Below are positions 1-64,000 of a stretch of 64,000 nt of DNA, piece after piece. The position numbers and the translations under genes were made by a program. Source of the stretch: Candidatus Falkowbacteria bacterium (GTDB taxonomy: Bacteria > Patescibacteriota > Patescibacteriia > XYB2-FULL-38-15); assembly GCA_037440105.1 (NCBI GenBank), contig JBBIUS010000002.1, forward strand, positions 2,685 to 66,684. The letters are read 5' to 3'. The notes under the pieces were generated by a model. The model saw nothing but the letters and a program-made list of their open reading frames with translations. It searched no databases and was not told where the DNA came from. Within the stretch, counting starts at the first letter, position 1. The number at the start of each line of letters is the position of its first letter.

Positions 1-18
1 TAAAAACATAAATTTTTA

Positions 19-146
19 AATTTCTAATTGCTCTAATGTCTAATAAAACTCCAACCCTCAAATCCCAATGATTAGAATTTTAGATATTTAGACATTGACC
101 ATTGGTCATTTATTAGGTTAATTAGAGATTAGGTCAATTAGAAATT
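19..146. repeat. Long imperfect intergenic hairpin built from 7-nt words
   Basis: AATTTCTAATTG (19-30) is the exact reverse complement of CAATTAGAAATT (135-146). Inner blocks CTCTAAT/ATTAGAG and TCTAATAAA/TTTATTAG also pair. The arms are runs of TTCTAAT-like heptamers. Confidence 0.7.
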
Positions 147-153
147 TTAATGT

Positions 154-1011
154 ATGTTTGACCCAGTTTGCGGAATGAAAATTGAAGAAAAGGAAAATAA
201 AAGTGAGTATGCTGGCCATACTTATTTTTTTTGTAGTTCAAGGTGCAGGGAAGAATTCAAAAAAGACCCACAGAAATTTATTTCAGAGCCGATCATTAAG
301 TTAGAAGAAGTTTGGAAAATTTATGAGTTAGGTAAAGTAAAAGTGCCGGTTTTGCGCGGTTTGAGTTTGCGAATTTATCGAGGGGACTTTGTAGCAATCA
401 TCGGTCCTTCTGGATCCGGCAAGACCACGGCTATGAACATGGTCGGTTGTCTTGATTGGCCAACGCGGGGCAAAATTTTTTTAGATGGACGCGACATCTC
501 AAAACTGCAAGAAAACCAATTAGCTGAAATTCGCGGTAAAAAAATAGGCTTTGTTTTTCAGCAGTTTAATTTGATTTCTTCCTTGTCAGCCCTGGATAAT
601 GTTTTATTGCCGCTTACATTTCAAAATGTGCCAAAAGATGAAGCTAACAAGAGGGCTTTGTCTTTATTAAAATTAGTGGGTCTTAGTGAGCGCGTCAAGC
701 ATAAACCGTCAGAGCTTTCTGGTGGTGAACAGCAAAGGGTGGCTATTGCAAGAGCTTTGGTTTCTAATCCAGAAGTTATTTTGGCTGACGAACCAACTGG
801 TAATCTTGATTCTGAGACTGGAAAAAAAGTTATGGATCTTTTGGTTAGTCTTTGGGAAAAAGAGAAAAAGACTTTAATTGTTGTAACTCATGACCCATAT
901 GTTGCTTCTTTTGCTAGGCGGCTTTTAAATTTGCGTGACGGAAGAATAATCGCGGATCATGGTTATGTGGAGCAGTTTTTATGGAAAAATAAGGTTCGGG
1001 GAGGTAAATGA
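154..1011 (+). CDS. ABC transporter ATP-binding protein (MacB/LolD/FtsE-like) with N-terminal YHS/TRASH-type Cys domain
   Basis: 285-aa ORF. N-terminus DPVCGM...YFFCSSRC (YHS-like), then Walker A GPSGSGKTT, signature LSGGEQQRVAIARAL and Walker B ILADEPTGNLD. Confidence 0.85.
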   Translation: MFDPVCGMKIEEKENKSEYAGHTYFFCSSRCREEFKKDPQKFISEPIIKLEEVWKIYELGKVKVPVLRGLSLRIYRGDFVAIIGPSGSGKTTAMNMVGCLDWPTRGKIFLDGRDISKLQENQLAEIRGKKIGFVFQQFNLISSLSALDNVLLPLTFQNVPKDEANKRALSLLKLVGLSERVKHKPSELSGGEQQRVAIARALVSNPEVILADEPTGNLDSETGKKVMDLLVSLWEKEKKTLIVVTHDPYVASFARRLLNLRDGRIIADHGYVEQFLWKNKVRGGK

Positions 1012-1130
1012 GGCTTAGAAGTATCTTGTGGCATTGTTATGGTGCGAATTGGGGCCTCTAAGGTGGTTGTCGCTCCAAAAATGCTACGAACCGAGCTGAT
1101 TTTCGCTAAATAAAATTGATAGATTTTTGT

Positions 1131-2327
1131 ATGTTATTAGATTTTTTTAAATTAAGTTTTCAAAGTTTAAGGCATCGTAAATTGCGGAGTTGGCTTACAA
1201 TCCTCGGCATTATTATTGGCGTAATGCTTGTGGTAACTATGATTTTTTTGGGCGAAGGAATGAAAATAGCTGTTTTACATCAAATGAAACTATTTGGGAC
1301 TGACCTTATTTTTATTTTGCCGGGTGAAGAGACAAATCCATTTTTAGGTTTTCTCGGCGGGGAAGAGTTTAAAAACAAAGACATCGAGATTGTCAAAAAA
1401 GTAAAAGGAGTTGAATTTGTTTTGCCTTTTGCGACAAGAGCGTTAAAGGCTGAGTTTAAGGGTGAAGAAAAGTTAATTACGCTTGCAGGCGGTCCTTGGA
1501 CAGAAACAAGAATAATTTTTGAACAATCTCAGGGTTTTGTGATGGAAAAAGGGGATTGGCCAAAAAGAGATGACACTGGTGAAGCGGTTTTGGGCTCGCT
1601 TGTGAGCAGCAAATTTAGAAATGAAATTGAAGTTGGTGACTCTTTAGTGATCCGCGGGAAAAAAATAAAAGTATCAGGCGTATTTGCTCCCACAGGCGAT
1701 CCAAGCAATGATTCATTAATTTATTTATCTTTGGAAAAATTTCGTGAAGTGACAGGAAAAAGAGAAGGAGTTCTCGAAATGATTGTCAAAACAGAGCCTG
1801 GCTATGATCCAGATTTAGTTGCAGAAGACATTAGATACGAATTAGGAAAAGAAAGAAAAGCAGAAAAATTTGCTGTTTTAACTATGGAGAAAACGCTTGA
1901 TGTTGTAGGCAATATTTTGGGGATAATGGAGCTAGTTTTAGGCGGCATCGCAGCAGTGGCGCTTGTGGTGGGCGGGGTTGGAATTATGAATACTATGTTT
2001 ACAGCTGTTTTGGAACGGACTCGTGAGATCGGGTTAATGAAAGCGATCGGTGCCAAAAATTTTCAAATCACAATTTTATTTTTAATTGAGTCTGGCATAG
2101 TCGGTTTAGTAGGTGGATTAATTGGTCTTGGTTTAGGTATGGCAGTGGCAAAAGCGACAGAACTAGTGGCTTTGGCATACAATTTTAAATTTTTAAAAAT
2201 AGAATTTTCTTTGCCAATAATTATTTTAATTTTATTTTTCGCTTTTCTTTTTGGTTCTTTAGCAGGATTATTGCCAGCCAGAAGAGCTGCACATTTTAAC
2301 CCAGCACAGGCGTTGAGGAAAAAATAA
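1131..2327 (+). CDS. ABC transporter permease, FtsX/MacB family
   Basis: ATG at 1131 is in frame with the track's TTG at 1116, and MLLDFFKLSFQSLRHRKLRSWLT parallels the N-terminus of the paralog at 2570. It has an N-terminal TM, a large extracytoplasmic loop and a C-terminal FtsX domain (GIMNTMFTAVLERTREIGLMKAIGA). Confidence 0.85.
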   Translation: MLLDFFKLSFQSLRHRKLRSWLTILGIIIGVMLVVTMIFLGEGMKIAVLHQMKLFGTDLIFILPGEETNPFLGFLGGEEFKNKDIEIVKKVKGVEFVLPFATRALKAEFKGEEKLITLAGGPWTETRIIFEQSQGFVMEKGDWPKRDDTGEAVLGSLVSSKFRNEIEVGDSLVIRGKKIKVSGVFAPTGDPSNDSLIYLSLEKFREVTGKREGVLEMIVKTEPGYDPDLVAEDIRYELGKERKAEKFAVLTMEKTLDVVGNILGIMELVLGGIAAVALVVGGVGIMNTMFTAVLERTREIGLMKAIGAKNFQITILFLIESGIVGLVGGLIGLGLGMAVAKATELVALAYNFKFLKIEFSLPIIILILFFAFLFGSLAGLLPARRAAHFNPAQALRKK

Positions 2328-2330
2328 ACA

Positions 2331-2499
2331 TCTACGAAATTACGAAATTTTTAGAAAGTACGAAAATATATTTTTAAAATATATTTAAAAATGAATAAAA
2401 CAATAAGTTTCTATAAGTCTCAGAAAACTCATAGAAAATGATAGAAGCCGGCAGAAATTTATTGCTTTCGTATTTTCGCACCATTTCGTATTTCGTAGA
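2331..2499. repeat. Long intergenic hairpin built from ACGAAAT words
   Basis: TCTACGAAATTACGAAAT (2331-2348) pairs with ATTTCGTATTTCGTAGA (2483-2499) with a 1-nt offset. Further TACGAAAAT / ATTTTCGCA blocks lie inside. It sits between the two permease genes. Confidence 0.6.
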
Positions 2500-2569
2500 A
2501 AATTGGTGTAGGAGTAAACAAAATTGATGATAGCAAGATTACAGATAAAATATCACGCACCACACAAAT

Positions 2570-3772
2570 ATGTTTAAGGATTTTTTGATTTTAAGTCTTA
2601 AAAATTTGAAATATCGCTGGCTGAGAAGTTTATTGACAATTGTTGGCGTTATCATTGGTATTGCTATTGTTATTGCTGTTCTTTTTTTGGGTAATGGATT
2701 GGAAAATTCAGTTAGAAAATTATTAAATAGATTTGGGGGAGATTTGGTTTTAATCATCCCAGGCGAAGTCACTGATCCAACTGCTAGATTATTTGGCGAA
2801 GCGAGATTTAAAGAAAAAGAGATTGAGTCAATAGAAGAAGTTTCTGGCGTTGATTTAGTTTTTCCTTCGGTTGAGTCAAAATTATCAATTGCTGAATTTT
2901 TAGGCGAAGAGAAATCCGTTTCTCTGCATATTGCGCCGTGGGAGGGAACCAGAAGAATTTTTGAAGAATCCCAAGGGTTTAAATTGGAAAAAGGGGGTTG
3001 GCCTACTAAAGAAAATGTAAGAGAAGTAATTTTAGGGAAAAAATTTGCTCAAAAAAAATTTAAAAATGAAATTCGCGTTGGCGATGAGATTACTATTAAG
3101 GGCAGGAAATTTGAGGTAGTTGGCATTTTTGCTGAAATGGGAGAACAAATGCATGACAATTCAATATTTATTTCTTCTGAAGCTTATAAAAATTTGACCG
3201 GCGAGAAGGTAGAATATTTGCTAATTACAGTAAAAATACTTTCCGGTTTTGATCCAGCACGCGTGGCTTCTGACATTGAATATACTTTAAAAAAACAAAA
3301 AGGCATCACTGAATTTTCTGTTTTAACAAGCGACAAAGCGATGCGGATTGTTGGCGATATTATTGGGATAATTGAGCTGGCTTTATTTTTGATTGCAAGT
3401 ATTGCTTTGGTTGTTGGAGGTATTGGAATTATGAATACTATGTATACCTCAGTTTTAGAGAGAACATCAGAGATTGGAATTATGAAGGCAGTTGGCGCTA
3501 AAGCAAAAAATATTTTGTTAATTTTTACGCTAGAAGCAGGAATGATTGGTATATTAGGCGGACTATTGGGGGTAATTTTTGGTGCTTTGCTTGCTAAATT
3601 AGTGGGACTCATTGCTCATGGCCAAGGTTTTCTTTTACTTCAAATTGATATCGCGCCAAAAATTGTTATTAGTATATTATTTTTTGCTTTTTTGGTCGGG
3701 GTTATTTCTGGGTTTTTGCCAGCTTTGGCTGCGGCTCGACTTAAACCAGTTGATGCCTTGAGGTACGAATAA
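2570..3772 (+). CDS. ABC transporter permease, FtsX/MacB family (second copy)
   Basis: 400-aa paralog of the 1131-2327 product with the same architecture. FtsX motif GIMNTMYTSVLERTSEIGIMKAVGA. Confidence 0.85.
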   Translation: MFKDFLILSLKNLKYRWLRSLLTIVGVIIGIAIVIAVLFLGNGLENSVRKLLNRFGGDLVLIIPGEVTDPTARLFGEARFKEKEIESIEEVSGVDLVFPSVESKLSIAEFLGEEKSVSLHIAPWEGTRRIFEESQGFKLEKGGWPTKENVREVILGKKFAQKKFKNEIRVGDEITIKGRKFEVVGIFAEMGEQMHDNSIFISSEAYKNLTGEKVEYLLITVKILSGFDPARVASDIEYTLKKQKGITEFSVLTSDKAMRIVGDIIGIIELALFLIASIALVVGGIGIMNTMYTSVLERTSEIGIMKAVGAKAKNILLIFTLEAGMIGILGGLLGVIFGALLAKLVGLIAHGQGFLLLQIDIAPKIVISILFFAFLVGVISGFLPALAAARLKPVDALRYE

Positions 3773-3823
3773 AAGTCAACTATTTACAATTAACTATTAA
3801 CGATTAACATTTAACTATTCACT

Positions 3824-4654
3824 ATGAAAGGAAAGTATTTAAACTTTATTTTTATTAATTTATTTTTTGTTGCCGCAGTGTTTTTTTGCATTTTTACTTT
3901 ACTTCAAGGGAAAGCAGCGCAGAATTTTTTAGTGATTTCAATTTTCACTCTTGTTATTTTTCTTTTTTCACTTTGGCACTCTTTAATTAAATTTGGTTTT
4001 AAAAATGCTTTTTTCTTTTTATTTATTGCTCTTTTTTTAAGTTTTGCGGCAGAAGTTATCGGCGTAAATTTGGGTTATGAATTGCAAGGGTATTACAAAT
4101 ATTCAGATTTTTTGGGGTTTAAAATTCTTGATGTTCCGGTTTTGGTAATTTTGATGTGGGTTTCCGTAATTTACATTTCTTACCAAGTTTCAGAGCATAT
4201 CACCGATTTTAGATTTGAAAAAAATACAACTTTTTTACAGAAATTTTGGGTTAGTATTTGGAGCGCTTTTTTAACTGCTTTAATCACTGTTGCTTGGGAT
4301 ATCGGTCTTGACCCATTGGCTGTAAATTTAGGCTGGTGGGTTTGGGAAAAGGGCGGAGAATATTTTGGCGTGCCAATAGGTAATTTTATTGGTTGGATGA
4401 TTATTTCTTTTATCATTGTTTTTATTTTTAAATTATTTTTTGAAAAAGAATATTTAGAGAAAGAAACAGTAGCGGATTACGCTCCTTTAATTTGTTATAC
4501 GCTTTTGTGTTTTTCAACAATTTTTTTAGCGCTTTCTCAAGGAAGTTCGCTTTTTGCTTTTATTGTTTTTGTTAGCATGTTTCCAATTATTTCTATAATG
4601 ATTGTAAGGCTTTTGGTTATTCAACTTAGATTGCCGAGGCAATATAAAAAATGA
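3824..4654 (+). CDS. Polytopic membrane protein, possibly carotenoid-biosynthesis-associated (DUF422-like) family
   Basis: 276-aa ORF with many hydrophobic segments. The W/G-rich block DPLAVNLGWWVWEKGGEYFGVPIGNFIGW resembles that family from memory. Function is uncertain. Confidence 0.5.
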   Translation: MKGKYLNFIFINLFFVAAVFFCIFTLLQGKAAQNFLVISIFTLVIFLFSLWHSLIKFGFKNAFFFLFIALFLSFAAEVIGVNLGYELQGYYKYSDFLGFKILDVPVLVILMWVSVIYISYQVSEHITDFRFEKNTTFLQKFWVSIWSAFLTALITVAWDIGLDPLAVNLGWWVWEKGGEYFGVPIGNFIGWMIISFIIVFIFKLFFEKEYLEKETVADYAPLICYTLLCFSTIFLALSQGSSLFAFIVFVSMFPIISIMIVRLLVIQLRLPRQYKK

Positions 4655-4927
4655 TTAAATTTTTTTATGTTATTTTGATGGTTCCGGGATAGAAAATATT
4701 GATTGAAAAACTTTAGAATAAAGATTTTTTCAAGTTATTTCAGCGCAAGACTACTTTATATTAGCATAAATCAACTTCTACGATTACAAATATAAATAGA
4801 TTTTCAAGACATCTTAGTGTGTTTATCAAATAAAGGGGTTGAATTTTATTTTAAAAATGGTTATATTATTTATTATATAAAATAATAAGAAGAAAGATCT
4901 TTTAAATTTTTTGAAAAAGGAGGAAGC

Positions 4928-5974
4928 TTGTTTAAAGGAAAAAAGCCGTATGTAGTACTTTATGCCAACCGTCGAGCTGGCTGGCGTCACGAAAGATGGT
5001 GGGCGCTTGATAAGTGGGCACTTGAGGAAGGCATCAAAACTTATGCTTTAACAGAAATTGAGGAAATTATACCGATCATTGAAAAATTCAGCGAACAGAT
5101 TCGGCTTTTGCTTGTTTACGGCGGGGACGGGACTTTGTTTCACATCACAAATAGTTTATTGAAACAAAGGAATTTTAAGAATTTGCCGATAATTGTTCCT
5201 GTTGGGGGAGGGACTATGAATCGGCTGAGGCAGTGGAGTCTTTGGATAGGAGAACCGATTCATAACGCAAAAATCGCTCTTGAACTTTTTGAAAGCAAGC
5301 GTTTGCCGCAGTTGCCGCTGCCTCTGCTTGAAGTGCGTTGGGGAGAAAATTGCTATCGAGCAATAACTTTTATGGCCGGCGTACCAGTTCGGGTAATGCA
5401 CAAGTATTCTAATTTCAAAACAACGCCTTTTATTGCCGGATTATTTGTTTTAGGTGCTCTTGCTTCGGGAATTTTAAGCTGGCCGAAATTTTTTACAGGC
5501 CTTTACGATCAAATTGACGTTGAAATAACGGTTGATGGCAAAAAGTTGCCGAACAATAAATATCTTGTTGTTATTAAAGATGTCCTAAGACAGTTGATCT
5601 TTTTCGCTGAGCCCTATCGAGGCGCTTGCTCTCCAGTTCAATCTTTCTCTTTAGCATACGCTATTGATTACAAAGAAACAGCACAGAAATTTTTAGGGAT
5701 TTTTTTTGGCCGAATTCCGCAAAATGATGAACGATATTTTAACCAACCGTCCGCAGAAATGAAAATTATGCCGCGCGAGGAAATTCCTTTCACACTTGAC
5801 GGCGAGTATTTTTCGGCAAAAAAAGACGAAATAATCACTATTTCGCCAGGTCCAATTGTGCCGGTGGCAGCAAATCCTATGGTTCACTTGCCATTTTTAA
5901 AGAGGCTTTTTGACCAAAAAGATCGTTTTAAGGAACTGCTAAGTTATGTATTGCCTACTAAAAAACAAGCATAG
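4928..5974 (+). CDS. DAG-kinase/YegS-like lipid kinase family protein
   Basis: 348 aa. TTG start preceded by AAGGAGG (4917-4923). GGDGT motif (LLLVYGGDGTLFH) of the diacylglycerol-kinase catalytic domain. Confidence 0.65.
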   Translation: MFKGKKPYVVLYANRRAGWRHERWWALDKWALEEGIKTYALTEIEEIIPIIEKFSEQIRLLLVYGGDGTLFHITNSLLKQRNFKNLPIIVPVGGGTMNRLRQWSLWIGEPIHNAKIALELFESKRLPQLPLPLLEVRWGENCYRAITFMAGVPVRVMHKYSNFKTTPFIAGLFVLGALASGILSWPKFFTGLYDQIDVEITVDGKKLPNNKYLVVIKDVLRQLIFFAEPYRGACSPVQSFSLAYAIDYKETAQKFLGIFFGRIPQNDERYFNQPSAEMKIMPREEIPFTLDGEYFSAKKDEIITISPGPIVPVAANPMVHLPFLKRLFDQKDRFKELLSYVLPTKKQA

Positions 5975-5997
5975 CCTTTAGGCTTAAAGATACAATG

Positions 5998-6022
5998 GCG
6001 GACCCCGAGAGGTTCGCTTTTT
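5998..6022 (+). terminator. Rho-independent terminator
   Basis: GCGGACC (5998-6004) pairs with GGTTCGC (6011-6017), including one G:U valid on the + strand. It is followed by TTTTT. Confidence 0.6.
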
Positions 6023-6057
6023 AATTTTTATTAATTATTCCATTGTTATCTTTTTTT

Positions 6058-6066
6058 TGCTATAAT
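6058..6066 (+). promoter_or_regulatory. Extended -10 promoter element (TGcTATAAT)
   Basis: TGC TATAAT lies 24 nt upstream of the ATG at 6090. Confidence 0.4.
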
Positions 6067-6089
6067 ATTAATATACCGCTATTAAATTT

Positions 6090-7478
6090 ATGATTACTAT
6101 TGATTTAAGCTATTTTGAAATATTAGGAACAATGTCGCCTCTTGTGATTATGTGGCGCCTTTTTATTGACGGCGGATGGATTCCGCTTTTAGCAGTTTTT
6201 CTCTGGGGTTTTTGGAATTTGTGGGTATTTTCTCGGCAAATTAAATATAGTGAAAAAAGGAGATTTGTCCTTTTAGCCGTTGATATTCCTAAAGGCTCTG
6301 AGCAGTCGCCAAAAGCCGTAGAAAATATTTTTGCTCATTTAGACGGAGCGCACGGCACAGAAACTCTTTGGGAAAAATATTGGGAGGGGAAGACTCAAGA
6401 TTGGTTTAGTTTTGAAATTGTGAGCATTGGGGGATATATTCAATTTTTAGTTTACACAAGGGATAAATTTCGTGATTTGGTTGAAGCAGCAATTTATGCG
6501 CAATATCCTGACGCAGAAATTACAGAGGTAACAGATTACACTGATGCGGCGCCAAAAAAATTCCCAGACCCTGAATATGAGATGTTTGGCGCAGAATTTA
6601 TAAATGCTAAACCGGAAGTTTATCCGATTAGAACTTATGTTCAGTTTGAACATTCTTTAACTCAAGAGTTAAAAGATCCAATGGCTGCTTTACTTGAGAA
6701 TATGGGCAAAATTGGCAAAGGAGAGCAGATTTGGTTTCAAATCGTTATAACTCCGATTAGCCAGAAAGAATGGAGGGCAGCCGGAGAAAAATTAGTTAAG
6801 AAATTAATCGGAGTAAAGGTTGAAGAGAAAAAAACTCTCTTAGGTAAAATAGTAGACTTGCCAGCAAAAATAGTGAGCCCAGCCTTAGAGCAAGTCCTTG
6901 GTCCAACAGCCACCCAAGGGAAAAAATCTGGAGCTGAAGTGCCGAGTTTAGTGCCCTATCTTTCTCCCGGTGAGCGCTCTACTATTGAAGCAATCCAAAA
7001 TAAAATCGCGAAAATTGGTTTTAAAACTAAAATTAGGTTTATTTACTTAGGCAGAAAAGAAGTTTTTCAAAAAACGCGGGGTGTTAATCCAATGGTTGGG
7101 GCAATCAAGCAGTTTAACACTCTTGATTGTCAAAGTTTAAAACCAGAATTAAAAAGAGTCGGCACAAGAGCGCACTATGTTTTTATTAAATGGAGGATTA
7201 AAAGAAGGCAAAATAAATTAATGCGGGCTTACCGGGCACGGAGTAATTGGCGGGGCGCCGGGAAAGGTTTTGTTTTAAATATTGAAGAATTAGCAACTCT
7301 TTGGCATTTTCCGGCTCCCTGGATTAAAGCGCCTCCTGTTAAAGTTGTTGAATCTAAGCGCGGAGTACCGCCAGTGAATTTACCAATTGAGAGGTCAAGT
7401 TTTATAAAACCAATTGCTGAGATAGAAAAGGAAAAACAAGAAATAGAAGGCCCGCCGACAGAGTTGCCGGTTGAATAG
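6090..7478 (+). CDS. Membrane protein of unknown function, upstream partner of the TraD-like ATPase
   Basis: 462 aa. Two N-terminal TM helices followed by a soluble domain with no recognisable catalytic motif. The stop lies 30 nt before the co-oriented ATPase gene. Confidence 0.75.
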   Translation: MITIDLSYFEILGTMSPLVIMWRLFIDGGWIPLLAVFLWGFWNLWVFSRQIKYSEKRRFVLLAVDIPKGSEQSPKAVENIFAHLDGAHGTETLWEKYWEGKTQDWFSFEIVSIGGYIQFLVYTRDKFRDLVEAAIYAQYPDAEITEVTDYTDAAPKKFPDPEYEMFGAEFINAKPEVYPIRTYVQFEHSLTQELKDPMAALLENMGKIGKGEQIWFQIVITPISQKEWRAAGEKLVKKLIGVKVEEKKTLLGKIVDLPAKIVSPALEQVLGPTATQGKKSGAEVPSLVPYLSPGERSTIEAIQNKIAKIGFKTKIRFIYLGRKEVFQKTRGVNPMVGAIKQFNTLDCQSLKPELKRVGTRAHYVFIKWRIKRRQNKLMRAYRARSNWRGAGKGFVLNIEELATLWHFPAPWIKAPPVKVVESKRGVPPVNLPIERSSFIKPIAEIEKEKQEIEGPPTELPVE

Positions 7479-7508
7479 GCTTATAGGTCATAAAGTTTAA
7501 TAAGTCTT

Positions 7509-9266
7509 ATGAACAACCAAGAAATAGCAATTTTTGGTGAAACAAATTTCCGTGGCCAGCGGAGGCGTTTTGGCATTAAAACCGACGATCGGCGTCGGCA
7601 TATGTATTTGATTGGTAAAACCGGCATGGGCAAAACGACGACTTTAGAAAACATGATCATCTCAGATATTAGAGCCGGCTACGGCGTTGGTGTTGTTGAC
7701 CCTCATGGCGATTTGGCTGAGAAAATTCTTGACTTTATTCCTTCAAATCGAATTAATGATGTTATTTATTTTAATCCAGCAGACTTAGATTATCCGATAG
7801 CTTTCAATATTTTAGAAGCGATTGACCACAAGTATAAACATTTAGTTGCTTCTGGTATGATGGGAGTTTTTAAAAAAATTTGGCCAGACGTTTGGTCAGC
7901 CCGAATGGAATACATTTTAAATAACACAGTTCTTGCTCTTCTAGATTATCCTGGCGCGACCATGCTTGGGATCAACAGAATGTTGGCTGACAGAAATTAC
8001 CGTAAAAAAGTCATCGCTAAGATTAAAGACCCGGTTGTTAAAGCTTTTTGGGTTGATGAGTTTGCCAGATATAATGAAAGATTTGCTACTGAGGCGATAG
8101 CCCCAATTCAAAATAAAGTTGGCCAATTTCTTTCTGCTTCAATTATTAGAAATATCGTTGGTCAAGTTAAATCAACCATTGACATGAGAAAAATAATGGA
8201 TGAAGGGAAGATATTCATTATGAATTTGGCCAAAGGAAGAATTGGAGAGGACGCGAGTGCTCTTTTAGGAGGGATGTTAATTACGCGTCTTCAACTCGCG
8301 GCTATGGGCAGAGTAGATATTCCTGAAGAAGAGCGCAGAGATTTTTATCTTTATGTTGATGAATTCCAAAATTTTGCAACTTTAAGCTTTGCTAATATTT
8401 TGTCAGAAGCAAGAAAATATCGTTTAAATTTAATTTTAGCCCATCAATATATTGAGCAGTTAGATGAAAAAGTAGCCGCCGCGATCTTTGGCAATGTTGG
8501 TACTATAATTTGTTTTAGGGTCGGAGCGGCTGATGCTGAAGAATTAGTCAAAGAATTTACGCCGTATTTTACAGAAGAAGATTTAGTTAATCTTACAAAA
8601 TATGACATGTATATAAAATTGATGATTGACGGCGTTGCCTCAAGTCCGTTTTCTGCTTCTGGCTTGCCGCCGGTCACCGGCGCAACGGGCAACAGAGAAA
8701 AAGTGATTAAAGTTTCAAGAGAACGATATGCCAAGCCAAGGGAATTAATCGAAGAGAAAATTATACGCTGGAGCGGCGTGGAAATTTTTGAAAAAGGCGA
8801 AGAAGCATTAGAAAAAGAAATTGAAGAAAAAATTTTGAAAAAGAAAGAAGAGTCAACTCTTGGGGAGGAGCCTTTAAAGGAAACTAGTCTGGAAGAAAAG
8901 GCTAGAGCCGTTAGAGAGGCAATATTAGAAAGGCCTAAAGCGAAATCAGTAGATTTCCTAAAGCAGATTGTTTTCGAAGAAGCGAAAGAGAAACAAGAAA
9001 AAGAAAAAGAAGTAAAGGTTGAATTACCAAAACCGGCATCACAAATTGTAACTCCTCCAGAAGGACCGCCAGAAAAGAAAAAAAAGACATACGAAGAGTT
9101 GTTTCCTTACGAAGTTAAATGTTCATTATGCGGCAAGGATACTCGGGTTTCATTTAAGCCCGATGGAAAGCGCCCGGTTTACTGCAAAGAGTGCTTGAGA
9201 AAAGTAAAAGAAAAAGAAAGGCAAGCGAAGAAGGCTCAAAAGAGCAGTCAGCCACAAACCAAATAA
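7509..9266 (+). CDS. VirD4/TraD/TraG-like P-loop NTPase (no TM) fused to a C-terminal CxxC-x17-CxxC zinc ribbon
   Basis: 585 aa. Walker A GKTGMGKTT, Walker B-like FYLYVDEFQNF and LILAHQYIEQL. A K/E-rich linker precedes C-terminal CSLC-x17-CKEC (nt 9120-9194). Confidence 0.8.
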   Translation: MNNQEIAIFGETNFRGQRRRFGIKTDDRRRHMYLIGKTGMGKTTTLENMIISDIRAGYGVGVVDPHGDLAEKILDFIPSNRINDVIYFNPADLDYPIAFNILEAIDHKYKHLVASGMMGVFKKIWPDVWSARMEYILNNTVLALLDYPGATMLGINRMLADRNYRKKVIAKIKDPVVKAFWVDEFARYNERFATEAIAPIQNKVGQFLSASIIRNIVGQVKSTIDMRKIMDEGKIFIMNLAKGRIGEDASALLGGMLITRLQLAAMGRVDIPEEERRDFYLYVDEFQNFATLSFANILSEARKYRLNLILAHQYIEQLDEKVAAAIFGNVGTIICFRVGAADAEELVKEFTPYFTEEDLVNLTKYDMYIKLMIDGVASSPFSASGLPPVTGATGNREKVIKVSRERYAKPRELIEEKIIRWSGVEIFEKGEEALEKEIEEKILKKKEESTLGEEPLKETSLEEKARAVREAILERPKAKSVDFLKQIVFEEAKEKQEKEKEVKVELPKPASQIVTPPEGPPEKKKKTYEELFPYEVKCSLCGKDTRVSFKPDGKRPVYCKECLRKVKEKERQAKKAQKSSQPQTK

Positions 9267-9465
9267 AGCACGCATTCAAAATTCTCTGGTTAGCTGATTT
9301 GCGGCGGAAAATTATGAGTCAGGAATTAAGAATTATGGTTTAATTTGATATCCCTTAATTCATGATTCATGCTGCATGCTTCAGAAAAATTTGAATGTGT
9401 TTTTTAAATCTCAGATTTGGGGTATAATGCAAGGTAAGAATTTAATCTAAATTGCGTCTATTTAT

Positions 9466-10035
9466 ATGAGTGCGCTTGAAGAACTTTTTAAAGAAGCCAA
9501 CTGGCTTAGAAAACTGAATAAGCGTGATATTGAGGCCTTTAGTCAATGTTATGATTTTTATGCGCCAAAAATTTATCGGCATGCTTTTTACAGGTTAGGC
9601 TCAAAAGAGGCAGCAGAAGACGTTACTTCAGAAGTATTTGTAAGAGTTTGGGAGTTTTTGACTGAACCGACAAATAAAATTCAAAATTTGAAAGCATTTT
9701 TATACAGAATTGCAAATAATTTAATCATTGATCAATATCGTAATAAAGGGAGACAGCCGATCTTGATTGACGAAGTGATGGAGCGGGGCCTGGGTGATGA
9801 GGGTAGGGAAATGGAAAAGTTGGATAGCAAATTTGAATTTGAAGCATTGCTTGACAGTTTAGAAAAATTAAATCAAGAAACGCGCGAAATTTTACTCTGG
9901 CGTTATGTTGATGGTCTAAGTATTAAAGAGATTGCCGAAATTACAGAAAAGACAAAAAACGCTGTTTATGTAACAATTCATCGGGGATTAAAAGAATTAA
10001 AAAAAATAATAAAAAATAATTATGAGGACCGGTAA
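9466..10035 (+). CDS. ECF-type RNA polymerase sigma-70 family factor
   Basis: 189 aa. Region 2 (RIANNLIIDQYR) and region 4 HTH (LSIKEIAEITEKTKNAVYVTIHRGLKELK). Confidence 0.85.
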   Translation: MSALEELFKEANWLRKLNKRDIEAFSQCYDFYAPKIYRHAFYRLGSKEAAEDVTSEVFVRVWEFLTEPTNKIQNLKAFLYRIANNLIIDQYRNKGRQPILIDEVMERGLGDEGREMEKLDSKFEFEALLDSLEKLNQETREILLWRYVDGLSIKEIAEITEKTKNAVYVTIHRGLKELKKIIKNNYEDR

Positions 10036-11173
10036 AATAATCAAAAGATTAAAAAATTTTGGAGAATTAAAAGTGGAGGATAAGAAATGGCTGTCCGAGA
10101 ATAAAACATTACTTTTTGAATTTGTTAAGAATAATCCAGCGAAAGAAGCGGCTGCGATTCGTCATTATATTTTGGAAAAACCATTTTTAAAATTAAAACC
10201 TATACCTATTGTTATCGGCGTCATTATCGCTGCTCTTTTGGCTGGCGGTGGCACAGTTTATGCTTCGCAGTTTTCCCTGCCAGGAGACGCGTTTTATCCG
10301 ATTAAGTTATTAAGCGAAAATGCTCAGACTGCTTTGACTTTTAATTCTGAAAAAAAAGTTGAATTGGAAACAAAATTTGCTAATCGGCGGTTAGAAGAAA
10401 TTCAGAAACTCCAGGAAAGGATTCAAAAGAAAAATGGAGGAATTCCGCCGGAGATTGTTGAAAAAGCAATGGAACGAGCGGAACAAAAATTAGAGAGAGC
10501 CCAAGAGAGAATTGCGCAAATGGAAGAAGGCCAGCGAAAAGATATGGCGCTAGGGGCAGCTTCTCGTCTTGAAGAGGCGCTTCAAACTCACCAGCAGATT
10601 TTGTCTGATTTGGCGGAAGAAGCACCAGAGCCAGCTTGGCAGGCTCTGCTTCACGCTCAAGAGATGGCAACAAAACACTCAACCCAAGCTTTTGAGAAAA
10701 TTTTGAGATTAGAAAAAGCAAAAAAAGCGGGTGAAAAAATCAAGGAAAAAATCGAAGAGCGCGAAGTGCCAAAAATTTTGGGAGCAGAAGAGCGGGCAGA
10801 AGGGAAATTAAAAGCGCTGGAAAACAGATTGAGAGCGTTGGAAAGTTATATAGAGAATTTAAAAGGGCGAGGTATTGAGGTTAGTAAAGAAGCGGAAATA
10901 AAATTTGAAGAAGCGAAAAAGAAAATGGAAGAAGTAAAAAATTTATTGAAAGAGGAAAAATATTTAGAAGCATTTGATGTGGCAGGAGAGGCGATGCGGC
11001 TTTTAATGGAAGCAAAATTGCTTCTGCGGTCAGTTTTGACTCATGAGGCGTTTCTTGAAAAACCAATGCAAGTGTTGCCTCAACCTGTGCCAATTGAACC
11101 AGGGTCGTTACCAGCTGAACCAATGATTTTGCCGGTTGGAGACTCGATAAACGAAGTGGAAGCAGAAGATTAG
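10022..11173 (+). CDS. Anti-sigma-like single-pass membrane protein with long coiled-coil domain (DUF5667-like)
   Basis: 383 aa. Overlaps the sigma gene by 14 nt. One TM (PIVIGVIIAALLAGGG) followed by an E/K/A-rich helical domain. Confidence 0.6.
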   Translation: MRTGKIIKRLKNFGELKVEDKKWLSENKTLLFEFVKNNPAKEAAAIRHYILEKPFLKLKPIPIVIGVIIAALLAGGGTVYASQFSLPGDAFYPIKLLSENAQTALTFNSEKKVELETKFANRRLEEIQKLQERIQKKNGGIPPEIVEKAMERAEQKLERAQERIAQMEEGQRKDMALGAASRLEEALQTHQQILSDLAEEAPEPAWQALLHAQEMATKHSTQAFEKILRLEKAKKAGEKIKEKIEEREVPKILGAEERAEGKLKALENRLRALESYIENLKGRGIEVSKEAEIKFEEAKKKMEEVKNLLKEEKYLEAFDVAGEAMRLLMEAKLLLRSVLTHEAFLEKPMQVLPQPVPIEPGSLPAEPMILPVGDSINEVEAED

Positions 11174-11227
11174 AGTTATCGCAGCAGAGACTAGGTAAGA
11201 GTAAGATGGAGCTGGGAGGAAGTAAAA

Positions 11228-11380
11228 ATGAAAAGAATACCGCGATATTTTATTTTTTGTAAGCTATGTCAGCGTCTTCAAGGGTGCGAGGTTAGCGGTT
11301 TTTTGAAGTCATGCTCTGAGTGTTCAATTTATGAACGCAATGAATGCCATAAAGAAGCAAATTATTTTAGAGAGCTTTAA
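11228..11380 (+). CDS. Small Cys-rich protein (50 aa), putative zinc ribbon
   Basis: Below the track cutoff. GGGAGG lies 8 nt upstream of the ATG. Sequence MKRIPRYFIFCKLCQRLQGCEVSGFLKSCSECSIYERNECHKEANYFREL, with Cys pattern CxxC-x5-C-x8-CxxC-x7-C. Confidence 0.4.
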   Translation: MKRIPRYFIFCKLCQRLQGCEVSGFLKSCSECSIYERNECHKEANYFREL

Positions 11381-11461
11381 AAGCAAAGTTTCTCGATAAT
11401 TTGCGATCCCAAAAGCAAAGAAACTGTTTGCGTGTTATGGTAGTCTGAATAGGAGGGAGAA

Positions 11462-11668
11462 ATGCCGCCAAAATCAAAAGTTTGGATTTGTAAGGTTTGT
11501 GGAAAACCCTTCAAATGTGAGGTCAACTGGAAAATTTTTGAATGTAAAAATTGCGACAAATCTTTTGATTTTTGTACGCAAAACATAGAACATGAAGCCA
11601 AAGAAGACGAGTGTCTGTCATGTTATGCCAAAAGAAGGTGGCAAGGGGGAAGAAAGGCGGGGATATAA
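11462..11668 (+). CDS. Small Cys-rich zinc-ribbon protein (68 aa)
   Basis: Strong SD AGGAGGG (11451-11457). Eight Cys including three CxxC pairs. Followed by a terminator. Confidence 0.55.
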   Translation: MPPKSKVWICKVCGKPFKCEVNWKIFECKNCDKSFDFCTQNIEHEAKEDECLSCYAKRRWQGGRKAGI

Positions 11669-11695
11669 AACTTTAAATCCGCCTTTTTATTTTTA
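11653..11695 (+). terminator. Rho-independent terminator
   Basis: AAAGGCGG pairs with CCGCCTTT, followed by TTTTTATTTTT. Confidence 0.6.
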
Positions 11696-11783
11696 AAACG
11701 GTTTACATTTAGATTTATAAGGAGTTTTAGGATACAATCGTCGTCTTGTTTTTGTTTGTAAATTGTTATAAAATTGATTAATT

Positions 11784-12944
11784 ATGGTTTTTAAAAAACA
11801 AAAAGTGATAGTTGCCATGTCCGGAGGGGTTGATTCATCTGTAGCCGCTGCGATGCTAAAAAAGCAGGGTTATAATATTATTGGGGTTTTTATGAGGTTT
11901 TGGGCAGAGGATGGTACTGCAAGGGGCCGGGATGCGAAGAACATGCAGATGAGTATGCGAATGGATGCGAATAGGTGTTGCTCGTTTGAAGCATACAACG
12001 ATGCGCGAAGGGTGGCGCAAAAATTGGGGATTCCGTTATACACGATGAATTTAAAAATTCCATTTAAAAAATGGGTAGTTGATTATTTTTTAAAAGAATA
12101 TAAAGCAGGCCGAACCCCAAATCCTTGCGTGGAGTGCAATCGCTTTATAAAATTTGGGGAATTGTTGCGAAAGGCAAAAGCAATGGGCTCGGATTATGTT
12201 GCAACAGGACATTATGCCCGCATTTCGCGGGAAATTCCAAATTCCAAATTCCAAATTCCAAAATTGAAATTATTGAAAGGGAGAGACAGCGGGAAGGATC
12301 AATCGTATTTTTTGTATACGCTGACGCAGGAAAAATTGAAGCATGTTTTGTTCCCAGTGGGTAATTACACGAAATCGCAAGTTCGGCAGACGGCAAAAAA
12401 GTGGAAGTTGCCTGTATACGCAAAAAGAGATAGTCAGGAGATATGTTTTGTCAGCAAACGCCTTCAGGATTTTTTAAAACGTTGGCTTAAAATAAAAAGT
12501 GGGGGAATAGTGGAAATAGAAACTGGTAAAATTTTAGGCAAGCACAATGGTTTGCCGTTTTATACGATTGGTCAAAGAAAAGGATTGGGTTTAGGCAGCG
12601 GGCCCTGGTATGTGGTTGCCATTGATGCAAAAAGTAACATACTTTTTGTCAGTCGAGACGAGAAAAAATTATTGTCAAAAGAATTGCTTGTCACGAAATT
12701 GAACTGGGTTTCTGGCAGCGAACCAAAGTTGCCAATTCATGTTATGGCGCGTATTAGATATAAGCACAAAGAAGCGTCATGTCGCGTAGAAAGCGTGAAA
12801 GATGTACTAAAGCGTGGTAGATATAAAAATGTTTATAAAGTTATTTTTGACAAACCGCAAAGAGCAATTACACCAGGGCAATCAGTGGTGTTTTATCGAG
12901 GTGAAGAAGTGTTGGGTGGGGGAATAATCAATAAAAATGTGTAA
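11784..12944 (+). CDS. mnmA: tRNA-specific 2-thiouridylase
   Basis: 386 aa. PP-loop VAMSGGVDSSV, NPCVECNRFIKF and KDQSYFL motifs. Contains an in-frame (AAATTCC)x4 run at 12232-12259. Confidence 0.9.
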   Translation: MVFKKQKVIVAMSGGVDSSVAAAMLKKQGYNIIGVFMRFWAEDGTARGRDAKNMQMSMRMDANRCCSFEAYNDARRVAQKLGIPLYTMNLKIPFKKWVVDYFLKEYKAGRTPNPCVECNRFIKFGELLRKAKAMGSDYVATGHYARISREIPNSKFQIPKLKLLKGRDSGKDQSYFLYTLTQEKLKHVLFPVGNYTKSQVRQTAKKWKLPVYAKRDSQEICFVSKRLQDFLKRWLKIKSGGIVEIETGKILGKHNGLPFYTIGQRKGLGLGSGPWYVVAIDAKSNILFVSRDEKKLLSKELLVTKLNWVSGSEPKLPIHVMARIRYKHKEASCRVESVKDVLKRGRYKNVYKVIFDKPQRAITPGQSVVFYRGEEVLGGGIINKNV

Positions 12945-12963
12945 CTCTACAGATTAAGACGTC

Positions 12964-13106
12964 AAAATTTCTAATTTCTAATGTCAAATTTCTAATAAAT
13001 GTCCAATGTCTAATGTTCAATGTTATTAAAAGTTTCAGATTATTATTTGGGATTTGAGAATTTGAAATTTTATTAGGAATTGGAAATTAGGAATTGGGCA
13101 TTTTAA
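12964..13106. repeat. Long intergenic hairpin of heptamer words (TTTCTAA.../...TTAGGAA)
   Basis: The left arm is a run of TTTCTAA/TGTCTAA/TGTTCAA heptamers. The right arm is a run of ATTAGGA/ATTGGAA heptamers. Many positions pair only as G:U on the + strand. Confidence 0.6.
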
Positions 13107-13115
13107 AACTAATTT

Positions 13116-14897
13116 ATGACAGCTGATCAATTAAGAATAAAGTTTCTAGAATATTTTAAATTGAAGGGGCATACTATCTTGCCTTCTGCTTCTTTAATTC
13201 CAGAACATGACCCGACCGTTCTTTTTACTACGGCTGGCATGCACCCGTTAGTTCCATTTTTATTAGGCGAAAAGCATCCAGGCGGAAAAAGATTAGCTAA
13301 TATCCAAAAATGCATAAGAACCGGAGATATTGATGAGGTCGGCGATAATTGGCATCTAACCTTTTTTGAAATGCTTGGCAATTGGTCGCTTGGCGATTAT
13401 TTTAAGAAGGAAGCAATAGAAATGTCTTGGGAGTTTTTAACGGACAGAAAATGGTTGGGTTTGAATCCTCAAAAAATAGCTGTTTCTGTTTTTGTTGGTG
13501 ATCAAGATGCGCCATTTGATGAGGAGGCGTACAATCACTGGCGTAAAATTGGAATACCTGAAGCGCGGATTGCCAAATTAGGCAAAGAAGACAATTGGTG
13601 GGGTCCGGCAGGGGAAACAGGTCCGTGCGGGCCAGATACAGAAATTTTTTATTGGTCAGGCAACGAGCCCGTTCCGGATAAATTTGACCCAAAAGATAAA
13701 AGATGGACAGAAATTTGGAACAATGTTTTTATGCAGTATAATAAGACAGCAGAAGGGAAGTACGTGCCGCTAAAACAGAAAAATATTGATACTGGTATGG
13801 GCCTTGAGCGGACTGTAGCAGCGCTTCAGGGTAAAGCCAGTGTTTATGGAACAGAACTTTTTCAACCAATTATTAAAAAAATAATTGAAATAGCGGGCGT
13901 GCCGACAAGTACGGCAGATGAATTTTATTCCGTCAATCAAAAGGCAATCAGAATAATTGCTGACCACCTTAAAGCCGCGACATTTATTTTAGGCGATCCG
14001 ATTGGTGTTACACCTTCTAATTTGCGCCAAGGTTATGTTTTGCGTCGGTTAATTAGAAGAGCTATCCGCTACGCTAAACTGATTGGCATTGATACAAAAA
14101 AAGATTTCGCTGCGCCCATTGCTAGCGCAGTGATAGAAATTTATAAAGAAGTTTATCCAGAACTCGCAAAAAACGAAAGGAGAATTTTTTCTGAATTAAA
14201 TCTTGAAGAGAAACGATTTGAAAAAACGCTGGAAGTAGGATTAAAAGAATTTAACAAAATGTTAAAAGACGGAATGATCAGCGGAAAAGAAGCATTTATT
14301 CTTTTTTCCACCTATGGCTTTCCTCTTGAAATGACGCGCGAGTTAGTCATTGAAAAAGGCCTTGAAATTAACGAGAAAGAATTTGTAGAAGAATTTAAAA
14401 AGCATCAAGAGCTTTCCCGGACTGCTTCGGCCGGCCAGTTTAAAGGTGGTCTGAGCGATGCGAGCGAAGAGACAAAAAAACTTCATACCGCGACCCATCT
14501 TTTGCACGCGGCTTTACGCGAGGTGCTTGGTCCGCATGTTAAACAGCGTGGGAGCAATATTACGCCTGAGCGGTTGCGTTTTGATTTTTCCCATCCGCAA
14601 AAGTTAAGCGAATCAGAGATTAAGCGGATTAGCGAATTAGTTAATCAAAAAATTAAAGAAGGTTTGTCAGTGAAATGCGAAGAAATGAGCGTTGAGGAAG
14701 CAAAAAAGGCCGGAGCGATTGGTCTTTTTGAGCAAAAATACGGTGAGAAGGTAAAAGTTTATTCAATTGGTGACTTTAGTAAGGAAATCTGTGGTGGGCC
14801 GCATGTAAAAAATACCAAAGAATTAGGCCAGTTTAAGATTCAAAAAGAAGAAGCTTCGAGCGCCGGCGTGCGAAGAATAAAAGCAGTGTTGACATAA
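13116..14897 (+). CDS. alaS: Alanyl-tRNA synthetase, short form lacking the C-Ala domain
   Basis: 593 aa. N-terminal core FLEYFKLKGHTILPSASLIP and DPTVLFTTAGM. Editing-domain motifs HTATHLLHAAL and CGGPH. The ORF ends just after the editing domain. Confidence 0.9.
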   Translation: MTADQLRIKFLEYFKLKGHTILPSASLIPEHDPTVLFTTAGMHPLVPFLLGEKHPGGKRLANIQKCIRTGDIDEVGDNWHLTFFEMLGNWSLGDYFKKEAIEMSWEFLTDRKWLGLNPQKIAVSVFVGDQDAPFDEEAYNHWRKIGIPEARIAKLGKEDNWWGPAGETGPCGPDTEIFYWSGNEPVPDKFDPKDKRWTEIWNNVFMQYNKTAEGKYVPLKQKNIDTGMGLERTVAALQGKASVYGTELFQPIIKKIIEIAGVPTSTADEFYSVNQKAIRIIADHLKAATFILGDPIGVTPSNLRQGYVLRRLIRRAIRYAKLIGIDTKKDFAAPIASAVIEIYKEVYPELAKNERRIFSELNLEEKRFEKTLEVGLKEFNKMLKDGMISGKEAFILFSTYGFPLEMTRELVIEKGLEINEKEFVEEFKKHQELSRTASAGQFKGGLSDASEETKKLHTATHLLHAALREVLGPHVKQRGSNITPERLRFDFSHPQKLSESEIKRISELVNQKIKEGLSVKCEEMSVEEAKKAGAIGLFEQKYGEKVKVYSIGDFSKEICGGPHVKNTKELGQFKIQKEEASSAGVRRIKAVLT

Positions 14898-15002
14898 AAA
14901 AATGATTTATATTATAATAAGAATTGACCGTGTTTTAAAATTGATTTGTCTTTAAATAAATTTGGTCATTTATTTGTCTAGGGATTGTTCTAATAAAAAG
15001 AA

Positions 15003-15031
15003 TTGACATAATTTTAAGTGAATAATATAAT
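15003..15031 (+). promoter_or_regulatory. Consensus sigma-70-type promoter (TTGACA-17-TATAAT)
   Basis: TTGACA at 15003-15008, a 17-nt spacer, TATAAT at 15026-15031. It lies ~115 nt upstream of infA. Confidence 0.55.
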
Positions 15032-15144
15032 AAAAATAGCCAAAATCACTAAAATAACCTAATAATTTAAGGACTGAGAACTCATGGAATCTCGGTTCTC
15101 GGTTCTTGTTTTAGTTATTTAAGTAAAATAATACAAAGCGATTT

Positions 15145-15369
15145 ATGGAGAAAAGCAAAAGTAAGGAGTTTATTGAAGCAGTTGGGGTTGTGGAAGAACT
15201 TTTGCCGTCTGCGACTTTTAAAGTTAAATTAGAAGATGGCCATTATATTTTGGCGCATCTTTCTGGCAAAATGAGATTGAATAAAATTAGAATTTTGTCT
15301 GGAGACAAAGTAAAAGTTGAAATGACTCCTTATGATTTAACCAAAGGTAGGATAGTTTATAGGTTTTGA
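15145..15369 (+). CDS. infA: Translation initiation factor IF-1
   Basis: 74 aa, S1-fold IF-1 sequence ([51 protein letters not shown]). Confidence 0.95.
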
Positions 15370-15382
15370 CTCGCGAAAAATT

Positions 15383-15496
15383 ATGAAAGTAAGAGCTTCG
15401 GTTAAAAAAATTTGTTCTGCATGTAAAACTGTAAAGCGTGGAAAACGCATTTTTATAATTTGCAAAAATCCAAAACATAAACAAAGACAAGGATAA
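15383..15496 (+). CDS. rpmJ: 50S ribosomal protein L36
   Basis: Not in the ORF track (37 aa). [37 protein letters not shown], found by manual translation. Canonical position between infA and rpsM. Confidence 0.9.
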
Positions 15497-15500
15497 AAAT

Positions 15501-15529
15501 AAATTAAAAATTAAAAATGAAAAATTAAA
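15501..15529 (+). repeat. Exact 29-nt repeat, copy 1 (AAATTAAAAATTAAAAATGAAAAATTAAA)
   Basis: Identical 29-mer to the one at 16476-16504. Located just after the rpmJ stop. Confidence 0.85.
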
Positions 15530-15576
15530 GACACAAACTTAAGAACTTAAAAACTTAAGAACTTAAAAACTTATCT

Positions 15577-15969
15577 ATGGTGGTGAGAATAGCAGGAGTA
15601 GTACTCCCGCAAAATAAAAGAATAGAAATTGCTTTAACTTATCTTTATGGTATTGGCCGGCCCTTGGCGAAGAAAATTTTAGAATTGACAAAAATTAACC
15701 CGGATATCAGAACGCAGAATCTAAAAGAAGAAGAAGTTCATAAATTAAGGGAGATTATTGAAAAAAATTATAAAGTTGAAGGCGACTTAAAAAGAGAAGT
15801 TTTGGGAAATATCAAAAGACTGAAAGAAATTAGCTGTTATCGCGGGATGCGCCACGCAAAAGGTTTGCCAGTTCGGGGGCAGAGGACTAAAACCAATTCA
15901 AGAACTGTCAGAGGGAATGTAAGGCGGACAATGGGCAGCGGCCGCAAACCGCCAGCGCAAAAAACATAA
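15577..15969 (+). CDS. rpsM: 30S ribosomal protein S13
   Basis: 130 aa. [24 protein letters not shown] and a basic C-terminus. Confidence 0.95.
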
Positions 15970-16025
15970 TTTAGAAGCGGATTTACGCGAATCACAACGC
16001 GGATTTACGCTAAATTCTACTATCT

Positions 16026-16472
16026 ATGGCAGAAGAACAAACAAAAATCGGAAAAGATGAAGAAAAAAGGCCAACAGAAAAAAAATTAGTTGCCCCTAAA
16101 TCAAAAAAGGGAAAAGTTTTAAAATTTATTCCACGCGGTCGAGCTTATATTCAGGCAACTTATAATAACACGATTGTAACATTAACAGATGAAAGAGGTA
16201 ATGTAATTGCCTGGTCAAGCGCGGGTAAAGTTGGATTTAAGGGGCCTAAAAAATCGACTCCTTTTGCGGCAAGCATTATCGCCAAAGACGCAACTGACAA
16301 GGCAAAAAATTTTGGATTGAAAGAAGTTAATGTATTTGTTAAAGGAGTTGGCTCCGGCCGAGAAGCGGCGGTTCGAGCTCTTCACGCTAATGGTTTAGAA
16401 GTTTTGTCTATAAAAGATATAACCCCGATTCCGCATAATGGCTGTCGACCTCCAAAACCAAGGAGAGTATAA
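16026..16472 (+). CDS. rpsK: 30S ribosomal protein S11
   Basis: 148 aa. [28 protein letters not shown]...[10 protein letters not shown]. It has a ~25-aa K/E-rich N-terminal extension. Confidence 0.95.
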
Positions 16473-16475
16473 ATT

Positions 16476-16504
16476 AAATTAAAAATTAAAAATGAAAAAT
16501 TAAA
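16476..16504 (+). repeat. Exact 29-nt repeat, copy 2
   Basis: Identical to 15501-15529. Located just after the rpsK stop. Confidence 0.85.
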
Positions 16505-16542
16505 ATTATTGAATTTAAAATACGGCTAGAAATTAATTTAAT

Positions 16543-17172
16543 ATGGCTAAAAATCTAAAATCAAAATGCAAGATTTGTCGGAGAGCAGGAGAAAAACTTT
16601 TCTTGCGAGCGGAACGCTGTTATACGTCCAAATGTGCCCTAGTTAAGAGGAAGTACCCGCCCGGCATGCATGGGGTAAAAATGGCGGCAAGACTAACGAG
16701 TTATGGAACGCAGCTTCGGGAAAAACAAAAAGCTAAGCAGATTTATGGAATTTCCGAAAGACAATTTAGAAATTATTTTAGAAATGCCTCAAAGAAAAAA
16801 GGGGATACGAGCGAATTTTTGCTTCAATTATTGGAGTCAAGGCTGGATAATGTCATTTACAAATTTGGTTTTGCAAAATCAAGAGGGCAGGCTCGTCAAG
16901 TCATCAGCCACGGTCACGTTTTAGTAAATAATAAAAAGGTAACTATCCCGTCTTTCCAAGTTAAACCTAAAGATATCGTGGCATTAGGAGAAAAGAGTTT
17001 GAAATTACCTTTGTTTGCTGATTTACCTAAAATTTTAGCGAAGCATGAATTGCCAAACTGGCTTTCGTTTGATATTAAAAAATTTGAGGGAAGAATTTTG
17101 AACAAACCAACAAAGGAAGAATTAAAGGTGCCTTTTGACATTAAGATGATTGTAGAATTTTATTCAAGATAG
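16543..17172 (+). CDS. rpsD: 30S ribosomal protein S4
   Basis: 209 aa. N-terminal Cys cluster CKICRR...CYTSKC and an S4 RNA-binding domain (LESRLDNVIYKFGFAKSRGQARQVISHGHVLVNNK). Confidence 0.95.
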   Translation: MAKNLKSKCKICRRAGEKLFLRAERCYTSKCALVKRKYPPGMHGVKMAARLTSYGTQLREKQKAKQIYGISERQFRNYFRNASKKKGDTSEFLLQLLESRLDNVIYKFGFAKSRGQARQVISHGHVLVNNKKVTIPSFQVKPKDIVALGEKSLKLPLFADLPKILAKHELPNWLSFDIKKFEGRILNKPTKEELKVPFDIKMIVEFYSR

Positions 17173-17235
17173 CAGGATAACAAAATAACAAAAATTGTTC
17201 TTAGTTATTTTGTTCTTGTGTTCTTGTAACTTAAT

Positions 17236-18051
17236 ATGGAACAAATTATTTTACCTTCAAAGATCGAAGTTCAAAAGACTGAAATTCCTAATAAGGAAGT
17301 CATTACTATTGAACCATGTTATTATGGCTATGGCACAACCTTGGGTAATGCTCTAAGGCGCGTTCTTCTTTCTTCGCTTCCTGGGGCAGCCGTCACAGCA
17401 GTAAAAATAAAAGGAGTTTCACATGAATTTTCCGTTGTTCCTCATGTTAGAGAGGATGTGATAGAAATTATTTTGAATTTAAAAAAATTAAGATTAAGGG
17501 TTTTTACTGATGAAGAAGTAAGACTTTTTTTGAAAGCAAAAGGCGAACGGGAGGTTAAGGCGGATGACATCGAAAAAAACGCAGATGTCCAAATAGTTAA
17601 TCCCGAATTACACATTGCTGACCTCACAAGTAAAGAAGCTGATTTAGAGATGGAAATATTTGTTAGCCGGGGGAGGGGATACGTGCCGACAGAAGCCAAA
17701 GAAGAAAAAAAATTGGAAATGGGAGTTATTGGAGTCGACTCAATTTTTACGCCGGTTAGAAATGTTGGTATAAAAGTAGAGCCGGTTCGCGTTGGGCGCA
17801 TTACTAATTATGATAAATTAATTTTAGATATTGAAACCGATGGCACTATCACTCCTTCTGAGGCATTAGTTCAATCTGTGCAAATTTTGATTGATCATTT
17901 TAGTTTGATAAAAGACCATTTATTAGGAAAGCCAGAAAAAAGAGAAGAAGAAGTACGAGAAATCGAGAAAGCAAAAGAAGAAATTTCAAAAGAAGAAGTC
18001 CCAGGAGAAAAACCAAAAAAGAAAAGGGGAAGACCGCCGAAGAAGAAATAA
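17236..18051 (+). CDS. rpoA: DNA-directed RNA polymerase alpha subunit, NTD only, with K/E-rich tail ending in an AT-hook
   Basis: 271 aa. The alpha-NTD is recognisable to ~residue 228 (TNYDKLILDIETDGTITPSEALVQSVQILIDHF). The remaining 43 aa are EKREEEVREIEKAKEE...KPKKKRGRPPKKK. No alpha-CTD is present. Confidence 0.9.
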   Translation: MEQIILPSKIEVQKTEIPNKEVITIEPCYYGYGTTLGNALRRVLLSSLPGAAVTAVKIKGVSHEFSVVPHVREDVIEIILNLKKLRLRVFTDEEVRLFLKAKGEREVKADDIEKNADVQIVNPELHIADLTSKEADLEMEIFVSRGRGYVPTEAKEEKKLEMGVIGVDSIFTPVRNVGIKVEPVRVGRITNYDKLILDIETDGTITPSEALVQSVQILIDHFSLIKDHLLGKPEKREEEVREIEKAKEEISKEEVPGEKPKKKRGRPPKKK

Positions 18052-18092
18052 GAAGCATGAATTAGAATTAAGAAAAACTATTAATTATAATT

Positions 18093-18443
18093 ATGCGGCA
18101 TAGAAAGAAAGGTAAAATTTTAGACAGAAAAGTTGGCCCGAGAAAAGCGCTAATTAAAAATTTAGCGACTAGTTTGATTATTTATGAAAAGATTAAAACT
18201 ACAGAGGCTAAGGCAAAAGTATTGCGCTCATTTGTTGAAAGATTAATTACAAAAGGGAAAGTAAATAATCTCCAAAGTCGAAGAGAAATTTTAAGGCGCC
18301 TTTTTTCAGAAAATGCGGTTCGAAAAATTTTAGATGAGTTAGGGCCGAGGTATAAAGATAGAGCCGGAGGGTATACAAGAATTATTAAAATTGGAAAGAG
18401 AAAGGGCGATGGAGGAGAGATAGCCCAGGTTGAGTTAGTATAA
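18093..18443 (+). CDS. rplQ: 50S ribosomal protein L17
   Basis: 116 aa. MRHRKKGKILDRKVGPRKALIKNLATSLI... is typical L17. Confidence 0.95.
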   Translation: MRHRKKGKILDRKVGPRKALIKNLATSLIIYEKIKTTEAKAKVLRSFVERLITKGKVNNLQSRREILRRLFSENAVRKILDELGPRYKDRAGGYTRIIKIGKRKGDGGEIAQVELV

Positions 18444-18499
18444 AGCACTATAAAATTACGGAAAACAAGAGGAAAGGTGTATAAATTAAAAAGAAAAAT

Positions 18500-18883
18500 A
18501 TGGCTTTAAAAATTGAAAGGAAAACACATACAGTTGACGCTCGAGGTAAAATTTTAGGCCGGTTAGCTTCAGAAATCGCCATACTTCTTCGTGGCAAACA
18601 TAAACCGAGTTTTCGGCCAAATCTCGATATGGGAGATTTTGTGGATGTAATAAATGTCTCGGGATTAAAATTCACTGGAAATAAATTATCTCAAAAAGAA
18701 TATTTTCATTATACCGGTTATCCTGGCGGAGAAAAATATGAAAAATTAGAAAGCCTTTTTAAGAAGAATCCGGCGATAGTTTTGTTTCGTACAGTTAAAA
18801 ACATGTTACCTAGAAATAAATTAAGAGCCAAAATGATAAAAAGATTAACAGTCAACGGGGAAAAACTTTCTTGGCGTCTGTAG
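18500..18883 (+). CDS. rplM: 50S ribosomal protein L13
   Basis: 127 aa. DARGKILGRLASEIAILLRGKHKPSFRPNLDMGDFV. Confidence 0.95.
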   Translation: MALKIERKTHTVDARGKILGRLASEIAILLRGKHKPSFRPNLDMGDFVDVINVSGLKFTGNKLSQKEYFHYTGYPGGEKYEKLESLFKKNPAIVLFRTVKNMLPRNKLRAKMIKRLTVNGEKLSWRL

Positions 18884-18963
18884 CATGTAAAAATGCGTTT
18901 CTAGATTATTGTTAAATTCCTCGCGTGTTTCGACAATGCGAACGCGCCTATACAAATTAATTT

Positions 18964-19524
18964 ATGGTAAAAAAGGGAACTAAAAAAACAAAAGTAAAAG
19001 CAAAAACAGCTGCAAAAAAAGCTGAGGTTATCGTTTTTAAAGAAAAACCAAAACCTAAAATTGGAGAAGAAAAAGTTAAGAAAGTAAAATCAATCAGCGG
19101 GGAGGAATTGGTAGAAAAAGTAGCGGCAAAAAAAAGAACATATCTTTTTGCGGTTGGGAGAAGAAAAAGCGGGATCGCTCAAGTGAAAATTTATAAAAAT
19201 GGCAAGGGTGTAATCACTGTGAACGGAAAAGATTATAGACAGTATTTCCCGTTTTTTGAATTTCAAGAAATAATTAATGCTCCTTTAAGATCAGTTGGCC
19301 AAAGCGATAAACTTGATGTTGAAGTAAAGATAAACGGCGGCGGGAAGCGAGGTCAAGCAGAAGCTATAAGATTGGGAATTAGTCGAGCTTTGATTAAATT
19401 AAACCAAAATTTTAAAAAGAATCTGCGTCGGGCTGGGTTTTTAACTAGAGATGCAAGAGTTAAAGAAAGAAAGAAATATGGTCTAAAACGCGCCAGGCGC
19501 GCCCCGCAGTGGCAAAAGCGTTAA
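18964..19524 (+). CDS. rpsI: 30S ribosomal protein S9 with Lys-rich N-terminal extension
   Basis: 186 aa. S9 core (AVGRRKSGIAQVKIYKNGKG...GGGKRGQAEAIRLGISRAL) and a C-terminal ...QWQKR. The first ~55 aa are a K-rich extension. Confidence 0.95.
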   Translation: MVKKGTKKTKVKAKTAAKKAEVIVFKEKPKPKIGEEKVKKVKSISGEELVEKVAAKKRTYLFAVGRRKSGIAQVKIYKNGKGVITVNGKDYRQYFPFFEFQEIINAPLRSVGQSDKLDVEVKINGGGKRGQAEAIRLGISRALIKLNQNFKKNLRRAGFLTRDARVKERKKYGLKRARRAPQWQKR

Positions 19525-19649
19525 GCTTTTGCCGCGAGGACAGGGAATGGTCGGAAACCATAAGGTTTCCGATTTGCGGAAACATTAAAACCGCAGGGTT
19601 TTAAGGAGTCCCAACCGAAGCGTTGGGACGACCCGTAAGTGGCAAAAGC
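19523..19649 (+). ncRNA. Candidate structured RNA / inserted element: three hairpins closed by a 9-bp stem
   Basis: Closing stem GCTTTTGCC (19523-19531) / GGCAAAAGC (19641-19649). Hairpins are TCGGAAACC-ataa-GGTTTCCGA (19551-19572), TGCGG...CCGCA (19575-19595) and GTCCCAAC-cgaagc-GTTGGGAC (19608-19629). It is GC-rich relative to its surroundings. The class is unknown. Confidence 0.35.
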
Positions 19650-19667
19650 GATAAGCCTTAGTTTATT

Positions 19668-19756
19668 AAATCAACCACGGATTTTATTGCACGGATAACA
19701 TGGGTATTTGATTTATTTGTGTAAATCCTAGTGTAGCAAAAATCCGTGGTTGATTT
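19668..19756. repeat. Intergenic hairpin with 18-bp perfect stem
   Basis: AAATCAACCACGGATTTT (19668-19685) is the exact reverse complement of AAAATCCGTGGTTGATTT (19739-19756). Confidence 0.8.
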
Positions 19757-19788
19757 GTATTCAAAATTAAGTTAAAATTAGGTAATGT

Positions 19789-21270
19789 ATGGAAACTTTG
19801 GCGCCACAAAAAATTGTTAGGAACACAATTTATTTAACTTTAGCCACAGTCGGACAAAAAGTTCTGGCTTTTTTATATTTTATTTTAATTGCAAGATTAG
19901 CTGGCGTTTCTGATACGGGCAGATATTTCTTTGTGGTTTCTTTCACAACTATTTTTTCTATCTTTATTGATCTTGGCTTGTCTTCAGTTTTGATTCGCGA
20001 ATCAGCAAAAAGCAGGGAAGTGGCCGGGAAATATTTAGCCAATATTTTAGGAGCGAAAACAGTTCTCGGATTTTTAACCTATTTGGCTGTAATTGTAACA
20101 ATCAATGTTCTTGGCTATCCACCGGCTGTAAAAATCATGGTTTACCTCTCTGGCCTTGTTATGATTTTTGATTCTTTCCACATGACTTTTTATGCTATTT
20201 TCAGGGGTTTCCAGAATTTAAAATACGAATCATTCGGAGTGGTTTTTGGACAATTAATGACTATTATTTTTGGCAGTTTTAGTTTATTCTTTGGAGCGCC
20301 TTTGTATTTTTTAATTTTAGCCCTTCTTTGCGGCAGCGTTTTTAATTTTCTTTTTTCATTTATTTTGATTTTTAAAAAAACCAATATTCGGCTGCACTTG
20401 TCTTTTGATAAAACTGTACTTTTTGCTTTATTTAAAATCGCTTATCCTTTCGCCTTGGCTGGAATTTTTGTCAAGGTTTATTCTTATCTTGATGCAGTTT
20501 TGCTTTCTAAAATGGTTGGAGATGCGGCAGTTGGTTTTTGGAGCGTGGCTTACAAAATAACCTATGCTTTTCAATTTATTCCTATGGCTTTTTCGGCAGC
20601 CATGTTTCCGGCCATGAGCGCTTATTTTGTTTCTGATAAAATTCTTCTGCGTAAAACTTTTGAGCGGGCGATTTTTTATTTGGCAATTTTAGCGGTTCCT
20701 ATTGCTTTTGGCATTTTTTCTCTAGCCGAACCAATTATTTTAAAACTCTATGGTTCATCTTATGCTGCTTCAGTTGCGCCGCTACAAGTTGCTATTTTTG
20801 CCTTGATTTTCATTTTTCTGAATTTTCCAGTCGGCTCGCTTTTGAACGCCTGCGACCGTCAAATGATAAATACTGCCGTTATGGGCGTGGCTATGGTAAT
20901 AAATGTTTTATTAAATGTTATCCTAATTCCATTTTATAGTTTTATAGGTGCGGCGGTGGCAGCTTTAGTTTCGCACGTCTTACTTTTTGTTTTGGGTTTA
21001 ATTTTTGCCAATCAAGTGGTGACTTTTAGTAAAAAATTTCTTTTTGGTTCGTTGGGTAAAATTATTTTATCGGCTGGGCTAATGAGTGCAGTAATAATTT
21101 ATTTGAGGCCGTACATCTCTTGGATTATTTTAATTCCGCTTGGCGCTTTGGTTTATTTTAGCGTTTTGTTTTTAATTCGCGGAGTTGAAAAAAGGGATGT
21201 AATAAATATTTTGAAAGTTTTGAAGAAAGAAGAAGCAGTCCAGATGATCGATGGCAAAGAAAGAGTGTAA
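19789..21270 (+). CDS. MOP-superfamily flippase (Wzx/MurJ-type polysaccharide or lipid-II flippase)
   Basis: 493 aa with ~14 predicted TM segments. N-terminus NTIYLTLATVGQKVLAFLYFILIARLAG is typical of polysaccharide-biosynthesis flippases. Confidence 0.75.
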   Translation: METLAPQKIVRNTIYLTLATVGQKVLAFLYFILIARLAGVSDTGRYFFVVSFTTIFSIFIDLGLSSVLIRESAKSREVAGKYLANILGAKTVLGFLTYLAVIVTINVLGYPPAVKIMVYLSGLVMIFDSFHMTFYAIFRGFQNLKYESFGVVFGQLMTIIFGSFSLFFGAPLYFLILALLCGSVFNFLFSFILIFKKTNIRLHLSFDKTVLFALFKIAYPFALAGIFVKVYSYLDAVLLSKMVGDAAVGFWSVAYKITYAFQFIPMAFSAAMFPAMSAYFVSDKILLRKTFERAIFYLAILAVPIAFGIFSLAEPIILKLYGSSYAASVAPLQVAIFALIFIFLNFPVGSLLNACDRQMINTAVMGVAMVINVLLNVILIPFYSFIGAAVAALVSHVLLFVLGLIFANQVVTFSKKFLFGSLGKIILSAGLMSAVIIYLRPYISWIILIPLGALVYFSVLFLIRGVEKRDVINILKVLKKEEAVQMIDGKERV

Positions 21271-21274
21271 AGTT

Positions 21275-22402
21275 ATGAAAAAAGTTTTAATTGCAACAAT
21301 TGAATTTTTACCGCAGAAAGGCGGAATTGCAAATTATTTAGCAGGGTGGGCTGGAGCGCTGCCAGCTGACAAGGTAGCGGTTTTGACTTTAAAACATAGC
21401 AATGCGTCAGATTTTGATAGTCATAGTGCATACAAAATTTATCGCAAAAATTTGATTATTAGATTGCCGTTGTTTTGGCCGAAGTGGCTTCCGTTGGTTT
21501 GGCGTCTTTGGCGCGTGGCTCGTCGCGAAAAAGTCGATGCTATTTTAGTTGGTCAGGTTTTGCCGGTGGGCACAGTCGCGTTTTTGGTGAAAAAAATTTC
21601 AGGCATTCCGTATTTTGTTTCCTGTCACGGCATGGATATTTTGATGCCGCAAAAATCATCGCGCAAGAAAAAATTATTGAATAAAATTTTGGAACAGGCT
21701 GGCGGAATAATTGCTAACAGTCAGTTTACAAAAAATGAACTGATAAAATTAGGCGTGCCAGAAAATAAAATTACTGTTGTTTATCCGAGTCTCGGTACTA
21801 ATTGTGAATCAACCATTCCAATCGATGAAATAAAAAGAAAATATCATTTGGGGGATAAGAAAATTTTGCTTACTGTTGGTAGATTAGTGAAACGTAAGGG
21901 GCATGATAAAGTGATTGAAGCATTGTCAAAAATTTTGGAGCATGTGCCAGAAGTGGTTTATGTTATTGTTGGTGATGGCCCTGAACGAGAAAAGCTACAA
22001 GCCACAAGCTACAAGTTACAAGTTCAGGATAATATTTTATTTACTGGAGAAATATCTGAAGAGGAAAAAATGGCATTTTACCAACTGTGTGATATTTTCG
22101 TCATGGTTCCGCGGCAGATTGGGCCAGATGTCGAAGGTTTTGGTACAGTTTTTCTTGAAGCAAACCAATACGGCAAACCGACTGTCGCTGGAAGAAGCGG
22201 GGGAGTGGCTGAAGCAGTGATTGACGGTGTGACTGGAATAGTTGTCAATCCGATTGACACACAGCAGATCGCTCGGGCAGTGATTAAATTATTAACTGAT
22301 CAAGACTTGGCTAAAAAATTAGGTGAGCAAGGCAGAAAACGCGTAAGAGAAGAATTTCAGTGGCAGACTCAAGTAGAGAAATTAAAAAGATTACTAAAAT
22401 AA
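21275..22402 (+). CDS. Glycosyltransferase family 4
   Basis: ATG at 21275 is in frame with the track start at 21251 and lies after the upstream stop. C-terminal GT-B motif GFGTVFLEANQYGKPTVAGRSGGVAEAV. Heptamer run GYYACAA x4 at 21994-22021. Confidence 0.85.
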   Translation: MKKVLIATIEFLPQKGGIANYLAGWAGALPADKVAVLTLKHSNASDFDSHSAYKIYRKNLIIRLPLFWPKWLPLVWRLWRVARREKVDAILVGQVLPVGTVAFLVKKISGIPYFVSCHGMDILMPQKSSRKKKLLNKILEQAGGIIANSQFTKNELIKLGVPENKITVVYPSLGTNCESTIPIDEIKRKYHLGDKKILLTVGRLVKRKGHDKVIEALSKILEHVPEVVYVIVGDGPEREKLQATSYKLQVQDNILFTGEISEEEKMAFYQLCDIFVMVPRQIGPDVEGFGTVFLEANQYGKPTVAGRSGGVAEAVIDGVTGIVVNPIDTQQIARAVIKLLTDQDLAKKLGEQGRKRVREEFQWQTQVEKLKRLLK

Positions 22403-22430
22403 AAATCACGCATAAAACGCGTGATTTTTT
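22401..22430 (+). terminator. Rho-independent terminator
   Basis: AAAATCACGC...GCGTGATTTTTT. A second hairpin, CCCCGCACAC...GTGTGGGG plus a T-run, follows at 22435-22477. Confidence 0.65.
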
Positions 22431-22482
22431 AATGCCCCGCACACCTTAACCGTAGAGCAAGTGTGGGGTAATTTTTTGATGT

Positions 22483-22956
22483 TTAACGAAGCGTTGCTAC
22501 CCAATCCCCAATATAATGAGTTATTACAATAACTACAACGGCTATAGTTAAATGCTCAGCAATCACTTTATATGGTTTTATATTTTGTTCTTTGGCCATA
22601 AAATAACTAAGCAGAATCAATAAGAATAGCCCCCACATAACGCAAACAACAATCGCAGCAAAAAGTTCTAGAAATAGGACAGGGACAATAAATGTCAAAG
22701 CAAAAATAAATTTGGATAAAAAAGTAGCAATTGTTGATTCCCAAATTTCTTTTGTTGAGTGTTTAGCTTCAAATTCTTCAGAAATGTGAATTCCTAAAGC
22801 ATCTGACATGGCATCGGCTATGGCTATAACAAAAATGCCGCTGGCGACAATAATAGAGGAATGAGTCCCAGAATGCAAACCAACGATTAGACCCAAAGTT
22901 GTGATTATTCCGGATGTTAAACCAAAACCAAACCCTTTTCTTATTGAAAGTTTCAT
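22483..22956 (-). CDS. VIT1/CCC1-like membrane protein (putative Fe/Mn transporter family)
   Basis: 157 aa. GFGLTSGIITTLGLIVGL...AIADAMSDALGIHISEE followed by three C-terminal TM segments. The family call is from memory of the VIT pattern. Confidence 0.5.
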   Translation of the reverse strand: MKLSIRKGFGFGLTSGIITTLGLIVGLHSGTHSSIIVASGIFVIAIADAMSDALGIHISEEFEAKHSTKEIWESTIATFLSKFIFALTFIVPVLFLELFAAIVVCVMWGLFLLILLSYFMAKEQNIKPYKVIAEHLTIAVVVIVITHYIGDWVATLR

Positions 22957-23105
22957 AGATTACTGTATTTAATTTTTGTTAAATCATTAGTAAGAATAAT
23001 CAGTTTCATTATTCCAATTTTATCAATATAGTTTATTCGCGGAATAGGGGATTAAATAAAATATTTTTTTATTTAATACATGAGCAAAGGATATACTCGC
23101 TTGTT

Positions 23106-23963
23106 TTATAGAGTTTTTATATGAATGCCAAACAATTCCCAGTTTCCTTGTTCGAAAATATAACTTAATTCAAAGGAAAGATTTATTTCTGTCGTTGTTG
23201 AAACGTCAAGGGCCTTGCCACGCAAAACCAAAAGGCCGTCTTCATCAAAAAACGGCGCTTCGGTCAATTCAATTGAGGCTGATGGCATTCTTTCTAAATT
23301 GACTTCATTAGTAATAAAAGATTCAAAAGCCGAATAAATTTCCTCTGAATTAGTCTGTTTTTGCCAGGCTGATGATATAGATTCGTAAAAAGTTGTAAAA
23401 TCTTTTTCTTTTACTGCTTCGGCGAAAATAATTAATGTTTCTCTTGCTATTTTTTTGGCCTCGGTTTCAACAGGAAGATATTGTTCAATTTCTTCCTCTT
23501 TTGCTTCTTCCTCTTTTAGTTCTTCAGTTTCTTCTTCTCTCGGTTCTTGGAAAGTCTCTTTTAAGCCGGCTTTAGGAATAGTAATTGAAAATATTTTCCA
23601 CGTGCCATTTTCTTTTATTAATTCGATTTTTAAAGGAATTGTTCTACCGTCTTTTAGGATAACAGTGCCTTCGAGCAAGCCGCGCCCGCCCTCAATACTG
23701 CGCGATGACCAAGAAGCGCTTGAAAAGTTAGAAAGATCGGTTTCTCCCAAAAATTCATTAAATGCGTCTTGATCCATCGCTGTCTGAAATCCTTTAGCAG
23801 TTGCTTTATAGGCTTCCAAAGTTTTACCTTGAGCAATTAATGAGAAAAAGGAATCAGCTGTTCGGGGGAGATTGCTTGTTAAATAAAAAGCCAAACCAAT
23901 GATAAGAGCAATAACAGCAATAATGACCCCAAGAATAATTAGAATTTTTTTTGCAGTGGACAT
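23106..23963 (-). CDS. Membrane-anchored hypothetical protein with two similar alpha+beta repeats separated by an acidic linker
   Basis: 285 aa. N-terminal TM (ILIILGVIIAVIALIIGLAFYL). Two modules each end in ...GTWKIFSITI / ...GNWELFGIHI, joined by an E-rich linker. Confidence 0.7.
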   Translation of the reverse strand: MSTAKKILIILGVIIAVIALIIGLAFYLTSNLPRTADSFFSLIAQGKTLEAYKATAKGFQTAMDQDAFNEFLGETDLSNFSSASWSSRSIEGGRGLLEGTVILKDGRTIPLKIELIKENGTWKIFSITIPKAGLKETFQEPREEETEELKEEEAKEEEIEQYLPVETEAKKIARETLIIFAEAVKEKDFTTFYESISSAWQKQTNSEEIYSAFESFITNEVNLERMPSASIELTEAPFFDEDGLLVLRGKALDVSTTTEINLSFELSYIFEQGNWELFGIHIKTL

Positions 23964-24012
23964 AAAGATTAATTAGTTTAGTTAATATTAATATATTATT
24001 ATATTATTATAA

Positions 24013-24307
24013 CGGCGCGCGGCTATCCGTAGTTTTGCGAAGGCAACCGCAGTTGCCGAAGCAAAATTACGGATAGCCGCTGTTCTGCGATGTCCGCGAG
24101 CGCTCCGAGCAAAGCGAGGACGCGCGAGCGGTGAGCAGAACAGCGGGAACCGCGGCGCATTAGGCAAAATCCAGTGAGCGAAGCGAGCGGATTTTGCCTA
24201 ACGTTTCTGCATAGCCGAAGTTGGCTGGCTGTATAATATCGCACGAAGTGCGGCACAGCCAGCCAATTTGGGCGAGTTCTTTGAAAAAGAGCGAGCCGGA
24301 TATGCAG
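24013..24307. other. GC-rich island of four to five consecutive strong hairpins (candidate structured RNA or recombination/mobile-element sequence)
   Basis: Stems are 24019-24038/24061-24080 (20 bp, with an inner 6-bp stem), 24079-24088/24135-24144 (10 bp), 24160-24172/24189-24201 (13 bp) and 24221-24232/24255-24266 (12 bp, inner CGCAC-gaa-GTGCG). An outer pair is 24207-24213/24301-24307. The motif GAGCGAGC recurs in the loops. Confidence 0.5.
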
Positions 24308-24308
24308 T

Positions 24309-24377
24309 GTTATGTGCTGTTCCATTTTTATTTGCGTCAGCAAATGTGAGCAACGCGAACAGAGAAATGCTTTTATT
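24309..24377. repeat. Left arm of a ~35-bp inverted repeat flanking ORF 24373-24786
   Basis: GTTATGTGC (24309-17), TCCATTTTT (24321-29) and AGAGAAATGCTTTTATT (24361-77) are reverse complements of 24831-39, 24819-27 and 24802-18. A 31-nt insert at 24330-60 contains the hairpin TTTGC-gtca-GCAAA. Confidence 0.8.
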
Positions 24378-24786
24378 TTGCTAATTGCTCTGCTCTGTCA
24401 ATGAATTTTTGTAAAGCCTTTTTATCTTGTTTCTGTATAATCCTTTTGATGTTAGCTTTAAACTCATCAATAAGTTGATCTAAGGCGGCGACCGCTTCAG
24501 GGTCACTGCGTTGTTTGATTATTTCATAAACTTCAGGAAGATTTTCGTATTCCTTTTGTGCGCGTTCCAGATAATGAGGAATTCGGCGAATCATGTCATC
24601 AAAATCTGGGTGACTACCTAAAGAGTAACTTGAGAGGAAAATCTGTTGGTAATTGAGAACTGCCGCATGATCAAGTTTATAACCTTTATTAAAATTTGCC
24701 TCCATCCACTTGTACTGTGATTCATGGCCGGTAATATTCTTAAAACTAAGACTTTCGTAGTCGCCGCCGCCTTTTTTTATACTCAT
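24373..24786 (-). CDS. Hypothetical protein (137 aa), helical, no recognisable family
   Basis: Intact ORF enclosed by the inverted repeat. Divergent from the recombinase gene. No motif recognised. Confidence 0.65.
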   Translation of the reverse strand: MSIKKGGGDYESLSFKNITGHESQYKWMEANFNKGYKLDHAAVLNYQQIFLSSYSLGSHPDFDDMIRRIPHYLERAQKEYENLPEVYEIIKQRSDPEAVAALDQLIDEFKANIKRIIQKQDKKALQKFIDRAEQLAK

Positions 24787-24801
24787 AATTTTGATGTTAA
24801 G

Positions 24802-24839
24802 AATAAAAGCATTTCTCTAAAAATGGATTGGCACATAAC
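24802..24839. repeat. Right arm of the inverted repeat flanking ORF 24373-24786
   Basis: AATAAAAGCATTTCTCT AAAAATGGA ttg GCACATAAC. See the left arm at 24309-24377. Confidence 0.8.
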
Positions 24840-24945
24840 TCGTTTCTAGGCGTGTTGATTACTTGTTAATAACTTTGAATTGATTGTTATGCGAACTCTT
24901 ATTATAATTAAATTAGCCTAATTTTAATATAACATATCAATAAAT

Positions 24946-25767
24946 ATGAGTCAATATTTGGAAAAAACCGAACAAGAATTGCGCCTGCGCAATTACAGCC
25001 AAAAGACGATTAAAAGTTATCTTGGATGTTTGGCTGATTACCTCGCCGTGGCACATCATAATTCAGAAAATATTGATCTAGAGTTGATAAAAAATTTTTT
25101 ATTAGGAAAGCAAAGCAAGGGTTATGCTCCGCAAACCGTGAATCTCTATTTGAACGCCATAAAATTTTTTTATCGCGACGTTTTAAAAATTTCCCAAAGA
25201 ATAGATTTGAAATTTGCCAAGCAGGGTCAACGCTTGCCGATCGTTCTCTCGCGGGAAGAAGTTGACAGGCTAATCGGAGTAATAAAAAATGCCAAACATC
25301 GGTTGATGCTAGCCCTAGCTTATGGCGCTGGTTTGCGCGTCAGCGAGGTAATAAACTTGCGCATCAGAGACATTGACTTGCAAGAACTTACCATCCATAT
25401 AAAACAAACTAAAGGCAAAAAAGACCGCCTGACCGTGTTTCCAAAAAAATTAAAATCCGAGGTAGCCGCGCTTATTGCGCTCCGTGACCCAAATGATTTT
25501 GTATTTAGAAGCGAACGCGGTGGAAAATTAACCGAACGCGCTGCGCAAGTTATTTTTGAACGAGCAAAAGAGGCGGCAAAAATCAAAAAAAAGGCGACCT
25601 TTCATTCTCTCCGCCACAGTTTTGCCACGCATCTTTTGGAAAACGGAGTTGATGTCCGCTATGTTCAGGAACTTTTGGGTCACCAAAACATTCGCACCAC
25701 GCAGATTTACACCCATGTTACAAATCCTGCCATCAAAAATATTAGAAGTCCGCTAGATAGAACATGA
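24946..25767 (+). CDS. Tyrosine site-specific recombinase (Xer / integron-integrase-like clade, without the IntI-specific insertion)
   Basis: 273 aa. LAYGAGLRVSEV, HSLRHSFATHLL and LLGHQNIRTTQIYTHV, with a C-terminal ...IRSPLD tail. Confidence 0.9.
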   Translation: MSQYLEKTEQELRLRNYSQKTIKSYLGCLADYLAVAHHNSENIDLELIKNFLLGKQSKGYAPQTVNLYLNAIKFFYRDVLKISQRIDLKFAKQGQRLPIVLSREEVDRLIGVIKNAKHRLMLALAYGAGLRVSEVINLRIRDIDLQELTIHIKQTKGKKDRLTVFPKKLKSEVAALIALRDPNDFVFRSERGGKLTERAAQVIFERAKEAAKIKKKATFHSLRHSFATHLLENGVDVRYVQELLGHQNIRTTQIYTHVTNPAIKNIRSPLDRT

Positions 25768-25841
25768 ATCAGGAATTATGAATTAGGAATCAGGCTATCA
25801 GAAGTAAAACCATGACTCATAATTCATGATTCATAATTCAT
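25765..25841. repeat. Intergenic hairpin of GAATCAG/GAATTAG versus ATTCATA/ATTCATG heptamers
   Basis: Left arm ATGAATCAGGAATTATGAATTAGGAATCAGG. Right arm CCATGACTCATAATTCATGATTCATAATTCAT. Pairing is imperfect. The same word family recurs at 9320-9375, 40487-40567, 53855-53925 and 61107-61140. Confidence 0.6.
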
Positions 25842-25843
25842 TT

Positions 25844-28800
25844 ATGGACGATTTACTTAAAGATTTAAATCAAGAGCAGCGACAGGCGGTCATGCATAGC
25901 GACGGACCTTTGCTTATAATTGCTGGCGCGGGGACCGGGAAAACCACTGTTATTACGAGGCGGATTGCTTGGCTCATTTTGGAAAAGAGGATAAAGCCGG
26001 ACGAAATTTTGGCTGTGACTTTTACAGAAAAGGCAGCAGGGGAGATGGAAGAAAGAGTGGACCAACTTCTGCCTTACGGCTATGTTGATTTATGGATTTC
26101 GACTTTTCATTCTTTTTGTGAGCGAGTTTTAAAAGATCACGCGATTGATATAGGTTTACCTGGCGATTTTAAATTGCTAAATCAGACCGAGCAGTGGCTC
26201 TTGGTTCGCCAAAATTTAGAGCGATTCAATTTGGATTATTATCGGCCGCTTGGCAATCCGACAAAATTTATTCACTCGCTTTTGAAACACTTTAGTCGGG
26301 CAAAGGACGAGGAAATTTGGCCGGAGGATTATCTCCAGTATGTGGAAGAATTGCGGCTGAATGAAGATAATACTTTAAAGCAGGGCAAATTTGTTAAAAA
26401 TTCTACTAAATCACAAATCGCAAATTACAAATTACAAACAAATCCTAAATCCGAAATAATAAATACTCAATACGAAATACAAGATACGAAACGCTTAGAA
26501 GAAGTAGCTAACGCCTATCATACCTACCAGCAGCTGCTTTTAGAAAACAATGCTTTGGATTTTGGCGATTTAATAAATTATACACTTAAACTTTTTCGTA
26601 CCCGGCCGGCAATTTTGGGAAAATACCGGCAGAAGTTTAAGTATATTTTAGTTGACGAATTTCAAGACACAAATTGGGCGCAGTATGAGTTGATAAAAAT
26701 GCTGGCCGCCCCCAAAAACAATCTGACAGTTGTTGGTGATGACGATCAGTCAATTTATAAGTTTCGCGGCGCATCTATCAGCAACATTTTGCAGTTTAAA
26801 AACGATTATCCAAAATGCCGGGAAATTGTTATTACTGACAATTACCGCACGAAACAAAATATTTTGGATTTGGCCTATAAGTTTATTAAACAAAACGATC
26901 CGAATCGGTTGGAGGCAAAATTGGGAATCGTGAAAAAACTAGCAGCCAAAAGAAATGGGGATGGGGTCATAGAGCACATCCATGCGCGCACAGCCGATGC
27001 CGAAGCCAGGGCTGTAGCAGAAAAAATTTTGGAGTTGAAAAACAAAGATAAAGCAATTAATTGGCAGGATTTTGCTATTTTAGTTAGAGCTAATAACCAA
27101 GCAGAAATGTTTATGCCCGTCCTAGATCAGTACGGCATTCCTTATCAATTTTTGGCGTCGAGTGGACTTTATTCAAAGCCAATTATTTTAGATATCATCG
27201 CTTATCTAAAACTACTTGATAATTATCATGAATCTGGGGCAGTTTATAGAATTTTAAACATGCCAATGGTTGATTTAGCTTACGATGATATTGTGAAATT
27301 GAATTATTTTTCTCGGAGGAAAAACTGGTCGCTTTATGAAACGATGAAAAACGCGGCAGCAGTTGGGGTTTCAGGTGAAGGTTTGCGAAAAATAAATAAA
27401 ATTCTAGGTTTTGTAGAAAAACACACCTCTTTGGCAAGGGGGAATGGGGTTGGCAAGGTAGTTTTTAAATTTTTGGAAGATTTTAAATATTTGGCAAATT
27501 TAACTCGTCGAGCAGAAAAAGGGGATTTGCGAGCCGTAGAAAATATTAGTTATATCAACCAGTTTTTAAAAAGAGTTGATGAATTTGAGCGAACTGATCC
27601 ATCGAGATCATTGAAGAATTTTATGGCTGAATTGGATATGGCTTTGGAGTCCGGCGAAGAAGGCTCTTTGGCTTCAAGTTTTGAAGAGGGCCCAGAGGCA
27701 GTGAAAATTTTGACGGTGCACGGAGCAAAAGGTTTAGAATTTAGATATGTTTTTATTGTTAATTTAGTTGATTTGCGTTTTCCTTCGACAGACCGCAAAG
27801 AGCCAATTGAACTGTCTGACGCTTTAGTAAAAGAGATCGTCCCAGAAGGCGATATTCATCTTGAGGAAGAGCGGCGGCTTTTTTATGTTGCCATGACCCG
27901 GGCGCGCGACGGGGTGTTTTTTACTTCCGCTTCTGACTACGGCGGCCAGAGAAAAAAGAAATTGTCGAGGTTTTTAGTGGAGTTAGGGTTTTCGGCGCCG
28001 GAAGTCAAAACCCCCACTGGTCAAGTTTATTTTAATGAGGAAAAACAGTCAGAGGAGCGCGGACCAAGTGTAAAGAAATACTGGCTGCCCAGCAGATTCA
28101 GTTTTACTCAACTTAAAGCTTTTGAAACCTGTCCTTTGCAGTACAAATTTGCCCATATTCTTGCTGTGCCGGTTCGCGGAAAATTTACTTTTAGTTTTGG
28201 CAAAACAATGCATGGCACGTTGTATAAATTTTTTCAAGGAATGATAGAACGCAGTAAAATAACGCAAAGCAATTTATTTGGAGCAATGGAGGCCGAAGAG
28301 CACCGCGGTCATTCTGGTTTTATGCTAAAAAACGCTAAATTAGAAGCAGCACCATCACTTGATGACCTTTTAAAAATTTATGAAGAGTCGTGGATTAATG
28401 ATTGGTATGAAAGCAAGGCGCATCATGACGAATATAAAAAGAAGGGGAAAGAAATTTTGCGTGAGTTCTATAAAATTCACGAAGGTAAATGGCCGAAAGT
28501 AAAATATTTAGAGAAGGGTTTTAATTTGAAAGTAGGGGATTATACTGTTCGCGGTGTGATTGATCGGGTAGACGAAGTGCCAGGCGGTCTTGAAATCATT
28601 GATTATAAAACCGGCAGCGTGCCGCGCGACGAGAGATATTTAGAAAAAGAACAATTATTAATTTATCAACTAGCAACTTGTGATGTTTTTGGCGAAAAGC
28701 CGGCTCTTTTGAGTTATTATTATTTAGACGAAAATAAAAAAATATCATTTTTAGGAAGTGATGAAGATTTAAAGGGGATTCGCGAAAAAATTATTACTAC

Positions 28801-28900
28801 TATAGAAGAGATTAAAAAAAGCAATTTTCCTCCAAAGCCGAGTTTGTACAATTGTAAAAATTGCGACTTTAAAGATATTTGCGAATACAGAGTTTTATAA
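25844..28900 (+). CDS. UvrD/PcrA-type helicase fused to a C-terminal PD-(D/E)XK (AddB/Cas4-like) nuclease with Cys cluster
   Basis: Walker A GAGTGKTT, ILVDEFQDT and VGDDDQSIYKFRGA. The C-terminus has TCPLQYKF ... IDYKTG ... CKNCDFKDIC. The track's start at 25826 lies inside the upstream hairpin, so the ATG at 25844 is preferred. Confidence 0.85.
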   Translation: MDDLLKDLNQEQRQAVMHSDGPLLIIAGAGTGKTTVITRRIAWLILEKRIKPDEILAVTFTEKAAGEMEERVDQLLPYGYVDLWISTFHSFCERVLKDHAIDIGLPGDFKLLNQTEQWLLVRQNLERFNLDYYRPLGNPTKFIHSLLKHFSRAKDEEIWPEDYLQYVEELRLNEDNTLKQGKFVKNSTKSQIANYKLQTNPKSEIINTQYEIQDTKRLEEVANAYHTYQQLLLENNALDFGDLINYTLKLFRTRPAILGKYRQKFKYILVDEFQDTNWAQYELIKMLAAPKNNLTVVGDDDQSIYKFRGASISNILQFKNDYPKCREIVITDNYRTKQNILDLAYKFIKQNDPNRLEAKLGIVKKLAAKRNGDGVIEHIHARTADAEARAVAEKILELKNKDKAINWQDFAILVRANNQAEMFMPVLDQYGIPYQFLASSGLYSKPIILDIIAYLKLLDNYHESGAVYRILNMPMVDLAYDDIVKLNYFSRRKNWSLYETMKNAAAVGVSGEGLRKINKILGFVEKHTSLARGNGVGKVVFKFLEDFKYLANLTRRAEKGDLRAVENISYINQFLKRVDEFERTDPSRSLKNFMAELDMALESGEEGSLASSFEEGPEAVKILTVHGAKGLEFRYVFIVNLVDLRFPSTDRKEPIELSDALVKEIVPEGDIHLEEERRLFYVAMTRARDGVFFTSASDYGGQRKKKLSRFLVELGFSAPEVKTPTGQVYFNEEKQSEERGPSVKKYWLPSRFSFTQLKAFETCPLQYKFAHILAVPVRGKFTFSFGKTMHGTLYKFFQGMIERSKITQSNLFGAMEAEEHRGHSGFMLKNAKLEAAPSLDDLLKIYEESWINDWYESKAHHDEYKKKGKEILREFYKIHEGKWPKVKYLEKGFNLKVGDYTVRGVIDRVDEVPGGLEIIDYKTGSVPRDERYLEKEQLLIYQLATCDVFGEKPALLSYYYLDENKKISFLGSDEDLKGIREKIITTIEEIKKSNFPPKPSLYNCKNCDFKDICEYRVL

Positions 28901-29026
28901 CTCAAATCTCAAAACGCAAAACTCAAAACCAAAACCTTATAACTTAAAATTTTTTGATGGTTTAGAAAAATAAAATTAGTTTTGGAGTTTTGAGATATAG
29001 TTTTGACATTTGACATTTGAGTTTTA
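28901..29026. repeat. Intergenic hairpin of CTCAAAA/CGCAAAA versus GTTTTGA heptamers
   Basis: CTCAAATCTCAAAACGCAAAACTCAAAACCAAAACC faces GTTTTGGAGTTTTGAGATATAGTTTTGACATTTGAC. Confidence 0.6.
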
Positions 29027-29036
29027 ACATATTATT

Positions 29037-29330
29037 GTGTTTATTCCCATTAAAAATCTTTTACCTAAGGTAGTCAAAAATTCCGGTTTTAGCCGGCAGA
29101 TTGAGGCTGCGCAGGTAGCGGAAAAATTTAATGAAATTATTGTTAAAATGTTTGGCAGAAGCGTTCTTAAAAAAGCAAGGGTTATGCATTTAAAAGACAA
29201 AGTTTTAGCAGTAAAATGTTTAAGTTCTGTTTTAGTTCAAGAAATTTATCTTAGGGAAAAAAAGATAATTAATGAATTAAATAAAAAGTTTGGGAAAGAA
29301 GTTGTTAGTAAAATAAAGTTTAGAATGTGA
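29037..29330 (+). CDS. DUF721 (DciA-like) family protein
   Basis: 97 aa with a GTG start. The pattern ...AAQVAEKFNEIIVKMFG...ARVMHLKDKVLAVKCLSSVLVQEIYLREKKIINELNKKFG resembles DUF721 from memory. Confidence 0.55.
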   Translation: MFIPIKNLLPKVVKNSGFSRQIEAAQVAEKFNEIIVKMFGRSVLKKARVMHLKDKVLAVKCLSSVLVQEIYLREKKIINELNKKFGKEVVSKIKFRM

Positions 29331-29384
29331 TGGTTGAAATTTTTTAAATGTGTGATATAATTGAAAAATTATTGTTGAGATAAT

Positions 29385-29762
29385 ATGACCCTCAAAAAGT
29401 ATCTAATTTTAATGAGTCTTTGCACGCTTTTTTGTTGGTTGGCTTTCGTTTTAGTAATAAACTATATTGACCCAACTGAGGCTAATTTCTTAGGATTTTT
29501 ATTTTTTTATTTTAGTTTATTTTTGGCTTGTTTGGGGACTATGTCAGTTTTAGGTTTTGCTATTAGAATGAAAATCTTTAGAGATGAAATTGTTTATAAG
29601 CAAGTTAGCGCTGCTTTTAGGCAGGCGATTATGTTTTCAATATTAGTTGTGGGGTCGCTTTTTTTGCAAAGTAAATCACTTTTAACTTGGTGGAATATAC
29701 TTTTATTTATTTTAGCTCTAACTGTTTTAGAATTCTTTTTTATTTCATATAAAAGAAAATAA
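29385..29762 (+). CDS. Small membrane protein (4 TM), unknown function
   Basis: 125-aa ORF with four hydrophobic segments. Confidence 0.6.
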   Translation: MTLKKYLILMSLCTLFCWLAFVLVINYIDPTEANFLGFLFFYFSLFLACLGTMSVLGFAIRMKIFRDEIVYKQVSAAFRQAIMFSILVVGSLFLQSKSLLTWWNILLFILALTVLEFFFISYKRK

Positions 29763-29764
29763 TA

Positions 29765-29849
29765 AAATTTACAATTTACTAATTTTCAATTTACAATGAA
29801 TTTTTAAATTTCAAATTGATTGAAAATTGTAAATTGAAAATCGGAAATT
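29765..29849. repeat. Intergenic hairpin of ATTTACA/AATTTTC versus TGTAAAT/GAAAATT heptamers
   Basis: AAATTTACAATTTACTAATTTTCAATTTACAATG faces ATTGATTGAAAATTGTAAATTGAAAATCGGAAATT. Confidence 0.65.
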
Positions 29850-29857
29850 ATAAGTAA

Positions 29858-31120
29858 ATGCTGCAATCAAAATTATTCTACAAAACATCGAAAGAGGTTT
29901 CTGTCGAAGAAAAGAGTGTTAATGCCCAACTTTTGACGCGGGCTGGTTTTATTGATAAATTAATGGCCGGCGTTTATACTTTTTTACCGCTTGGTTTTAA
30001 GGTTTATAAAAAAATAGAAAATATAATCAGAGAAGAAATAAATGCTGTCGGCGGGCAGGAAATTTTAATGCCAGCTCTTCATCCAAAAGAGCCTTGGGAA
30101 ACAACGGGGAGATGGGCAGCAGTCCGGGAAATGTTTAAAACAAAAAGCCAGACCGGAGGGGATTACGGCTTAGGGTGGACACATGAGGAAATTGTGACTC
30201 CTCTTGCGAAAAAATTTTTTAATTCTTACAAAGATTTTCCTTTTGCTTTATACCAGATACAAACCAAATTTAGAGATGAATTAAGAGTAAAATCTGGCCT
30301 TCTCCGCGGCCGAGAATTTGCGATGAAAGACCTTTACTCATTTCACACAAATGAAAAAGATCTAGATAACTATTATGAAAAAGTAAAAGAAGCTTATTTT
30401 AAGATATTTAATCGAGTTGGTTTAGGGCAAAGAACTTATTTGACTTTTGCAAGCGGCGGCGCTTTTAGTAAATATTCTCATGAATTTCAAACCGTGACGC
30501 CTGCCGGAGAAGACATAATTTATCTTTGCGATAAGTGTAAAATTGCGGTGAATAAAGAAATTATCGGCGAGAGCAAAGAAAGTTGTGTTCAGTGCGGGAA
30601 TAAAAATCTTAAAGAAGAAAAGGCGATCGAGGTTGGAAATATTTTTAAATTAAAAGATAAATTTACCAAGGCTTTTGGCTATAATTTTAAAGATAAGGAC
30701 GGCAAAGAAAAACAAGTTATTATGGGCTGCTACGGGATTGGTTTAGGGAGGGTTATGGGCGCAGTTGTTGAAGTTTACCACGACAAAGACGGCATTATTT
30801 GGCCGCCTGAGATAGCCCCTTATAATGTTCATTTGATTGCTCTTAAAAGCGGGGATGATTCTTTAGACAAAAAAATTGAAAAAAAGACTTTTGATTTGTA
30901 TGAGTCTTTACAAAAAAAAGGAATTGAGGTATTATACGATGACCGTCAGGAAGTAAGCGCTGGAGTTAAATTAAAAGAAAGCGATTTAATCGGCATTCCA
31001 GTTCGGCTTATAATCAGCGAAAAAACTGTTGTTAAAGATAGCGCAGAATTTAAGAAGAGGGATAGTAAAGATGCGGAGTTGGTTAAAATTAATAAAATTG
31101 CTAAATTGCTAAATGGCTAA
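29858..31120 (+). CDS. proS: Prolyl-tRNA synthetase, short form with a CxxC...CxxC mini-insert instead of the INS editing domain
   Basis: 420 aa. QLLTRAGFIDKLMAGVYTFLPLGFKV, FRDELRVKSGLLRGREF (motif 2) and GCYGIGLGRV (motif 3). The insert CDKCKIAVNKEIIGESKESCVQCGN is at nt 30527-30595. Confidence 0.9.
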   Translation: MLQSKLFYKTSKEVSVEEKSVNAQLLTRAGFIDKLMAGVYTFLPLGFKVYKKIENIIREEINAVGGQEILMPALHPKEPWETTGRWAAVREMFKTKSQTGGDYGLGWTHEEIVTPLAKKFFNSYKDFPFALYQIQTKFRDELRVKSGLLRGREFAMKDLYSFHTNEKDLDNYYEKVKEAYFKIFNRVGLGQRTYLTFASGGAFSKYSHEFQTVTPAGEDIIYLCDKCKIAVNKEIIGESKESCVQCGNKNLKEEKAIEVGNIFKLKDKFTKAFGYNFKDKDGKEKQVIMGCYGIGLGRVMGAVVEVYHDKDGIIWPPEIAPYNVHLIALKSGDDSLDKKIEKKTFDLYESLQKKGIEVLYDDRQEVSAGVKLKESDLIGIPVRLIISEKTVVKDSAEFKKRDSKDAELVKINKIAKLLNG

Positions 31121-31163
31121 ATTTTTTTCGTATTTTTGTACTATTTCGTAATTTCGTGAGTTT

Positions 31164-32219
31164 ATGTTTAATAAATTTTTAGGAAAATTTTCAAAAGATT
31201 TAGGAATTGATCTTGGGACGTCTAACACTCGAATTTATGTTAAAGATAAGGGCCTCGTCGTTAACGAGCCTTCAGTTATTGCTCTTAACATAAAGACAAA
31301 TCAGATTTTGGCTGTTGGAGAAGATGCTAAAAAAATGATAGGCAAAACACCTCCTTATCTTAATATTTCAAAACCAATAGTAAACGGCATTATTTCAGAT
31401 TTTGAAGTTACAGAAAAAATGTTAAAATATTTTTTTGAAAAAGTGCATCAGGATGGTTCTGTTATCGTGCCAAGGCCAAGGGTGGTGATGGGGATCCCTC
31501 TTAATACTACAGAGGTTGAAAGAAAGGCTGCTGAAGATGCAGCAATATCAGCTGGGGCAAGGGAAGTTTTTTTAATTGAAAATGTTATTGCTGCGGCAAT
31601 TGGAGCGCGGCTGCCTATTGAAGATGCAGTTGGCAATTTAGTTGTTGACATTGGTGGTGGCATAACTGAGATTGCGGTAATATCTTTAAATGGTGTGGTA
31701 ACATCAAAAGTACTTTCTGTGGCTGGCGATGAGATGAACAAAAATATTGTTCAATATGCAAGAGAAGTGTTTAATCTTCTTCTTGGCGAAAAAAACGCAG
31801 AGGATATTAAAATTAAAATAGGTTCTGCCTCAGAACTGCCGGAACCGCTTGAGGCGGAAATGCGGGGCAGAGATTTAATTTCTGGTTTGCCTAAGGAGAT
31901 TATTGTTAATGACAGCCAAATAAGAGAGGCGATTTCTAGATCAGTAAAACAAATTATTGAAGGCATTAAAACTGTTTTAGAAAATACGCCAGCTGAATTA
32001 GTCGCTGATATTTATGAAAGAGGTTTGATTTTAACTGGCGGTGGGGCGCTTCTTAAAGAAATAGATAAAGCGATCAATCAAGAAACCGAAATCCCGATTA
32101 GAGTGGCTGATGATCCATTTACTTGTGTTGTCAGGGGAACAAGCTTGCTTTTAGAAGATTTTAATTTGTTAAAACAAATAGCTATCCCTTCCACTCAAGA
32201 AGGTGAAAAAGTCCGATAA
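31164..32219 (+). CDS. mreB: Rod-shape-determining protein MreB
   Basis: 351 aa. DLGIDLGTSNTRIYV, VVDIGGGITEIAV and ILTGGGALLKEIDK. Confidence 0.95.
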   Translation: MFNKFLGKFSKDLGIDLGTSNTRIYVKDKGLVVNEPSVIALNIKTNQILAVGEDAKKMIGKTPPYLNISKPIVNGIISDFEVTEKMLKYFFEKVHQDGSVIVPRPRVVMGIPLNTTEVERKAAEDAAISAGAREVFLIENVIAAAIGARLPIEDAVGNLVVDIGGGITEIAVISLNGVVTSKVLSVAGDEMNKNIVQYAREVFNLLLGEKNAEDIKIKIGSASELPEPLEAEMRGRDLISGLPKEIIVNDSQIREAISRSVKQIIEGIKTVLENTPAELVADIYERGLILTGGGALLKEIDKAINQETEIPIRVADDPFTCVVRGTSLLLEDFNLLKQIAIPSTQEGEKVR

Positions 32220-32255
32220 AATAGAAAAGCTCTAAATTAAAATTATTAAGCAATT

Positions 32256-33074
32256 ATGGCCAAATCGCTTAAATTTTTTAATGGCGTTTTGTTAGCAGTG
32301 GTCGGGCTGCTTATTTTTTTTCATTATTTGCGTATTTTAACGCCGTTTGAGAGTTTTATTTTAAGTATTTTAAACCCAGTTCAAGAAAGAGTTTATAATT
32401 TCGGGGAAAAAATAAATAATTTTTGTTTAAAAGCCGATGATAAATCTTTGTACGATGAAATCAGCCGATTGACGATTGAAGTTGCAAAACTTAAAGTTTT
32501 GGAAGAAGAAAATCAAGTTTTAAAAAAAGAATTAAATTTCTTTGAAGAGAATCAGAATAAATATGTTGTTGCACGAGTGATTGGTCAAGATCCTTTAGAG
32601 CCAAACACATTGATTTTAAACAAAGGCGAGGAAAGCGGCATTAGGGTTGGTTTTCCAGTTGTTGCAAATGAAGGAATAATGATAGGAAAAATTATTAAGG
32701 TTGAAAAAAATATCTCAACTGTTCTTTTTTTAACTGACAGCAGGAGTAAAGTAGCAGCCCATATTTTAAGGCAGTCTGAAGAATCAGAAAGGCAAAATGT
32801 CAGAGAAGGGGAACAGTTTGTTCCAGGGGTTGTATCCGGCAAACACGGCTTGAGTATTAAAATGGAGTTAATCCCTCAAAATGAAAAAATAAACCGAGGC
32901 GATTTAGTCATCACCTCAGGGTTAGAAAAAGATATTCCTAAAGGTTTAGTTATTGGGAAAATAGACAGCGTAACAAATGAAGTTGAAGCAGTATTCCAGA
33001 GCGCCACGATAAAATCTCTTGTCTCATTTGATAGTCTTAGTATTGTTGCTGTAATTACTCCTGAATTGTTATGA
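32256..33074 (+). CDS. mreC: Rod-shape-determining protein MreC
   Basis: 272 aa. N-terminal TM, coiled coil (LKVLEEENQVLKKEL) and a C-terminal beta domain (GDLVITSGLEKDIPKGLVIGKI). Confidence 0.85.
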   Translation: MAKSLKFFNGVLLAVVGLLIFFHYLRILTPFESFILSILNPVQERVYNFGEKINNFCLKADDKSLYDEISRLTIEVAKLKVLEEENQVLKKELNFFEENQNKYVVARVIGQDPLEPNTLILNKGEESGIRVGFPVVANEGIMIGKIIKVEKNISTVLFLTDSRSKVAAHILRQSEESERQNVREGEQFVPGVVSGKHGLSIKMELIPQNEKINRGDLVITSGLEKDIPKGLVIGKIDSVTNEVEAVFQSATIKSLVSFDSLSIVAVITPELL

Positions 33075-33592
33075 AAATATTTTTAAATTTAATTTTAATA
33101 CTAATCATAACAATTTTGCAGATAAGTTTTTTTTCTTTTTTAGATTACCCTGCCAATAATTTAAATGTTGTTTTGGTCGCCATTATTTTTATAACTGTAA
33201 TTTTAAATTTTCGACTTGGATTATATTCTGCTATTTTGGCTGGAATTATTTTTGACCTTTTTTCATTAAGTGGCTTTGGGTTGATTATTTTGGCTTTTTT
33301 AGTTGTAGTTTTTAGCCTTAATTATCTTTCAAACAATTTTTTTACAAATCGATCTTTTTATTCTCTTTTGGTTCTTGGTTTTATTGGAGTAATTATTTAT
33401 AATCTTACATCTTTAGTTTTAAAATATGCTTTTTATTTTTTAAAATTTAATGAACTTAAGCCGAACTTAGATCATTTTTGGTTTTATAGTTTTTTCTGGC
33501 AGATTATTTTTAGTCTTGTTTTAATTTCGTTAATATTTTTAGTTTTTAATTCTTTGAGTAAAAAATTAAAATCTGTTTTTATAGTTAAATAA
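33071..33592 (+). CDS. mreD: Rod-shape-determining protein MreD (membrane)
   Basis: 173-aa polytopic ORF. It overlaps the mreC stop by 4 nt (ATGA) and sits at the canonical position. Confidence 0.65.
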   Translation: MKIFLNLILILIITILQISFFSFLDYPANNLNVVLVAIIFITVILNFRLGLYSAILAGIIFDLFSLSGFGLIILAFLVVVFSLNYLSNNFFTNRSFYSLLVLGFIGVIIYNLTSLVLKYAFYFLKFNELKPNLDHFWFYSFFWQIIFSLVLISLIFLVFNSLSKKLKSVFIVK

Positions 33593-33612
33593 TTGAGGCG
33601 CCTGATTTGGTT

Positions 33613-35610
33613 ATGCCAAAATTTAATGTTTTTAAAAAAAATAGAAAAGAAGAAGACAGCGAGCTATTTTTTGTTTGTGAGAAAAAAAATAAAAACTTTG
33701 TCATAAATTCAAGTGACAAATTTGACTTGCCTGAAGAATCGATGGCTTTAAATAGTGGTTTTTTAAAAAATAAGGGCGTTGATTCTTTAGGATGCGCGAT
33801 AAGCGACAAGAAATTAAATTTGTTTTTATTTTTAATTTTTATTGGTCTTTTTATTTTGGCGGGCAAGGTAAGCTATATGCAGGTTATTAAAGGAAAATAT
33901 TATCAGGAGATAGCGGATGGAAATAGGATTCGAATTGAAAGGATAAAAACTGAACGCGGCATTATTTATGATAGAACATTTAAACCACTAGTTAAAAATG
34001 TTCCCTATTTTGCTCTTTTTATAACTCCGGCTGATTTGCCAAAAAATGAAAGCGAAAGGAGAGAAGTTGTTAATAAATTATCTGAGATTATTAAAGTTAG
34101 CCCTGATGAAATTTTACAAACTATAGAAAAAAATTCTAAATCATACGAGCCATTATTGTTAAAAGAGAATTTGACCAATGACGAAGCTATCCAATCAGAA
34201 GTTGCGAGTGCTAGTATGCCTGGCGTAAGATTAGAAATCGATATGAGGCGTGAGTATTTAAATACAGGTGAGGAAAATCAAAAAATTTTAAGTTTATCGC
34301 ACATCTTAGGATATGAAGGGAAAATCACAAAAGAGGAAATTGAAATAAATAAAAATGAGAGCTACTTTTTGACTGATTATATCGGCAAGACCGGCCTTGA
34401 ATACTATTGGGAAGACTTCTTAAGGGGAAAGGATGGGAAAAAACAAATAGAAGTTGACGCCATGGGTAAAGAAAAGAAAATTCTTGCCACTTTAGACCCT
34501 CGAAAAGGGGATAATTTAGTGTTAACGATTGATCTTAAATTTCAAGAAAAGTTAGAAAAAATTTTAAACAAACATCTAAAAGTTAATAATAGATCTAGAG
34601 GGGCAGCTGTTGCCTTGGATCCTCAAACTGGAGAAATTTTGGCTTTAGTTAGCTTGCCAAGTTTTGATAATAATATTTTTATCAAAGGCATGTCAGAAAA
34701 CGAATACCAGTCATTAATTAATAACTCAGATAAACCTCTTTTTACTCGAGCAATTTCTGGCGCTTACCCATCTGGTTCAACAATAAAGCCAGTGATAGCC
34801 GCGGCAGCTCTTGAAGAAGGAATAATCAATCGAAATACAACATTTTTGAGTACTGGTGGTATTTATTTTGATAAATGGTTTTTTCCGGATTGGAAAAGCG
34901 GTGGCCACGGCCCAACAAATGTGATTCGCGCCATTGCAGAGTCTGTTAACACTTTTTTCTATATTATTGGCGGAGGTTACGAAAATTTTGATGGCCTAGG
35001 AGTAGAAAAGATGAAAAAGTATGCAGAACTTTTTGGCTTGGGCAATAAATTAAACATTGATCTTCCTTTTGAAGTTTCAGGGTTACTGCCAAATCGAGAA
35101 TGGAAAGAAAAAACAAAAGGTGAAGAATGGTATATTGGCGATACTTACCATTTCGCTATTGGCCAAGGTGATGTTTTAGTAACCCCACTTCAAATAACTT
35201 CTGCGATGTCAGTTTTTGCAAATGGGGGGACCCTTTATCGGCCTCACGTTGTTCGAGAGATTGTTTCAAAATTTGGGCAGCCTTCATTTGTAAAACCTCA
35301 AATAATACGTAAAGATTTTATAAGTGAACAAAATATAGATATTGTCCGCCAAGGTTTGCGCCAGGCTGTTATTTCAGGCAGCGCAATAAAATTGCAGAAT
35401 TTAAAAGTTTCAAGTGCTGGGAAAACAGGGACTGCCCAAGGTCAAACGGGTAAACTGCCCCATGCTTGGTTTACTGGTTTTGCACCTTTTTCAAATCCTG
35501 AAATAGTAATTACGGTTTTAGTGGAAGAGGGTGGGGAGGGAAGCGGGATTGCTCTTGATGTGGCCTATGAATTTTTAGATTGGTATTTTAATGGCAGGGG
35601 CCAGATTTAA
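33613..35610 (+). CDS. mrdA: Penicillin-binding protein 2 (class B transpeptidase)
   Basis: SxxK (GSTIKPV), SxN (ESVNT) and KTG (GKTGTA) motifs. It follows mreBCD. The exact start is uncertain (ATG 33613 or the track's TTG 33607). Confidence 0.85.
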   Translation: MPKFNVFKKNRKEEDSELFFVCEKKNKNFVINSSDKFDLPEESMALNSGFLKNKGVDSLGCAISDKKLNLFLFLIFIGLFILAGKVSYMQVIKGKYYQEIADGNRIRIERIKTERGIIYDRTFKPLVKNVPYFALFITPADLPKNESERREVVNKLSEIIKVSPDEILQTIEKNSKSYEPLLLKENLTNDEAIQSEVASASMPGVRLEIDMRREYLNTGEENQKILSLSHILGYEGKITKEEIEINKNESYFLTDYIGKTGLEYYWEDFLRGKDGKKQIEVDAMGKEKKILATLDPRKGDNLVLTIDLKFQEKLEKILNKHLKVNNRSRGAAVALDPQTGEILALVSLPSFDNNIFIKGMSENEYQSLINNSDKPLFTRAISGAYPSGSTIKPVIAAAALEEGIINRNTTFLSTGGIYFDKWFFPDWKSGGHGPTNVIRAIAESVNTFFYIIGGGYENFDGLGVEKMKKYAELFGLGNKLNIDLPFEVSGLLPNREWKEKTKGEEWYIGDTYHFAIGQGDVLVTPLQITSAMSVFANGGTLYRPHVVREIVSKFGQPSFVKPQIIRKDFISEQNIDIVRQGLRQAVISGSAIKLQNLKVSSAGKTGTAQGQTGKLPHAWFTGFAPFSNPEIVITVLVEEGGEGSGIALDVAYEFLDWYFNGRGQI

Positions 35611-35624
35611 TAAAATCATAATAT

Positions 35625-35653
35625 TTGACATTTATAATTATAGTAATTATAAT
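35625..35653 (+). promoter_or_regulatory. Consensus promoter TTGACA-17-TATAAT
   Basis: TTGACA at 35625-30 and TATAAT at 35648-53, ~100 nt upstream of greA. The leader contains the hairpin TAAGC...GCTTA followed by TTTT (35703-35726). Confidence 0.55.
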
Positions 35654-35751
35654 TCAGGTATCGTTTTTTAATATTAAAAAAATATTTTTAAAAAACAGCG
35701 TAAGCTAGTTAGCTAGCTTATTTTAATTAAATCGTAAAAAAATAAATATTT

Positions 35752-36219
35752 ATGTCTCCAGAAAAAAAAATCTACATTTCTCAAGATAAGTTAGAACAAT
35801 TTAAAAAGGAACTTGGGGAATTAAAGACGGTTAAACGTTGGGAAGTTATAGAAAAAATTGAAAAAGCAAAAGAAATGGGCGATTTATCTGAAAACGCAGA
35901 GTATGCGATTGCTAAAGATGAACAGGCATTTATTGAAGGAAGGATTTTGGAATTAGAAGATTTAATCAACAATGCAATTATTACTGATGGTCTTGAAAAA
36001 ACCGATTCAATTAACGTTGGTTCTAAAATAAAAGTTAAGTTTGATAACGAAGAAAGAACATTTGAAATAGTCGGCATAACTGAGTCTGATCCGGTCCATG
36101 GAAAAATTTCCAATGAATCACCTTTAGGCAAGGCTTTGTTAGGAAAAAGAAAAAACGATCAAGTTGAAGTTGAAACGCCGGCAGGGAAAAAAATCTATAC
36201 AGTTATAGAAGTTTTTTAA
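35752..36219 (+). CDS. greA: Transcription elongation factor GreA
   Basis: 155 aa. DLSENAEYAIAKDEQAFIEGRILELE coiled coil and a C-terminal FKBP-like domain. Confidence 0.9.
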   Translation: MSPEKKIYISQDKLEQFKKELGELKTVKRWEVIEKIEKAKEMGDLSENAEYAIAKDEQAFIEGRILELEDLINNAIITDGLEKTDSINVGSKIKVKFDNEERTFEIVGITESDPVHGKISNESPLGKALLGKRKNDQVEVETPAGKKIYTVIEVF

Positions 36220-36250
36220 TCTTTGAATAATTTAAATTTTAATATTAAGT

Positions 36251-36278
36251 AAGCCCTTTCAAACGGGCTTTTTGTTTT
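36251..36278 (+). terminator. Rho-independent terminator
   Basis: AAGCCC-tttcaaac-GGGCTT followed by TTTGTTTT. Confidence 0.7.
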
Positions 36279-36305
36279 GACATTACTTTTAAATTAAGGT
36301 AAAAT
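36277..36305 (+). promoter_or_regulatory. Promoter TTGACA-17-TAAAAT
   Basis: TTGACA at 36277-82 and TAAAAT at 36300-05, upstream of lysS. Confidence 0.5.
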
Positions 36306-36382
36306 TAAGAAAAAACTACTCTTGCAGAACGCTTATATAAACGCAGTAAAAAATAATAAAGTTATATAACTTTTGAATAAAT

Positions 36383-37855
36383 ATGGAAAAAACAATCGAT
36401 GAAATTCAATCTCGTTTGGCAAAACTCAAAGAGATTAAGGAGAGGAAAATAGATCCTTATCCAAGCAAGAATAAAAGAACGCATACCTGCGCGCGCGCAT
36501 TTTTGAATTTTGATATTTTAAGTCAAAAAAGAAAATTAATTTCTTTGGCCGGTAGGTTAAAAACAATAAGAATTCACGGCGGTTTAAGTTTTGCCCATTT
36601 GGAGGATGAAAGCGGCCTGCTTCAACTTTCTTTAAAAAGAAATATTTTGGGCGATAAACAATATAATTTTTTTAAAAACTTAGTTGATATAGGAGATTTC
36701 ATTCGGGCGAAAGGTGTGTTGTTTGTTACAAAAACCGGTGAAAAAACGCTTGAAGTCCAGTCAATAAAACTTTTGGCAAAAAGTCTTTTGCCCTTGCCGG
36801 AGAAGTGGCACGGTTTGTCTGACATTGAAATTCGCTATAGAAAAAGATATCTTGATTTAATTGCTAACCCTCAGGTTAGGTCAATTTTTAAAAAACGAAG
36901 TTTAGTTATAAAAGCGATTAGAGAATTTTTGGATAAAGAAGGTTTTGTTGAAGTAGAGACGCCTGTTCTGCAGCCGATTCCTGGCGGAGCCGCGGCTAGA
37001 CCATTTGTGACGCACCATAATGCCCTTGATATTGATTTGTATCTTCGCATCGCTCCAGAACTTTATTTAAAAAGATTAATTGTTGGAGGTTTTGAAAAAG
37101 TTTATGAAATTGCCCGTTGTTTTAGGAATGAAGGAATTGACTGGGCTCATAATCCAGAATTTACTCAAGTAGAATTTTATCAAGCATACGCTGATTACAA
37201 TGATTTAATGAAATTGACGGAAAAATTTTTTGTTTATTTGATGAAAAAAATAAACGGCGGCGGGACAAAGATTGTTTATGAAAAAAATGAAATTGATTTT
37301 GCGCCGCCTTACGAGCGGATAACATTCCGAGATATTTTGATGAAATTTGCGAACTGCGATATCGAGCAATATCCTGATCGTGAAAGCATAGCTAAAAAAG
37401 CGCAAGAGCTCGGTTTAGAAATTTTGCCGTCCGATAATCGAGGAAAGATCATGGATGAAATTTTTAAAAAAATTGTTAGGCCAAAAATTATTAAACCAAC
37501 TTTTGTTATCAATCATCCGATAGAGCTTTCTCCTTTGGCTAAAAAAAATCCGGAAGATCCGCGGTATACAGAAAGATTTCAATTAATTGTAGGCGGCGTT
37601 GAACTTGTAAACGCGTTTTCTGAATTAAATGATCCAGTTGACCAGAAAGAAAGGTTTATTGCCCAGCAAAAAATGCGCGAGGCAGGGGATATGGAAGCAA
37701 TGCGCGTTGATGAAGATTTTGTTGAGGCGCTAGAACACGGTATGCCTCCAACTGCCGGACTTGGTATGGGCATTGATCGGCTAACCGCGCTTTTGACTAA
37801 TTCTCACAATATTAAAGAAGTTATCTTATTTCCAACTTTAAAACCTGAAAAATAA
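36383..37855 (+). CDS. lysS: Lysyl-tRNA synthetase, class II
   Basis: 490 aa. OB-fold N-domain, FRNEGIDWAHNPEFTQVEFY (motif 2) and GMGIDRLTALL (motif 3). Confidence 0.95.
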   Translation: MEKTIDEIQSRLAKLKEIKERKIDPYPSKNKRTHTCARAFLNFDILSQKRKLISLAGRLKTIRIHGGLSFAHLEDESGLLQLSLKRNILGDKQYNFFKNLVDIGDFIRAKGVLFVTKTGEKTLEVQSIKLLAKSLLPLPEKWHGLSDIEIRYRKRYLDLIANPQVRSIFKKRSLVIKAIREFLDKEGFVEVETPVLQPIPGGAAARPFVTHHNALDIDLYLRIAPELYLKRLIVGGFEKVYEIARCFRNEGIDWAHNPEFTQVEFYQAYADYNDLMKLTEKFFVYLMKKINGGGTKIVYEKNEIDFAPPYERITFRDILMKFANCDIEQYPDRESIAKKAQELGLEILPSDNRGKIMDEIFKKIVRPKIIKPTFVINHPIELSPLAKKNPEDPRYTERFQLIVGGVELVNAFSELNDPVDQKERFIAQQKMREAGDMEAMRVDEDFVEALEHGMPPTAGLGMGIDRLTALLTNSHNIKEVILFPTLKPEK

Positions 37856-37973
37856 AAACACATTAATGAAATAATTTTCAGGGCGTTTTTAATTTTGAGT
37901 TCCGGTTTTTCTTTTTGTTAAGTAAAAATTTTTAATTTATAATTTTTCTTCACAAATATTTTTTCATTTCAAT

Positions 37974-39242
37974 ATGCTCGATATAAAATTTATCAGACAA
38001 AATCCAAAACTTGTTCAGGAGGCAATTCAAAAAAAACAAGTGCGCATTGAAATTGGTCGGCTTTTAGATTTAGATAAAAGAAGAAGGGATCTTTTAGGTG
38101 AAGTTGAAACTCTGCGCGCTGAACAAAATCAAGTCACAGAAAAAATCGCGAAATTAAAAGGCAAAGAAAAAGATCAGCTAATCGAAAAAATGAAATCTTT
38201 GAAAGAACGATTGAAAAGTTTAGAAGCAGAATTAGAAAATGTGGAACAAGCATTTAATAAAATGATGCTTTTAGTACCTAATTTACCAGCTCCGGATGTA
38301 AAAGAAGGAAAAGATGAGAGCGAAAATGAAGTGATTAGAAAATGGGGTGAACCTCCAAAATTTGATTTCCGGCCGCTTGATTATATGGAGTTGGGCAAAA
38401 AGTTGGATTTAATTGACACTGAACGAGCGGGCAAAGTTTCAGGCACACGTTTTGGTTATTTAAAGAATGAAGCAGTTCTTTTGGAGTTTGCGATTGTCCA
38501 GTGGGTTTTCGATTTTTTAATTAAAGAAGGTTTTGCACCAATTGTTCCGCCGGTAATGATCGGAGAGCGAGCAATGCGGGCGATGGGTTATTTAGATCGG
38601 GGAGCGGATGAAATTTATCAAACTAAACTTGATGATTTATATTTAATCGGCACTTCAGAGCAAGCGATTGGCCCAATGCATATGGATGAAATTTTTGAGG
38701 AAAGGGATTTGCCAAAACGATATGCAGCGTTTTCTACTTGCTTTAGGCGTGAAGCCGGTTCATATGGCAAAGACACAAAAGGAATTTTGCGGGTTCATCA
38801 ATTTGATAAAGTGGAAATGTTTTCATTTACCCGGCCAGAGGATTCTGACAATGAACATGAATATTTGTTATCGCTTGAAGAAAAAATGGTTCAAGCGCTT
38901 GAGCTGCCTTACCAAGTCATTAAAATGTGCACTGGCGATCTTGGCGATCCAGCGGCTAGAAAGTATGACATTGAATGCTGGATTCCATCGCAAAATAAAT
39001 ACCGTGAGACGCATTCAACTTCAACTTGTACGGATTTTCAAGCAAGAAGGTTAAACTGTCGTTTTAGAAGAGCAAAGGATAAAAAATTAGAATTTGTCCA
39101 CACTTTAAATGGTACAGCTTTTGCTATCGGCAGAATTTTAATTGCTATCTTGGAAAATTATCAGCAGAAAGATGGCAGTGTCAAAGTTCCAAAAGTTTTA
39201 CAAAGATATTGCGGGACAAAAGTGATAAAAGCAAAGAAATAG
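37974..39242 (+). CDS. serS: Seryl-tRNA synthetase
   Basis: 422 aa. N-terminal coiled-coil arm, FRREAGSYGKDTKGILRVHQFDKVE and TLNGTAFAIGRILIAILENYQ. Confidence 0.95.
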   Translation: MLDIKFIRQNPKLVQEAIQKKQVRIEIGRLLDLDKRRRDLLGEVETLRAEQNQVTEKIAKLKGKEKDQLIEKMKSLKERLKSLEAELENVEQAFNKMMLLVPNLPAPDVKEGKDESENEVIRKWGEPPKFDFRPLDYMELGKKLDLIDTERAGKVSGTRFGYLKNEAVLLEFAIVQWVFDFLIKEGFAPIVPPVMIGERAMRAMGYLDRGADEIYQTKLDDLYLIGTSEQAIGPMHMDEIFEERDLPKRYAAFSTCFRREAGSYGKDTKGILRVHQFDKVEMFSFTRPEDSDNEHEYLLSLEEKMVQALELPYQVIKMCTGDLGDPAARKYDIECWIPSQNKYRETHSTSTCTDFQARRLNCRFRRAKDKKLEFVHTLNGTAFAIGRILIAILENYQQKDGSVKVPKVLQRYCGTKVIKAKK

Positions 39243-39246
39243 ATTT

Positions 39247-39341
39247 CCCCTCTTAAGTTAAGAGGGGATTAGGGGGATTTATGAGCCGTTGTTTTAAAAT
39301 CCACGACTCATAACCTCTTCTAACTTCCCCTTATTTTAAGG
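39247..39341 (+). repeat. Intercistronic ~95-nt palindromic element, copy A (serS-alr)
   Basis: Starts with the hairpin CCCCTCTTAA-gt-TTAAGAGGGG and has a central hairpin TTATGAG...CTCATAA. It shares identical blocks of 17, 15 and 13 nt with the reverse complement of 47553-47651. Its 3' end carries the AAGGAG upstream of alr. Confidence 0.8.
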
Positions 39342-39357
39342 AGAAGAAAAATGAAGT

Positions 39358-40488
39358 ATGAAAACATGGGTTGAAATAAATAAAAATAATTTGCTCCATA
39401 ATTTGGAGCAATTTAAAAAATTAGTTGGCGATAATGTAAAAATCATGGGCGTGGTTAAGGCTAATGCTTACGGCCACGGCTTGCTTGAAGTAGCCGGCGT
39501 TATTTCCGATAAAGTTGATTGGTTTGGGGTAGATTCACTATCAGAAGCCTTGAAATTGCGGCAAGCCGCCATTAAAGAGCCGATTTTGGTTTTGGGCTAT
39601 GTGGAATTGAGAGATTTGCGCGAGGCCGTAAAAAATAATATTTCTCTTACAGTTTATAATAAAGAAACGATTGAAAAACTCGGGAAAATTCCGATTCAAA
39701 ATCCAAATTTAAGTCCTAAAGTGCATATTAAACTTGAGACCGGCACCTCACGACAAGGAGTTTTAGAAAGTGACTTAATTGATTTTGTAAAATTTATTAA
39801 ACAGTACCCTTCAATTCAGATAGAAGGACTTTCTACGCATTACGCCAATATTGAAGACACGACTGATTCAAGTTATGCTATGGAGCAGTTAGCAACTTTT
39901 TCCCGCGTGGCGTCTATGTTGGAAGAGAATGGCACTACGATTCCACTGAAGCACACAGCTTGTTCAGCAGCGACAATCTTATTTCCAGAAACGTATTTTG
40001 ATATGGTGCGGCTGGGAATAAGCATGTATGGCCTTTGGTCATCAAAAGAAACAAAAGCTGTTGCAAAAAATAAAGGTGTAGATTTAAGTTTTAAACCAGT
40101 GTTATCATGGAAAACAATTGTGGCACAAATTAAAAATGTGAAAGCCGGCACGTCCATTGGGTATGGTTTAACCGAGCGCGTTACTCGTAATTCAAAAATT
40201 GCCGTTTTGCCAGTTGGTTATTGGGACGGTTATGATCGAAAACTTTCAAGCGTTGGTAATGTCTTAATCCACGGCAAGCGCTGCAAAGTTTTAGGTCGCG
40301 TTTGCATGAATATGATTGTTGTTGACGTGACTGATCTGAAAAAAATTGAATTGGAAGATGAGACGGTACTCTTAGGTCGGCAGGGGAGAGAAGAAATTAG
40401 CGCTGACGAGTTAGCACAAAAAATTGGAACAATAAGTTATGAAATCATAACAAGAGTCAATCCATTAATTCCGCGATTAATTGTGTGA
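39358..40488 (+). CDS. alr: Alanine racemase
   Basis: 376 aa. PLP-lysine motif VVKANAYGHG and C-terminal ...YEIITRV. Confidence 0.9.
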   Translation: MKTWVEINKNNLLHNLEQFKKLVGDNVKIMGVVKANAYGHGLLEVAGVISDKVDWFGVDSLSEALKLRQAAIKEPILVLGYVELRDLREAVKNNISLTVYNKETIEKLGKIPIQNPNLSPKVHIKLETGTSRQGVLESDLIDFVKFIKQYPSIQIEGLSTHYANIEDTTDSSYAMEQLATFSRVASMLEENGTTIPLKHTACSAATILFPETYFDMVRLGISMYGLWSSKETKAVAKNKGVDLSFKPVLSWKTIVAQIKNVKAGTSIGYGLTERVTRNSKIAVLPVGYWDGYDRKLSSVGNVLIHGKRCKVLGRVCMNMIVVDVTDLKKIELEDETVLLGRQGREEISADELAQKIGTISYEIITRVNPLIPRLIV

Positions 40489-40567
40489 ATTATGAATCAG
40501 GAATTAGGAATCAGGGTTTTTAAAAGATCTAATCCATGATTCATAATTCATGATTCCTGATTCATAA
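40487..40567. repeat. Intergenic hairpin of the GAATCAG/GAATTAG word family
   Basis: GAATTATGAATCAGGAATTAGGAATCAGGG faces TCCATGATTCATAATTCATGATTCCTGATTCATAA. Confidence 0.65.
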
Positions 40568-40575
40568 ATAAAATT

Positions 40576-41742
40576 ATGCCAATAAAAAAAACTAAAGGTG
40601 GGAGAAAGATTCGCGTAGGGATCATATTCGGTGGCCGGTCCGGCGAACACGAGGTTTCTTTGGTTTCGGCAGAATCAGTGATGAGGGCTTTAGATAAGAA
40701 AAAATATCAAGTGATTCCAATAGGGATTACTAAAGCGGGGGAGTGGGCGGTAGATAAATCAAAAATCAAAAATCAAAAATCAAAATTGTTGGAATTGTTC
40801 AAGAAAGAAAAAATTAAAAAAGGATCGTGGCTGCCGCCGGAGATTTTGACAAAAGTTGATGTTGTGTTTCCGGTCTTGCACGGAACCTACGGCGAGGATG
40901 GGACAATTCAAGGGCTGTTTGAAATGATTAACGTTCCATATGTTGGAGCCGGTGTTTTGGGTTCAGCCGTTGGAATGGACAAGGTGGTGCAAAAACAGTT
41001 GTGCGAGCAAGCCAGATTGCCGGTTGTAAAATATGTTTGGTTCTATAGCAATGTTTTGCGACAACTGAAAGGTGTTCGTAAAACATTGCGCGATAAAGCG
41101 ACGCTCGCAAAATGTAGCCTTATCGATATTGTGCGACACATAGAAAAGGCGCTGGGTTATCCGTGTTTTATAAAACCGGCGAATTTAGGATCCAGTGTAG
41201 GTATCTCTAGAGCTAAAAACAGGCGAGAATTGATTGCAGGCATTAATTTAGCCGCAAAATACGATCGAAAAATTTTAGTTGAAAAAATTTGTCCAAATGT
41301 GCGGGAAATTGAATGCAGTGTTTTAGGTAATGATAAACCTATCGCGTCTCTGCCGGGCGAAGTAGTTCCATCTGGGGAATTCTATGATTATGACGCAAAA
41401 TATGTCGACGGGAAATCAAAAACTATAATTCCGGCGAAACTGCCGTCGAAATTAGTACGGCGAGTCCAAAATCTGGCCTGTTGCGTCTTTCAAATCACGG
41501 ATTGCGCCGGTATGGCCCGCGTGGATTTTTTACTGGATAATAAGCGGGGAAAAGTATACATCAACGAAATAAATACAATTCCAGGCTTCACTTCAATTTC
41601 AATGTATCCAAAACTCTGGCAGGCCTCGGGACTATCGTACAGCGATCTGCTCGACATCCTTATTAATCTTGCCATTCAAAGATTTAAAGAAAAACAAAAA
41701 CTTTTGATTTCTTACAAGCCCAAGAAAAAGTGGTATAGATAA
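40576..41742 (+). CDS. ddl: D-alanine--D-alanine ligase
   Basis: 388 aa. [36 protein letters not shown] and an ATP-grasp C-domain (ARVDFLLD...[12 protein letters not shown]). In-frame (AAATCAA)x4 at 40756-40783. Confidence 0.9.
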
Positions 41743-41787
41743 AAACAAACTTAAGAACTTATAAACTTATAAACTTAAGAACTGAAA

Positions 41788-42660
41788 ATGGCTGGACGTC
41801 GATTCTTAGATTTTCATAAAAAAAATTATCGCAACCCATTTTTTAGAAGGTCAAAACGTGGGTTTCATTTTTTTAAAAAAAGCCGAAAAGAGAAATTATA
41901 TTTATGGCGAAGAAGAGTTGTCTTGTTTTTTATTTTGATAACTGCCGTTGGATGGGTTTGGCTCTTTTTTTATTCTCCTTATTTTAAAATTGAAAAAATA
42001 GAAATTTTAGGATTGGAGCAAATAGATAAAAATGAAATAAAAGCAATCGTTGATTCTCAACTTTTTAATCGGCGTTTTTTAATTTTCCGGCAAAGCAATA
42101 TTTTTATATTTGATGAGAAATCTCTTTCAAAAAATATAAATGCTAAGTATTTTCTTAACAATTTAGCTATTAACAAAGATTTACCATCTACTTTAATAAT
42201 TCAAATAAAAGAAAAAACTTCAAAATTGATTTGGGTAACCAATAATAAAAATTATTATCTTGATTTGAGCGGAACCGTTATTGGCGAGGTAGCTGCGTTA
42301 CCAACCGCAGAAACAGAAGGGGTGTCTTCGGCAAAAAATCTGCCAATAATCTATGATGAGAGTAATAAAGAAGTAAATATTGGAGAAAAAGTTTTGGAAG
42401 AAAGCCGTGTTTTGGCAGTCATTGAATTAACTGAAAGAATTTTACAATTTACGGGAGTAGAAATTGATTTTTATAAATTGATAAATGGAATCGAATTGAG
42501 AGCGATTACAAAAGAAGGCTGGTATATTTTATTTGCTGATGATAACATCGAAAATCAATTAAAGAAGTTGGATTTGATTTTAAAAGAAAAAATTAAAGAG
42601 AAACGAAAAAATTTAGAATATATTGATTTGAGATTTGAAGACAGGGTTTATTATAAATAA
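41788..42660 (+). CDS. ftsQ: FtsQ-type cell-division protein (TM + POTRA)
   Basis: 290 aa. Basic N-terminus, one TM (VVLFFILITAVGWVWLFF) and a POTRA-like FKIEKIEILGLEQIDKNEIKAIV. It follows ddl. Confidence 0.7.
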   Translation: MAGRRFLDFHKKNYRNPFFRRSKRGFHFFKKSRKEKLYLWRRRVVLFFILITAVGWVWLFFYSPYFKIEKIEILGLEQIDKNEIKAIVDSQLFNRRFLIFRQSNIFIFDEKSLSKNINAKYFLNNLAINKDLPSTLIIQIKEKTSKLIWVTNNKNYYLDLSGTVIGEVAALPTAETEGVSSAKNLPIIYDESNKEVNIGEKVLEESRVLAVIELTERILQFTGVEIDFYKLINGIELRAITKEGWYILFADDNIENQLKKLDLILKEKIKEKRKNLEYIDLRFEDRVYYK

Positions 42661-42754
42661 TTTTTTCAATTGTTAACATTTTTTAAGAATTTGTCCTAGA
42701 TTTAAAACTGATAGGCTTAATTGTGTATTGGCGCATATTCTCATAAACTTCAAA

Positions 42755-42805
42755 GCAGATTTTGCGAACCTGATTGTGAAGCCTAAACAGGGTCGTAAAA
42801 TCTGC
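42755..42805 (+). other. 13-bp hairpin with a plus-strand-only G:U pair (ftsQ 3' region)
   Basis: GCAGATTTTGCGA (42755-67) pairs with TCGTAAAATCTGC (42793-805). The single non-Watson-Crick position is G:U on the + strand and A:C on the - strand. Confidence 0.5.
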
Positions 42806-42910
42806 GTAATCTTATGTAGCTCAGTTGTATTGAGTCGCATAAGATATATTGTCCGACGCAATGCATAACACTTTTTATATTCTCCCCTAATGACCAGTGC
42901 TTTTATTTTA

Positions 42911-42939
42911 GGTAAAAACAAAATGCTCCCATGGGAGCA
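42911..42939 (-). terminator. Palindromic terminator (TGCTCCC-at-GGGAGCA) with U-run on the minus strand
   Basis: Palindrome at 42924-42939. On the minus strand it is followed by UUUUGUUUUUACC. On the plus strand only CTTTGTT follows. Confidence 0.55.
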
Positions 42940-42996
42940 CTTTGTTAGCAAATATTAAATATTTTGATTATTTTTGGCATAAGAATTTAAAAGGCA

Positions 42997-43042
42997 AATA
43001 AAAACCGACCCAAAGATGTTTAAAATTTAATCCTTGGATCGG
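42997..43042 (-). terminator. Rho-independent terminator of the structured-RNA locus
   Basis: Minus-strand CCGAUCCAAGG (43042-43032) pairs with CUUUGGGUCGG (43015-43005). The stem is 11 bp including two G:U pairs that would be A:C on the plus strand. UUUUUAUUU follows. Confidence 0.7.
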
Positions 43043-43176
43043 GAGGCTCTGCTTCCTCAGGCTCACCACAACCCAGGTGACTGGTTTGGGATTACCAGAA
43101 TGCGCTCGTATGTGCCTAGCAGTTGTAGGTTACTTACAAGAAAATTTCCTCCTTTCCGGTCATCCCCCTGCCATCC

Positions 43177-43389
43177 TCAAACGATATCCAGTTCTTCGAA
43201 GCGTTGCTTATCAATCATAGCGATCAAGGCATCTTCGACGTAGTTCCCTCGCCGACTCCATTCTCGCGGTGCAGCTTCGACCTCGTCGTAGTTGTGGGTT
43301 CTTCCGGCGACCCTTCTTTCCTCTTCCATCTCTTCGGGAAAATTTTCACGGGGATACAGCCCATAAGCCATCATTTTGAATGTTATCAT
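43177..43389 (-). CDS. Small protein (70 aa) of unknown function inside the structured transcript
   Basis: AAGGAGGG lies 3 nt upstream of the ATG. The sequence MITFKMMAYGLYPRENFPEEMEEERRVAGRTHNYDEVEAAPREWSRRGNYVEDALIAMIDKQRFEELDIV is R/E/G/A-rich, unlike the K/I/N-rich neighbours. Coding status is unproven. Confidence 0.45.
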   Translation of the reverse strand: MITFKMMAYGLYPRENFPEEMEEERRVAGRTHNYDEVEAAPREWSRRGNYVEDALIAMIDKQRFEELDIV

Positions 43390-43716
43390 TTTCCCTCCTT
43401 CTATATTTTAAGGTTAAGGGTAAGGGCAAAGGAATCTGGAGGTGAATTCTGTTCCGATAAAATCGGAACAGTTTGATGTTTCGGAAAGTTTAAACTCAGT
43501 CGAAACCGTGTTTAAACTTTGCCTCACACCGATCCGGCGGGTTTTCCAAGAAGGATATGCCGCAGGACTTCCTCCCCCAAGTTCCTCTGCCCTATCAATA
43601 TTTAGTATTGATTTAAACAGCGCAATTTTTCTTTAAGCTGGTTTGAATAATTTTTAAAAGATCTTTTTTATTTTTTTCAGACACCCAAGCACGGGGTTTT
43701 TAATTTTTAACACTTT

Positions 43717-43745
43717 ACTATAACATACATTTAAAATTTTGTCAA
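43717..43745 (-). promoter_or_regulatory. Consensus promoter TTGACA-17-TATAGT on the minus strand
   Basis: The reverse complement of 43740-43745 is TTGACA and of 43717-43722 is TATAGT, with a 17-nt spacer. Confidence 0.6.
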
Positions 43746-43854
43746 GACCCTTTGACAAAATATAGTTAAAATTCTTATTTTTTGGCTAATTTAAGCCAAA
43801 ATAAAGTGTTATAATAAATACAATTTTAAGTGAACATTACAAATAAGATGCAAA

Positions 43855-43886
43855 TAATAAAACCGCCCTTTTGGGCGGTTTTATTT
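43855..43886. terminator. Bidirectional terminator
   Basis: AACCGCCC-tttt-GGGCGGTT (43861-43880) with A/T runs on both sides. It ends the gltX-M23 operon on the minus strand. Confidence 0.75.
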
Positions 43887-43904
43887 AATGTTGTTTTTAA
43901 TTTT

Positions 43905-45152
43905 TTATGGCAAGTAGTCCAATGGATTTACTGGAATTCCATTTAAGCGTACTTCAAAATGCAAATGGGGCCCGGTAGATAATCTTCCAGCCCCAGGAGT
44001 ACCAGGCATGCCGCCTGAAAGGCCTATTGTTTGTCCTCTTATGACATAGGTGTCTTCTTGAACTAATATTTTTGACACATGACCATAAACAGTTGAAATT
44101 CCACTATTATGAATAATCATAATATAACTATAACCCATACCTGCATCTTTAGCTCGGGCAACATAACCAGGGGCTGAAGCAAGAATAGGTGTGCCTTGTG
44201 GTGCCCGAATATCAATAGCCGGATGTTCAAAAATATACCTAAAAGGATAATCAGGGTCGTGGAAATATGCGGTTATTCCTCGCGAAGGGTCAACTGGCCA
44301 AGATAAAATTACGTTTCCGCTTATCCCTTCAAAGAAAGCCCTATCGCTTTCTGCTAATTTTTCTCTAATTTTTCTTTCCAAATAAGCAATTTCAGAATCA
44401 ATTTTTTCTTGCTCGTAGCGTAACTCAATAAGTAGATTTTGAAATTCTTTTTCAGAAGAAAGAGTTTGTTCTAAAAGAGCTGCTTTCGCGACCATCTTTT
44501 CTTCCAAAGAACTTTTTTCTTGTTCTAATTCTTTTTTAGCATTTTCTTCTTCTTGTTTTTTAGCCTCTTTTTTAATTTTCTTTTCATTTAACTCTGCTTT
44601 TAATTCTTTGACTTGATTTAAAAGTGATTGAAGTTCTATTTGCAGTTCTTCGAGATATTGGATTTGATCAAAAAATTCTGAAAAGGAATTATTTAAAATT
44701 AAAATTTCAAGGTAATTTTTTTGACTGCTTCGATAAAGAATGCTTAAAAGGTCTGCCAATTTTGTTTTGTAATCTGCGATTTTATCTTCTTTTTCTTTAA
44801 TTTGAAATTCTAAGGATTTAATTTCCAAACCTATCTGTTCTATTCTTTTTTCCGTTGCTTCAATATCAAGACCAATTTTTACTATTTGATTGTCTAAAAT
44901 AGCTATTTGATTACCTAGGCTTAAAGCTTCTAATTTTTTTTGTTCAATATTTTTTTTGTAGACTTCAGCTTTTTTTTGCAAATTTTCGATCTCTTTCTTT
45001 TTCAAATCTATCTGCTTATCTAGGTCTGAAATCTCATTAACGACATCTCCTGATTCAACAGCTTTAATTTTTTTGGAATTTTGAAAAGTAAAAGAAGCAA
45101 TTAAAAAGATTGCTAAAAATATAATCAATATCTTCTTTCTTCCTTTTATCAT
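43905..45152 (-). CDS. M23-family metallopeptidase with N-terminal coiled coil (EnvC-like)
   Basis: 415 aa. Signal/TM, a long coiled coil and a C-terminal LytM domain with HPAIDI and GPHLHFEVR. Confidence 0.85.
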   Translation of the reverse strand: MIKGRKKILIIFLAIFLIASFTFQNSKKIKAVESGDVVNEISDLDKQIDLKKKEIENLQKKAEVYKKNIEQKKLEALSLGNQIAILDNQIVKIGLDIEATEKRIEQIGLEIKSLEFQIKEKEDKIADYKTKLADLLSILYRSSQKNYLEILILNNSFSEFFDQIQYLEELQIELQSLLNQVKELKAELNEKKIKKEAKKQEEENAKKELEQEKSSLEEKMVAKAALLEQTLSSEKEFQNLLIELRYEQEKIDSEIAYLERKIREKLAESDRAFFEGISGNVILSWPVDPSRGITAYFHDPDYPFRYIFEHPAIDIRAPQGTPILASAPGYVARAKDAGMGYSYIMIIHNSGISTVYGHVSKILVQEDTYVIRGQTIGLSGGMPGTPGAGRLSTGPHLHFEVRLNGIPVNPLDYLP

Positions 45153-46651
45153 ATTAATAAATTTATTGCTTTTTTAATTCTTTGGAGTACTTTCTTTTTG
45201 CCCAAGACTTCTGCTACATCGAAAGGCGGTGGAGACGCAGAAAGCCCTGTCAGAGCGACGCGAAATGGCCAAAGAGTCTCCCCTACTCCGAGTTTTTTAT
45301 TTTCAATTAATTTTTTGATTTTCTTTTCTAGGAAAGATTTGTTGAAATTTTTTGTTTCAATATTTTTAAGTAAATTTTCTAGAAGTTTAAGATTTTCTAT
45401 TACTTTTTCCGGTTTCATTTTTTTCCAGACTAGTAATTCTTTATCATAAGATAATTCTTTTTCAAAAAAGAAATGGGAAAACTCGGGCAAATCAGTTAAT
45501 TTTGTTATGCGGTCTTGTTCTAACGCAACGATTTTTTTTAATTGGTCAAAGATTATTGACTCTCCTGTTTTAATTATTTTCCACTTTCTTTCTTCTATTT
45601 TATTTATTAAGTCAGATTTTTCAAGATGCGGAATACATTTCTCAGTAAGGTCAGTTAGATCCATTTTTCGGATGTAATGTCCATTTAGCCAGTTTAATTT
45701 TTCGATATTAAATATAGCGCCAGATGGATTGATATTTTTAAGTGAAAAGATTTTAATCAGTTCCTCTTTGCTAAAAATTTCCTGGTCGGTTTTAGGATTC
45801 CAGCCTAAAAAAACCATAAAATTTAACATTGCTTCAGGAAGATAACCCTGTTCGCGGTATTCTCTTATTGAAGTTGCGCCGTGGCGTTTTGAGAGTTTGC
45901 TTCTGTCAGGCCCCAAAATTAGTGGCAGATGCGCGTATTTTGGTTTTGGAAAACCAAGGGCTTCGATTAAAGCAATTTGTTTTGGGGTATTCGAAATATG
46001 ATCTTCGCCTCGAATAACGTGGCTGATTTCCATTGTATAATCATCGACAATTACAGCAAAATTGTAAAGAGGTGTTTCTAAATTTTTAGCAATAGCAATA
46101 TCGCCGATTAATTTTGTGTCAAATTCTAAAATTCCGCGAATCAGGTCTTCAAAAACTATTTTTTTAGCCGGCATTCTAAAGCGAATGATAGGTTTTCTGC
46201 CCTCTTCAAAAAATTTTTTGATCTGTCTTTCATTCAAATCTGCGCAACGACCTGAGTAAATTGGTGGTTCGCCCTTTTTTAACATTGCCTCGCGTTTTTT
46301 TTCTAGTTCTTCTTCAGTACAAAAACAATAATAAGCTCTATCTTCATCTAGTAACTGCTTTAAATATTTTTTATAAATTTCTAACCTTTCGCTTTGTCTG
46401 TATGGTCCATATCCTCCACCGATATCTGGCCCCTCATCGTAATCAATGCCAAGCCAATCCAAACTTTCAATAATTTCTTTTGTAAATTTTTCGTCTGAGC
46501 GTTCCAAATCAGTGTCTTCAATTCGTAAAATAAATTTTCCACTTTGATTTTTAGCAAATAAATAATTGAACAAAGCGGTTCTCGCAGTTCCAATGTGCAA
46601 ATAGCCAGTTGGTGATGGCGCGATACGAACACGGATTTTATCATTATTCAT
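45149..46651 (-). CDS. gltX: Glutamyl-tRNA synthetase
   Basis: 500 aa. RIAPSPTGYLHIGTARTALFNY (HIGH) and KLSKRHG (KMSKS). Confidence 0.95.
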   Translation of the reverse strand: MNNDKIRVRIAPSPTGYLHIGTARTALFNYLFAKNQSGKFILRIEDTDLERSDEKFTKEIIESLDWLGIDYDEGPDIGGGYGPYRQSERLEIYKKYLKQLLDEDRAYYCFCTEEELEKKREAMLKKGEPPIYSGRCADLNERQIKKFFEEGRKPIIRFRMPAKKIVFEDLIRGILEFDTKLIGDIAIAKNLETPLYNFAVIVDDYTMEISHVIRGEDHISNTPKQIALIEALGFPKPKYAHLPLILGPDRSKLSKRHGATSIREYREQGYLPEAMLNFMVFLGWNPKTDQEIFSKEELIKIFSLKNINPSGAIFNIEKLNWLNGHYIRKMDLTDLTEKCIPHLEKSDLINKIEERKWKIIKTGESIIFDQLKKIVALEQDRITKLTDLPEFSHFFFEKELSYDKELLVWKKMKPEKVIENLKLLENLLKNIETKNFNKSFLEKKIKKLIENKKLGVGETLWPFRVALTGLSASPPPFDVAEVLGKKKVLQRIKKAINLLI

Positions 46652-46746
46652 AGTGTTAATATTTTATCTAAAAAGTTACGAAAATCGGGAATGCATGTAT
46701 AGATTACGCATTCAGAAAAATACAATTTCTTATCTCGATTTCATAA

Positions 46747-47544
46747 TCATTTTTTTCCTTTTGTTATTACTTCCCAACTAAATTTCACAGTAGCTGTTAA
46801 AATTCTTTTCCATCGCCATGGTTGCATAAAAAGTCGCCAGAGCCACTCTAAGCCGATTTTTTGCATCCACCGTGGCGCTCGTTTTACTTTTCCTGCAATG
46901 AAGTCAAACGCTCCGCCAACACCCATAGCAATCTTAACTGATGGGATATTTTTTAAATTGTTAGCAATGAACTTTTCTTGAAAGCTAACGCCTAAAGCAA
47001 CAAATAAAATGTCTGGTTTTGCAGTGTTTATTTCTTTTAATATTTTTGATAAATTGTCTTTTTCTTCACTAAGTTGCTTTTGATCTAATTGGCTCAAAAG
47101 TGGTTTATGCGTTTTGTTTATAAGATAAAATTTTTCAATTGCTCTTCCCTTTATTTTAAGATTGGGGTAACGCTTATTTAAGGCAACAATTACTTCATTT
47201 GGTTTAGATAATCCCCAAGCAGCGCCGAGTAAATATACTGAATAATTTTTTTGTTCAGCAAATTTACAGATATCAAGCATTAAATCTACGCCAGTTATTC
47301 GTTCTGACAGCCGCTTTTTTAAATATCGCGAGGCAAAAATTAATCCTATACCGTCAGGAACGGCAATGTCTGCTCGGTTTAAAATTTCCAATAGTTCTTT
47401 ATCTTTTTGCCCAGCTATTACTATTTCCGGATTTGGCGTGACAATGTAGTGCTGGCGATTGTCTGATAAAAACTGTTCTACTCTTTTTAGAACTTCGGGT
47501 TTTGTTAAATTATCAATTTGGACTCCCAGGATGTTGATTTTCAT
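46747..47544 (-). CDS. WecB/TagA/CpsF-family glycosyltransferase
   Basis: 265 aa. ILGVQIDNLTKPEVLKRVEQFL...YIVTPNPEIV and C-terminal ...APRWMQKIGLEWLWRL. Confidence 0.85.
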   Translation of the reverse strand: MKINILGVQIDNLTKPEVLKRVEQFLSDNRQHYIVTPNPEIVIAGQKDKELLEILNRADIAVPDGIGLIFASRYLKKRLSERITGVDLMLDICKFAEQKNYSVYLLGAAWGLSKPNEVIVALNKRYPNLKIKGRAIEKFYLINKTHKPLLSQLDQKQLSEEKDNLSKILKEINTAKPDILFVALGVSFQEKFIANNLKNIPSVKIAMGVGGAFDFIAGKVKRAPRWMQKIGLEWLWRLFMQPWRWKRILTATVKFSWEVITKGKK

Positions 47545-47552
47545 TTCTATTT

Positions 47553-47651
47553 CCTCCCATTAAGTTAAGGGGAGATTATGAGGGGTTATGAGTCGTTGAT
47601 TTTAAAACAACGATTCATAACTCTCCCAGCCCTTCTTAACTTAAGAGGGGG
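47553..47651 (-). repeat. Intercistronic ~95-nt palindromic element, copy B (thpR-wecB/tagA)
   Basis: The reverse complement aligns with 39247-39341. Its 3' end (minus strand) supplies GGGAGG 7 nt before the ATG at 47544. Confidence 0.8.
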
Positions 47652-47652
47652 A

Positions 47653-48204
47653 TTATTTCAGTGGGAATGATTTAATTATCGAGTACACCGACCCCTCCCG
47701 TGTCAGTTGGCTTTCCATCAGCTCTACGCTTTTAACGTTAAAGGCAATTGGCTCAATTTTTATGTCATCGGTTTTACATTTAGTATGATTTTTAACTCTG
47801 CCCAAAGTAATGTGCGCCTGCCAAGGTCGAGTATCTACTTTGAATTTTAAATTTTGCAGCATTACTTCGAGTTCTCCTATTAAAGTATGGACAGTTTTTG
47901 TGTTTTTTACTTCAATAAAAATTACTCTCGGCCTTTTTTCATTTGGAAAGCAGCCGAACTTACCAGTGTTCATTTTAAATGATTTACTGCGTTTTGTAAT
48001 CTCCTCAATTCCTTCTTCCACTTGAGCAATTTGCTTTTCATTTAAATCACCAAAAAAGTGTAAAGTTAAATGTAAATTCTCTGGCTTTACCCACTTGATA
48101 GCATAGTCAGGATTTATTTTTTTGAGTTTTGCAATTACTTCGCCTAATTTCTGCTTAACTTTTGATGGTAAATTAATGGCAATAAAAGCGCGTTTGGTCA
48201 TCAT
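47653..48204 (-). CDS. thpR: RNA 2',3'-cyclic phosphodiesterase (2H family, LigT/ThpR)
   Basis: 183 aa with two HxT/SxL motifs (LHLTLHF, AHITLGR). Confidence 0.8.
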   Translation of the reverse strand: MMTKRAFIAINLPSKVKQKLGEVIAKLKKINPDYAIKWVKPENLHLTLHFFGDLNEKQIAQVEEGIEEITKRSKSFKMNTGKFGCFPNEKRPRVIFIEVKNTKTVHTLIGELEVMLQNLKFKVDTRPWQAHITLGRVKNHTKCKTDDIKIEPIAFNVKSVELMESQLTREGSVYSIIKSFPLK

Positions 48205-48341
48205 ATAAAATGCTGAACTTTAAATTTTAATTTTTAATCACCATGAAATTTTTTGCTTGCTAATGTTGATTTACTATGTTAATTTAGCCGAGCAAATTTA
48301 TTTTATTTTCCCTCTAAATCACAATAAAATTATACCATTTT

Positions 48342-48370
48342 TTGAAATTTTTGGCAAAATTCGATATAAT
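48342..48370 (+). promoter_or_regulatory. Promoter TTGAAA-17-TATAAT, very close to the start codon
   Basis: TTGAAA at 48342-47 and TATAAT at 48365-70. The ATG at 48382 is only 11 nt after the -10, and there is no SD. Confidence 0.45.
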
Positions 48371-48381
48371 TTATAAAAGAT

Positions 48382-49410
48382 ATGAAGGAAGCACTGCTTT
48401 ACAAAAAATTAAAAAATAAAAAGGTTCAATGTTTAGCTTGTAATCATTATTGTAATATCGTAGAAAATGGACGGGGCATCTGTGGTGTGCGTGAAAATCA
48501 TAGCGGTAAACTTTACTCGTTAGTTTATGGTAAAGTTATTGCTAAACATATTGATCCAATTGAGAAAAAACCGCTTTTTCATTTCCTGCCAGGTACTCAG
48601 AGTTTATCTATTGCTACAGTAGGTTGCAATTTTCGCTGTCTTTATTGTCAGAACGCTGACATTGCTCAGGCATCCAAGGAAGGTTATTTTTTTGAGAAAA
48701 AAGAAATCCCGGGCGAAGATTTAACGCCGCAGGAGATTGTTGACGAAACGTTAGCACTTGGTTTGCCAAGCATTTCTTATACTTACACTGAGCCAACCAT
48801 TTTTGTTGAGTTTGCTTTAGATGTGATGAAATTGGCGCGGAAGAAAAAAATAAAAAATGTTTGGGTAACAAACGGCTACACAAGCAAAGAAGGATTAAAA
48901 TTAGTACTCCCCCACCTTGATGCTGCAAATGTCGACTTAAAGGGTTTCACTGAAAAATTTTATAACAAAGTTTGCGGGGCGCGCTTAAAACCTGTTTTGG
49001 AAACCTTAAAAGCAATAAAGGGAGCCGGGGTTTGGGTTGAGGTGACAACGCTTATTGTTCCCAATCAAAATGATACAAAAGAACACTTTGAAGGAATTGC
49101 AAATTTTATTGCCGAAGAATTAGGAAGGGAAACGCCTTGGCATATTTCAAGATTTTTTCCGGCTTATAAAATGTACGATGTCCCTCCCACCCCCCTTGCT
49201 TCATTAGAGCAGGCTTATAAAATTGGCAAAAAAGCAGGGTTAAAGTATGTTTATCTAGGGAATGTCCCGGCTGAAGAGATGGAAGACACTTTTTGTCCTA
49301 ATTGTGGCGAAAAAATGATTAATCGTGCTGGCTATCGGATTTTGCGTTACGACAAGCATGGTAAATGCGCAAAATGTAACGAGGATTTAAATTTGATATT
49401 AATAGAGTAA
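48382..49410 (+). CDS. AmmeMemoRadiSam-system-type radical SAM enzyme
   Basis: 342 aa. CNFRCLYCQN cluster motif, N-terminal CLACNHYC...C and C-terminal CPNCG...CAKC. The architecture matches the PflA-like family that accompanies AMMECR1/Memo genes. Confidence 0.75.
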   Translation: MKEALLYKKLKNKKVQCLACNHYCNIVENGRGICGVRENHSGKLYSLVYGKVIAKHIDPIEKKPLFHFLPGTQSLSIATVGCNFRCLYCQNADIAQASKEGYFFEKKEIPGEDLTPQEIVDETLALGLPSISYTYTEPTIFVEFALDVMKLARKKKIKNVWVTNGYTSKEGLKLVLPHLDAANVDLKGFTEKFYNKVCGARLKPVLETLKAIKGAGVWVEVTTLIVPNQNDTKEHFEGIANFIAEELGRETPWHISRFFPAYKMYDVPPTPLASLEQAYKIGKKAGLKYVYLGNVPAEEMEDTFCPNCGEKMINRAGYRILRYDKHGKCAKCNEDLNLILIE

Positions 49411-49437
49411 CTGAGGTTAATTTGATGTTTTCTTTAC

Positions 49438-49470
49438 AGTCCCCCGCTCTATGCGGGGGACTGACTTTTT
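49438..49470 (+). terminator. Rho-independent terminator
   Basis: AGTCCCCCGC-tctat-GCGGGGGACT, followed by gacTTTTT. Confidence 0.75.
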
Positions 49471-49482
49471 AGATAAGTAGGA

Positions 49483-49510
49483 TTGACAAGATTTCTAGTT
49501 GTTGTAAAAT
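49483..49510 (+). promoter_or_regulatory. Promoter TTGACA-16-TAAAAT
   Basis: TTGACA at 49483-88 and TGTAAAAT at 49503-10. It lies immediately upstream of the CIRCE element. Confidence 0.5.
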
Positions 49511-49517
49511 ATTATAA

Positions 49518-49544
49518 TTAGCACTCTAATTATTTGACTGCTAA
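49518..49544 (+). promoter_or_regulatory. CIRCE (HrcA operator) inverted repeat
   Basis: TTAGCACTC-N9-GACTGCTAA against the consensus TTAGCACTC-N9-GAGTGCTAA, one mismatch. It lies 130 nt upstream of clpB. Confidence 0.75.
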
Positions 49545-49674
49545 TTAACTAAAATATTTAGAGTCTTTAGGCGTTACTTATAGCGTAAAGCGACTTCTAT
49601 TGTCGCTATGTCATAAGACGCGCTACGAGCTATGCTAATTTACGCCGAAAACGTAAAAATCTTAATTTTTAAAT

Positions 49675-52296
49675 ATGCTTCCACAAAATTTTACAACTAA
49701 ATCACAGGAAGCCCTGCAGACTGCTCAGGGATTGGTTTTTGAATATAATCATCAATATTTGGATCCACTTCACCTTCTTTTGGCGCTCCTTGAGCAGGAA
49801 GGCGGGATTGTCACTTCCCTACTCCAAAAATTAGGGGTTAATTTTTCTGCAATTAAAAAACAAACTGAATCGGCTTTGCAGAAATTACCGCGCAGCGGTG
49901 GAAGACGGGCTGGCGGAATTGCCCAAATGCATGTTGGGCAAGAAATGATTCAAGTTTTTTACAAGGCAGAAAAAGAGGCAAAAAAATTAAAAGATGAATA
50001 TATCAGTACTGAGCACTTGTTTTTAGGTTTAGTGGATGTGAAGAGCAGAACTAGTGAAATTCTAAATAGCGCTGGCGTGACTTATGAACAGGCCTTAAAA
50101 GTTTTGGCTGAAGTTCGAGGTACGCAAAAGGTTGACTCCCCTGACCCAGAAGCCAAGTACCAAGTTTTGGAAAAATATACAGTAAATTTAACTGAACTTG
50201 CCCGACAGAAAAAACTTGATCCGGTTATTGGCCGTGATGAAGAAATCAGACGAGTAATGCAAGTACTGTCACGCCGGACAAAAAATAATCCAGTTTTAAT
50301 CGGCGAAGCAGGCACAGGCAAAACAGCTATTGTTGAGGGTTTAGCCCAGAGAATTGTCACTGGAGATGTGCCAGAAAGTTTAAAGGATAAAGAATTAATT
50401 TCCCTTGATCTGGGAGCACTTTTGGCTGGGACCAAATTTCGCGGTGAATTCGAAGATCGATTAAAGGCCGTGATAAAAGAAATAAAACAGGCCAGCGGAA
50501 AAATAATTTTGTTTATTGACGAGTTGCATACAATTGTTGGAGCAGGAGCGATTGAAGGAGCTATGGATGCTTCAAATATGTTAAAACCTGCTTTAGCTCG
50601 TGGCGAATTACATACAATTGGCGCGACGACCATTAAAGAGTATCATAAATATGTTGAAAAAGATGCGGCCCTAGAGCGTCGTTTTCAGCCGGTCTACGTT
50701 GGCGAACCTTCGGTTGAAGACACCATCGCCATTTTGCGAGGCATTAAAGAAAAATATGAAGTCCATCACGGCGTAAAAATCACTGATGCGGCAATTATAG
50801 CTGCAGCCACTTTATCGCATCGTTATATTTCAGATAGATTCCTGCCTGACAAAGCGGTGGATTTAATTGACGAAGCAACATCAGCTCTCAGAATGGAAAT
50901 TGATTCTATGCCCACTGAGCTGGATCAGTTGAAACGGCAAATGATGAAATTAGAAATTGAGAGACAAGCGCTTCTAAAAGAGCCAACGGCAAAAGATGAA
51001 TTAAAGAAAATAGTTAAGGAATTAGCTGAACTTCAGGAAAAGTCTAAAGAATTAGAAATTGGTTGGCGTTATGAAAAAGATTTAATCAGCCAAATTCGGA
51101 AAGCGCAGAAACAAATCGACATGGCAAAACAGCAGGCGGATATCGCCGAAAGAAAAAGTGAACTGGAAAAAGTTGCCGAAATCCGTTATGGCAAAATTCC
51201 TGAGTTGGAAAAAAATATCAAAGATTTAGAAAAGAAATTAAAGAAAATTCCTGATGATAAACGCGTTCTCCGCGAAGAAGTGACAGATGAAGATATTGCT
51301 CGAGTTGTTTCTCGCTGGACTGGCATTCCAGTTGCTAAAATGTTGCAAGGAGAAATAGAAAAATTAGCCCAGGCTGAAAATGAACTTGAAAAAAGAGTTA
51401 TTGGTCAAAAAGATGCTATTAAAACTATTGCTAATGCCCTGCGTCGTTCACGGGCTGGGATATCCGAAGAGAAAAAACCAATCGGTTCGTTCATTTTTGT
51501 CGGACCAACAGGTGTTGGTAAAACAGAATTATCTAAAGCCTTAGCTGAATTTATATTTAATGATGAAAATGCTCTTGTGCGAGTTGATATGTCTGAGTAC
51601 ATGGAAAAACACTCAGTAGCGCGGCTCGTTGGCTCTCCTCCTGGTTATGTCGGCCATGAGGAAGGCGGCCAATTAACTGAGGCAATTCGTCGACGGCCGT
51701 ATTCAGTTGTCCTTTTTGATGAGATTGAAAAAGCTCATCCTGAAGTGTTTAATATTTTACTTCAGATTTTGGATGACGGTCGTTTAACTGACGGCCGCGG
51801 TCGGACTGTGAATTTTAAGAACACGATTATTATTATGACTTCTAATCTCGGCAATCAAGTTATTCGCGATTATTCGATTGGTTTCCAAGACGGGGAAAAC
51901 AAAGAAGCTAGCCGCGACAGCGAAATGCGTAACAAGATAATGGAAATTTTACGCGAAACATTTAAATTGGAATTTCTAAATAGAATCGATGAAATTGTTA
52001 TTTTTAAAAGTTTAGGCAAAGCAGAGATTAGTCGGATTATTGATTTACAATTGGCTGAAGTGCAAAAAAGATTGGATGCTAAAAAAATTAAATTGGATGT
52101 AACCGAGGCAGTGCGTAAAATATTGGCAGAAAAAGGCTTTGATCCAATTTTTGGCGCTCGGCCATTAAAGCGCGTAATTCAAAATTTGATTTTAGATGAA
52201 TTGGCTTTAAAAATTATTGAAGGGAAAATTAACGAAGGGGCCAAAGTAATAGTTGGGCTGAATAAAGACAAAAAGATCGCGTTTACCGTAAAATAA
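49675..52296 (+). CDS. clpB: ATP-dependent chaperone ClpB
   Basis: 873 aa. Clp N-domain, two AAA+ modules ([16 protein letters not shown]) and a long coiled-coil middle domain. Confidence 0.95.
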
Positions 52297-52436
52297 AGAT
52301 GAGATAATTTTTCTATATTTTTAAGTTCAAATTATATTTCTGAGCCCATGTTTTATTTAATCTTCGTTTGCTCTTAAAGGCAAAATGTGTTAAACTAAAA
52401 ATAAGAAACAGACATAATTTATGATTTAAAATTGCA

Positions 52437-53837
52437 ATGGAAAGGTTAAAATTTAAAAAAATTATAAACTTGGTACTGTTGAGCGTTTTATTGTTGCCGA
52501 ATTTTGCTTTTGCTGAATTTAATCCTAATTATATTATTTCTGATCAAGAATTAGTCGATTACAATTCGATGTCTCTTTATCAAATACAGCGTTTTTTAGA
52601 AAATAAAGGCGGAGGCATAGCTTGGTATGTAGCAAGCGATACTGATGGGATAACTCGACAAGCGGCAGAAATTATTTGGCGAGCAGCCCAAATTTATAAA
52701 ATTAATCCCAAAGTACTGCTTGTAACTTTGCAAAAAGAACAAAGTTTAATAACTACTCGTTACCCAACAGAATTTCAGTACGATTGGGCCACTGGGTACG
52801 GGGTTTGTGACGGCTGCAGTATTTCTGATCCATCTATTCAAAAATACAAAGGCTTTGCCAAACAAGTTGAAAGCACGGCAGCCTGGAAAAGGTGGTATCT
52901 AGATAATATCGGAGAACTATCTTGGCTCAAGCAGCCAGGTTATACTTATTTAATAGATAATTACGAAATTACGCCGGCAAATTTAGCGACTGCTAGTTTT
53001 TACACTTACACGCCGCACTATCATGGAAATTATAACTTTTGGAATATTTGGCAAAATTGGTTTGGAAAATTTTATCCCGATGGTTCTGTCTTAAAAGAAA
53101 AAGATGGGGACGGTATCTGGTTAATTCAACGGGGGCAAAAAAGAAAATTTTTAACTTACTCAGCTTTTATTTCTAGATATTCTCCAGAAAAATTAATTTT
53201 GGTTTCGCGAAGCGATTTAGACAATTATGAAATAGGGCCGCCAATAAAATTTCCTGATTATTCTTTGCTCCGTTCGCCGCGCGGCACAGTATATCTTTTA
53301 GTCGGTGATTTAAGGAGAGGCTTTGCTTCGTCTGAGGTTTTTAAAACCATTGGTATTAATCCGGAAGAAATCGTTGATGTAACATGGGAAGAATTGGATA
53401 ATTATGTCGAGGGCGAACCAATCACTTTGGAAAGTGTTTATCCTCTAGGTGCATTGTTACAAAATAAAATAACAGGCGGAGTTTATTTTGTTGAGAATGG
53501 AATTAAAAAACCGCTTTGGGGCAAAGAACTTTTGACATTGTATTTTAAAGGTAAATCTATTATTTCTGTTTCTCCTTCAGAACTTGAAAAATATCCCAAC
53601 GGTGAACCAGTCAGATTTGAAGACGGCGAGTTAGTAATGTCGCAGAGTTCGTCAACTGTTTATGTAATTTCAAATGGCGAGCGCCGGCCAATTCCAACAG
53701 AAGAAATCTTTAATGAATTGGGTTATAAATGGGAAAATATAATCAAAACCACAGATAAAATTTTATCATTACATCCGCTCGGTTCGCCGATTTATCTAAA
53801 TGGAGAAACTGAAATTACTAATGAAAACTCTGAATAA
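52437..53837 (+). CDS. Secreted protein with N-terminal enzyme-like domain and four ~45-aa C-terminal repeats
   Basis: 466 aa with a signal peptide (LVLLSVLLLPNFAFA). The repeats start at DGIWLIQRGQKRKF, GTVYLLVGDLRRGF, GGVYFVENGIKKPL and STVYVISNGERRPI, and each ends ...Y..G.PI. Confidence 0.7.
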   Translation: MERLKFKKIINLVLLSVLLLPNFAFAEFNPNYIISDQELVDYNSMSLYQIQRFLENKGGGIAWYVASDTDGITRQAAEIIWRAAQIYKINPKVLLVTLQKEQSLITTRYPTEFQYDWATGYGVCDGCSISDPSIQKYKGFAKQVESTAAWKRWYLDNIGELSWLKQPGYTYLIDNYEITPANLATASFYTYTPHYHGNYNFWNIWQNWFGKFYPDGSVLKEKDGDGIWLIQRGQKRKFLTYSAFISRYSPEKLILVSRSDLDNYEIGPPIKFPDYSLLRSPRGTVYLLVGDLRRGFASSEVFKTIGINPEEIVDVTWEELDNYVEGEPITLESVYPLGALLQNKITGGVYFVENGIKKPLWGKELLTLYFKGKSIISVSPSELEKYPNGEPVRFEDGELVMSQSSSTVYVISNGERRPIPTEEIFNELGYKWENIIKTTDKILSLHPLGSPIYLNGETEITNENSE

Positions 53838-53930
53838 TTACTTATATTGGATTACGGCTTATGAATCACAAATAACATATTTCTAGCACCATTTCCTGAT
53901 TCATAATTCCTAATTCTTGATTCTAAAACT

Positions 53931-54722
53931 ATGCTTACTTTTGCCGCTATTACTCCGCATCCCCCGGTTCTCATCCCAACAATTGGTAAAGAAAATATAA
54001 AGCAAATCAAAGAAACTGTAGAGACAATGGAAGAGTTGGAGAAAAAAATTTACGAAGCGCGCCCTGAAACGGTTATTATTATTTCACCGCACGGCTCAAT
54101 TTTACCTGATGCATTCTCAATTAATTTGAATCCAACATATTATGGTAGTTTGGAAGAATTTGGCGATTTCACAACAAAATTTGAATTTAAAACGGATACC
54201 GCCTTGGCTTATCGCATCAAAGAATTGATGGAAGATAAAAATATTCCTCTTATTTTAACAAGTGAACCGCATCTTGATCATGGAGTAACGGTGCCTCTTT
54301 ATTTCTTGACAAAACGGTTGAATAATATCAAACTTTTGCCTGTTGGTTACTCTCTTTTGGATTTTAAAACACATTTTAATTTTGGAGACTACTTAAAAGA
54401 AATTATCCTAAATGAAGAGAAAAAGATCGCAGTTGTTGCTTCCGGCGATTTGTCTCACAGATTGACAGAAGAAGCTCCGGCTGGTTTTTCGGTACGAGGC
54501 AAAGAATTCGATCAAAAATTGGTCGAATTAATAAACAATAAAAATACCGCTGGTATTTTAAATTTAGACCCTGCTTTAATTGAGGAAGCCGGTGAATGTG
54601 GTTTTAGGTCAATTATTATCCTTTTAGGACTTTTAGAAAGAATAAATTATACTCCTGAAATTTTATCTTACGAAGGTCCGTTCGGAATCGGCTATTTAGT
54701 AACGAATTTTAAATTGGGATAA
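53931..54722 (+). CDS. LigB/Memo-superfamily (class III extradiol dioxygenase subunit B-like) protein
   Basis: 263 aa. AAITPHPPVLIP, IIISPHGS, LDHGVTVPLYFL and VASGDLSHRL. It lies directly upstream of the AMMECR1 gene. Confidence 0.65.
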   Translation: MLTFAAITPHPPVLIPTIGKENIKQIKETVETMEELEKKIYEARPETVIIISPHGSILPDAFSINLNPTYYGSLEEFGDFTTKFEFKTDTALAYRIKELMEDKNIPLILTSEPHLDHGVTVPLYFLTKRLNNIKLLPVGYSLLDFKTHFNFGDYLKEIILNEEKKIAVVASGDLSHRLTEEAPAGFSVRGKEFDQKLVELINNKNTAGILNLDPALIEEAGECGFRSIIILLGLLERINYTPEILSYEGPFGIGYLVTNFKLG

Positions 54723-54774
54723 AGCCCAAGTGTTTATTAATGCGCCCCTTAATTAATAAAAATTTATCTTTAAA

Positions 54775-55290
54775 ATGAATTCTTATACCAAGCTTGCGAA
54801 AGATACGGTTGAATCATATATAAAAACTGGCAAAATTCCTCCCCTACCCCTTAACCTGCCTCTTAAAATGTTAAGAAAAAAGGCAGGCGTTTTTGTGAGT
54901 ATTTATAGAGGTAAAGAACTGCGCGGTTGCGTTGGTACTTATTTGCCGACTGAACCGAATATTGCTGAAGAAATTATTTCTAATGCTATCGCAGCTGCAA
55001 CTCGCGACTATCGATTTTCTCGAATTACTCCAGATGAATTAGTTGAACTTTCTTATTCTGTTTATATTTTAGAGGAGCCGCGACAAATTAAAAATTTGAA
55101 AGAACTAGATCCCCAGAAGTATGGCATTTTAATTAAATCTGAGACAGGGAAAACTGGTTTGCTTTTGCCTGATTTAGAAGGGATTGATACAGTAGAAAAA
55201 CAACTTTCAGCTGTTTGCCATAAATGCGGAATAAATTTAAGTGAAGAAAAAGTAATTATTTGTAAATTCGGTGTTCAGAAATACGATTAA
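54775..55290 (+). CDS. AMMECR1-domain protein (AmmeMemoRadiSam system protein A type)
   Basis: 171 aa. GVFVSIYRGKELRGCVGTYLP with the conserved LRGC(I/V)G motif. Confidence 0.85.
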   Translation: MNSYTKLAKDTVESYIKTGKIPPLPLNLPLKMLRKKAGVFVSIYRGKELRGCVGTYLPTEPNIAEEIISNAIAAATRDYRFSRITPDELVELSYSVYILEEPRQIKNLKELDPQKYGILIKSETGKTGLLLPDLEGIDTVEKQLSAVCHKCGINLSEEKVIICKFGVQKYD

Positions 55291-55303
55291 AAATTTAAAT
55301 GAT

Positions 55304-57247
55304 ATGATTGTTGAGGTTATTCCATTTGTACATTTGCCAAAATCTTTATCGTATTTTGATTACGAGGTTCCTCGAGATCTTGAAGAACAAATTAAAATTG
55401 GACAGTTAGTCAAAATTCCTTTTAAAGGAAGGCAAATAAGCGGATTAGTCATTAAAATAAAATCTAAACCCGAAATTAAAAAAAATTTAAAGCAGATTAT
55501 AAAAATTTTAGATTTAGAACCCCAAATTAACCTTGGCCGCCTTAAACTATTGCATTGGTTAAGCAATTATTATCTTGTCTCTCCTTCTCTAATCGCTAAA
55601 ATTTTTTTTCCTGAGCCACCAAAGCGTATTGGGAAATTTAAGACTAAACAAATATTTATCCCTGCGCCGCTTGGTATCCCAAGATCAAATGTTTCTGCAA
55701 TTCAGAAGGACTTGAAAAATTTTTCAAAAAGTCAAAAAAAACGTTTTTTATTTTATTATCAAAGTCAAAAATATAAAGTTGCGTTCTATTTAAAAGTCGC
55801 TGAATATCTTTTAAAACAAAATAAACAAGTTTTAATTTTAGAGTCGCAAATTTCTAATATTGACTTAATTTTGCCTTATTTCTTTTATCTATTTTCTAAA
55901 AAAATCGCAGTTTTACACAGCGGACTTAGCAAAACAGATTACTGGGAAGAATGGAAAAAAATTCAGACAGGAAAAGCGAAAATTGTGATAGGCACGCGAG
56001 GTGCGATTTTCGCGCCTCTTGATAATTTAGGTTTGATTATTATTGACGATGAGGAGATGCCTGATTTTAAACAGTCAGATCAATATCCGTATTATGATGC
56101 GCGAATTGCGGCATTAAAATTAGCTAAAATTGTTAATGCAAAAATAATTTTAGGAAGTCAGGCGCCGCGTACTGAGACTTACTATGGTGCTAAAAACAAA
56201 AGATTTGAACTGTTGTCAAGTTCGTTTGGAATCATTGACCGACCCAAGACTTTGCTTATTGACATGAGGCAAGAAACAAAAAGGGGTAACTTTCTGTCTT
56301 TAAGTGACGAACTCCAAAGGCACATTAAACGAGCATTGGATAAAAAACAAAAAGTTGTGCTTTTACTTAATCGTCGCGGCGCTTCAACGTTAGCACTTTG
56401 TCGAGATTGCGGCTATGTTTTTAGATGTAATAGTTGCGAATCATCTCTTATCTGCCATGAGGACGAAAAAGGTAAATGTGATAGATTGGTTTGCCACCAC
56501 TGCGGATATGAAGAAGAAGTCCCGGCTATTTGTCCAAAATGTCATGGCCCTTCAATAAAATTTTTTGGTATAGGCACACAAAAAGTGGAACGAGAGGTGA
56601 AAAATTTTTTTCCCAACGCAAGGGTGGCAAGAATTGATAAAGACGTTCAAGTTAAGGATTTAAAATTTAAAATCGCAGATTTGGATATTTTTGTAGGTAC
56701 GCAGTTCTTTATAAAGAGTTATTTACCTCAAGTGGAAAACATTGGTTTAATCGGCGTTATTTCTGCTGATACATTGCTTTTTAGACCAGATTTTCGTTCT
56801 GGAGAAAGAGCATTTGGATGGCTGACTAAAATTATAAATTTTGGCGGTCAATTTAAATGTCCAGTTTTAATTCAGACTTTTTTAATAGATAATTTTTTTA
56901 TACGATCAGCCGTAAATCAAAATTATGAGGCCTTTTATAATCATGAAATTGAAGAGAGGAGAGGATTTCATTACCCACCTTTTGGCGAAATAATAAAATT
57001 AATTTATCAACATAAAAATGAAAAAAAATGTATTTTTGAAACTAATAATCTTTTTAAGAATTTAATCGATTTATTCAGTAAAGAAGCGGAAATTTTTAAA
57101 AACGAAAAACCAAAAATAGGTAAACAAAAATTCATTTCAACAATTACTATAAAATCTTCAGCTTCAATTATTCAAAAAATTATAAATTATCTCAAAAAAA
57201 TGCCAGAAAGTTGGGCTATTGACGTTAATCCTGAAGATGTGTTATAG
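55304..57247 (+). CDS. priA: Primosomal protein N' (PriA) homolog with degenerate helicase motifs I and II
   Basis: N-terminal 3'-DNA-binding domain, HSGLSKTDYWEEWKKIQTGKAKIVIGTRGAIF and Cys-rich region CRDCGYVFRCNSCESSLICH...CHHCGY...CPKC. YYQSQKYKV replaces GxTGSGKT (55754-55780) and DDEEM replaces DEEH (56045-56059). The ATG at 55304 is preferred over the track's GTG at 55271. Confidence 0.8.
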   Translation: MIVEVIPFVHLPKSLSYFDYEVPRDLEEQIKIGQLVKIPFKGRQISGLVIKIKSKPEIKKNLKQIIKILDLEPQINLGRLKLLHWLSNYYLVSPSLIAKIFFPEPPKRIGKFKTKQIFIPAPLGIPRSNVSAIQKDLKNFSKSQKKRFLFYYQSQKYKVAFYLKVAEYLLKQNKQVLILESQISNIDLILPYFFYLFSKKIAVLHSGLSKTDYWEEWKKIQTGKAKIVIGTRGAIFAPLDNLGLIIIDDEEMPDFKQSDQYPYYDARIAALKLAKIVNAKIILGSQAPRTETYYGAKNKRFELLSSSFGIIDRPKTLLIDMRQETKRGNFLSLSDELQRHIKRALDKKQKVVLLLNRRGASTLALCRDCGYVFRCNSCESSLICHEDEKGKCDRLVCHHCGYEEEVPAICPKCHGPSIKFFGIGTQKVEREVKNFFPNARVARIDKDVQVKDLKFKIADLDIFVGTQFFIKSYLPQVENIGLIGVISADTLLFRPDFRSGERAFGWLTKIINFGGQFKCPVLIQTFLIDNFFIRSAVNQNYEAFYNHEIEERRGFHYPPFGEIIKLIYQHKNEKKCIFETNNLFKNLIDLFSKEAEIFKNEKPKIGKQKFISTITIKSSASIIQKIINYLKKMPESWAIDVNPEDVL

Positions 57248-57288
57248 TTAAATTTCAAATTTAAATTTTTAAAAAATGTCTATTTATT

Positions 57289-57765
57289 ATGATTTTGCCA
57301 ATAGTAATTCATCCAAATTCAATTCTTCGCCAAAAAGCAAAAGAAGTAGAATTTAAAGAAATAAAAAGTTATGAGGTTAAAAAGTTGATTTTGAATATGA
57401 AGGAAACGGTTGAATTCTCAAATGGCATTGGTTTAGCCGCTCCTCAGGTTGGTCATTCATTGCGGATTGTCGTAATTTTTTTAGAAGATAAAAAAATTGC
57501 TTTAATTAACCCTCGAATTATCTCTTTTTCGTGGAGAAAAAAGAAAGACGAAGAAGGGTGTCTTTCTATTCCTGGAAAATTTGGCTTAGTTAAAAGATCA
57601 AAAATAATAAAAGTAAAAGCTTTAGATGAAAATGGTAAAGAAATAAAATTTAAAGCGAAAGACATTTTCGCTCGCGTCATCCAACATGAAGTTGATCATT
57701 TGGACGGAGTGCTTTTTATTGATAAAGCAGAAAAAATTCTTGAAGACAATGCACAAAAAATTTAG
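57289..57765 (+). CDS. def: Peptide deformylase
   Basis: 158 aa with GIGLAAPQ, EGCLS and QHEVDH motifs. Confidence 0.95.
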   Translation: MILPIVIHPNSILRQKAKEVEFKEIKSYEVKKLILNMKETVEFSNGIGLAAPQVGHSLRIVVIFLEDKKIALINPRIISFSWRKKKDEEGCLSIPGKFGLVKRSKIIKVKALDENGKEIKFKAKDIFARVIQHEVDHLDGVLFIDKAEKILEDNAQKI

Positions 57766-57767
57766 TT

Positions 57768-58796
57768 ATGGATTCTAAAATAAAAGCAGATAAACTGTGT
57801 TCTATTTTTAAAGAACATCGCACCAGGCAACAAAGCGAGGTGCGTGTTCTTTTTATTGGCAGTGGTGAATTCGCCGCGACAATATTAAAGAAAATAATGT
57901 ACTCAAATCTCAGACCAATAGCGATTATCACTCAGCCATCTAAATTAGCAGGCAGGCATCAAGTCATTTCTCCAACCTCAGTTAAGAAAATTGCAGAAAA
58001 ATACAATATCAATGTTTATGAACCTAAAGATCTAAAAGATGAAAAAACTGAAAAATTAATCAATTTACTTAAACCGGATTTAATTATTGTGACTGACTAT
58101 GGAAAAATTATTCCTAAAAATATTTTAGATGTCCCAAGGTTTAATTCTGTAAATATTCATCCATCGCTTTTGCCAAAATACCGCGGGCCTTCCCCTATTC
58201 AATATACAATTTTAAACGGCGAAAAAGAAACCGGGGTAACAATTATTTTAATGGACGAAAAAGTGGATCACGGCCCGATTTTGGCAAATTACAAATTACA
58301 AATTACAAATTACAAAATTACTTATACTGAGCTGTTAAAAAATTTAGCGGAATTAGGTGGCGATTTATTAATAAAAATAATACCGCAATGGTTAGCTGGT
58401 GAAATCAAGCCGACACCGCAAGATGATTCGCGGGCAATTTACACTAAAATTTTGACACGTAAAGATGGAAAAATAAATTGGCACAAATCAGCGGAAGAGA
58501 TCGAGCGGCAAATTCGCGCTTTTGAAAAGTGGCCTGGCAGTTGGAGCGAATGGTCAGTAGACAACAAAAAGTTTCGATTGAAAATTTTAAAAGCGAGAAT
58601 TTTACATCAGACAGTAGGTTGCGCGGAAAATCAAACGCCCGGATTTGTTTTTTTAACTGAACAAAAAGAAATGGCAATAAATTGTAATCCTGGAAGTTTA
58701 ATTATGGAAGAATTACAATTGGAGGGCAGGAAAAAAATGACTAGTGGAGAATTTTTAAGAGGTTACCCAAAAATCATTGGTTCGGTTTTAATGTAA
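57768..58796 (+). CDS. fmt: Methionyl-tRNA formyltransferase
   Basis: 342 aa. VLFIGSGEFA, NIHPSLLPKYRGPSPIQ and a C-terminal beta-barrel. There is a ~25-aa N-terminal extension. In-frame (CAAATTA)x4 at 58285-58312. Confidence 0.9.
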   Translation: MDSKIKADKLCSIFKEHRTRQQSEVRVLFIGSGEFAATILKKIMYSNLRPIAIITQPSKLAGRHQVISPTSVKKIAEKYNINVYEPKDLKDEKTEKLINLLKPDLIIVTDYGKIIPKNILDVPRFNSVNIHPSLLPKYRGPSPIQYTILNGEKETGVTIILMDEKVDHGPILANYKLQITNYKITYTELLKNLAELGGDLLIKIIPQWLAGEIKPTPQDDSRAIYTKILTRKDGKINWHKSAEEIERQIRAFEKWPGSWSEWSVDNKKFRLKILKARILHQTVGCAENQTPGFVFLTEQKEMAINCNPGSLIMEELQLEGRKKMTSGEFLRGYPKIIGSVLM

Positions 58797-58830
58797 TTAG
58801 AAAAGAATATTAGTCTGTATTAAAAAATTA

Positions 58831-58868
58831 TTATAACATTTTTGGACGGCCGCATCAAAATGTTATAA
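58831..58868. repeat. AT-rich 12-bp inverted repeat around a CGGCCGC-containing centre
   Basis: TTATAACATTTT (58831-42) and AAAATGTTATAA (58857-68) flank tggaCGGCCGCatc. Confidence 0.7.
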
Positions 58869-58886
58869 ACATTTTTTCTAAATAAT

Positions 58887-58916
58887 AAAAAATCCGCCAA
58901 ATTTAGCGGATTTTTT
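58887..58916. terminator. Bidirectional terminator (fmt / small zinc-ribbon gene)
   Basis: AAAAAATCCGC-caaattta-GCGGATTTTTT. Confidence 0.75.
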
Positions 58917-58934
58917 ATTATTTATCAGTTGATT

Positions 58935-59120
58935 TTATCTTTGAAAGCTAGCTCTTCGCTTTTTATTGCATTCAAAGCAATAAACTGGTCGATCAGGAGA
59001 TGGTTTGAAAGGCAACTCCGTGATCGGCGTGCCACAGTCAGCGCATTTCAAATTCATGTCAGAGACATTGAACATTTGGCGCTGCGGTCTTGGGCCAAAA
59101 CCTTGATTGTTGAAGGCCAT
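58935..59120 (-). CDS. Small CxxC-x18-CxxC zinc-ribbon protein (61 aa)
   Basis: KCADCGTPITELPFKPSPDRPVYCFECNKK parallels the C-terminus of the TraD-like protein (KCSLCGKDTRVSFKPDGKRPVYCKECLRK). It has its own promoter (59244-59271) and terminator. No obvious SD. Confidence 0.6.
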   Translation of the reverse strand: MAFNNQGFGPRPQRQMFNVSDMNLKCADCGTPITELPFKPSPDRPVYCFECNKKRRASFQR

Positions 59121-59243
59121 AAGTTTTTGAAGTTTCGGTCATTTTAACTTATGACCTTTTTTGATGCTATCTCTAAGATCTATCGTTAAAATTGTCCTAC
59201 TCTTCTTTTCCCCTGCTGTAGGGAGATTACTAATTATGTTTAT

Positions 59244-59271
59244 ATTATACATTATTCGTAAAATTTGTCAA
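59244..59271 (-). promoter_or_regulatory. Promoter TTGACA-16-TATAAT on the minus strand
   Basis: The reverse complement of 59266-71 is TTGACA and of 59244-49 is TATAAT. Confidence 0.5.
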
Positions 59272-59399
59272 ATAAATTACTCGCCTTACAGCGAAACATT
59301 AAACCTTGCATTTATCCCATCGCAAGCAAAAAATATTCTGGCAAGGTGATAGATAAATAAAAGCGGCGAATGATTTGATTCAAACACCGCGGTTAGCTT

Positions 59400-59633
59400 T
59401 CAATTGTTAGTTTTTCGTGTTCTCAAAAGACTACAGGTTCCGCGCCAGATGATTTTGAAGACCTGTTTTATAAATTCCCAAAGCACCTGAAAAATTTTCT
59501 TCGTAACCCATGAAATCAACTCGTTGAACTTTCTTGCTAGCCATCGAATCAGCGGTCGAGATAGCGGAACGAATTCGTAAACAACGAAAAGTGCCAAAAG
59601 AAGGCTAATAATGCCAATCAAGAATCTTTCCAT
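59400..59633 (-). CDS. Small single-TM membrane protein (77 aa)
   Basis: AGGAGG lies 6 nt upstream of the ATG. N-terminal TM LIGIISLLLALFVVY. Confidence 0.55.
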   Translation of the reverse strand: MERFLIGIISLLLALFVVYEFVPLSRPLIRWLARKFNELISWVTKKIFQVLWEFIKQVFKIIWRGTCSLLRTRKTNN

Positions 59634-59658
59634 TTTAATCCTCCTATTTTGATTTTAA

Positions 59659-59686
59659 ATCATACTAAATTTTTAATTTTTGTCAA
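59659..59686 (-). promoter_or_regulatory. Promoter TTGACA-16-TATGAT on the minus strand
   Basis: The reverse complement of 59681-86 is TTGACA and of 59659-64 is TATGAT. It lies directly upstream of the 77-aa ORF. Confidence 0.5.
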
Positions 59687-59709
59687 GGACCACATTTAGA
59701 AAATAAAAA

Positions 59710-59935
59710 GGAGCGGCAAGGACTTGTGTCAATACCGCTCAGAGAGCAACCGCGCGAGGTGCCGAATCGGCACCCGTTGCGGATTATTTTCTGCCCTCGC
59801 TGTTTTTTCTTCCAGCGAGGTCAGCCGAGTGTGCCGGTTTACTGTCGAGCCTAGACTCGGGGCAGGCCCGCGAAAGGAGTCTCGCTCAGAGTGACAGGCA
59901 ACTTGAGCGAGAGCCGAGCCGGCTACGGCTTTCTA
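59710..59935. ncRNA. Candidate structured RNA (~225 nt, unknown class, strand unresolved)
   Basis: GC-rich island. Stems are 59711-16/59735-40, 59746-50/59776-80 enclosing 59758-59774 (7 bp), the three-way junction 59791-94/59862-65 with 59795-802/59813-20 and 59825-30/59855-60, and 59880-88/59904-12 (9 bp). All stems are perfect Watson-Crick. Confidence 0.4.
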
Positions 59936-59992
59936 TGATTAATTTTATGATCGCTAAAAAAAATATATCGAATTAAACTATTTTCGTCAAGA

Positions 59993-61492
59993 TTAACATT
60001 TCTTGGTAAAAAATATGCTGCATAAAATTATATAGCCAATTCCTAAGGGGTGATTTAAATATGGGCTAAAGAAATTTGTTGCTAAAAGAGCTAGAATTCC
60101 GAGGAGCAAACCAAGGGGGAGAAAGTCTCCTGCTTGCCATAAACGCCACCCAGAACGCCAAATTTTAGTGATTAAAAGGAGATAAACGACCAGCCCGGCC
60201 AAGCCGATTTTAAGCATAATGTCCAAATATCCCCATTCAAAGGCATAGGTAGTGAATTGCCCAGTTGGATTAAACTGCAAGGCGCGAGGATCGCTACTTT
60301 TGTAAGTGACAGTTGTGCCAAAGCCAGAGCCAATAACCGGGTGTTTTATAACTGCTTTGCCAAGCGGTGGAAGTAAATCCCAGCGGCTTCTGACCGCGGC
60401 TTCATTCAAATCAGTTAATCTTTCTTCTAACATTGAACCCCAAGAGATTTTGCTTGGCGTTGGGTACGGAAATTTGACGGTGATAAAAATCGCGGCGGCT
60501 GAGGTAACAAGTATGACTAGACCACAGAGTCCTATCTTTAAAATTTTTCTAAAGGGAAATTTTAGAAAGATTAAGAATATTAAAAGTGTCAAAAGCCCTA
60601 AAGCCAAGCCGACCCAGAAACTGCGGGAAAAGCTAATGAGAATAGATGAAAGACATCCAGTAACCAATAACGAGTAACGAGCAATAAGTACTTTGCTTTT
60701 GTCTTTTTGCCAGACCAAGAAGGCAATAAAAATAAATAGGGCGATTAACACATAAATTTGCGACTGAAAAAATATTCGGTAAAAACCGCTGCCCATCAAG
60801 GTTATCTCCCCTATTAAAAATTGCCGTAGCCACCGGTAAAGCGGATACATTGCCACTTCCAGATTGTGAGAAAAAATGTAAAGAAGAAAAAATGTTTTAA
60901 TGACAATAATAGTAACCGCGGCTGTTAAAATTTGCAGGATGTTTTCAATTTGCTCGCGCGATTTTACGACATCCACGATCGGAAAAATTAAACCAAAATA
61001 TAGCCAACCGTTGAAATCAAAAAATATATTTTGGAAAGAATTCCCGCGAATTAGCCCCCAAACAAAACCCCAGGCAATAAAGATAAACAGAATCCAATAG
61101 ATACGAGGAATCAGGAATTTAGAATCATGAATTATGGTTTTTGAATTTTGAATTTGTGATTTGGAATTTATTTGGAATTTAGAATTTGACATTTGAATTT
61201 TTCTGAACAACCATACACCAAACACAACTATGAAAAATGCTATGCGTAAAGAAATCGATACACTACCCGTGTCAAAGTAGAAAAGGTACCCTTTCGAACC
61301 AATAAACAATTCCGCTAGCAGAATATAAAGTCCGTATTCCAATTTTTCCAAAGTCAAAATCAGTGTCAGGGTCAAAATTACAAAAAAGGCCACTTTGTTA
61401 AAAAGCGGAAAAAGATATGCGACAAAAGACAAAATCAAAGCAAAAGAGATGAAAAGCAGTGATGTTTTAAAATATTTACCAAATAAATCCAT
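59993..61492 (-). CDS. O-antigen ligase/polymerase-like (Wzy-type) polytopic membrane protein
   Basis: 499 aa with >10 TM segments and a central loop region typical of O-antigen-ligase-like proteins. It contains ~13 in-frame heptamer words at 61107-61201. Confidence 0.65.
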   Translation of the reverse strand: MDLFGKYFKTSLLFISFALILSFVAYLFPLFNKVAFFVILTLTLILTLEKLEYGLYILLAELFIGSKGYLFYFDTGSVSISLRIAFFIVVFGVWLFRKIQMSNSKFQINSKSQIQNSKTIIHDSKFLIPRIYWILFIFIAWGFVWGLIRGNSFQNIFFDFNGWLYFGLIFPIVDVVKSREQIENILQILTAAVTIIVIKTFFLLYIFSHNLEVAMYPLYRWLRQFLIGEITLMGSGFYRIFFQSQIYVLIALFIFIAFLVWQKDKSKVLIARYSLLVTGCLSSILISFSRSFWVGLALGLLTLLIFLIFLKFPFRKILKIGLCGLVILVTSAAAIFITVKFPYPTPSKISWGSMLEERLTDLNEAAVRSRWDLLPPLGKAVIKHPVIGSGFGTTVTYKSSDPRALQFNPTGQFTTYAFEWGYLDIMLKIGLAGLVVYLLLITKIWRSGWRLWQAGDFLPLGLLLGILALLATNFFSPYLNHPLGIGYIILCSIFFTKKC

Positions 61493-61516
61493 AACTCATG
61501 ATTCGTAATTCATAAT

Positions 61517-62365
61517 TCACTTTTTCAAAATTTGCACTAACCATGCTAATGCAAGACTAATGGGTCTTAATAATTGAATGACTATCCACTCCCCTATCGT
61601 CCCGTGCTTTTTAAAATAATATGACAAACTGCGATTGAAATCCTTTTGTTTTTTAATATTTAATATTTGCTTAAAACTTTGTCCAAAATGATGAATAATT
61701 TTTGCTTCTGGCGTATACAAAATTTTCCAGCCAGAAGCTTTAGCCCGCTTGCAAAAATCAACTTCTTCAAACCAGATCCAGAAATTTTCATCCAAAAGCC
61801 CGATTTTTTCTATGACTTCACGGCGAATTATCATAAAGGCGCCCATAATCTGATCAACTTCTTGCGTTTTTTCATAGTCAAAGTCTTGAACTAAATATTT
61901 ATACATCGCTTTGGAATACGGAAAAAGATGATGCAGTTTTAATAAAATCATGACTTGCGAGGCAAGAGTCGGGAAAGAGCGGACCGAAGGTTGGAGCGAC
62001 AAATCAGCATTTAATAGTTTACATCCGGCAATTCCACATTCGGGGTGGGCATCCATAAACCGAACCATTTTTTCCAAAGCATTTTCTAAAATCTCCGTGT
62101 CGGGATTCAGGAGTAAAATATATCTGCCTCGCGTTTTTTTTATTGCCAAATTATTCCCCTTGGCAAAACCTAAATTTTCCGCACTGGCGGTGAGGTCCAC
62201 TCGCGGGAATCGTGATCGCACCATCTCCACGCTGCCGTCGCCTGAATTATTATCAACCACAAAAACTTCAAAAAAAATATTTTTTGTCTCGTCAAAAATA
62301 GACCTCAAACATTTTTTCAGAAGATCTTTCACTCTCCAATTAACAATAACTATTGATAGATCCAT
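61517..62365 (-). CDS. Glycosyltransferase family 2
   Basis: 282 aa. LSIVIVNWRVKDLLKKCLRSI...VVDNNSGDGS and LLNPDTE (DxD-like). Confidence 0.85.
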   Translation of the reverse strand: MDLSIVIVNWRVKDLLKKCLRSIFDETKNIFFEVFVVDNNSGDGSVEMVRSRFPRVDLTASAENLGFAKGNNLAIKKTRGRYILLLNPDTEILENALEKMVRFMDAHPECGIAGCKLLNADLSLQPSVRSFPTLASQVMILLKLHHLFPYSKAMYKYLVQDFDYEKTQEVDQIMGAFMIIRREVIEKIGLLDENFWIWFEEVDFCKRAKASGWKILYTPEAKIIHHFGQSFKQILNIKKQKDFNRSLSYYFKKHGTIGEWIVIQLLRPISLALAWLVQILKK

Positions 62366-62430
62366 ACTTTTCCAATCCTATAAATATTGCGATCGCAATA
62401 TTTATGGGACAAGTTGAATTAATTATTATT

Positions 62431-62468
62431 ACTTTACAATTTTTCGCGGCCGCAAAAAATTGTAAAGT
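62431..62468. repeat. 38-nt near-perfect palindrome centred on GCGGCCGC
   Basis: ACTTTACAATTTTTCGCGG | CCGCAAAAAATTGTAAAGT, with one mismatch. Confidence 0.8.
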
Positions 62469-62525
62469 AGGTTTATATAAACATAACCCAATATTATGGT
62501 TCTAAATAAATTTTTCTAAAATACA

Positions 62526-64000
62526 CTAAAGTTCAACTAATAAGTGTTCTTTAATAATATAACATCGATCGCAAATCTTTTTTAGTTCTTCGCGGTGAGA
62601 AACAATAATGGCCGTTTTGTTTGAAAGATACTTGGCCAAAAAATCAATCACCCTGCTTTCGGTGGCAAAATCTAAGTGAGAAGTTGGTTCGTCTAACAAA
62701 AGTATTTCACGATTGAGTAAAATTCCCCGAATTAAGTTGATTCTTTGTTTCTGGCCAGCGGAGAGTTTTACTCCTTTTTCACCCACGATTGTTTCTAACC
62801 CATCATCTATATTTTGAACCCAAGTCAAAAGGTCAAGTTTATCAAAAATATCGAAAATATTTTTTTCTTCGATTTTTTGACCAAGAGTAATATTCTCTCG
62901 TAAAGAAACATTGAAAAGTTCTGTCTCTTGCGAAATTATAGTTATATGATTTTGGAAAAATTTTTCATTCACTACTTCGTACAATTGTCCGTCAATTAGC
63001 CGTTTTCCTTGATCTGGTTTAAGAAAATTAGCAAACAAATTCAAAAAGGTCGTTTTACCCTCGCCGGACTTACCAATAACACAAATCTTTTCGCCCTTTT
63101 TGATGGTAAAATCCGGTATACTAATTTTCTTTTCACTTCCTAGATGTTGAAAGAATACTCCACTAAACTTTATTTCTCGCCATGTTTGAATTTCTTGACC
63201 CTCACGTATTAACTCTTTTGGGGAAATTATTTTCTCTAAGCTATTGATATATGCTTTCATTTCCATTAGCGCTTTGAAATTTTCCGACAAACGCTCGATG
63301 TTTCCTCTGACTATGGTATAGGCGACAATAAAAAGGATTAAAATTGAGGCGGAAATATTGTTTTTTGAAACCTGAAATAGCAAAAATCCAATGGTTGACA
63401 AAAAAGCGATGCCAAAAAGTGCGTGCAGAAAAAACCAGCGGTTGGCATGAAAGTTTTGAAGTCTTTTGATTTGATTATAATTCTCGTCAGTTTTACGGAA
63501 AAGTTTATCTTCAACAAAAGAATAAATACCTAACTTTTTAACAGTGAGAATGTTGGACATAAAGTCAGCATACGATTCTAAAAGCGAAGCTCGTTTTTTA
63601 TTCAATTCGTCTGCAATGGGCACCATTTTTTTTGAAAGCAAAGTGCTGATTGACGTAAAGACACTTAAAACGATCAAATTAATGACAGCAATAAGAACTG
63701 ATTCTCTAGCTGTAAAATAGAAAAATAAAGTAATGTTAGATATACCTTTAGCAAAAGTCCAAAAGATATCAAACATTATCGGTGCAAGACCGTCAGAAAC
63801 TTTGTTTATTAGCGAAAGAATGTAGCCTGAATGGTAATTGATTAAATTTTTTATAGGAAGTTTTTCTAGAGATTTGAAATATTTGATCCGGATATAATTA
63901 CTGAATTGAGGTCCTAACGCTTCGCCGTATTTTCTGATGATCCATTGTAACAAAAGTGAGCTTACATAAAAAATAATTATCCATTGAATGAGGTTTTTAA
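62526..64000 (-). CDS. ABC exporter, fused permease/ATPase (MsbA-like); 5' end beyond the window
   Basis: Walker A GKSGEGKTT, signature LSAGQKQRINLIRG and Walker B LLLDEPTSHLD. The reading frame stays open upstream of the track's TTG (63953) to the window edge. Confidence 0.85.
   Translation of the reverse strand, partial: KNLIQWIIIFYVSSLLLQWIIRKYGEALGPQFSNYIRIKYFKSLEKLPIKNLINYHSGYILSLINKVSDGLAPIMFDIFWTFAKGISNITLFFYFTARESVLIAVINLIVLSVFTSISTLLSKKMVPIADELNKKRASLLESYADFMSNILTVKKLGIYSFVEDKLFRKTDENYNQIKRLQNFHANRWFFLHALFGIAFLSTIGFLLFQVSKNNISASILILFIVAYTIVRGNIERLSENFKALMEMKAYINSLEKIISPKELIREGQEIQTWREIKFSGVFFQHLGSEKKISIPDFTIKKGEKICVIGKSGEGKTTFLNLFANFLKPDQGKRLIDGQLYEVVNEKFFQNHITIISQETELFNVSLRENITLGQKIEEKNIFDIFDKLDLLTWVQNIDDGLETIVGEKGVKLSAGQKQRINLIRGILLNREILLLDEPTSHLDFATESRVIDFLAKYLSNKTAIIVSHREELKKICDRCYIIKEHLLVEL

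Follow-up and report, generated by a model that had tools for sequence, protein, structure and literature searches.

A very small, gene-less and strongly structured element at the 3' end of rpsI in Candidatus Falkowbacteria as a probable gene-end-replacing mobile element

The segment that follows the gene for ribosomal protein S9 (rpsI) in this Candidatus Falkowbacteria genome is very probably a mobile element that replaces the end of a gene, and sequence comparison best explains it as a member of a very small, gene-less and strongly structured integrative family of Patescibacteria. The members of this family share one architecture with a fixed polarity, occur at many targets, and are accompanied by empty sites and tandem accretion; moreover, the helices of their core covary and the two gene ends that bracket the core differ near-exclusively at synonymous positions. 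The specific chemistry by which such an element would insert, which is considered at the end of the text, is put forward only tentatively.

The duplicated end of rpsI and the fold between its copies

In the window, which is the whole stretch of 64,000 nucleotides that was analysed, rpsI ends with the codons CCG CAG TGG CAA AAG CGT TAA (stop at 19522-19524), and S9 reaches its full length through the first of two copies of this gene end (Table 1). The repeat, which includes GTGGCAAAAGCG and TAAGC, is found at 19503-19526 and again at 19633-19656, with 26 matches in the 31 columns of the local alignment, and a match of 17 out of 18 inside 130 nt at the end of rpsI is far above chance. The second end is translated as T R K W Q K R stop and has CGA in place of CGT, and the same duplication of the rpsI end was observed in the genomes G002, G005 and G007. 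Copy 1 appears to be the working terminus of rpsI and to have arrived with the element, a donor origin suggested by the synonymous-only differences seen across loci. No terminator was found between rpsI and the element.

Table 1. Features of rpsI and of the element behind it (positions in the window).
Feature	Position	Strand	Basis
rpsI (ribosomal protein S9), complete, final codons from copy 1	18964..19524	+	ORF; Pfam Ribosomal_S9 1.6e-41, profile positions 1-121/121
Copy 1 of the gene end (B), ...PQWQKR-stop	19503..19526	+	direct repeat with 19633-19656
Inverted copy of B1 (GCTTTTGCCGC), 5' strand of P1	19525..19535	+	complementary to its own target in every family copy
Closing stem P1, GCTTTTGCC(GC) with (GT)GGCAAAAGC; 3' strand within copy 2	19525-19535 / 19639-19649	+	fold
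J1/2, purine-rich conserved junction GAGGACAGGGAATGG	19536..19550	+	two family alignments; consensus GGRARGGG
P2 hairpin, TCGGAAACC, loop ATAA, GGTTTCCGA	19551-59 / 19564-72	+	fold and covariation
J2/3, conserved TTTGCGGAAACA	19573..19584	+	invariant alignment columns; family motif GCGGAA
P3 hairpin, TTAAAACC, loop GCAG, GGTTTTAA	19585-92 / 19597-19604	+	covariation
P4 variable hairpin, GTCCCAAC, loop CGAAGC, GTTGGGAC	19608-15 / 19622-29	+	fold
Conserved 3' end of the core, CGAC (GACGAC in other copies)	19629..19632	+	motif directly before copy 2 elsewhere
Copy 2, putative displaced resident rpsI end (TRKWQKR-stop)	19633..19656	+	direct repeat; flank comparison with relatives

The element is predicted to fold far more stably than shuffled sequences, with a minimum free energy as RNA of -73.4 kcal/mol against -49.3 +/- 3.5 for the shuffles (z = -6.8). 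Besides the closing stem P1, GCTTTTGCC can pair with 19511-19519, and this alternative helix is preferred in the minimum free energy fold when copy 1 is included. P4 is replaced in other copies by a different perfect hairpin or by a GCGAAGC mini-hairpin, while the motif that ends the core stands immediately 5' of copy 2 in the copies at Tyr, Ser and Met tRNA genes, rnhA, pyrG and lepA, as well as at the rpsI of G032, so that CGAC probably marks the right-hand insertion junction.

Much of this had been anticipated by an initial sequence-only reading of the locus. That reading described the end of rpsI as repeated 130 nt further on, with a second copy encoding KWQKR-stop through a synonymous arginine codon, and both the repeat and the change from CGT to CGA are present. 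It also saw three hairpins in the GC-rich segment, which correspond to P2, P3 and P4 of the fold, and an alternative pairing with 19511-19519, which can indeed form. The closing stem that it placed at 19523-31/19641-49 had the correct 3' strand and a 5' strand that was off by 2 nt. Its term 'cloverleaf-like' holds as a description of shape, although the element is no tRNA: ARAGORN detected neither tRNA nor tmRNA in the window, and a tRNA gene was rejected since the arms of 9-10, 8 and 8 bp carry tetraloops and there is no anticodon loop.

Copies, targets and covariation in the family

This genome contains at least nine copies of the element, with eight retrieved by nhmmer, one decayed copy retrieved by a covariance model and one located at pyrG, and between one and nine copies were found in eight of the nine relatives belonging to the same family of genomes. 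Across the class, 15 of the 151 genomes carry at least one copy, and altogether 60 copies were confirmed in 57 loci from many lineages and candidate phyla of Patescibacteria. The elements measure about 110-250 bp and follow a fixed order, which comprises a copy of the target end (B), an inverted copy of the first 9-14 nt of B, and the conserved three-hairpin core ending in (GA)CGAC. All well-preserved copies have the target gene 5' of the core, repeat the target end directly over 17-98 nt and contain an inverted copy specific to that target. No ORF was found between the repeats in approximately 100 loci, in which the distance from gene to core did not exceed about 200 nt, and neither an autonomous version nor an integrase, reverse transcriptase or other gene travelling with the element was detected among the approximately 100 copies examined.

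Nearly all copies have a tRNA or tmRNA gene directly on their 5' side, and there the insertion point is the T-loop. Overall, the targets include well over a dozen tRNA and tmRNA genes and at least eight protein genes, of which the recurrent ones are the 3' ends of rpsI, pyrG and gyrB and the 5' ends of rnhA, lepA/typA, fusA and rplK. B begins at the most conserved motifs of these targets, namely the T-loop, the AHID region of GTPases, FHPEF of PyrG and PQWxKR of S9, and at 5' targets it is accompanied by a promoter-like spacer. GACG is present to the left of B in the rpsI cases; a search for a shared crossover motif at this position showed that it is absent at pyrG and at the tRNA sites. At many tRNA loci the core is separated from the tRNA by a duplicated intrinsic terminator. 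At the 5'-end targets (rnhA, lepA, typA-like, rplK and fusA) the strand that folds runs antisense to the gene, and no promoter is evident for it. Tandem elements were also found, with two at the rpsI of G032, others at fusA in L175, and 1.5 units behind the tmRNA gene of this genome.

At rpsI, the site is filled in G000, G002, G005 and G007 and empty in G001, G003, G004, G006, G008 and G009 (four filled and six empty in the family of genomes), which implies at least three gains or losses on the tree. In G001, G003, G004 and G008 the stop codon of rpsI is directly followed by the flank that comes after copy 2 in filled genomes; in particular, colinearity was seen between what follows copy 2 in G002, G005 and G007 and what follows the stop in the empty G008, G004 and G001. 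The downstream flank of the window's own rpsI element differs from that of the relatives. Outside this family of genomes, rpsI is also occupied in G032, in the Gribaldobacteria genome L096 and in L136.

The alignment of the copies points to a core that is conserved as a fold. In P2 and P3 together, 92% of cells are paired and compensatory changes were found in 15 of the 18 pairs, a result reached by none of 500 shuffles. Compensatory changes occur at all 10 modelled pairs of P2 among 54 distinct copies, whereas P3 has 99% of cells paired and compensatory changes in five of its eight pairs, the third of which changes from A-U to G-C or C-G among copies. The sequences of P1 and P4 vary between copies, with complementarity kept in each; P1 was assigned from inspected sequences, its automatic detection being noisy at about one third of the loci. 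At orthologous sites the cores are about 95-100% identical while the spacers have diverged, a pattern that would fit a selected in-place function at least as well as pure selfishness.

The comparison of the two gene ends provides further evidence on the origin of the working one. Among 21 differing codons only five were non-synonymous, compared to 17.7 expected, and none of 5000 simulations reached this value. In the rpsI of L136, APQFSKR-stop is encoded twice with all eight codons different, and in the pyrG of this genome the first 13 differing codons between the copies are all synonymous. Since the two ends differ almost only at synonymous positions, the working end appears to have come with the element, probably from another lineage. 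The 75-nt repeat at the pyrG of G131 is 100% identical, which is consistent with a recent insertion. At the rpsI of L136 and the pyrG of this genome, the nucleotide identity between the end borne by the element and the resident one is only about 60-65%, and insertion at these two sites is explained neither by simple homologous recombination nor by crossover in a long identical region.

Taken together, these results agree with the main proposal of the sequence-only reading, according to which an element integrates in the 3' end of a gene while restoring it. The proposal is supported by evidence of the kinds that the reading had suggested looking for: rpsI is empty in G001, G003, G004 and G008, many further copies of the core exist and each is bracketed likewise, and the P2 and P3 helices covary strongly.

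Known elements and rival explanations

The search of the whole window against Rfam gave no match at gathering score, including RF00391, ribosomal-protein leaders, riboswitches, self-cleaving ribozymes and group I and II introns. At E values up to 10 (19300-19900), the only match on the element was a 13-nt partial match to the L31 leader model; the other permissive matches, to two microRNA models and Teg49, lay downstream of it, and all four were far under their gathering scores. No description of the element family was found among the papers searched on tRNA-linked repeats and on tRNA-associated elements of Patescibacteria.

The closest parallel in the literature comes from streptococci (PMC5357655), whose integrase-bearing elements target tRNA genes, the rpsI 3' end and either end of other protein genes, leaving direct repeats and showing tandem accretion. 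Like them, the element described here inserts in the end of a conserved gene, supplies a replacement end and leaves a direct repeat (PMC5357655), and it also favours rpsI and the T-loop region of tRNA genes and piles up in tandem, as at the rpsI of G032 and fusA in L175. However, streptococcal elements span 5-50 kb and carry their own integrase, compared to about 110-250 bp without a gene in the present case. The element also differs in its single-strand-type core with covarying helices, in its inverted target copy and in the use of one family for all targets. Hallmarks of IME, ICE and prophage-type insertions are only in part present, since the gene is restored by an element-borne end within a direct repeat and sites are both occupied and empty, but the element contains no integrase or recombinase gene. 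A tyrosine recombinase is encoded nearby (24946-25767); an association with the element was rejected, since a close ortholog occurs in six of the 15 element-positive genomes, which is about the background, as approximately half of the class genomes have one with or without the element.

Among gene-less repeats, the E. coli tRNA-linked repeats (tyrT / RtT RNA, RF00391) are units behind tRNA genes that each contain a copy of the tRNA 3' end and may occur as partial tandem units. The element resembles them in lacking genes, in its position behind tRNA genes, in its copy of the target end and in its tandem partial units (1.5 at tmRNA), but it differs in showing no match to RF00391 at E values up to 10, in its three-hairpin core and inverted copy, and in targeting protein genes as well. 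Integron attC and the attP of CTX phage are sites that exist only as a folded single strand, in which a stem imitates a duplex, the recombinase acts in trans and structure is conserved over the sequence of the stem. They may serve as a working analogy for the element, although its stem is specific to the target gene instead of being a fixed R/L box or dif mimic, and neither an integron platform or cassette array nor an associated recombinase was found. An integron cassette or attC site was therefore rejected, considering the target-specific stem, the location of copies singly at gene ends and not in arrays, and the lack of association of the recombinase at 24946-25767. MITEs and palindromic repeat elements, which are sometimes tolerated inside genes, are likewise small, non-autonomous, multi-copy and strongly folding. 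Unlike them, the element has neither family-wide terminal inverted repeats nor a short target duplication of fixed length, its insertion is highly site-specific, and what is repeated is a functional gene end, 17-98 nt long and often carrying foreign codons; a MITE was rejected on the grounds that the P1 inverted repeat differs by target and the duplication varies from 17 to 98 nt.

Two of the alternatives also start from an insertion. The copies could be deletion remnants of integrase-encoding islands at tRNA genes and rpsI, of which only the att sites are left, much like a relic between attL and attR that can be mobilised in cis, the core being the attP arm region bound by integrase and helper proteins. 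In its favour, tyrosine-integrase elements likewise leave direct repeats in this geometry, restore the gene end, choose the T-loop in tRNA genes and accrete in tandem (PMC5357655), and Xer-like tyrosine recombinases are present in every genome of the class. We nevertheless regard it as improbable, given that none of the approximately 100 copies from dozens of lineages has an integrase or cargo or exceeds about 200 nt from gene to core, and that the uniform size and three-part order are not expected from independent deletions; moreover, compensatory changes in the core are typical of a folded single strand and not of double-stranded protein-binding arms, and known attP sites do not feature an inverted copy that is specific to the target and lies about 95 nt from its partner. 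Alternatively, the element might need no dedicated machinery and spread by natural DNA uptake and homologous recombination of the host, with the gene body as left arm and the duplicated end as right arm, so that distant lineages could be reached, and with the core as a passenger or a stimulant of uptake or recombination. The targets are all highly conserved genes in which B begins at the most conserved motifs, copy 1 contains foreign synonymous codons and no enzyme co-occurs with the element, as would be anticipated under such a process. It leaves unexplained, however, the first insertion at each new target, the matching inverted copy in each element and the conservation of the core with covariation. 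Right arms of 17-25 nt, or arms that differ at every third base, are poor substrates for RecA-type recombination, and such are the arms observed here, the latter in L136; spread of this kind thus seems unlikely, although it deserves more weight than the remnant of an island.

The remaining alternatives concern RNA. A host RNA element, such as a module of a 3' UTR, a tRNA trailer or a small RNA, for example a switch with two exclusive helices, could be co-transcribed with rpsI or the tRNA and control the stability, processing or termination of the transcript. Its attraction lies in the very stable fold (z = -6.8), the covariation, the conserved purine-rich junctions, the near-identity of cores at orthologous sites while spacers drift, and the continuity between rpsI and the element without a terminator. 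We consider it very unlikely, since the folded strand is antisense and without an evident promoter at rnhA, lepA, typA-like, rplK and fusA, a duplicated intrinsic terminator separates the tRNA from the core at many tRNA loci, and the distribution is patchy (15/151 genomes), with close relatives managing without the element at empty rpsI sites; additionally, the element has no Rfam family. In L136 the inverted copy pairs only with the upstream copy, and just one of the two helices can form. The sequence-only reading had offered as its alternative a structured RNA that could be closed by either of two helices excluding each other. It was right about the geometry, which follows from the build of the element (direct copy, inverted copy, core, direct copy), but no sign of a regulatory switch was seen, in view of the single helix in L136, the terminators before the core and the antisense orientation at 5' targets. 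The least credible explanation is a retroelement product, in which the core would be the cognate RNA of a DGR or retron-type reverse transcriptase and the copies would be cDNA insertions. It is suggested by a core copy without P1 in G009, located 80 nt past the stop of a DGR-type reverse transcriptase (IGNLTSQ and YADD motifs, Pfam RVT_1, with a bAvd gene nearby). Retron RNAs have an a1/a2 stem, which the closing stem of variable sequence may be said to resemble by analogy. Against it, four of ten family genomes lack the reverse transcriptase, among them G005 with its nine copies, and G003 encodes it without having any copy; no core accompanies the reverse transcriptase locus of G004, which is 84% identical; the core in G009 is convergent with the reverse transcriptase gene; and the differences between copies are changes at synonymous sites and are not adenine-specific. 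The link was therefore set aside as a coincidence, the presence of the enzyme not tracking the element across genomes and its gene adjoining a single copy in convergent orientation, and a retron or DGR RNA was rejected considering the copy-rich genomes that lack the enzyme and the repeat differences that are not adenine-specific.

Proposed mechanism and implications

Returning to a mobile element that replaces a gene end, the element would lie in a highly conserved gene, where B has its inner edge, and the element-borne B would serve as the working end. The resident end would be displaced behind the core, where it could pair with the inverted copy and close the cloverleaf-shaped fold through P1. 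At the rpsI of the window, S9 would accordingly be completed by copy 1 (19503-19526), and copy 2 (19633-19656) would represent the retired original end. We infer that the element moves between lineages, copy 1 carrying the codons of a donor, and that insertion may proceed through a Campbell-type crossover where the core end meets B1. The substrate would be a small form of the element, either circular or a folded single strand, and the crossover could be carried out by a trans-acting enzyme or, once DNA has been taken up, by the recombination system of the host. A cis-acting site may be constituted by the inverted copy and the core together, with the inverted copy serving either to mimic the target duplex or to guide the element to it. 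These specific steps of insertion are possible but doubtful, in comparison with the high probability that we give to gene-end replacement itself, and it counts against the mobile-element reading that the source of the inverted copy of a new target is not covered by the model.

A bolder and rather unlikely version is that the inverted copy is a programmable guide, by which a gene-less cloverleaf of about 100 nt of single-stranded DNA or RNA pairs with an ultra-conserved gene-end motif, directs its own insertion and delivers a recoded end, or a promoter and start. If so, the element would represent a new class of nucleic-acid-guided mobile element with targets readable from its own sequence, and by toggling in and out it may keep both gene ends under selection. 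The occurrence of one fold at many targets with matching inverted copies raises the question of how targets are recognised, whether by pairing as with a guide or by imitating a duplex for a recombinase, and of which host or trans enzyme is involved.

If gene-end replacement is true, its logic would here be shrunk to about 130 bases without a gene, far smaller than any described integrative element, and in bacteria thought to be poor in mobile DNA. The ends or starts of S9, PyrG, GyrB, EF-G, L11, LepA and RNase H in Patescibacteria may then be foreign and recoded, and the pseudo-termini downstream can mislead annotation and phylogeny. Besides, the pairs of copies would provide natural markers of horizontal transfer between lineages.

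The rpsI-linked element and its family

The rpsI-linked feature is real, and the segment is a member of a repeat family that lies nearly always behind tRNA genes. In this AT-rich Patescibacteria (CPR) genome (approximately 0.96 Mb in 85 contigs), the last codons of the S9 gene plus 2 nt recur as a direct repeat beyond a GC-rich segment, as the sequence-only reading had described, and the three hairpins it placed between the copies were also found, in a fold that is far more stable than those of shuffled sequences (z = -6.8). Its closing stem P1 exists as well, one stem coordinate having slipped by 2 nt, while the alternative upstream partner that it named for the 5' strand of P1, rpsI's own last codons (19511-19), is favoured in the minimum-free-energy fold. 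The segment is not a tRNA according to a tRNA search of the window, and no Rfam family matched it. The second terminus is followed directly by another, separate hairpin of 105 nt, whose stem of 18 bp is perfectly paired (AAATCAACCACGGATTTT / AAAATCCGTGGTTGATTT); this hairpin occurs once in the source genome and overlaps a promoter-like site ahead of the flippase gene.

Features of the window around rpsI and the downstream recombinase gene
Feature	Position	Size	Remarks
rplM	18500-18883
rpsI	18964-19524
Direct repeat	19503-19526 and 19633-19656		rpsI last codons + 2 nt
P1 closing stem	19525-35 with 19639-49
GC-rich segment after rpsI		125 nt	between rpsI and flippase gene
P2 hairpin	19551-72		between repeats
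P3 hairpin	19585-19604		between repeats
P4 hairpin	19608-29		between repeats
Separate hairpin	19661-19765	105 nt	directly 3' of copy 2
Promoter-like site	19750-19778		ahead of flippase gene
Polysaccharide flippase gene	19789-21270		downstream of GC-rich segment
GC-rich hairpin cluster	24013-24307		adjoining tyrosine recombinase
Tyrosine recombinase	24946-25767	273 aa	Pfam Phage_integrase 1.5e-45

Other copies of the core, for which the earlier reading had suggested searching, are present, the source genome holding 8 clear copies, 1 decayed copy and 1 at pyrG. A covariance model of P2 and P3 detected 1-9 copies in eight of nine genomes of the same family and at least one copy in 15 of the 151 genomes sampled across the class, with a patchy distribution. 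A wider survey, in which one genome of each species was scanned for exact 18-mers and the matches were filtered by profile, yielded 60 true copies at 57 loci, in hosts including Saccharibacteria, Gribaldobacteria, Colwellbacteria, Jorgensenbacteria, Doudnabacteria, Azambacteria, Wolfebacteria, and Harrisonbacteria. Our literature search found no paper describing this element family.

Targets and architecture

Apart from those at rpsI and pyrG, every copy in the source genome has a tRNA or tmRNA gene 30-200 nt upstream in the same orientation (tmRNA, tRNA-Tyr, -Ser, -Gln with three copies, and -Lys), while the targets in relatives include tRNAs for Glu, Gly, Met, Pro, Ala, Thr, Ile, His, Leu, Arg, Trp, and others; terminators are often found between the tRNA gene and the core. 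The repeat at the tmRNA of the source genome (contig C9, 2660-2930, minus strand) measures 89 nt and spans the T-loop, the whole spacer and the inverted copy, stopping exactly at the boundary with the core, so that the locus looks like 1.5 tandem units. Near-identical elements occupy three tRNA-Gln loci, on contigs C12 (11838-12260), C37 (3786-4330), and C44 (724-1020); the tRNA-Gln 3' end is present in three copies on C12, and on C37 the first element is followed by another, decayed one (4254-4318), which looks like accretion. The C37 and C44 loci may be strain variants within the bin, whose contamination is 6%. At a Colwellbacteria locus (MHIY01000012.1, oriented approximately 1150-1300), with no intact tRNA within 400 nt upstream, the inverted repeat covers the acceptor strand and T-stem and thus resembles a tRNA acceptor/T-arm minihelix in which the core replaces the T-loop.

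Protein genes are targeted at either end. The 3' end of rpsI is filled in the source genome, in its family relatives G002, G005, and G007, in G032 (another family), in a Gribaldobacteria genome and at locus L136; G032 carries two tandem elements, and its S9 terminus is present in three versions (PQWAKR*, QGAKR*, and PQSAKR*). Elements also fill the 3' ends of pyrG (G131, G032, and the source genome) and gyrB (L154 and L172). At pyrG, the element-borne segment has the same total length in G032 and G131 (84 nt), with recognisable identity ending sooner, and in G032 IKAAISTRR* has given way to VRVSMAGRKG*, a new tail for which the inverted copy supplies part of the coding sequence. The pyrG copy of the source genome lies outside the window (contig C6, approximately 14190-14460, minus strand); its TGA stop falls inside the inverted copy (GGGTGAAAC) and its core has an extra insertion of approximately 110 nt with a long closing stem between J2/3 and P3. 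The 5'-end targets are rnhA (G006), lepA (G057), a typA/lepA-like GTPase (L101), rplK (L173 and L088), and fusA (L175, two elements in tandem), where the element is antisense to the gene and, by inspection, a TATAAA-like sequence occurs in the spacer ahead of the restored start codon. At lepA (L070) and rnhA (L043) the repeat ends a few bases past the start codon and the region upstream now consists of element sequence (AGTAGTATAAAACCTCTCTT-ATG at lepA, for instance), so these genes appear to take their promoter and 5' UTR from the element.

Read on the folding strand, each locus comprises the gene body, a copy of the target gene end (B), a 9-14 nt inverted copy of the start of B, the core (J1/2, P2, J2/3, P3, and P4, with the 3' end (GA)CGAC or GAGCAGTGAG), a second B and the original downstream flank. 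The start of B is always within a highly conserved motif, namely the T-loop, the AHID/AHVD region of GTPases, FHPEF of PyrG, AGKANPAP of L11, or PQWxKR of S9. In tRNAs B begins at the T-loop and takes in the rest of the gene, in many cases together with the trailer and its terminator. The intact gene is 5' of the core in all copies with an identifiable target. Moreover, the inverted copy is target-specific in sequence and always complementary to its own target, as seen at tmRNA (GCGGGAAT/ATTCCCGC), tRNA-Lys (CTGGGATTC/GAATCCCAG), rnhA (CCCGGACCG/CGGTCCGGG), and lepA (TTGCCCATATT/AATATGGGCAA). Covariation supports P2 and P3: over 54 distinct copies, 92% of cells were paired compared with 82% in shuffles, compensatory changes occurred in 15 of the 18 pairs, none of 500 shuffles reached the observed values, and sliding the pair partners abolished the signal. 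P4 is represented by differing perfect hairpins or by a GCGAAGC mini-hairpin.

Empty sites and the origin of the working gene end

Empty rpsI sites, a check proposed in the sequence-only reading, were found in four relatives. The rpsI stop is followed directly by ..AAAAAATGCTATAATAAAAGGGACG.. in G001, G004, and G008, and in G003 this motif lies approximately 170 nt past the stop with other sequence between; the same flank follows copy 2 in the filled G002, G005, and G007, so copy 2 is the resident rpsI terminus, kept where it originally stood. The element is also absent at rpsI in G006 and G009, where the downstream flank is rearranged. In both, within the 100 nt past the stop (L093 and L091), a small hairpin contains TAGCGGAAAT, identical to the J2/3 motif of the core, which could be an element remnant or an unrelated coincidence. 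A maximum-likelihood tree computed from 1.3 kb of rplQ-rplM-rpsI sequence puts the filled source genome at the base of the family and the other filled genomes (G002, G005, and G007) within a genus that also contains the element-less G006, G008, and G009, a distribution that requires at least three gains or precise losses.

The two copies of a gene end differ as two functional genes do. Across six independent copy pairs, only 5 of the 21 differing codons change the amino acid, compared with 17.7 under random substitution, a count reached in none of 5000 simulations. At L136 both copies encode APQFSKR-stop with all eight codons different (GCA CCG CAG TTT TCA AAA CGA TAG vs GCT CCT CAA TTC TCG AAG CGT TAA), and across FHPEFKSRPLKPHPL of the source genome's pyrG the working and displaced ends differ first at 13 codons that are all synonymous. 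In the rpsI of the window and three relatives, WQKR-stop differs only at third positions and the stop codon, and the junction-adjacent codon (Q) is altered in copy 2. A retired, untranslated copy cannot keep its frame while silent sites saturate, so most of the divergence must predate insertion, and the working end would have arrived with the element, probably from a different lineage. Alternatively, the element may toggle in and out, leaving both ends under selection. The G131 pyrG, in which a 75-nt repeat is still 100% identical, is consistent with a recent insertion.

Mobility and mechanism

None of the copies examined contains an ORF. A complete DGR-like cassette stands beside the 5' end of a 16S rRNA gene in G009 (C16:56000-66173, approximately 6251-9400). 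It encodes a 331-aa target protein whose C-terminus is GC-rich, a bAvd-like protein (Pfam 1.1e-17) and a reverse transcriptase bearing the motifs IGNLTSQ and YADD. On the strand opposite the reverse transcriptase gene, 80 nt beyond its stop, is a core copy that has neither P1 nor a gene-end repeat. As a mover, the reverse transcriptase was rejected, being absent from four family genomes, including that with most copies, and the locus of its nearest homologue is without the core. The tyrosine recombinase of the window, which adjoins a hairpin cluster with no sequence similarity to the core, found no support as a mover either, having close orthologs in approximately half of the class genomes regardless of the element. 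Co-occurrence is uninformative for generic Xer-like recombinases, which nearly all genomes encode.

We argue that the arrangement follows a DNA-level logic and not that of an RNA acting in cis on the host gene, because the folded strand always reads from the gene inside outward, which makes it sense at 3' targets but antisense at 5' ones, terminators frequently separate tRNA genes from the core, and relatives with empty sites function without the element. However, orthologous cores are 95-100% identical while spacers drift, which suggests that some function of the core is under selection and counts against this reading. Where the copies differ, the match of the inverted copy to copy 1 is usually equal to or better than that to copy 2 (tmRNA, Glu(ctc), Gly, rpsI of G002, G005, G007, and G032, and L136), with tRNA-Tyr in the source genome as an exception, and this fits an element whose components are B, its inverted copy and the core. 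If such an element were circular or in tandem, its own B would come after the core and give a perfect P1. The crossover would fall at the inner edge of B, adjoining the conserved core end. We favour a small circular or folded single-stranded intermediate on which an enzyme would act in trans, the inverted copy and its partner serving as target mimic or guide. Spread by DNA uptake and homologous recombination, with the duplicated gene end as right-hand arm, carries real weight; it leaves the making of a new target's inverted copy unexplained, as does the intermediate that we prefer.

Integrase-bearing elements of streptococci target tRNA genes, the 3' end of rpsI, and the 5' or 3' ends of other protein genes, where they produce direct repeats and tandem arrays (PMC5357655). 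The present element shares this logic but is gene-less and 20-400 times smaller, its single-strand fold covaries, and its inverted repeat is specific to the target. The tRNA-linked repeats of E. coli are a looser analogue, whose Rfam test the element fails. Taken together, the family, the architecture and the empty sites support the main proposal of the sequence-only reading, an element that integrates into a gene's 3' end while restoring it, and place the rpsI-linked feature with integrative elements that replace a gene end.

What the first reader, a model, noticed from the sequence alone, without database searches (positions are those of the whole stretch)
24013..24307. GC-rich island of consecutive 10-20-bp hairpins between two minus-strand genes, next to a tyrosine recombinase
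Within ~300 nt there are four back-to-back strong stems of 20, 10, 13 and 12 bp. Two have nested inner hairpins and one is enclosed by a further 7-bp helix. Base composition is strikingly GC-rich for this genome. Loops and spacers repeat a GAGCGAGC(G/C)G motif (24095-24130, 24174-24189, 24289-24298).

Strand evidence conflicts. The single non-canonical pair in the 20-bp stem is G:U on the plus strand. The inner tetraloops read UGCG and CUUCG on the minus strand. The only ORF here (24023-24343, minus) is Arg-rich nonsense.

Candidates are a novel structured RNA, a recombination or packaging site for the adjacent recombinase, or a selfish GC-cluster-type element.
Basis: seen in the sequence. Interest (0 to 1): 0.65.

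Follow-up and report, generated by a model that had tools for sequence, protein, structure and literature searches.

The report
Integron-like cassette recombination sites
The GC-rich hairpin cluster appears to be the folded recombination sites of an integron-like gene-cassette system run by the neighbouring recombinase; I found no description of it in the paper library, and it occurs across many lineages of the ultra-small CPR bacteria.

Summary
Positions 24013-24320 hold four strong hairpins, at 51-63% GC in a 36% GC genome, and fold far better than shuffled sequence (z = -12).

It matches no Rfam family. Comparison with about 80 related loci shows recombination sites instead.

- **H4 (24203-24320)** is an attC-like site. 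It has a YAAC/GTTR stem, an 11-bp stem with 8 covarying pairs, and two variable hairpins. It closes a one-gene cassette (137-aa ORF).
- **The cassette start** abuts an attI-like core 107 nt upstream of the recombinase gene.
- **H1-H3** form a widespread ORF-less cassette (the "L module"), built from another such site plus two paired box hairpins.

A covariance model of H4 finds 121 sites. All lie in same-strand arrays upstream of homologous recombinases in CPR genomes, and none lies in 46 control loci.

Each site's tail is complementary to the far end of its own cassette (0 of 10,000 permutations reach this). The same cassette and the same L module occur elsewhere with different neighbours. 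The breakpoints fall exactly at YAA|N, equivalent to the G|TT crossover of integrons.

The recombinase is closest to integron integrase IntI4 but lacks the roughly 50-aa IntI insertion.

Verdict: a new variant of the integron principle. No recombination was tested experimentally.

The parts
24014..24141 (+). First unit of the ORF-less 'L module'. It contains an attC-like site H1 (left junction TATAA|C at 24012|24013; stem 24019-24047 / 24052-24080) and its tail GTTCTGCGATGT (24082-24093). Hairpin H2 (24077-24088 / 24135-24146) is formed by that tail pairing with the box GCAGAAC (24135-24141).
   Evidence: Covariance model R1, built on H4-type sites, hits 23996-24098 at 34.3 bits, E = 2e-4. Inverted repeats I1 and I5. 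The homologous unit is present in at least 33 distinct metagenome L modules with a defined left boundary AA|T G(G/C)GCGGCGGCTAT. The H1 stem is 87% paired with 4 covarying pairs.
24142..24202 (+). Second unit of the L module. It contains the internal junction CAGAA|C (24140|24141), a mini-hairpin GCGG-GAA-CCGC (24143-24153), and hairpin H3 (24160-24172 / 24189-24201). The 3' arm of H3, GGATTTTGCCTAAC, is the 'left arm' of the next junction (CCTAA|C at 24201|24202).
   Evidence: H3 is 98.6% paired across 20 L modules, with 4 of 11 pairs changing on both sides. The internal junction is used on its own in L086 copy 2. The same arm consensus ATTT(C/T)GCNYAAC precedes every junction, with or without a hairpin.
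24203..24320 (+). attC-like site H4 of the 137-aa cassette. Its parts are the R-box stem 24199-24203 (TAACG) / 24308-24312 (TGTTA), a TTT bulge, the 11-bp stem P1 (24207-24217 / 24297-24307), variable hairpins P2 (24215-24273) and P3 (about 24275-24296), and the tail GTTATGTGC (24309-24317).
   Evidence: R1 hit at 86.5 bits. On 27 sites, 95.6% of cells are paired and 8 of 11 P1 pairs change on both sides; there are 84 double-change cells against 26 +/- 3.6 in shuffles, 0 of 500 reaching the observed value. The site is about 95% identical in the homologous cassette L083, with identity ending exactly at GAAAC|GTTA.
24321..24372 (-). 3' untranslated part of the cassette. It is an inverted repeat of the cassette's 5' leader and so extends the R stem.
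   Evidence: AATAAAAGCATTTCTCT and AAAAATGG are complementary to sequences within 24787-24839 (read; blastn self-hit). Conserved in L083.
24373..24786 (-). Cassette cargo: a 137-aa ORF of unknown function, oriented away from the recombinase gene.
   Evidence: ORF list. No Pfam or NCBIfam family. Two homologues at 61-63% identity; one of them (L083) sits in the same cassette frame.
24787..24839 (-). Cassette 5' end. The left arm GGATTGGCACATAAC ends at the junction CATAA|C (24838|24839). GCACATAAC (24831-24839) is the complement of the H4 tail.
   Evidence: 11 contiguous pairs between tail and arm, against 4 for the physically adjacent arm. Identity with L083 begins exactly at GTTATGTGCC.
24840..24908 (+). 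attI-like platform next to the recombinase gene. It has the right arm TCGTTTCTAGGCG (24840-24852), a second arm-like copy TTGTTATGCGAACT (24886-24899), and a promoter-like site TTGATT-17-TATAAT (24880-24908) facing the recombinase gene.
   Evidence: AAC|TCGTTTCTATACGAATTG plus a second TATTATACGAA copy is conserved 80-160 nt upstream of the recombinase start in most CPR loci examined. Promoter scan (consensus match only).
24926..24954 (-). Promoter-like site TTGACT-17-TATATT (10 of 12, with TG) pointing into the cassette array. A possible Pc analogue.
   Evidence: This is a consensus match only: 5 sites were found against 3.4 expected in the region.
24946..25767 (+). Tyrosine recombinase, 273 aa. 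It is IntI/XerA-like and lacks the IntI-specific insertion.
   Evidence: Pfam Phage_integrase plus SAM-like N domain. NCBIfam NF040815 'tyrosine recombinase/integron integrase' at 227.5 bits (cut-off 220); TIGR02249 integron integrase at 225 bits (cut-off 265) in two stretches. The best PDB sequence match is VchIntIA/IntI4 (2a3v) at 160 bits, with query 2-179 matching 3-183 and query 186-272 matching 236-319. XerA is colinear at 148 bits; XerD scores 88 bits.

Best explanation
**What it is.** The island is the recombination-site region of an integron-like gene-cassette array on a CPR/Patescibacteria-type chromosome.

Read on the minus strand, the order is:

1. the recombinase gene, transcribed divergently;
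2. an attI-like core site;
3. cassette 1, made of the 137-aa ORF plus its attC-like site H4;
4. an ORF-less cassette, the L module (H3, H2, H1).

**How it most likely works.** The recombinase exchanges strands at a conserved YAA|N position on the window's plus strand. This equals G|TT on the cassette-sense strand, the same position as in integrons. Cassettes would leave as circles and enter at attI.

In a circular or single-stranded cassette, the site folds. The tail after H4 pairs with the cassette's own 5' end (R box plus extension). An 11-bp stem (P1) follows after a TTT bulge, and two variable hairpins cap it.

H2 and H3 are the same kind of tail-to-arm pairing in cassettes that carry almost no cargo. 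That is why they appear as simple hairpins.

**Shown versus inferred.**

- Shown: the site family, its covariation, its exclusive linkage to the recombinase, the exact exchange junctions, and the cognate end-to-end complementarity.
- Inferred: that this recombinase catalyses the exchange, that the substrate is the folded bottom strand, and that the intermediates are circular.
For: 1. **Site family and linkage.** Model R1 finds 27 sites (E < 0.01) in the window and CPR loci. All are on the recombinase-gene strand and upstream of the gene. None occurs in 46 loci with more distant recombinases at 30-35% identity. It finds 94 more in metagenome loci. Within each locus the sites share one strand; in the loci that also hold a recombinase match they lie on its strand. 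Arrays reach at least 8 sites over 7 kb.

2. **Structure.** P1 and the R box are 95.6% paired, 8 of 11 P1 pairs covary, and 0 of 500 shuffles reach the observed value. H3 is 98.6% paired with 4 covarying pairs.

3. **Cassette logic.**
   - The largest ORF points away from the recombinase in 24 of the 25 ORF-bearing cassettes (26 intervals scored; one is ORF-less).
   - Cassette length is 374-2661 bp for the ORF-bearing ones.
   - Tail-to-cognate-arm pairing averages 7.35 contiguous bp, against 4.83 +/- 0.33 in permutations (0 of 10,000).
   - 14 of 26 cognate pairs reach 9 bp or more, against 2 of 26 for the adjacent arm.
   - The window's own cassette pairs over 11 bp.

4. **Mobility with exact borders.**
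   - The 137-aa cassette recurs in L083. Identity starts at G|TTATGTGCC and ends at GAAAC|GTTA, and the flanks differ.
   - L107 copy 2 and L135 are identical for 350 nt up to GCCTAA. They then continue with different partners, C GTTAAGC... versus T GTGCGGCGGC....
   - Identical L modules are joined to attI or to different H4 sites.

5. **Same locus, different cargo.** L003 shares the flanking VIT1-like gene at 80% nucleotide identity but holds four other cassettes.

6. **The recombinase.** It is nearest to IntI4 and XerA.

7. **Strand asymmetry.** The strand antisense to the cassette ORFs folds better in 23-24 of 27 sites (Wilcoxon p about 1e-4), and a G.T pair is conserved in the R box.

8. 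**Cargo.** It is accessory-type: a HaeIII-type restriction-modification pair, a GNAT acetyltransferase, radical SAM enzymes, methyltransferases, a transporter, and many ORFs with no family.
Against: - Nothing was tested experimentally. No circular junction or empty site for this window's cassette was found; the only other contigs from the same run break inside H3.
- The recombinase lacks the IntI insertion, which in integron integrases contacts the extrahelical bases of folded attC. Single-strand recombination is therefore not guaranteed (the role of the insertion is from MacDonald et al. 2006 as cited in PMC8138268, and from PMC7790495).
- The window's array is minimal: one ORF cassette plus the L module. 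No site lies beyond 23996.
- The same H4 core occurs next to different genes in L009 and L022. A simple "site travels with its ORF" model does not predict this.
- Covariation counts on alignment A2 are made on a model-fitted alignment, which leans towards the structure.
- The function of the L module is unknown.
Confidence: 0.8

Rival explanations
1. **Xer/dif with integrated elements.** The recombinase is the cell's housekeeping chromosome-dimer resolvase (XerA-like, acting alone). The conserved core upstream of it is dif. The cassettes are IMEX-like elements that exploit Xer, as CTX phage or Acinetobacter pdif modules do.
For: - The recombinase is colinear with archaeal XerA and passes the NF040815 cut-off.
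- CPR Xer-related recombinases were classed as a presumed housekeeping 'Cand' subgroup (PMC8138268).
- The attI-like core has two inverted arm-like halves around a short spacer, like dif.
- No second recombinase paralogue is seen in the 64 kb.
Against: - GC skew stays positive on both sides of 24.8 kb, about +0.2 over 1-22 kb and over 27-43 kb. The site is therefore not at a skew switch, where dif would lie.
- There are arrays of up to 8 or more sites in one orientation, with cassette-type cargo and end-to-end complementarity.
- The best sequence match is IntI4, well above XerD (160 against 88 bits).
- The two readings are not exclusive. The recombinase could do both jobs.
Confidence: 0.1
2. 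**A structured non-coding RNA.** A plus-strand small RNA, or the structured 3' UTR or terminator of the cassette genes, whose hairpins act at the RNA level.
For: - Very stable fold with covariation.
- A weak promoter-like match at 23982-24010 on the plus strand, just before H1.
- Loops rich in GNRA-like and GCGAAGC motifs.
Against: - No Rfam family at gathering score or at E <= 10 other than chance miRNA-type hairpin matches.
- No terminator-like site.
- The better-folding strand is antisense to the cassette mRNAs.
- Pairing partners lie 0.4-2.6 kb apart, across the ORFs.
- Sequence exchange occurs at a fixed junction.
- Presence is tied to one recombinase family.
Confidence: 0.03
3. **Selfish palindromic repeats.** REP-, MITE- or GC-cluster-like elements that spread through the genome by a mechanism unrelated to the neighbouring recombinase and have simply accumulated in an intergenic gap.
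For: - H1-H3 carry no ORF.
- They are GC-rich in an AT-rich genome.
- They occur in several near-identical copies in some genomes (three copies at 96-99% identity in L022; two per contig in L102, L107 and L111).
Against: - There is no second copy anywhere in the 64-kb window.
- Wherever enough of the contig is held to show their setting (L022, L102, L107, L111 and the junctions listed), the copies lie inside same-strand arrays and abut the YAA|N junction.
- Their ends are the arm and tail boxes of the site family.
Confidence: 0.04

Closest known systems
Integrons (IntI integrase, attI, cassette arrays with attC sites; for example the Vibrio cholerae chromosomal integron with VCR repeats)
   Same: - The recombinase gene is divergent from an array of mostly promoterless-looking ORFs, all oriented away from it.
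- A primary site lies next to the recombinase gene.
- Each cassette ends in an imperfect palindrome with RYYYAAC-like and GTTRRRY-like boxes.
- The crossover maps to G|TT.
- The site's 3' box pairs with the first bases of the cassette.
- The strand opposite the ORFs folds better.
- Site repeats are near-identical within a genome, and ORF-less cassettes exist.
- The array varies at a fixed chromosomal locus.
- The recombinase is most similar to IntI4.
   Different: - The recombinase lacks the roughly 50-aa IntI insertion (I2 helix region) that defines IntI.
- The sites are larger (about 90-220 nt).
- They have a 5-bp R stem, a 3-nt bulge, an 11-bp perfectly pairing stem and a three-way top, with no evident conserved extrahelical bases.
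- The R stem can extend for tens of bp into the cassette's 5' leader.
- The compound ORF-less L module is abundant.
- The hosts are CPR bacteria.
Xer/dif recombination and elements that exploit it (archaeal XerA; XerS/difSL and XerH, where dif adjoins the gene; CTX-phage folded attP; Acinetobacter pdif modules)
   Same: - A short Xer-type two-domain recombinase that is colinear with XerA.
- A core site with two arm-like halves next to the gene.
- Small modules bounded by recombinase sites.
- A precedent for a Xer enzyme using a folded single-stranded site (CTX phage; from my own knowledge).
   Different: - The locus is not at a GC-skew switch.
- There are many tandem sites in one orientation.
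- The sites have cassette-specific folded structures with covariation, rather than a fixed 28-bp sequence.
REP / MITE-type palindromic repeats and mitochondrial GC clusters
   Same: Short, GC-rich, ORF-less, hairpin-forming and multi-copy.
   Different: Seen here only inside recombinase-linked arrays, in one orientation, with exchange at a defined junction. They are not dispersed.

Membership tests
Integron | Integrase of the IntI clade carrying the IntI-specific insertion (I2 helix region) in the catalytic domain | tested here: not met
   Query residues 2-179 align to IntI4 3-183 and residues 186-272 to 236-319. About 50 residues of IntI4 therefore have no counterpart. TIGR02249 scores 225 bits, below its 265 cut-off, in two stretches.
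Integron | Primary recombination site (attI) directly beside the integrase gene | tested here: met
   A conserved YAAC|TCGTTTCTATACGAATTG core plus a second arm-like copy lies 80-160 nt upstream of the start codon in most CPR loci examined. In the window the junction is at 24838|24839. The same left-hand modules are joined either to this core or to H4 sites.
Integron | Array of cassettes in one orientation, each an ORF followed by a palindromic attC site | tested here: met
   27 + 94 sites, all in same-strand arrays. The largest ORF is on the opposite strand to the recombinase gene in 24 of the 25 ORF-bearing cassettes, which are 374-2661 bp long.
Integron | attC architecture: R''-L''...L'-R' with RYYYAAC / GTTRRRY boxes and extrahelical bases in the L box | tested here: inconclusive
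   YAAC(G)/(T)GTTR boxes and a second stem are present and covary. There is no conserved extrahelical base; there is a TTT bulge, an 11-bp stem and a three-way top instead. IntegronFinder's attC model was not available.
Integron | Crossover between G and TT of the core site | tested here: met
   Breakpoints of shared sequence fall right after YAA on the plus strand. The next base goes with the right-hand partner (C with H4 or attI, T with L-type sites). This is a comparative inference, not a biochemical mapping.
Integron | Folded bottom strand of attC is the substrate; replicative resolution | not testable with these tools
   Indirect only: the plus strand (opposite the ORFs) folds better in 23-24 of 27 sites, and a G.T pair is conserved.
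Integron | Pc promoter in or next to the integrase gene, driving the cassettes | tested here: inconclusive
   A promoter-like match lies on the minus strand at 24954-24926 (10 of 12). The scan found 5 sites against 3.4 expected by chance.
Xer/dif chromosome-dimer resolution | Xer-type recombinase | tested here: met
   Colinear with XerA (4a8e, 148 bits). NF040815 scores 227.5 bits, above its 220 cut-off.
Xer/dif chromosome-dimer resolution | Single dif site at the replication terminus (GC-skew switch) | tested here: not met
   Skew is positive on both sides of the locus and cumulative skew rises through it. There are multiple sites per locus. Only 64 kb was seen.
Known structured RNA families (Rfam 15) | Match to a curated covariance model | tested here: not met
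   No hit at gathering score in the window. At E <= 10 there are only sub-threshold miRNA-type hairpin matches.
REP / MITE-like dispersed palindromes | Many copies dispersed through the genome, independent of a specific recombinase locus | tested here: not met
   No other copy in the 64 kb. All copies elsewhere lie in arrays at YAA|N junctions. Whole genomes were not available.

The most novel reading that the evidence does not exclude
**A natural "integron without the IntI domain".** A CPR-wide gene-capture platform in which an IntI/XerA-like recombinase lacking the I2 insertion recombines large folded single-stranded sites at the same G|TT position as integrons.

This would be either a surviving intermediate between Xer/dif and integrons or an independent invention of the same logic.

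The ORF-less L modules would be minimal cassettes made of little more than recombination sites, about 60-190 nt long. They would either parasitise the system or serve it.
Probability: 0.5. Interest if true: 0.9.

Novelty: new variant of a known kind. Interest (0 to 1): 0.82.

Why it matters
**Evolution of integrons.** Integrons are the textbook gene-capture device of bacteria. Their integrase is defined by an extra domain thought to have enabled recombination of folded single-stranded DNA (PMC4792948, PMC7790495). A cassette system with the same layout and crossover point, but a recombinase that lacks that domain, would make integron origins from Xer directly testable.

**Biology of CPR bacteria.** The same system would reveal a route for accessory-gene exchange in CPR bacteria. 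These organisms have tiny genomes and few recognised mobile elements. Restriction-modification, acetyltransferase, radical-SAM and transporter genes already ride in these cassettes.

**Practical consequences.**
- Integron-finding software that requires the IntI domain would miss these arrays.
- The palindromic sites break short-read assemblies, so the arrays are probably under-represented in metagenome-assembled genomes.
- The sites are structure-specified, which could be of interest as recombination tools.

Tried and rejected
- **Rfam.** The whole window at gathering score, and the island at E <= 10, gave only chance miRNA-type hairpin hits.
- **tRNA/tmRNA scan.** None in the window.
- **Terminator scan.** No site found.
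- **Coding potential.** The ORF 24023-24343 has no family.
- **More copies in the window.** A sensitive blastn of the island found only its own inverted repeats.
- **Other GC-rich islands** (19.5 kb and 59.8 kb) as members of the same family: not hit by model R1, no Rfam family.
- **Exact-protein look-ups for alternative contexts.**
  - The 137-aa protein and the DUF4864 protein are each on one short contig from the same run. Both contigs break inside H3, so they say nothing about polymorphism.
  - The recombinase is not on record.
- **Second homologue of the 137-aa protein (L082).** It has no recognisable site next to it.
- **Phage or packaging origin.** The L pattern is absent from viral contigs. 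Recombinase relatives there are at most 37% identical, apart from one 66-residue fragment.
- **Cassette site beyond DUF4864/VIT1.** None found.
- **Hammerhead-like reading of CUGAAGU at the three-way junction.** Rejected: the core does not match, and Rfam ribozyme models do not hit.
- **Literature.** The library is incomplete, so this is not proof of novelty.
Full report
**1. The observation**

The island exists as described. Four inverted repeats lie back to back between 24019 and 24307:

- **H1:** arms of 29 nt at 86% complementarity, with an inner hairpin.
- **H2:** 12 nt at 100%.
- **H3:** 13 nt at 100%.
- **H4:** a 19-nt stem at 89%, enclosed by an 11-nt stem at 91%.

GC content reaches 51-63%, against about 36% for the window as a whole. 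In a sliding scan of all 64 kb, these are the most stably folding 150-nt segments.

The region 24005-24372 folds at -188 kcal/mol on the plus strand (z = -12.2) and at -162 kcal/mol on the minus strand (z = -7.9).

The "GAGCGAGC" motif is only loosely repeated. The exact 8-mer occurs once in the island, and degenerate copies recur in loops.

**2. What it is not**

- No Rfam family matches at gathering score anywhere in the window. At E <= 10 only sub-threshold miRNA-type hairpin models match.
- There are no tRNA or tmRNA genes and no terminator-like sites.
- The overlapping ORF has no family.
- The island has no second copy in the window.

**3. Context**

The window is a bacterial chromosome segment; an rpoA-rplQ-rplM-rpsI cluster lies at 17-19.5 kb.

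| Feature | Coordinates and strand | Evidence |
|---|---|---|
| VIT1-like gene | 22483-22956, minus | |
| DUF4864 protein | 23106-23963, minus | |
| 137-aa protein, no family | 24373-24786, minus | |
| Tyrosine recombinase, 273 aa | 24946-25767, plus | |
| UvrD/PD-(D/E)XK helicase-nuclease | 25826-28900, plus | |

**4. The lead from relatives**

A scan of one genome per species found more than 540 relatives of the recombinase. The best are 50-68% identical and come from metagenome-assembled genomes (MAGs). Most are labelled with CPR/Patescibacteria lineages:

- Berkelbacteria
- Nomurabacteria
- Uhrbacteria
- Portnoybacteria
- Peregrinibacteria
- Shapirobacteria
- Magasanikbacteria
- Kuenenbacteria

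A few carry other taxon labels. Many of these matches lie within a few hundred bases of a contig end.

Upstream of these genes lie sequences resembling H3 and H4, with different stem sequences but preserved pairing.

**5. The H4 site family**

Fourteen H4-like sequences align to this consensus:

YAAC|G-TTT-[P1 5' strand]-AAGTT-[variable hairpin]-AATTTGGG-[variable hairpin]-GAACC-[P1 3' strand]-T-GTTATGTGATGT

I built a covariance model of it (R1).

*Where the model hits:*

- It finds 27 sites at E < 0.01 in the window and the CPR loci. All are on the strand of the recombinase gene and upstream of it.
- It finds none in 46 control loci whose recombinases are only 30-35% identical (Bacillales, Dehalococcoidia and others).
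- In the window it hits H4 (86.5 bits) and also H1 (34.3 bits, E = 2e-4). H1 is therefore a simpler member of the same site family.

*Covariation on the 27 sites:*

- 95.6% of cells are paired.
- 8 of the 11 P1 pairs change on both sides.
- There are 84 double-change cells, against 26 +/- 3.6 in shuffles (0 of 500 reach the observed value).
- Sliding the partner by one to three columns drops pairing to 22-51%.
- Caveat: this alignment is fitted to the model. The independent MAFFT/RNAalifold analysis of the 14 seed sequences gives the same helices, with 7 covarying pairs.

**6. The attI-like site**

A conserved sequence lies about 80-160 nt upstream of the recombinase start codon in most CPR loci examined:

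ATTTCGCAYAAC|TCGTTTCTATACGAATTG

- A second copy, TATTATACGAA, lies about 45 nt further on.
- In the window this is GGATTGGCACATAAC|TCGTTTCTAGGCG, with the junction at 24838|24839.
- The left half (ATTT[C/T]GCNYAAC) is the same arm that precedes every H4-type site.
- In H3 that arm is simply base-paired to an inverted copy of itself.

**7. Cassette logic**

I treated each interval between consecutive junctions as a cassette.

- The largest ORF is on the strand opposite the recombinase gene in 24 of the 25 ORF-bearing cassettes. As in integrons, the ORFs read away from attI.
- The ORF-bearing cassettes are 374-2661 bp long.

The decisive test concerns the "tail" that follows each site (GTTATGTG...). 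It is complementary to the arm at the other, recombinase-proximal end of the same cassette, not to the arm physically next to it.

| Measure | Cognate arm | Comparison |
|---|---|---|
| Mean contiguous pairs | 7.35 | 4.83 +/- 0.33 when arms are permuted (0 of 10,000 reach 7.35) |
| Cassettes with 9 bp or more | 14 of 26 | 2 of 26 for the adjacent arm |

For the window's cassette, the tail GTTATGTGC (24309-24317) is the exact complement of GCACATAAC (24831-24839). The pairing continues through the whole 5' leader and 3' trailer.

Such long-range complementarity makes sense if the cassette exists as a circle or as a folded single strand, where the two ends form one hairpin.

**8. Direct evidence for modular exchange**

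- **(a) The same cassette in another setting.** A 63%-identical homologue of the 137-aa protein lies on a metagenome contig (L083) inside the same cassette. Nucleotide identity begins exactly at G|TTATGTGCC and ends exactly at GAAAC|GTTA. The flanks are unrelated, and no L module follows. The non-coding ends are about 95% identical, while the coding part is about 70% identical.
- **(b) One left side, two right partners.** Two contigs (L107 copy 2 and L135) are identical over 350 nt, covering the end of a cassette gene plus an L module, up to GCCTAA. They then continue with C-GTTAAGCATATG (an H4 site) or T-GTGCGGCGGC (another L module). A third copy shows the left border of the L module at AA|T.
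  - This places the exchange between YAA and the next base on the plus strand.
  - On the cassette-sense strand that is G|TT, the integron crossover position.
- **(c) One L module, several partners.** Identical L modules are joined to attI in some contigs and to different H4 sites in others.
- **(d) Same locus, different cargo.** A related genome (L003) shares the VIT1-like gene at 80% nucleotide identity up to its start codon. It then carries four different cassettes before attI and the recombinase gene.

**9. H1-H3, the L module**

A narrow pattern from the H2-H3 linker found 55 metagenome contigs, mostly groundwater.

- About 49 carry true L modules.
- The six coding-sequence false positives have no R1 hit.

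The module has defined borders and a constant architecture:

1. an H1-type site;
2. a tail CTGTTRNGCGATGT;
3. hairpin H2;
4. a mini-hairpin GCGG-GAA-CCGC;
5. hairpin H3.

H3 is 98.6% paired, with four covarying pairs.

In 16 of 20 modules, the 7-mer of the H1 tail is the exact complement of the H3 3' arm. The whole module therefore has the end-to-end complementarity of a cassette, but carries no ORF.

The window's module is chimeric:

- Its tail (GTTCTGC) matches the H2 box (GCAGAAC) rather than the H3 arm (GCCTAAC).
- The internal junction between H2 and the mini-hairpin is used on its own in L086. That junction is therefore probably active too.

H2 and H3 are thus "R-box" pairings around almost empty cargo. 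H1, the mini-hairpin and H4 are the site stems proper.

**10. Arrays and cargo**

R1 finds 94 more sites in the metagenome loci. Within each locus they share one strand; in the loci that also hold a recombinase match they lie on its strand. Arrays reach at least 8 sites over 7 kb upstream of the recombinase in L111.

Cassette ORFs sampled from the genome loci encode accessory-type functions:

- a complete HaeIII-type restriction-modification pair
- a GNAT acetyltransferase
- radical SAM enzymes
- methyltransferases
- a Vut_1 transporter
- HD-domain proteins
- an LD-carboxypeptidase
- an aminotransferase
- several proteins with no family

**11. The recombinase**

| Comparison | Score | Note |
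|---|---|---|
| NCBIfam NF040815 "tyrosine recombinase/integron integrase" | 227.5 bits | cut-off 220; passes |
| TIGR02249 integron integrase | 225 bits | cut-off 265; two stretches |
| XerC / XerD models | about 185 bits | |
| PDB 2a3v, Vibrio IntI4 | 160 bits | best solved-structure match |
| PDB XerA entries | 148 and 142 bits | colinear throughout |
| PDB XerD | 88 bits | |

The IntI4 alignment is split. Query residues 2-179 match IntI4 3-183, and residues 186-272 match 236-319. The roughly 50-residue IntI-specific insertion is therefore absent.

The C-terminal RSPLD resembles IntI4's SPLSR. It also resembles, from my memory of IntI1, VRSPLD; I did not test this.

**12. Which strand, and DNA or RNA?**

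- The plus strand, which is opposite the cassette ORFs, folds better in 23 of 27 sites with RNA parameters and in 24 of 27 with DNA parameters (Wilcoxon p about 1e-4).
- A G.T pair in the R box is conserved in 24 of 27 sites.
- An RNA on that strand would be antisense to the cassettes, and no convincing promoter faces that way.

This mirrors the bottom-strand preference of integron attC sites. It remains an inference.

**13. Rivals**

*Xer/dif with integrated elements* is the serious alternative, and it is partly compatible with the main reading. Against it:

- GC skew does not switch at the locus.
- Sites come in long tandem arrays.
- The best sequence match is to IntI.

The other rivals fit poorly:

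- *A structured RNA* is contradicted by the evidence in sections 7, 8 and 12.
- *Dispersed selfish palindromes* are contradicted by the exclusive array context.
- *A phage site* is unlikely: the L pattern is absent from 2.9 million viral contigs, and recombinase relatives there are distant.

**14. Comparison with known systems, and novelty**

The system works like an integron. It shares these features:

- the platform layout;
- the cassette orientation;
- a palindromic site at each cassette's end;
- the G|TT crossover;
- pairing of the cassette ends;
- variable cargo at a fixed locus.

It fails the defining membership test for the integrase, because the IntI insertion is absent. Its sites also differ in architecture:

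- a TTT bulge rather than extrahelical bases;
- an 11-bp stem;
- a three-way top;
- an extended R stem;
- the compound ORF-less module.

On the literature:

- Smyshlyaev et al. 2021 placed CPR Xer-related recombinases in a "Cand" subgroup among presumed housekeeping enzymes (PMC8138268).
- The IntegronFinder 2.0 survey does not mention CPR (PMC9024848).
- Eight full-text searches found no description of such arrays.
- The library is incomplete, so prior description cannot be excluded.

I rate it a new variant of a known kind.

**15. Limits**

- Everything rests on sequence comparison.
- No circular junction or empty site was found for this window's cassette.
- The window's own array is minimal.
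- The function of the L module is unknown.
- The same H4 core sits next to different genes in L009 and L022, which remains unexplained.

Noticed in passing
window 19476-19760: A second GC-rich hairpin island lies directly after rpsI. It is bracketed by near-identical 18-nt direct repeats of the rpsI 3' end: GTGGCAAAAGCGTTAAGC at 19509-19526 and GTGGCAAAAGCGATAAGC at 19639-19656. A long AT-rich hairpin follows at 19663-19760. The fold z-score is -9.4. There is no Rfam family and no hit from site model R1. It looks like an insertion that duplicated the gene end.
   Followed up: partly
window 59700-59930: A third GC-rich (about 59-61%) structured island lies between a 77-aa ORF and a Wzy_C-type gene. 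The fold z-score is -4.6 on the plus strand and -4.1 on the minus strand. There is no Rfam family and no R1 hit.
   Followed up: partly
L001 and L145 (Logan contigs of run SRR11582170); L002-L035: Short-read contigs break inside these palindromes. Both contigs from the window's own run end inside H3. Many genome-collection contigs start only 50-800 bp upstream of the recombinase gene. These arrays are probably under-assembled in metagenome-assembled genomes.
   Followed up: partly
L083:1-700 compared with window 24170-24860: The non-coding ends of the shared cassette (5' leader, 3' trailer, H4) are about 95% identical. The ORF between them is only about 70% identical at the DNA level and 63% at the protein level.
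   Followed up: no
L009:2558-2686, L022:698-825, L010:857-917: The same H4 core, from the junction to the GTT of the tail, is 97.7% identical in L009 and L022 but sits next to different cassette genes (Methyltransf_33 versus HD_4). Its 3' half is 100% identical in L010. The site core may be exchangeable at both of its boxes.
   Followed up: no
L013:1357-3751 and L013:3878-3925: One cassette carries a complete HaeIII-type restriction endonuclease plus a C5-methylase. In this locus the attI-like site is a perfect palindrome: AACTCGTTTTTATCTGAA-TATA-TTTCAGATAAAAACGAGTT.
   Followed up: no
L003:1-520 compared with window 22600-23120: A Patescibacteria genome (UBA6257) shares the VIT1-like gene at 80% nucleotide identity up to the start codon. 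Its cassette array begins about 45 nt further on. The window has the DUF4864 gene at that position. Whether DUF4864 is itself a decayed cassette is open.
   Followed up: partly
window 24038-24248: CGAAG occurs five times in the island (24038, 24056, 24179, 24216, 24244), often as GCGAAGC or CACGAAGTG. Loops of H2 and H3 in other L modules carry GCGAAGCG or GCCGAAGGC. From my own knowledge, d(GCGAAGC) is an unusually stable DNA mini-hairpin. This would fit a single-stranded DNA role but was not tested.
   Followed up: no

Follow-up and report, generated by a model that had tools for sequence, protein, structure and literature searches.

Several kinds of described bacterial RNA invite comparison with the locus analysed here. 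Cis-acting mRNA leaders include riboswitch aptamers and the leaders of ribosomal-protein and other autoregulated genes. SD-like stabilisers of the 5' part of a message are known, namely the STAB-SD of the Bacillus thuringiensis cryIIIA mRNA, as are 5' stem-loop stabilisers. The large ornate non-coding RNAs were found by one signature, a GC-rich structured island in an AT-rich genome. In bacterial RNase P RNA, the conserved GAGGAAAGUCC is the CR-I of helix P4, and its CR-V partner reads ACAGAA..GGCUUA. Very few regulatory RNAs have been described in the Patescibacteria (CPR), a group with tiny genomes that is almost wholly uncultured.

In the 64-kb window, by which we mean the whole stretch of DNA that was analysed, one GC-rich stretch is a self-contained minus-strand gene, a transcription unit of about 0.7 kb encoding a protein of 70 residues. 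Together, this gene and its structured leader form a real and new pair of RNA and protein, known from two to three genomes so far. The best reading of the unit is a regulated small-protein mRNA with cis-acting structured UTRs at both the 5' and the 3' end, and the locus was probably gained as a cassette. An earlier note on this DNA had listed a promoter, a terminator, a long-range helix, hairpins, an ORF and a GC excess, and this inventory was confirmed. The GC content is 0.48 for the ORF, 0.48 for the 5' domain and 0.52 for the 3' UTR, against 0.357 for the window and 0.365 +/- 0.033 for 29 genes. The GGAGG/CCUCC motifs are likewise enriched, the 560-nt core having 5 of them where 1.1 would be expected (P about 0.005), and the folding of the whole transcript beats chance, with z -4.6 on the minus strand and z -2.9 on the plus strand.

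Two other loci carry the ORF. One (L086) is the orthologous locus, with the same synteny behind an M23-peptidase gene and a conserved promoter. The other (L087) lies in another genomic setting, an island of small orphan ORFs with 50-69% GC and flanks of about 45% GC in an unrelated, GC-richer genome, in which the ORF and the 3' module described below co-occur. The 5' domain is absent from the L087 locus, indicating that the protein does not need it, and remnants of the other small ORFs of L087 were not found in the 3' UTR of the window. The closest relative as judged by the M23 peptidase (L088, 84%) has a different sequence for 640 nt downstream, and the contigs of other relatives (L089, L090 and L091) end at or just before the promoter. 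A Ddl-based scan of genome contigs gave best matches of at most 58%, in Bacteroidota/Ignavibacteria, with the RNA in none of 80 loci. The pattern of the 3' module retrieved 8 loci from metagenomes, each of them a chance match in GC-rich coding DNA with unrelated flanks.

The promoter proposed before on the minus strand (TTGACA-17-TATAGT, 43745-43717) was recovered in the promoter scan with 11 of 12 matches and with TG preceding the -10 box. Its -35 box TTGACA (43745-43740) and its -10 box TATAGT (43722-43717) are separated by a spacer of 17 nt. The same segment (43717..43758, minus strand) includes an operator-like inverted repeat, TTGTCAA-AGGGTC-TTGACAA (43758-43739, minus strand), which overlaps the -35 box. 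Because the -35 box lies inside this conserved repeat, a dimeric DNA-binding regulator probably controls this near-consensus sigma-70 promoter. A 26-mer of the promoter region occurs once in the window, where chance would give 0, and GTCAAAGNNTCTTGACAA of this region is kept in L086, L089 and L090. About 35 nt upstream of the -35 box there is a conserved non-coding element, the palindrome TTGGCTTAAATTAGCCAA (43782..43799, minus strand), present in one copy in the window and found also in L086 and L088; it is invariant in the alignment of the window with L086 despite the saturation of synonymous sites, and it is possibly a regulator binding site. Both TTGTCAAAGGGTCTTGACAA and TTGGCTTAAATTAGCCAA are candidate sequences for a putative transcriptional regulator. 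The only antisense promoter-like sites are those arising from the promoter palindrome, and these point away from the locus. As judged from the position of the -10 box, transcription would start at about 43710. The first part of the 5' UTR (43594..43710, minus strand) is AU-rich (GC 0.25) and poorly conserved except for AAACCCGUGCUUG, with a 38-nt indel and low identity in comparison with L086.

Downstream of this AU-rich segment, both folding and covariation delineate a structured RNA domain of 171 nt, a four-way junction (43423..43593, minus strand). Its closing helix of 12+7+3 bp contains an internal GGAGG:CCUCC duplex and has as its core the long-range helix GGGCAGAGG/CCUUUGCCC that had been noticed before. 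Arm 1 is GUCC-GCGG...CCGC-GGAU, arm 2 is GGUGU...AAAGUUUAAAC...GUUUAAACUUU...ACAUC and arm 3 is UGUUCCGAU-UUU-AUCGGAACA; the hairpins of 10 bp (43449-71) and 11 bp (43485-95/43510-20) of the earlier note are part of both the MFE and the consensus structure. The MFE of the domain is -83.8 kcal/mol with z -8.1, and z is -10.05 for the orthologue. All 63 consensus pairs are kept between the window and L086, 5-6 of them with one-sided changes (wobble to Watson-Crick). Compensatory substitutions, which the earlier note expected of genuine helices, were found at 6 of the 63 pairs with 0 broken, a count that rests on one pairwise comparison because only two sequences carry the leader domain. When the 3' partners were slid by 1-3 columns as a control, only 32-58% of the cells could pair, and the observed value of covariation was reached in 6 of 500 shuffles. 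The mean column identity to L086 in the MAFFT alignment is 90%, including conserved junction and loop nucleotides, while synonymous sites are saturated and the flanking UTR is unalignable; selection acts much more strongly on the 171-nt domain than on the ORF. The covariance model of the domain scores 204 bits on the minus strand against 48 on the opposite strand.

Two mechanisms previously suggested for the leader are not supported by the comparison with the orthologue and the partition function. The GUUUCG/CGAAAC pseudoknot can form in the window, but it is destroyed in the orthologue (GCUGCG/CAAAAC). The CACCUCC element, taken before as an anti-SD facing the SD, is instead locked in the closing helix with an unpaired probability of 0.002 in the partition function, and its CCUCC is unpaired with a probability of 0.001-0.002 across the two orthologues. 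The upstream GGAGG of the leader is unpaired with a probability of 0.35 in the window and 0.001 in L086. Of the marks of a riboswitch, a conserved covarying aptamer fold in the 5' UTR is present, in two sequences only, and an expression platform is not: comparison of the window with L086 gave no conserved, mutually exclusive pairing of the domain with the terminator or the SD. Sequence inspection and the promoter scan detected neither terminator nor promoter between the domain and the ORF.

The domain is followed by a pyrimidine- and AU-rich linker with the ribosome-binding site (43390..43422, minus strand). The linker before the SD is not conserved with respect to L086, and the SD itself, AAGGAGGG (43400-43393, minus strand), places GGAGG 4 nt before the AUG. 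An AGGAGG SD at 4-6 nt from the first AUG is kept in all three homologous loci (window, L086 and L087). Only 4 of 29 host genes have a strong SD, and the 70-residue ORF has one. The unpaired probability of the SD is 0.11 in the window and 0.40 in L086, the weak local pairings being different between the two.

The ORF noted before (43177..43389, minus strand), which encodes a small acidic protein of 70 residues with the peptide sequence MITFKMMAYGLYPR..., is, on the evidence of its homologues and codon signature, a true protein-coding gene of a new and very rare family. A word-indexed protein search returned only the ORF itself, and an exhaustive HMMER search of about 15 billion proteins was needed for the detection of two homologues, P0242 (71 residues, 66% identity) and P0244 (127 residues). 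A third match, P0243, is a near-identical tandem repeat of 57 residues (171 bp), which we judged to be a spurious translated satellite and discarded. The alignment of the three members contains 30 invariant columns, with an invariant N-terminal MIT, and the family motifs are MIT..MA.G..(R/H)ENFP..M.EE.R(L/V), APR and GN(Y/W)VEDA(L/M)I. P0244 carries two insertions, aligned on both sides, that leave the reading frame uninterrupted. Differences from the orthologue fall on the three codon positions as 17/16/37 (pS 0.79, pN 0.22) at a nucleotide identity of about 70%. The homologues, the synonymous excess, the frame-preserving indels and the conserved translation signals all indicate coding function. 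The RNA of the ORF is no more structured than shuffles (z +0.95). Its GC3 of 0.52, against 0.31 +/- 0.05 for the host genes, is about 4.5 SD higher; across the three loci GC3 is 0.52, 0.64 and 0.95, and the amino-acid motifs are kept at 48% and at 68% GC. Overlapping ORFs of 46-90 codons occur in other frames, as GC-rich DNA predicts. The protein contains about 16 D/E and 10 K/R (count from the sequence), and is hydrophilic without a hydrophobic stretch. No significant match was found in profile searches of Pfam, PHROGs, NCBIfam and PDB with the protein family, and AlphaFold on the alignment of three sequences was uninformative (pLDDT 53). A known family of anti-phage defence or phage proteins was rejected, since PHROGs gave matches for 0 of 3 members and PADLOC gave a single marginal match (PDC-M10A, E 0.0084, 13.7 bits) for 1 of 3 members. 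A type I toxin-antitoxin system was rejected as well, the protein being hydrophilic and acidic and the antisense promoter-like sites pointing outwards.

Beyond the stop codon, the proximal 3' UTR (43083..43176, minus strand) has an interior that is only partly conserved, with 20 nt of the window sequence absent from L086. A second SD-like element, AAGGAGGAAA (GGAGG 43152-43148), forms with CCUCC at 43046-43042 the helix that closes a 3' domain, for which folding gave z -2.2 in the window and -3.4 in L086; in the consensus fold with L086, GGAGG pairs with CCUCC/CCUUC and UUUCUU with GAGGAA. A module of two hairpins (43042..43083, minus strand) is conserved in three loci. Hairpin A is UCACC-(UGGG + variable loop)-GGUGA followed by GCC, and hairpin B is GAGG-AAGCAGAG-CCUC. 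The module is in identical register in the window, L086 and L087, the length of the loop varying over 4, 10 and 5 nt, and its consensus has 13 pairs, 2 of them compensatory; the window contains one copy. The intrinsic terminator (42997..43042, minus strand) was reproduced in MFE folds as a stem of 13 bp (43042-43005) with a loop of 12 nt, followed by UUUUUAUUU. As observed earlier, both of its non-canonical pairs are G:U on the minus strand and A:C on the other. The terminator sequence is not kept in L086, where a different AU-rich hairpin follows.

As to membership in a known RNA family, Rfam 15 (4227 families) gave no match at the gathering threshold over the whole window. At E<=10, the region 42600-44000 gave terminator- or hairpin-like chance matches far below threshold, with none to the 5' domain or the 3' module, and nothing relevant was detected on L086, L087, L100 and L101. 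A tmRNA or tRNA was rejected because ARAGORN detected no tRNA-like domain: the window is free of tRNA and tmRNA genes, and the relaxed and intron modes over 42500-44000 also gave none.

We lean, by a little more than an even chance, to the view that this is one independent minus-strand unit of about 0.7 kb, encoding a real acidic protein of 70 residues, with a cis-acting leader domain and a cassette origin. Transcription would start from the near-consensus sigma-70 promoter, probably under a dimeric DNA-binding regulator, and would yield an mRNA composed of a long leader with the 171-nt domain, the ORF, the conserved two-hairpin module and the intrinsic terminator. The leader domain would most likely be a cis-acting recognition platform for a factor, either a protein, possibly the product of the gene itself, or a small ligand, and the bound factor would set the stability or translation of the message. 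A simple SD-masking switch is unlikely to be its role. The ORF with its 3' module may be an older, horizontally mobile cassette that in this lineage came to lie downstream of the promoter and leader of the host. The reality of the gene, the conservation of the RNA structures and the link between the ORF and the 3' module are established; regulation in cis, the nature of the factor and the direction of transfer are inferred. Against cis-regulation stands the lack of an evident expression platform: the closing helix, with its 22 bp, exceeds by far the stability expected of a classical riboswitch P1, the CCUCC is practically always paired and the linker is not conserved; the acidity of the protein does not favour RNA binding. 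Among the three interpretations given before, the riboregulated mini-gene came closest: the conserved coding ORF and the covariation-supported leader bear it out, while its mechanisms of SD sequestration and pseudoknot formation are not supported.

A possible but rather unlikely alternative is that the 171-nt domain is a stand-alone RNA, acting in trans or as a protein scaffold and resident in the intergenic slot, downstream of which the ORF cassette landed and became co-transcribed, the function of the domain being unrelated to the ORF. Conservation is far higher in the domain, at 90% nucleotide identity, than in the ORF, at about 70%, and the third ORF locus lacks the domain, whose flanking AU-rich linkers would suit RNase processing. 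Furthermore, in two more distant relatives (L100 and L101) the slot between the M23-peptidase gene and ftsQ is occupied by another structured RNA, about 340 nt long, in which 15 pairs are compensatory and no ORF is conserved; a four-way MAFFT alignment of the 5' domain with domain I of this RNA has only the closing-helix cores GCARRG / CYYUGC in common. On the other hand, no terminator follows the domain, and neither a second copy nor a target is known. The covariance model of the 5' domain matched L101 at the closing helix only (11.7 bits, interior unaligned), nhmmer detected no similarity between the 5' domain and the L100/L101 RNA, and this RNA is probably encoded by the other strand, which has strong promoters and gives a lower consensus energy. 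An AT-rich 'tRNA-Leu' reported by ARAGORN in L100 seems to be a false positive. The view of the entire unit as a foreign or selfish cassette (a mobile-element remnant, a phage moron or a gene for a small acidic protein of the anti-defence type), its GC-rich structure reflecting the donor, is in our judgement improbable. The unit is richer in GC than the host in all three loci, as the GC3 values illustrate, it has a strong SD in a genome rarely using one, its distribution is patchy, as in L088, and the surroundings of L087 are an island of orphan small ORFs. However, no integrase, transposase, repeat boundary or tRNA was found at the locus, scans of viral contigs with the 3' pattern, the protein alignment and the 5'-domain pattern gave nothing, and tblastn/blastn searches of phages and plasmids gave only one chance match of 49 AT-rich nt. 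Protein and RNA are both under purifying selection, and the promoter and synteny are shared with L086. The earlier idea of an RNA-centred mobile or foreign element is plausible in part: the outlying GC3 and the reappearance of the ORF with its 3' module in an unrelated island of high GC speak for it, and the absence of mobility genes and of phage or plasmid matches speaks against it.

The remaining two explanations are far weaker. That the whole 0.7-kb transcript is one large ornate non-coding RNA of the OLE/GOLLD/ROOL kind, with the ORF as a chance frame, would agree with the GC-rich region, the full-length fold (z -4.6) and the overlapping ORFs of 46-90 codons in other frames. This is effectively refuted, and very improbable, because the central 213 nt evolve as codons and are unstructured: pS is 0.79 against a pN of 0.22 with an excess at third positions, the motifs are kept across 48% and 68% GC, insertions do not interrupt the reading frame, shuffled versions of the ORF segment fold at least as well, the SD is conserved and Rfam gave no match even at E<=10. 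A decayed protein-coding gene, for instance a remnant of ftsA/ftsZ after ftsQ, was suggested by the position at the end of the alr-ddl-ftsQ block, where ftsA/ftsZ had been thought to be expected. This expectation was mistaken, since in relatives ftsQ is followed by DUF362/DUF488 or by a convergent M23-peptidase gene, as here, and never by ftsA/ftsZ. The plus-strand ORFs have no Pfam match at E<=1, the GC content exceeds that of the genes instead of falling below it, and it is the minus strand that is under selection; we regard decay as refuted.

Returning to the unit as a small-protein gene with structured UTRs, the locus adds three items that are missing from curated libraries, a structured RNA domain, a small-protein family and a 3' RNA module. 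The covariation support for the 171-nt domain is clean but thin, and the 3' module is co-inherited with the 70-residue protein family across very different genomes. Should the leader turn out to sense a ligand or protein, a poorly explored part of the tree would gain a new class of regulatory RNA, and a complex between the protein and the 3' module would make the two a minimal RNA-protein cassette of a new kind. Rarity lowers the practical weight of the locus: about 15 billion predicted proteins yielded two to three loci, and the phage, plasmid and viral collections yielded none. A more daring proposal, speculative and in our opinion unlikely, is that with this four-way junction a new class of functional RNA has been seen for the first time in Patescibacteria (CPR), either a ligand- or protein-sensing domain or a trans-acting ribonucleoprotein RNA. 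The M23-peptidase/ftsQ interval would then be a conserved 'RNA slot' with different fast-evolving structured RNAs in each lineage, and the small acidic protein with its 3' hairpin module would be a mobile RNA-protein pair plugging into it.

Among the known systems, bacterial RNase P RNA is resembled in an 11-nt motif, GGAGGAAGUCC, similar to the CR-I GAGGAAAGUCC, and in the length of the GC-rich transcript, which would fit. This identity was rejected: the GGAGG within the motif forms a local, covarying helix with a CCUCC that lies 130 nt downstream, the ACAGAA/GGCUUA partner (CR-V) is not in the sequence, a coding gene lies in the middle, and no RNase P model of Rfam matched at E<=10. The large ornate RNAs OLE, GOLLD, ROOL, HEARO and raiA share with this locus the combination of a GC-rich, highly structured island, an AT-rich genome around it and a promoter and terminator of its own. 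In contrast to them, the structure here is limited to 171 nt plus a 3' module of 40 nt, a translated gene lies in the centre and there is no Rfam match. With the STAB-SD and 5' stem-loop stabilisers, the leader has in common a GGAGG well ahead of the true ribosome-binding site and a highly stable 5' structure in a long leader, both of which could shield the mRNA from 5'-end-dependent decay. However, the upstream GGAGG is paired with an internal CCUCC and is thus not free for 16S rRNA, and the domain starts about 115 nt from the predicted 5' end rather than at the end. Cis-acting mRNA leaders, both riboswitch aptamers and autoregulatory leaders, differ in that the present domain matches none of the 4227 Rfam families, is closed by a very stable helix of 22 bp and has no conserved alternative pairing, with two examples only; the downstream gene, being an orphan small protein, gives no clue to a ligand. 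As in such leaders, a compact multi-helix junction lies in the 5' UTR of the same transcript, carries compensatory changes and is more conserved than the coding region that follows.

The minus-strand unit lies in a 1.24-kb gap between the end of ftsQ (42660) and the end of the M23 peptidase gene (43905) of an AT-rich genome (window GC 0.357), for which the nearest proteins come, by their source names, from Patescibacteria/CPR metagenome bins. The neighboring genes are aligned in the order lysS, serS, alr, ddl and ftsQ on the plus strand, and LigT, a WecG-type glycosyltransferase, gltX and the M23 peptidase are encoded on the minus strand, convergent with ftsQ. An independent Logan assembly of run SRR11582170 was identical across the displayed alignment, indicating that the region is no assembly artefact. 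After the M23 gene, a 13-bp GC-cored hairpin between A-runs and T-runs (43856-43885) forms a bidirectional terminator-like site, insulating the locus from upstream read-through.

Nearly all the features described in the earlier note were found on the minus strand where it had placed them. The promoter scan gave TTGACA-17-TATAGT at 43745-43717 (11 of 12 matches, TG before the -10 element), and in the terminator (stem 43042-43005) 13 bp close a 12-nt loop ahead of the tail UUUUUAUUU; both of its non-canonical pairs are G:U when read on the minus strand. The minimum-free-energy fold contains the long-range helix together with the 10-bp and 11-bp hairpins, and folding is better on the minus strand (z -4.6) than on the plus strand (z -2.9), with z -8.1 for the 191-nt stretch holding the 5' domain. 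The GC excess (0.48-0.52 in the 5' domain, ORF and 3' UTR, against 0.365 ± 0.033 for 29 genes) and the abundance of GGAGG/CCUCC motifs (5 in the 560-nt core, 1.1 expected) were also confirmed. The interpretation stood in part: a mini-gene with a structured leader is supported, but neither one large ornate RNA nor the ftsA/ftsZ framing is.

The 70-codon ORF (43389-43177) is a real gene. In a word-indexed search of 5.8 billion clusters the only match was the ORF itself, but two homologues emerged when 1.84 billion cluster representatives were scanned exhaustively with HMMER: P0242 (71 aa), which is 66% identical to the ORF product from end to end, and P0244 (127 aa). Together with the ORF product they have 30 invariant positions, grouped in the blocks MIT..MA.G, ENFP..M.EE.R, APR and GN(Y/W)VEDA(L/M)I; P0244 carries two insertions, the frame staying open and aligned on either side. 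Between the ORF and its P0242 orthologue, differences at codon positions 1, 2 and 3 number 17, 16 and 37, with 22 synonymous codon changes, a saturated pS of 0.79 and a pN of 0.22. The protein motifs are retained across ORF GC contents of 0.48-0.68 and GC3 values of 0.52-0.95, and each of the three loci has an AGGAGG Shine-Dalgarno (SD) sequence 4-6 nt ahead of its first AUG. Against shuffled sequence, the ORF segment shows no excess of folding stability (z +0.95). Since the ORF is thus a real, unstructured coding gene with a conserved SD, the reading of the locus as one large ornate RNA was rejected. No significant match to the family was detected in Pfam, PHROGs, NCBIfam, PADLOC or PDB sequences, and AlphaFold, given the alignment of the three sequences, produced an unreliable, mostly helical model (pLDDT 53). 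A third HMMER match, P0243 (326 aa), was discarded; it consists of six near-identical 57-aa (171-bp) tandem repeats with weak likeness to ORF residues 11-52, and is most likely a translated satellite repeat matched spuriously.

The gene for P0242 lies on a Logan contig of ERR14790953, L086 (1003 nt), with a layout that matches that of the window: the M23 gene end, a terminator, the palindrome TTGGCTAAAATTAGCCAA and the promoter with its inverted repeat (GTCAAAGAGTCTTGACAA) are followed by leader, ORF, 3' region and sequence like the ftsQ-proximal spacer of the window. As synonymous sites are saturated between the two loci, non-coding stretches that still align well must be under selection. Identity of 85-90% is retained by the promoter region, the 171-nt domain and stretches of the 3' UTR; the opening part of the 5' UTR and the linker that leads to the SD hardly align at all. 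For the 171-nt domain (43593-43423, minus strand), RNAalifold on the two sequences gave a four-way junction of 63 pairs, in which three arms accompany a closing helix of 12+7+3 bp, the middle part of the latter being an intramolecular GGAGG:CCUCC duplex. Six pairs are changed on both sides with pairing kept, spread over five helices (two of them in the long arm), 5-6 pairs show a one-sided change between G:U and Watson-Crick, and none is broken. When the 3' partners were slid by 1-3 columns, pairing fell to 32-58% and compensatory pairs to 0-1. The L086 domain folded alone takes the same shape (z -10.05), and a covariance model of the two sequences gave them 204-207 bits in the sense direction against 48-62 bits in antisense; run over the 64-kb window and about 1.08 Mb of fetched loci, it detected no further copy. 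The covariation evidence is clean but thin, because one pairwise comparison underlies it.

The P0244 gene is located on L087 (6031 nt, ERR11489092) inside a 2.3-kb island of 50-69% GC, with holB/frr-type genes (about 45% GC) on either side. L087 lacks the leader domain. The 3' module (43083-43042 in the window) is present about 630 nt downstream of the ORF, past two further small ORFs. In all three loci this module reads GUCACCUGGG-(4, 10 or 5 nt)-GGUGAGCC-(3-4 nt)-GGAAGCAGRGCC and forms hairpin A (UCACC/GGUGA, loop length variable) and hairpin B (GRGG/CCYC, loop AAGCAGRG), followed by another hairpin of variable sequence. The presence of ORF and module together in unrelated contexts indicates a link between them, either in function or in being inherited as one unit. 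Scanning metagenomes with the module pattern gave only chance matches inside GC-rich coding DNA, and viral, phage and plasmid searches gave nothing. Within the L087 island (3300-5700), small orphan ORFs number at least five; all have a strong SD, none matches Pfam or PADLOC, and hairpins of the type GGCCGA..N..UCGGCC lie between them.

As to the role of the leader, two elements proposed in the earlier note are not supported. The pseudoknot GUUUCG/CGAAAC is lost in L086 (GCUGCG/CAAAAC), and CACCUCC, the proposed "anti-SD", forms the 3' strand of the closing helix and is unpaired with a probability of 0.001-0.002 in both orthologues. Masking of the real SD comes solely from short local pairings, which are not the same in the window and in L086 (unpaired probability 0.11 and 0.40), and the linker between domain and SD shows no conservation. 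The P1 helix of a typical riboswitch is far less stable than the 22-bp closing helix. Because the anti-SD is locked, the SD pairings differ, the linker is unconserved, the pseudoknot is lost and the closing helix spans 22 bp, we infer that the domain may serve as a recognition or stability platform, in preference to an SD-masking switch.

The M23-ftsQ gap of two distant relatives holds a different RNA, a shared GC-rich structured region of about 340 nt (L101:2615-2975 and L100:4900-5250; nhmmer E about 1e-8) with folding z of -3.9 to -6.5, 15 compensatory pairs between the two loci whichever strand is folded, no Rfam match and no detectable homology with the RNA of the window. Strong promoters (TTGACA-16-TAAAAT and TTGACT-16-TAAAAT) and a U-run behind a long helix favor the ftsQ strand for it, but a terminator-like hairpin is also compatible with the other. 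Fast-evolving structured RNAs thus seem to settle in this slot, which keeps alive the alternative that the 171-nt domain of the window is first and foremost an independent RNA gene. Between ftsQ and the RNA slot, a non-coding element TTATGC(A)TTGCGTCGGACAATATATCTTATGCGAC (42830-42868) is conserved at L101:3068-3110 and L100:5325-5365, being common to three genomes with saturated neutral sites. A plus-strand 13-bp hairpin, GCAGAUUUUGCGA / UCGUAAAAUCUGC (42755-42805, one G:U), lies about 95 nt downstream of ftsQ and is not kept in L100 or L101; in the tRNA-like-looking GTAGCTCAGTTG stretch that follows it, ARAGORN found no tRNA, relaxed and intron modes included.

The earlier note had expected ftsA and ftsZ in this gap. 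In FtsQ relatives of 64-73% identity, ftsQ is followed by DUF362 and DUF488 genes, and in relatives of 66-68% M23 identity it faces the M23 gene as in the window, so the expectation finds no basis. Plus-strand ORFs in the gap gave no Pfam match, and nothing points to decayed ftsA/ftsZ. Among the closest relatives (L082-L084 and L100), DUF362 and/or DUF488 genes follow ftsQ; their lack in the window indicates a rearrangement or deletion in its lineage exactly at the small-protein locus. For ddl (40576-41742), the best Ddl relatives among the matches listed, at 53-58% identity in a scan of 185,579 species-representative genomes, belong to Bacteroidota, Ignavibacteria and Chlorobi bins and not to Patescibacteria, which hints at horizontal transfer of ddl.

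The small gene has a foreign flavor. Its GC3 of 0.52 exceeds the host mean (0.31 ± 0.047) by about 4.5 SD, and it carries a perfect SD, unlike most host genes: an SD-like motif (GGAG/GAGG/AGGA within 20 nt upstream of the start) was found for 4 of the 29 long ORFs in the window, indicating that this genome makes little use of SD sequences. The flanks of the locus contain no mobility genes, repeats or tRNA. In L088, the closest contig by M23 identity (84%), the sequence differs for 640 nt past the M23 gene. Of the Logan contigs of three other relatives, L089 (4801-4818) and L090 (4447-4464) end inside the conserved promoter repeat and L091 (3385) in the upstream palindrome, two of these three, from different runs, terminating at the identical base. 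These contig ends suggest that the sequence after the promoter varies within populations at the strain level, or that a repeat lies directly downstream.

Taken together, the locus is best read as a regulated gene for a small protein, with a novel, covarying domain in its leader and a 3' hairpin module inherited along with it. Its anatomy is well supported, and confidence in its inferred mechanism is modest. Its weight is limited by its rarity. The locus is new at the level of the family and belongs to a familiar kind, the mRNA with structured UTRs.
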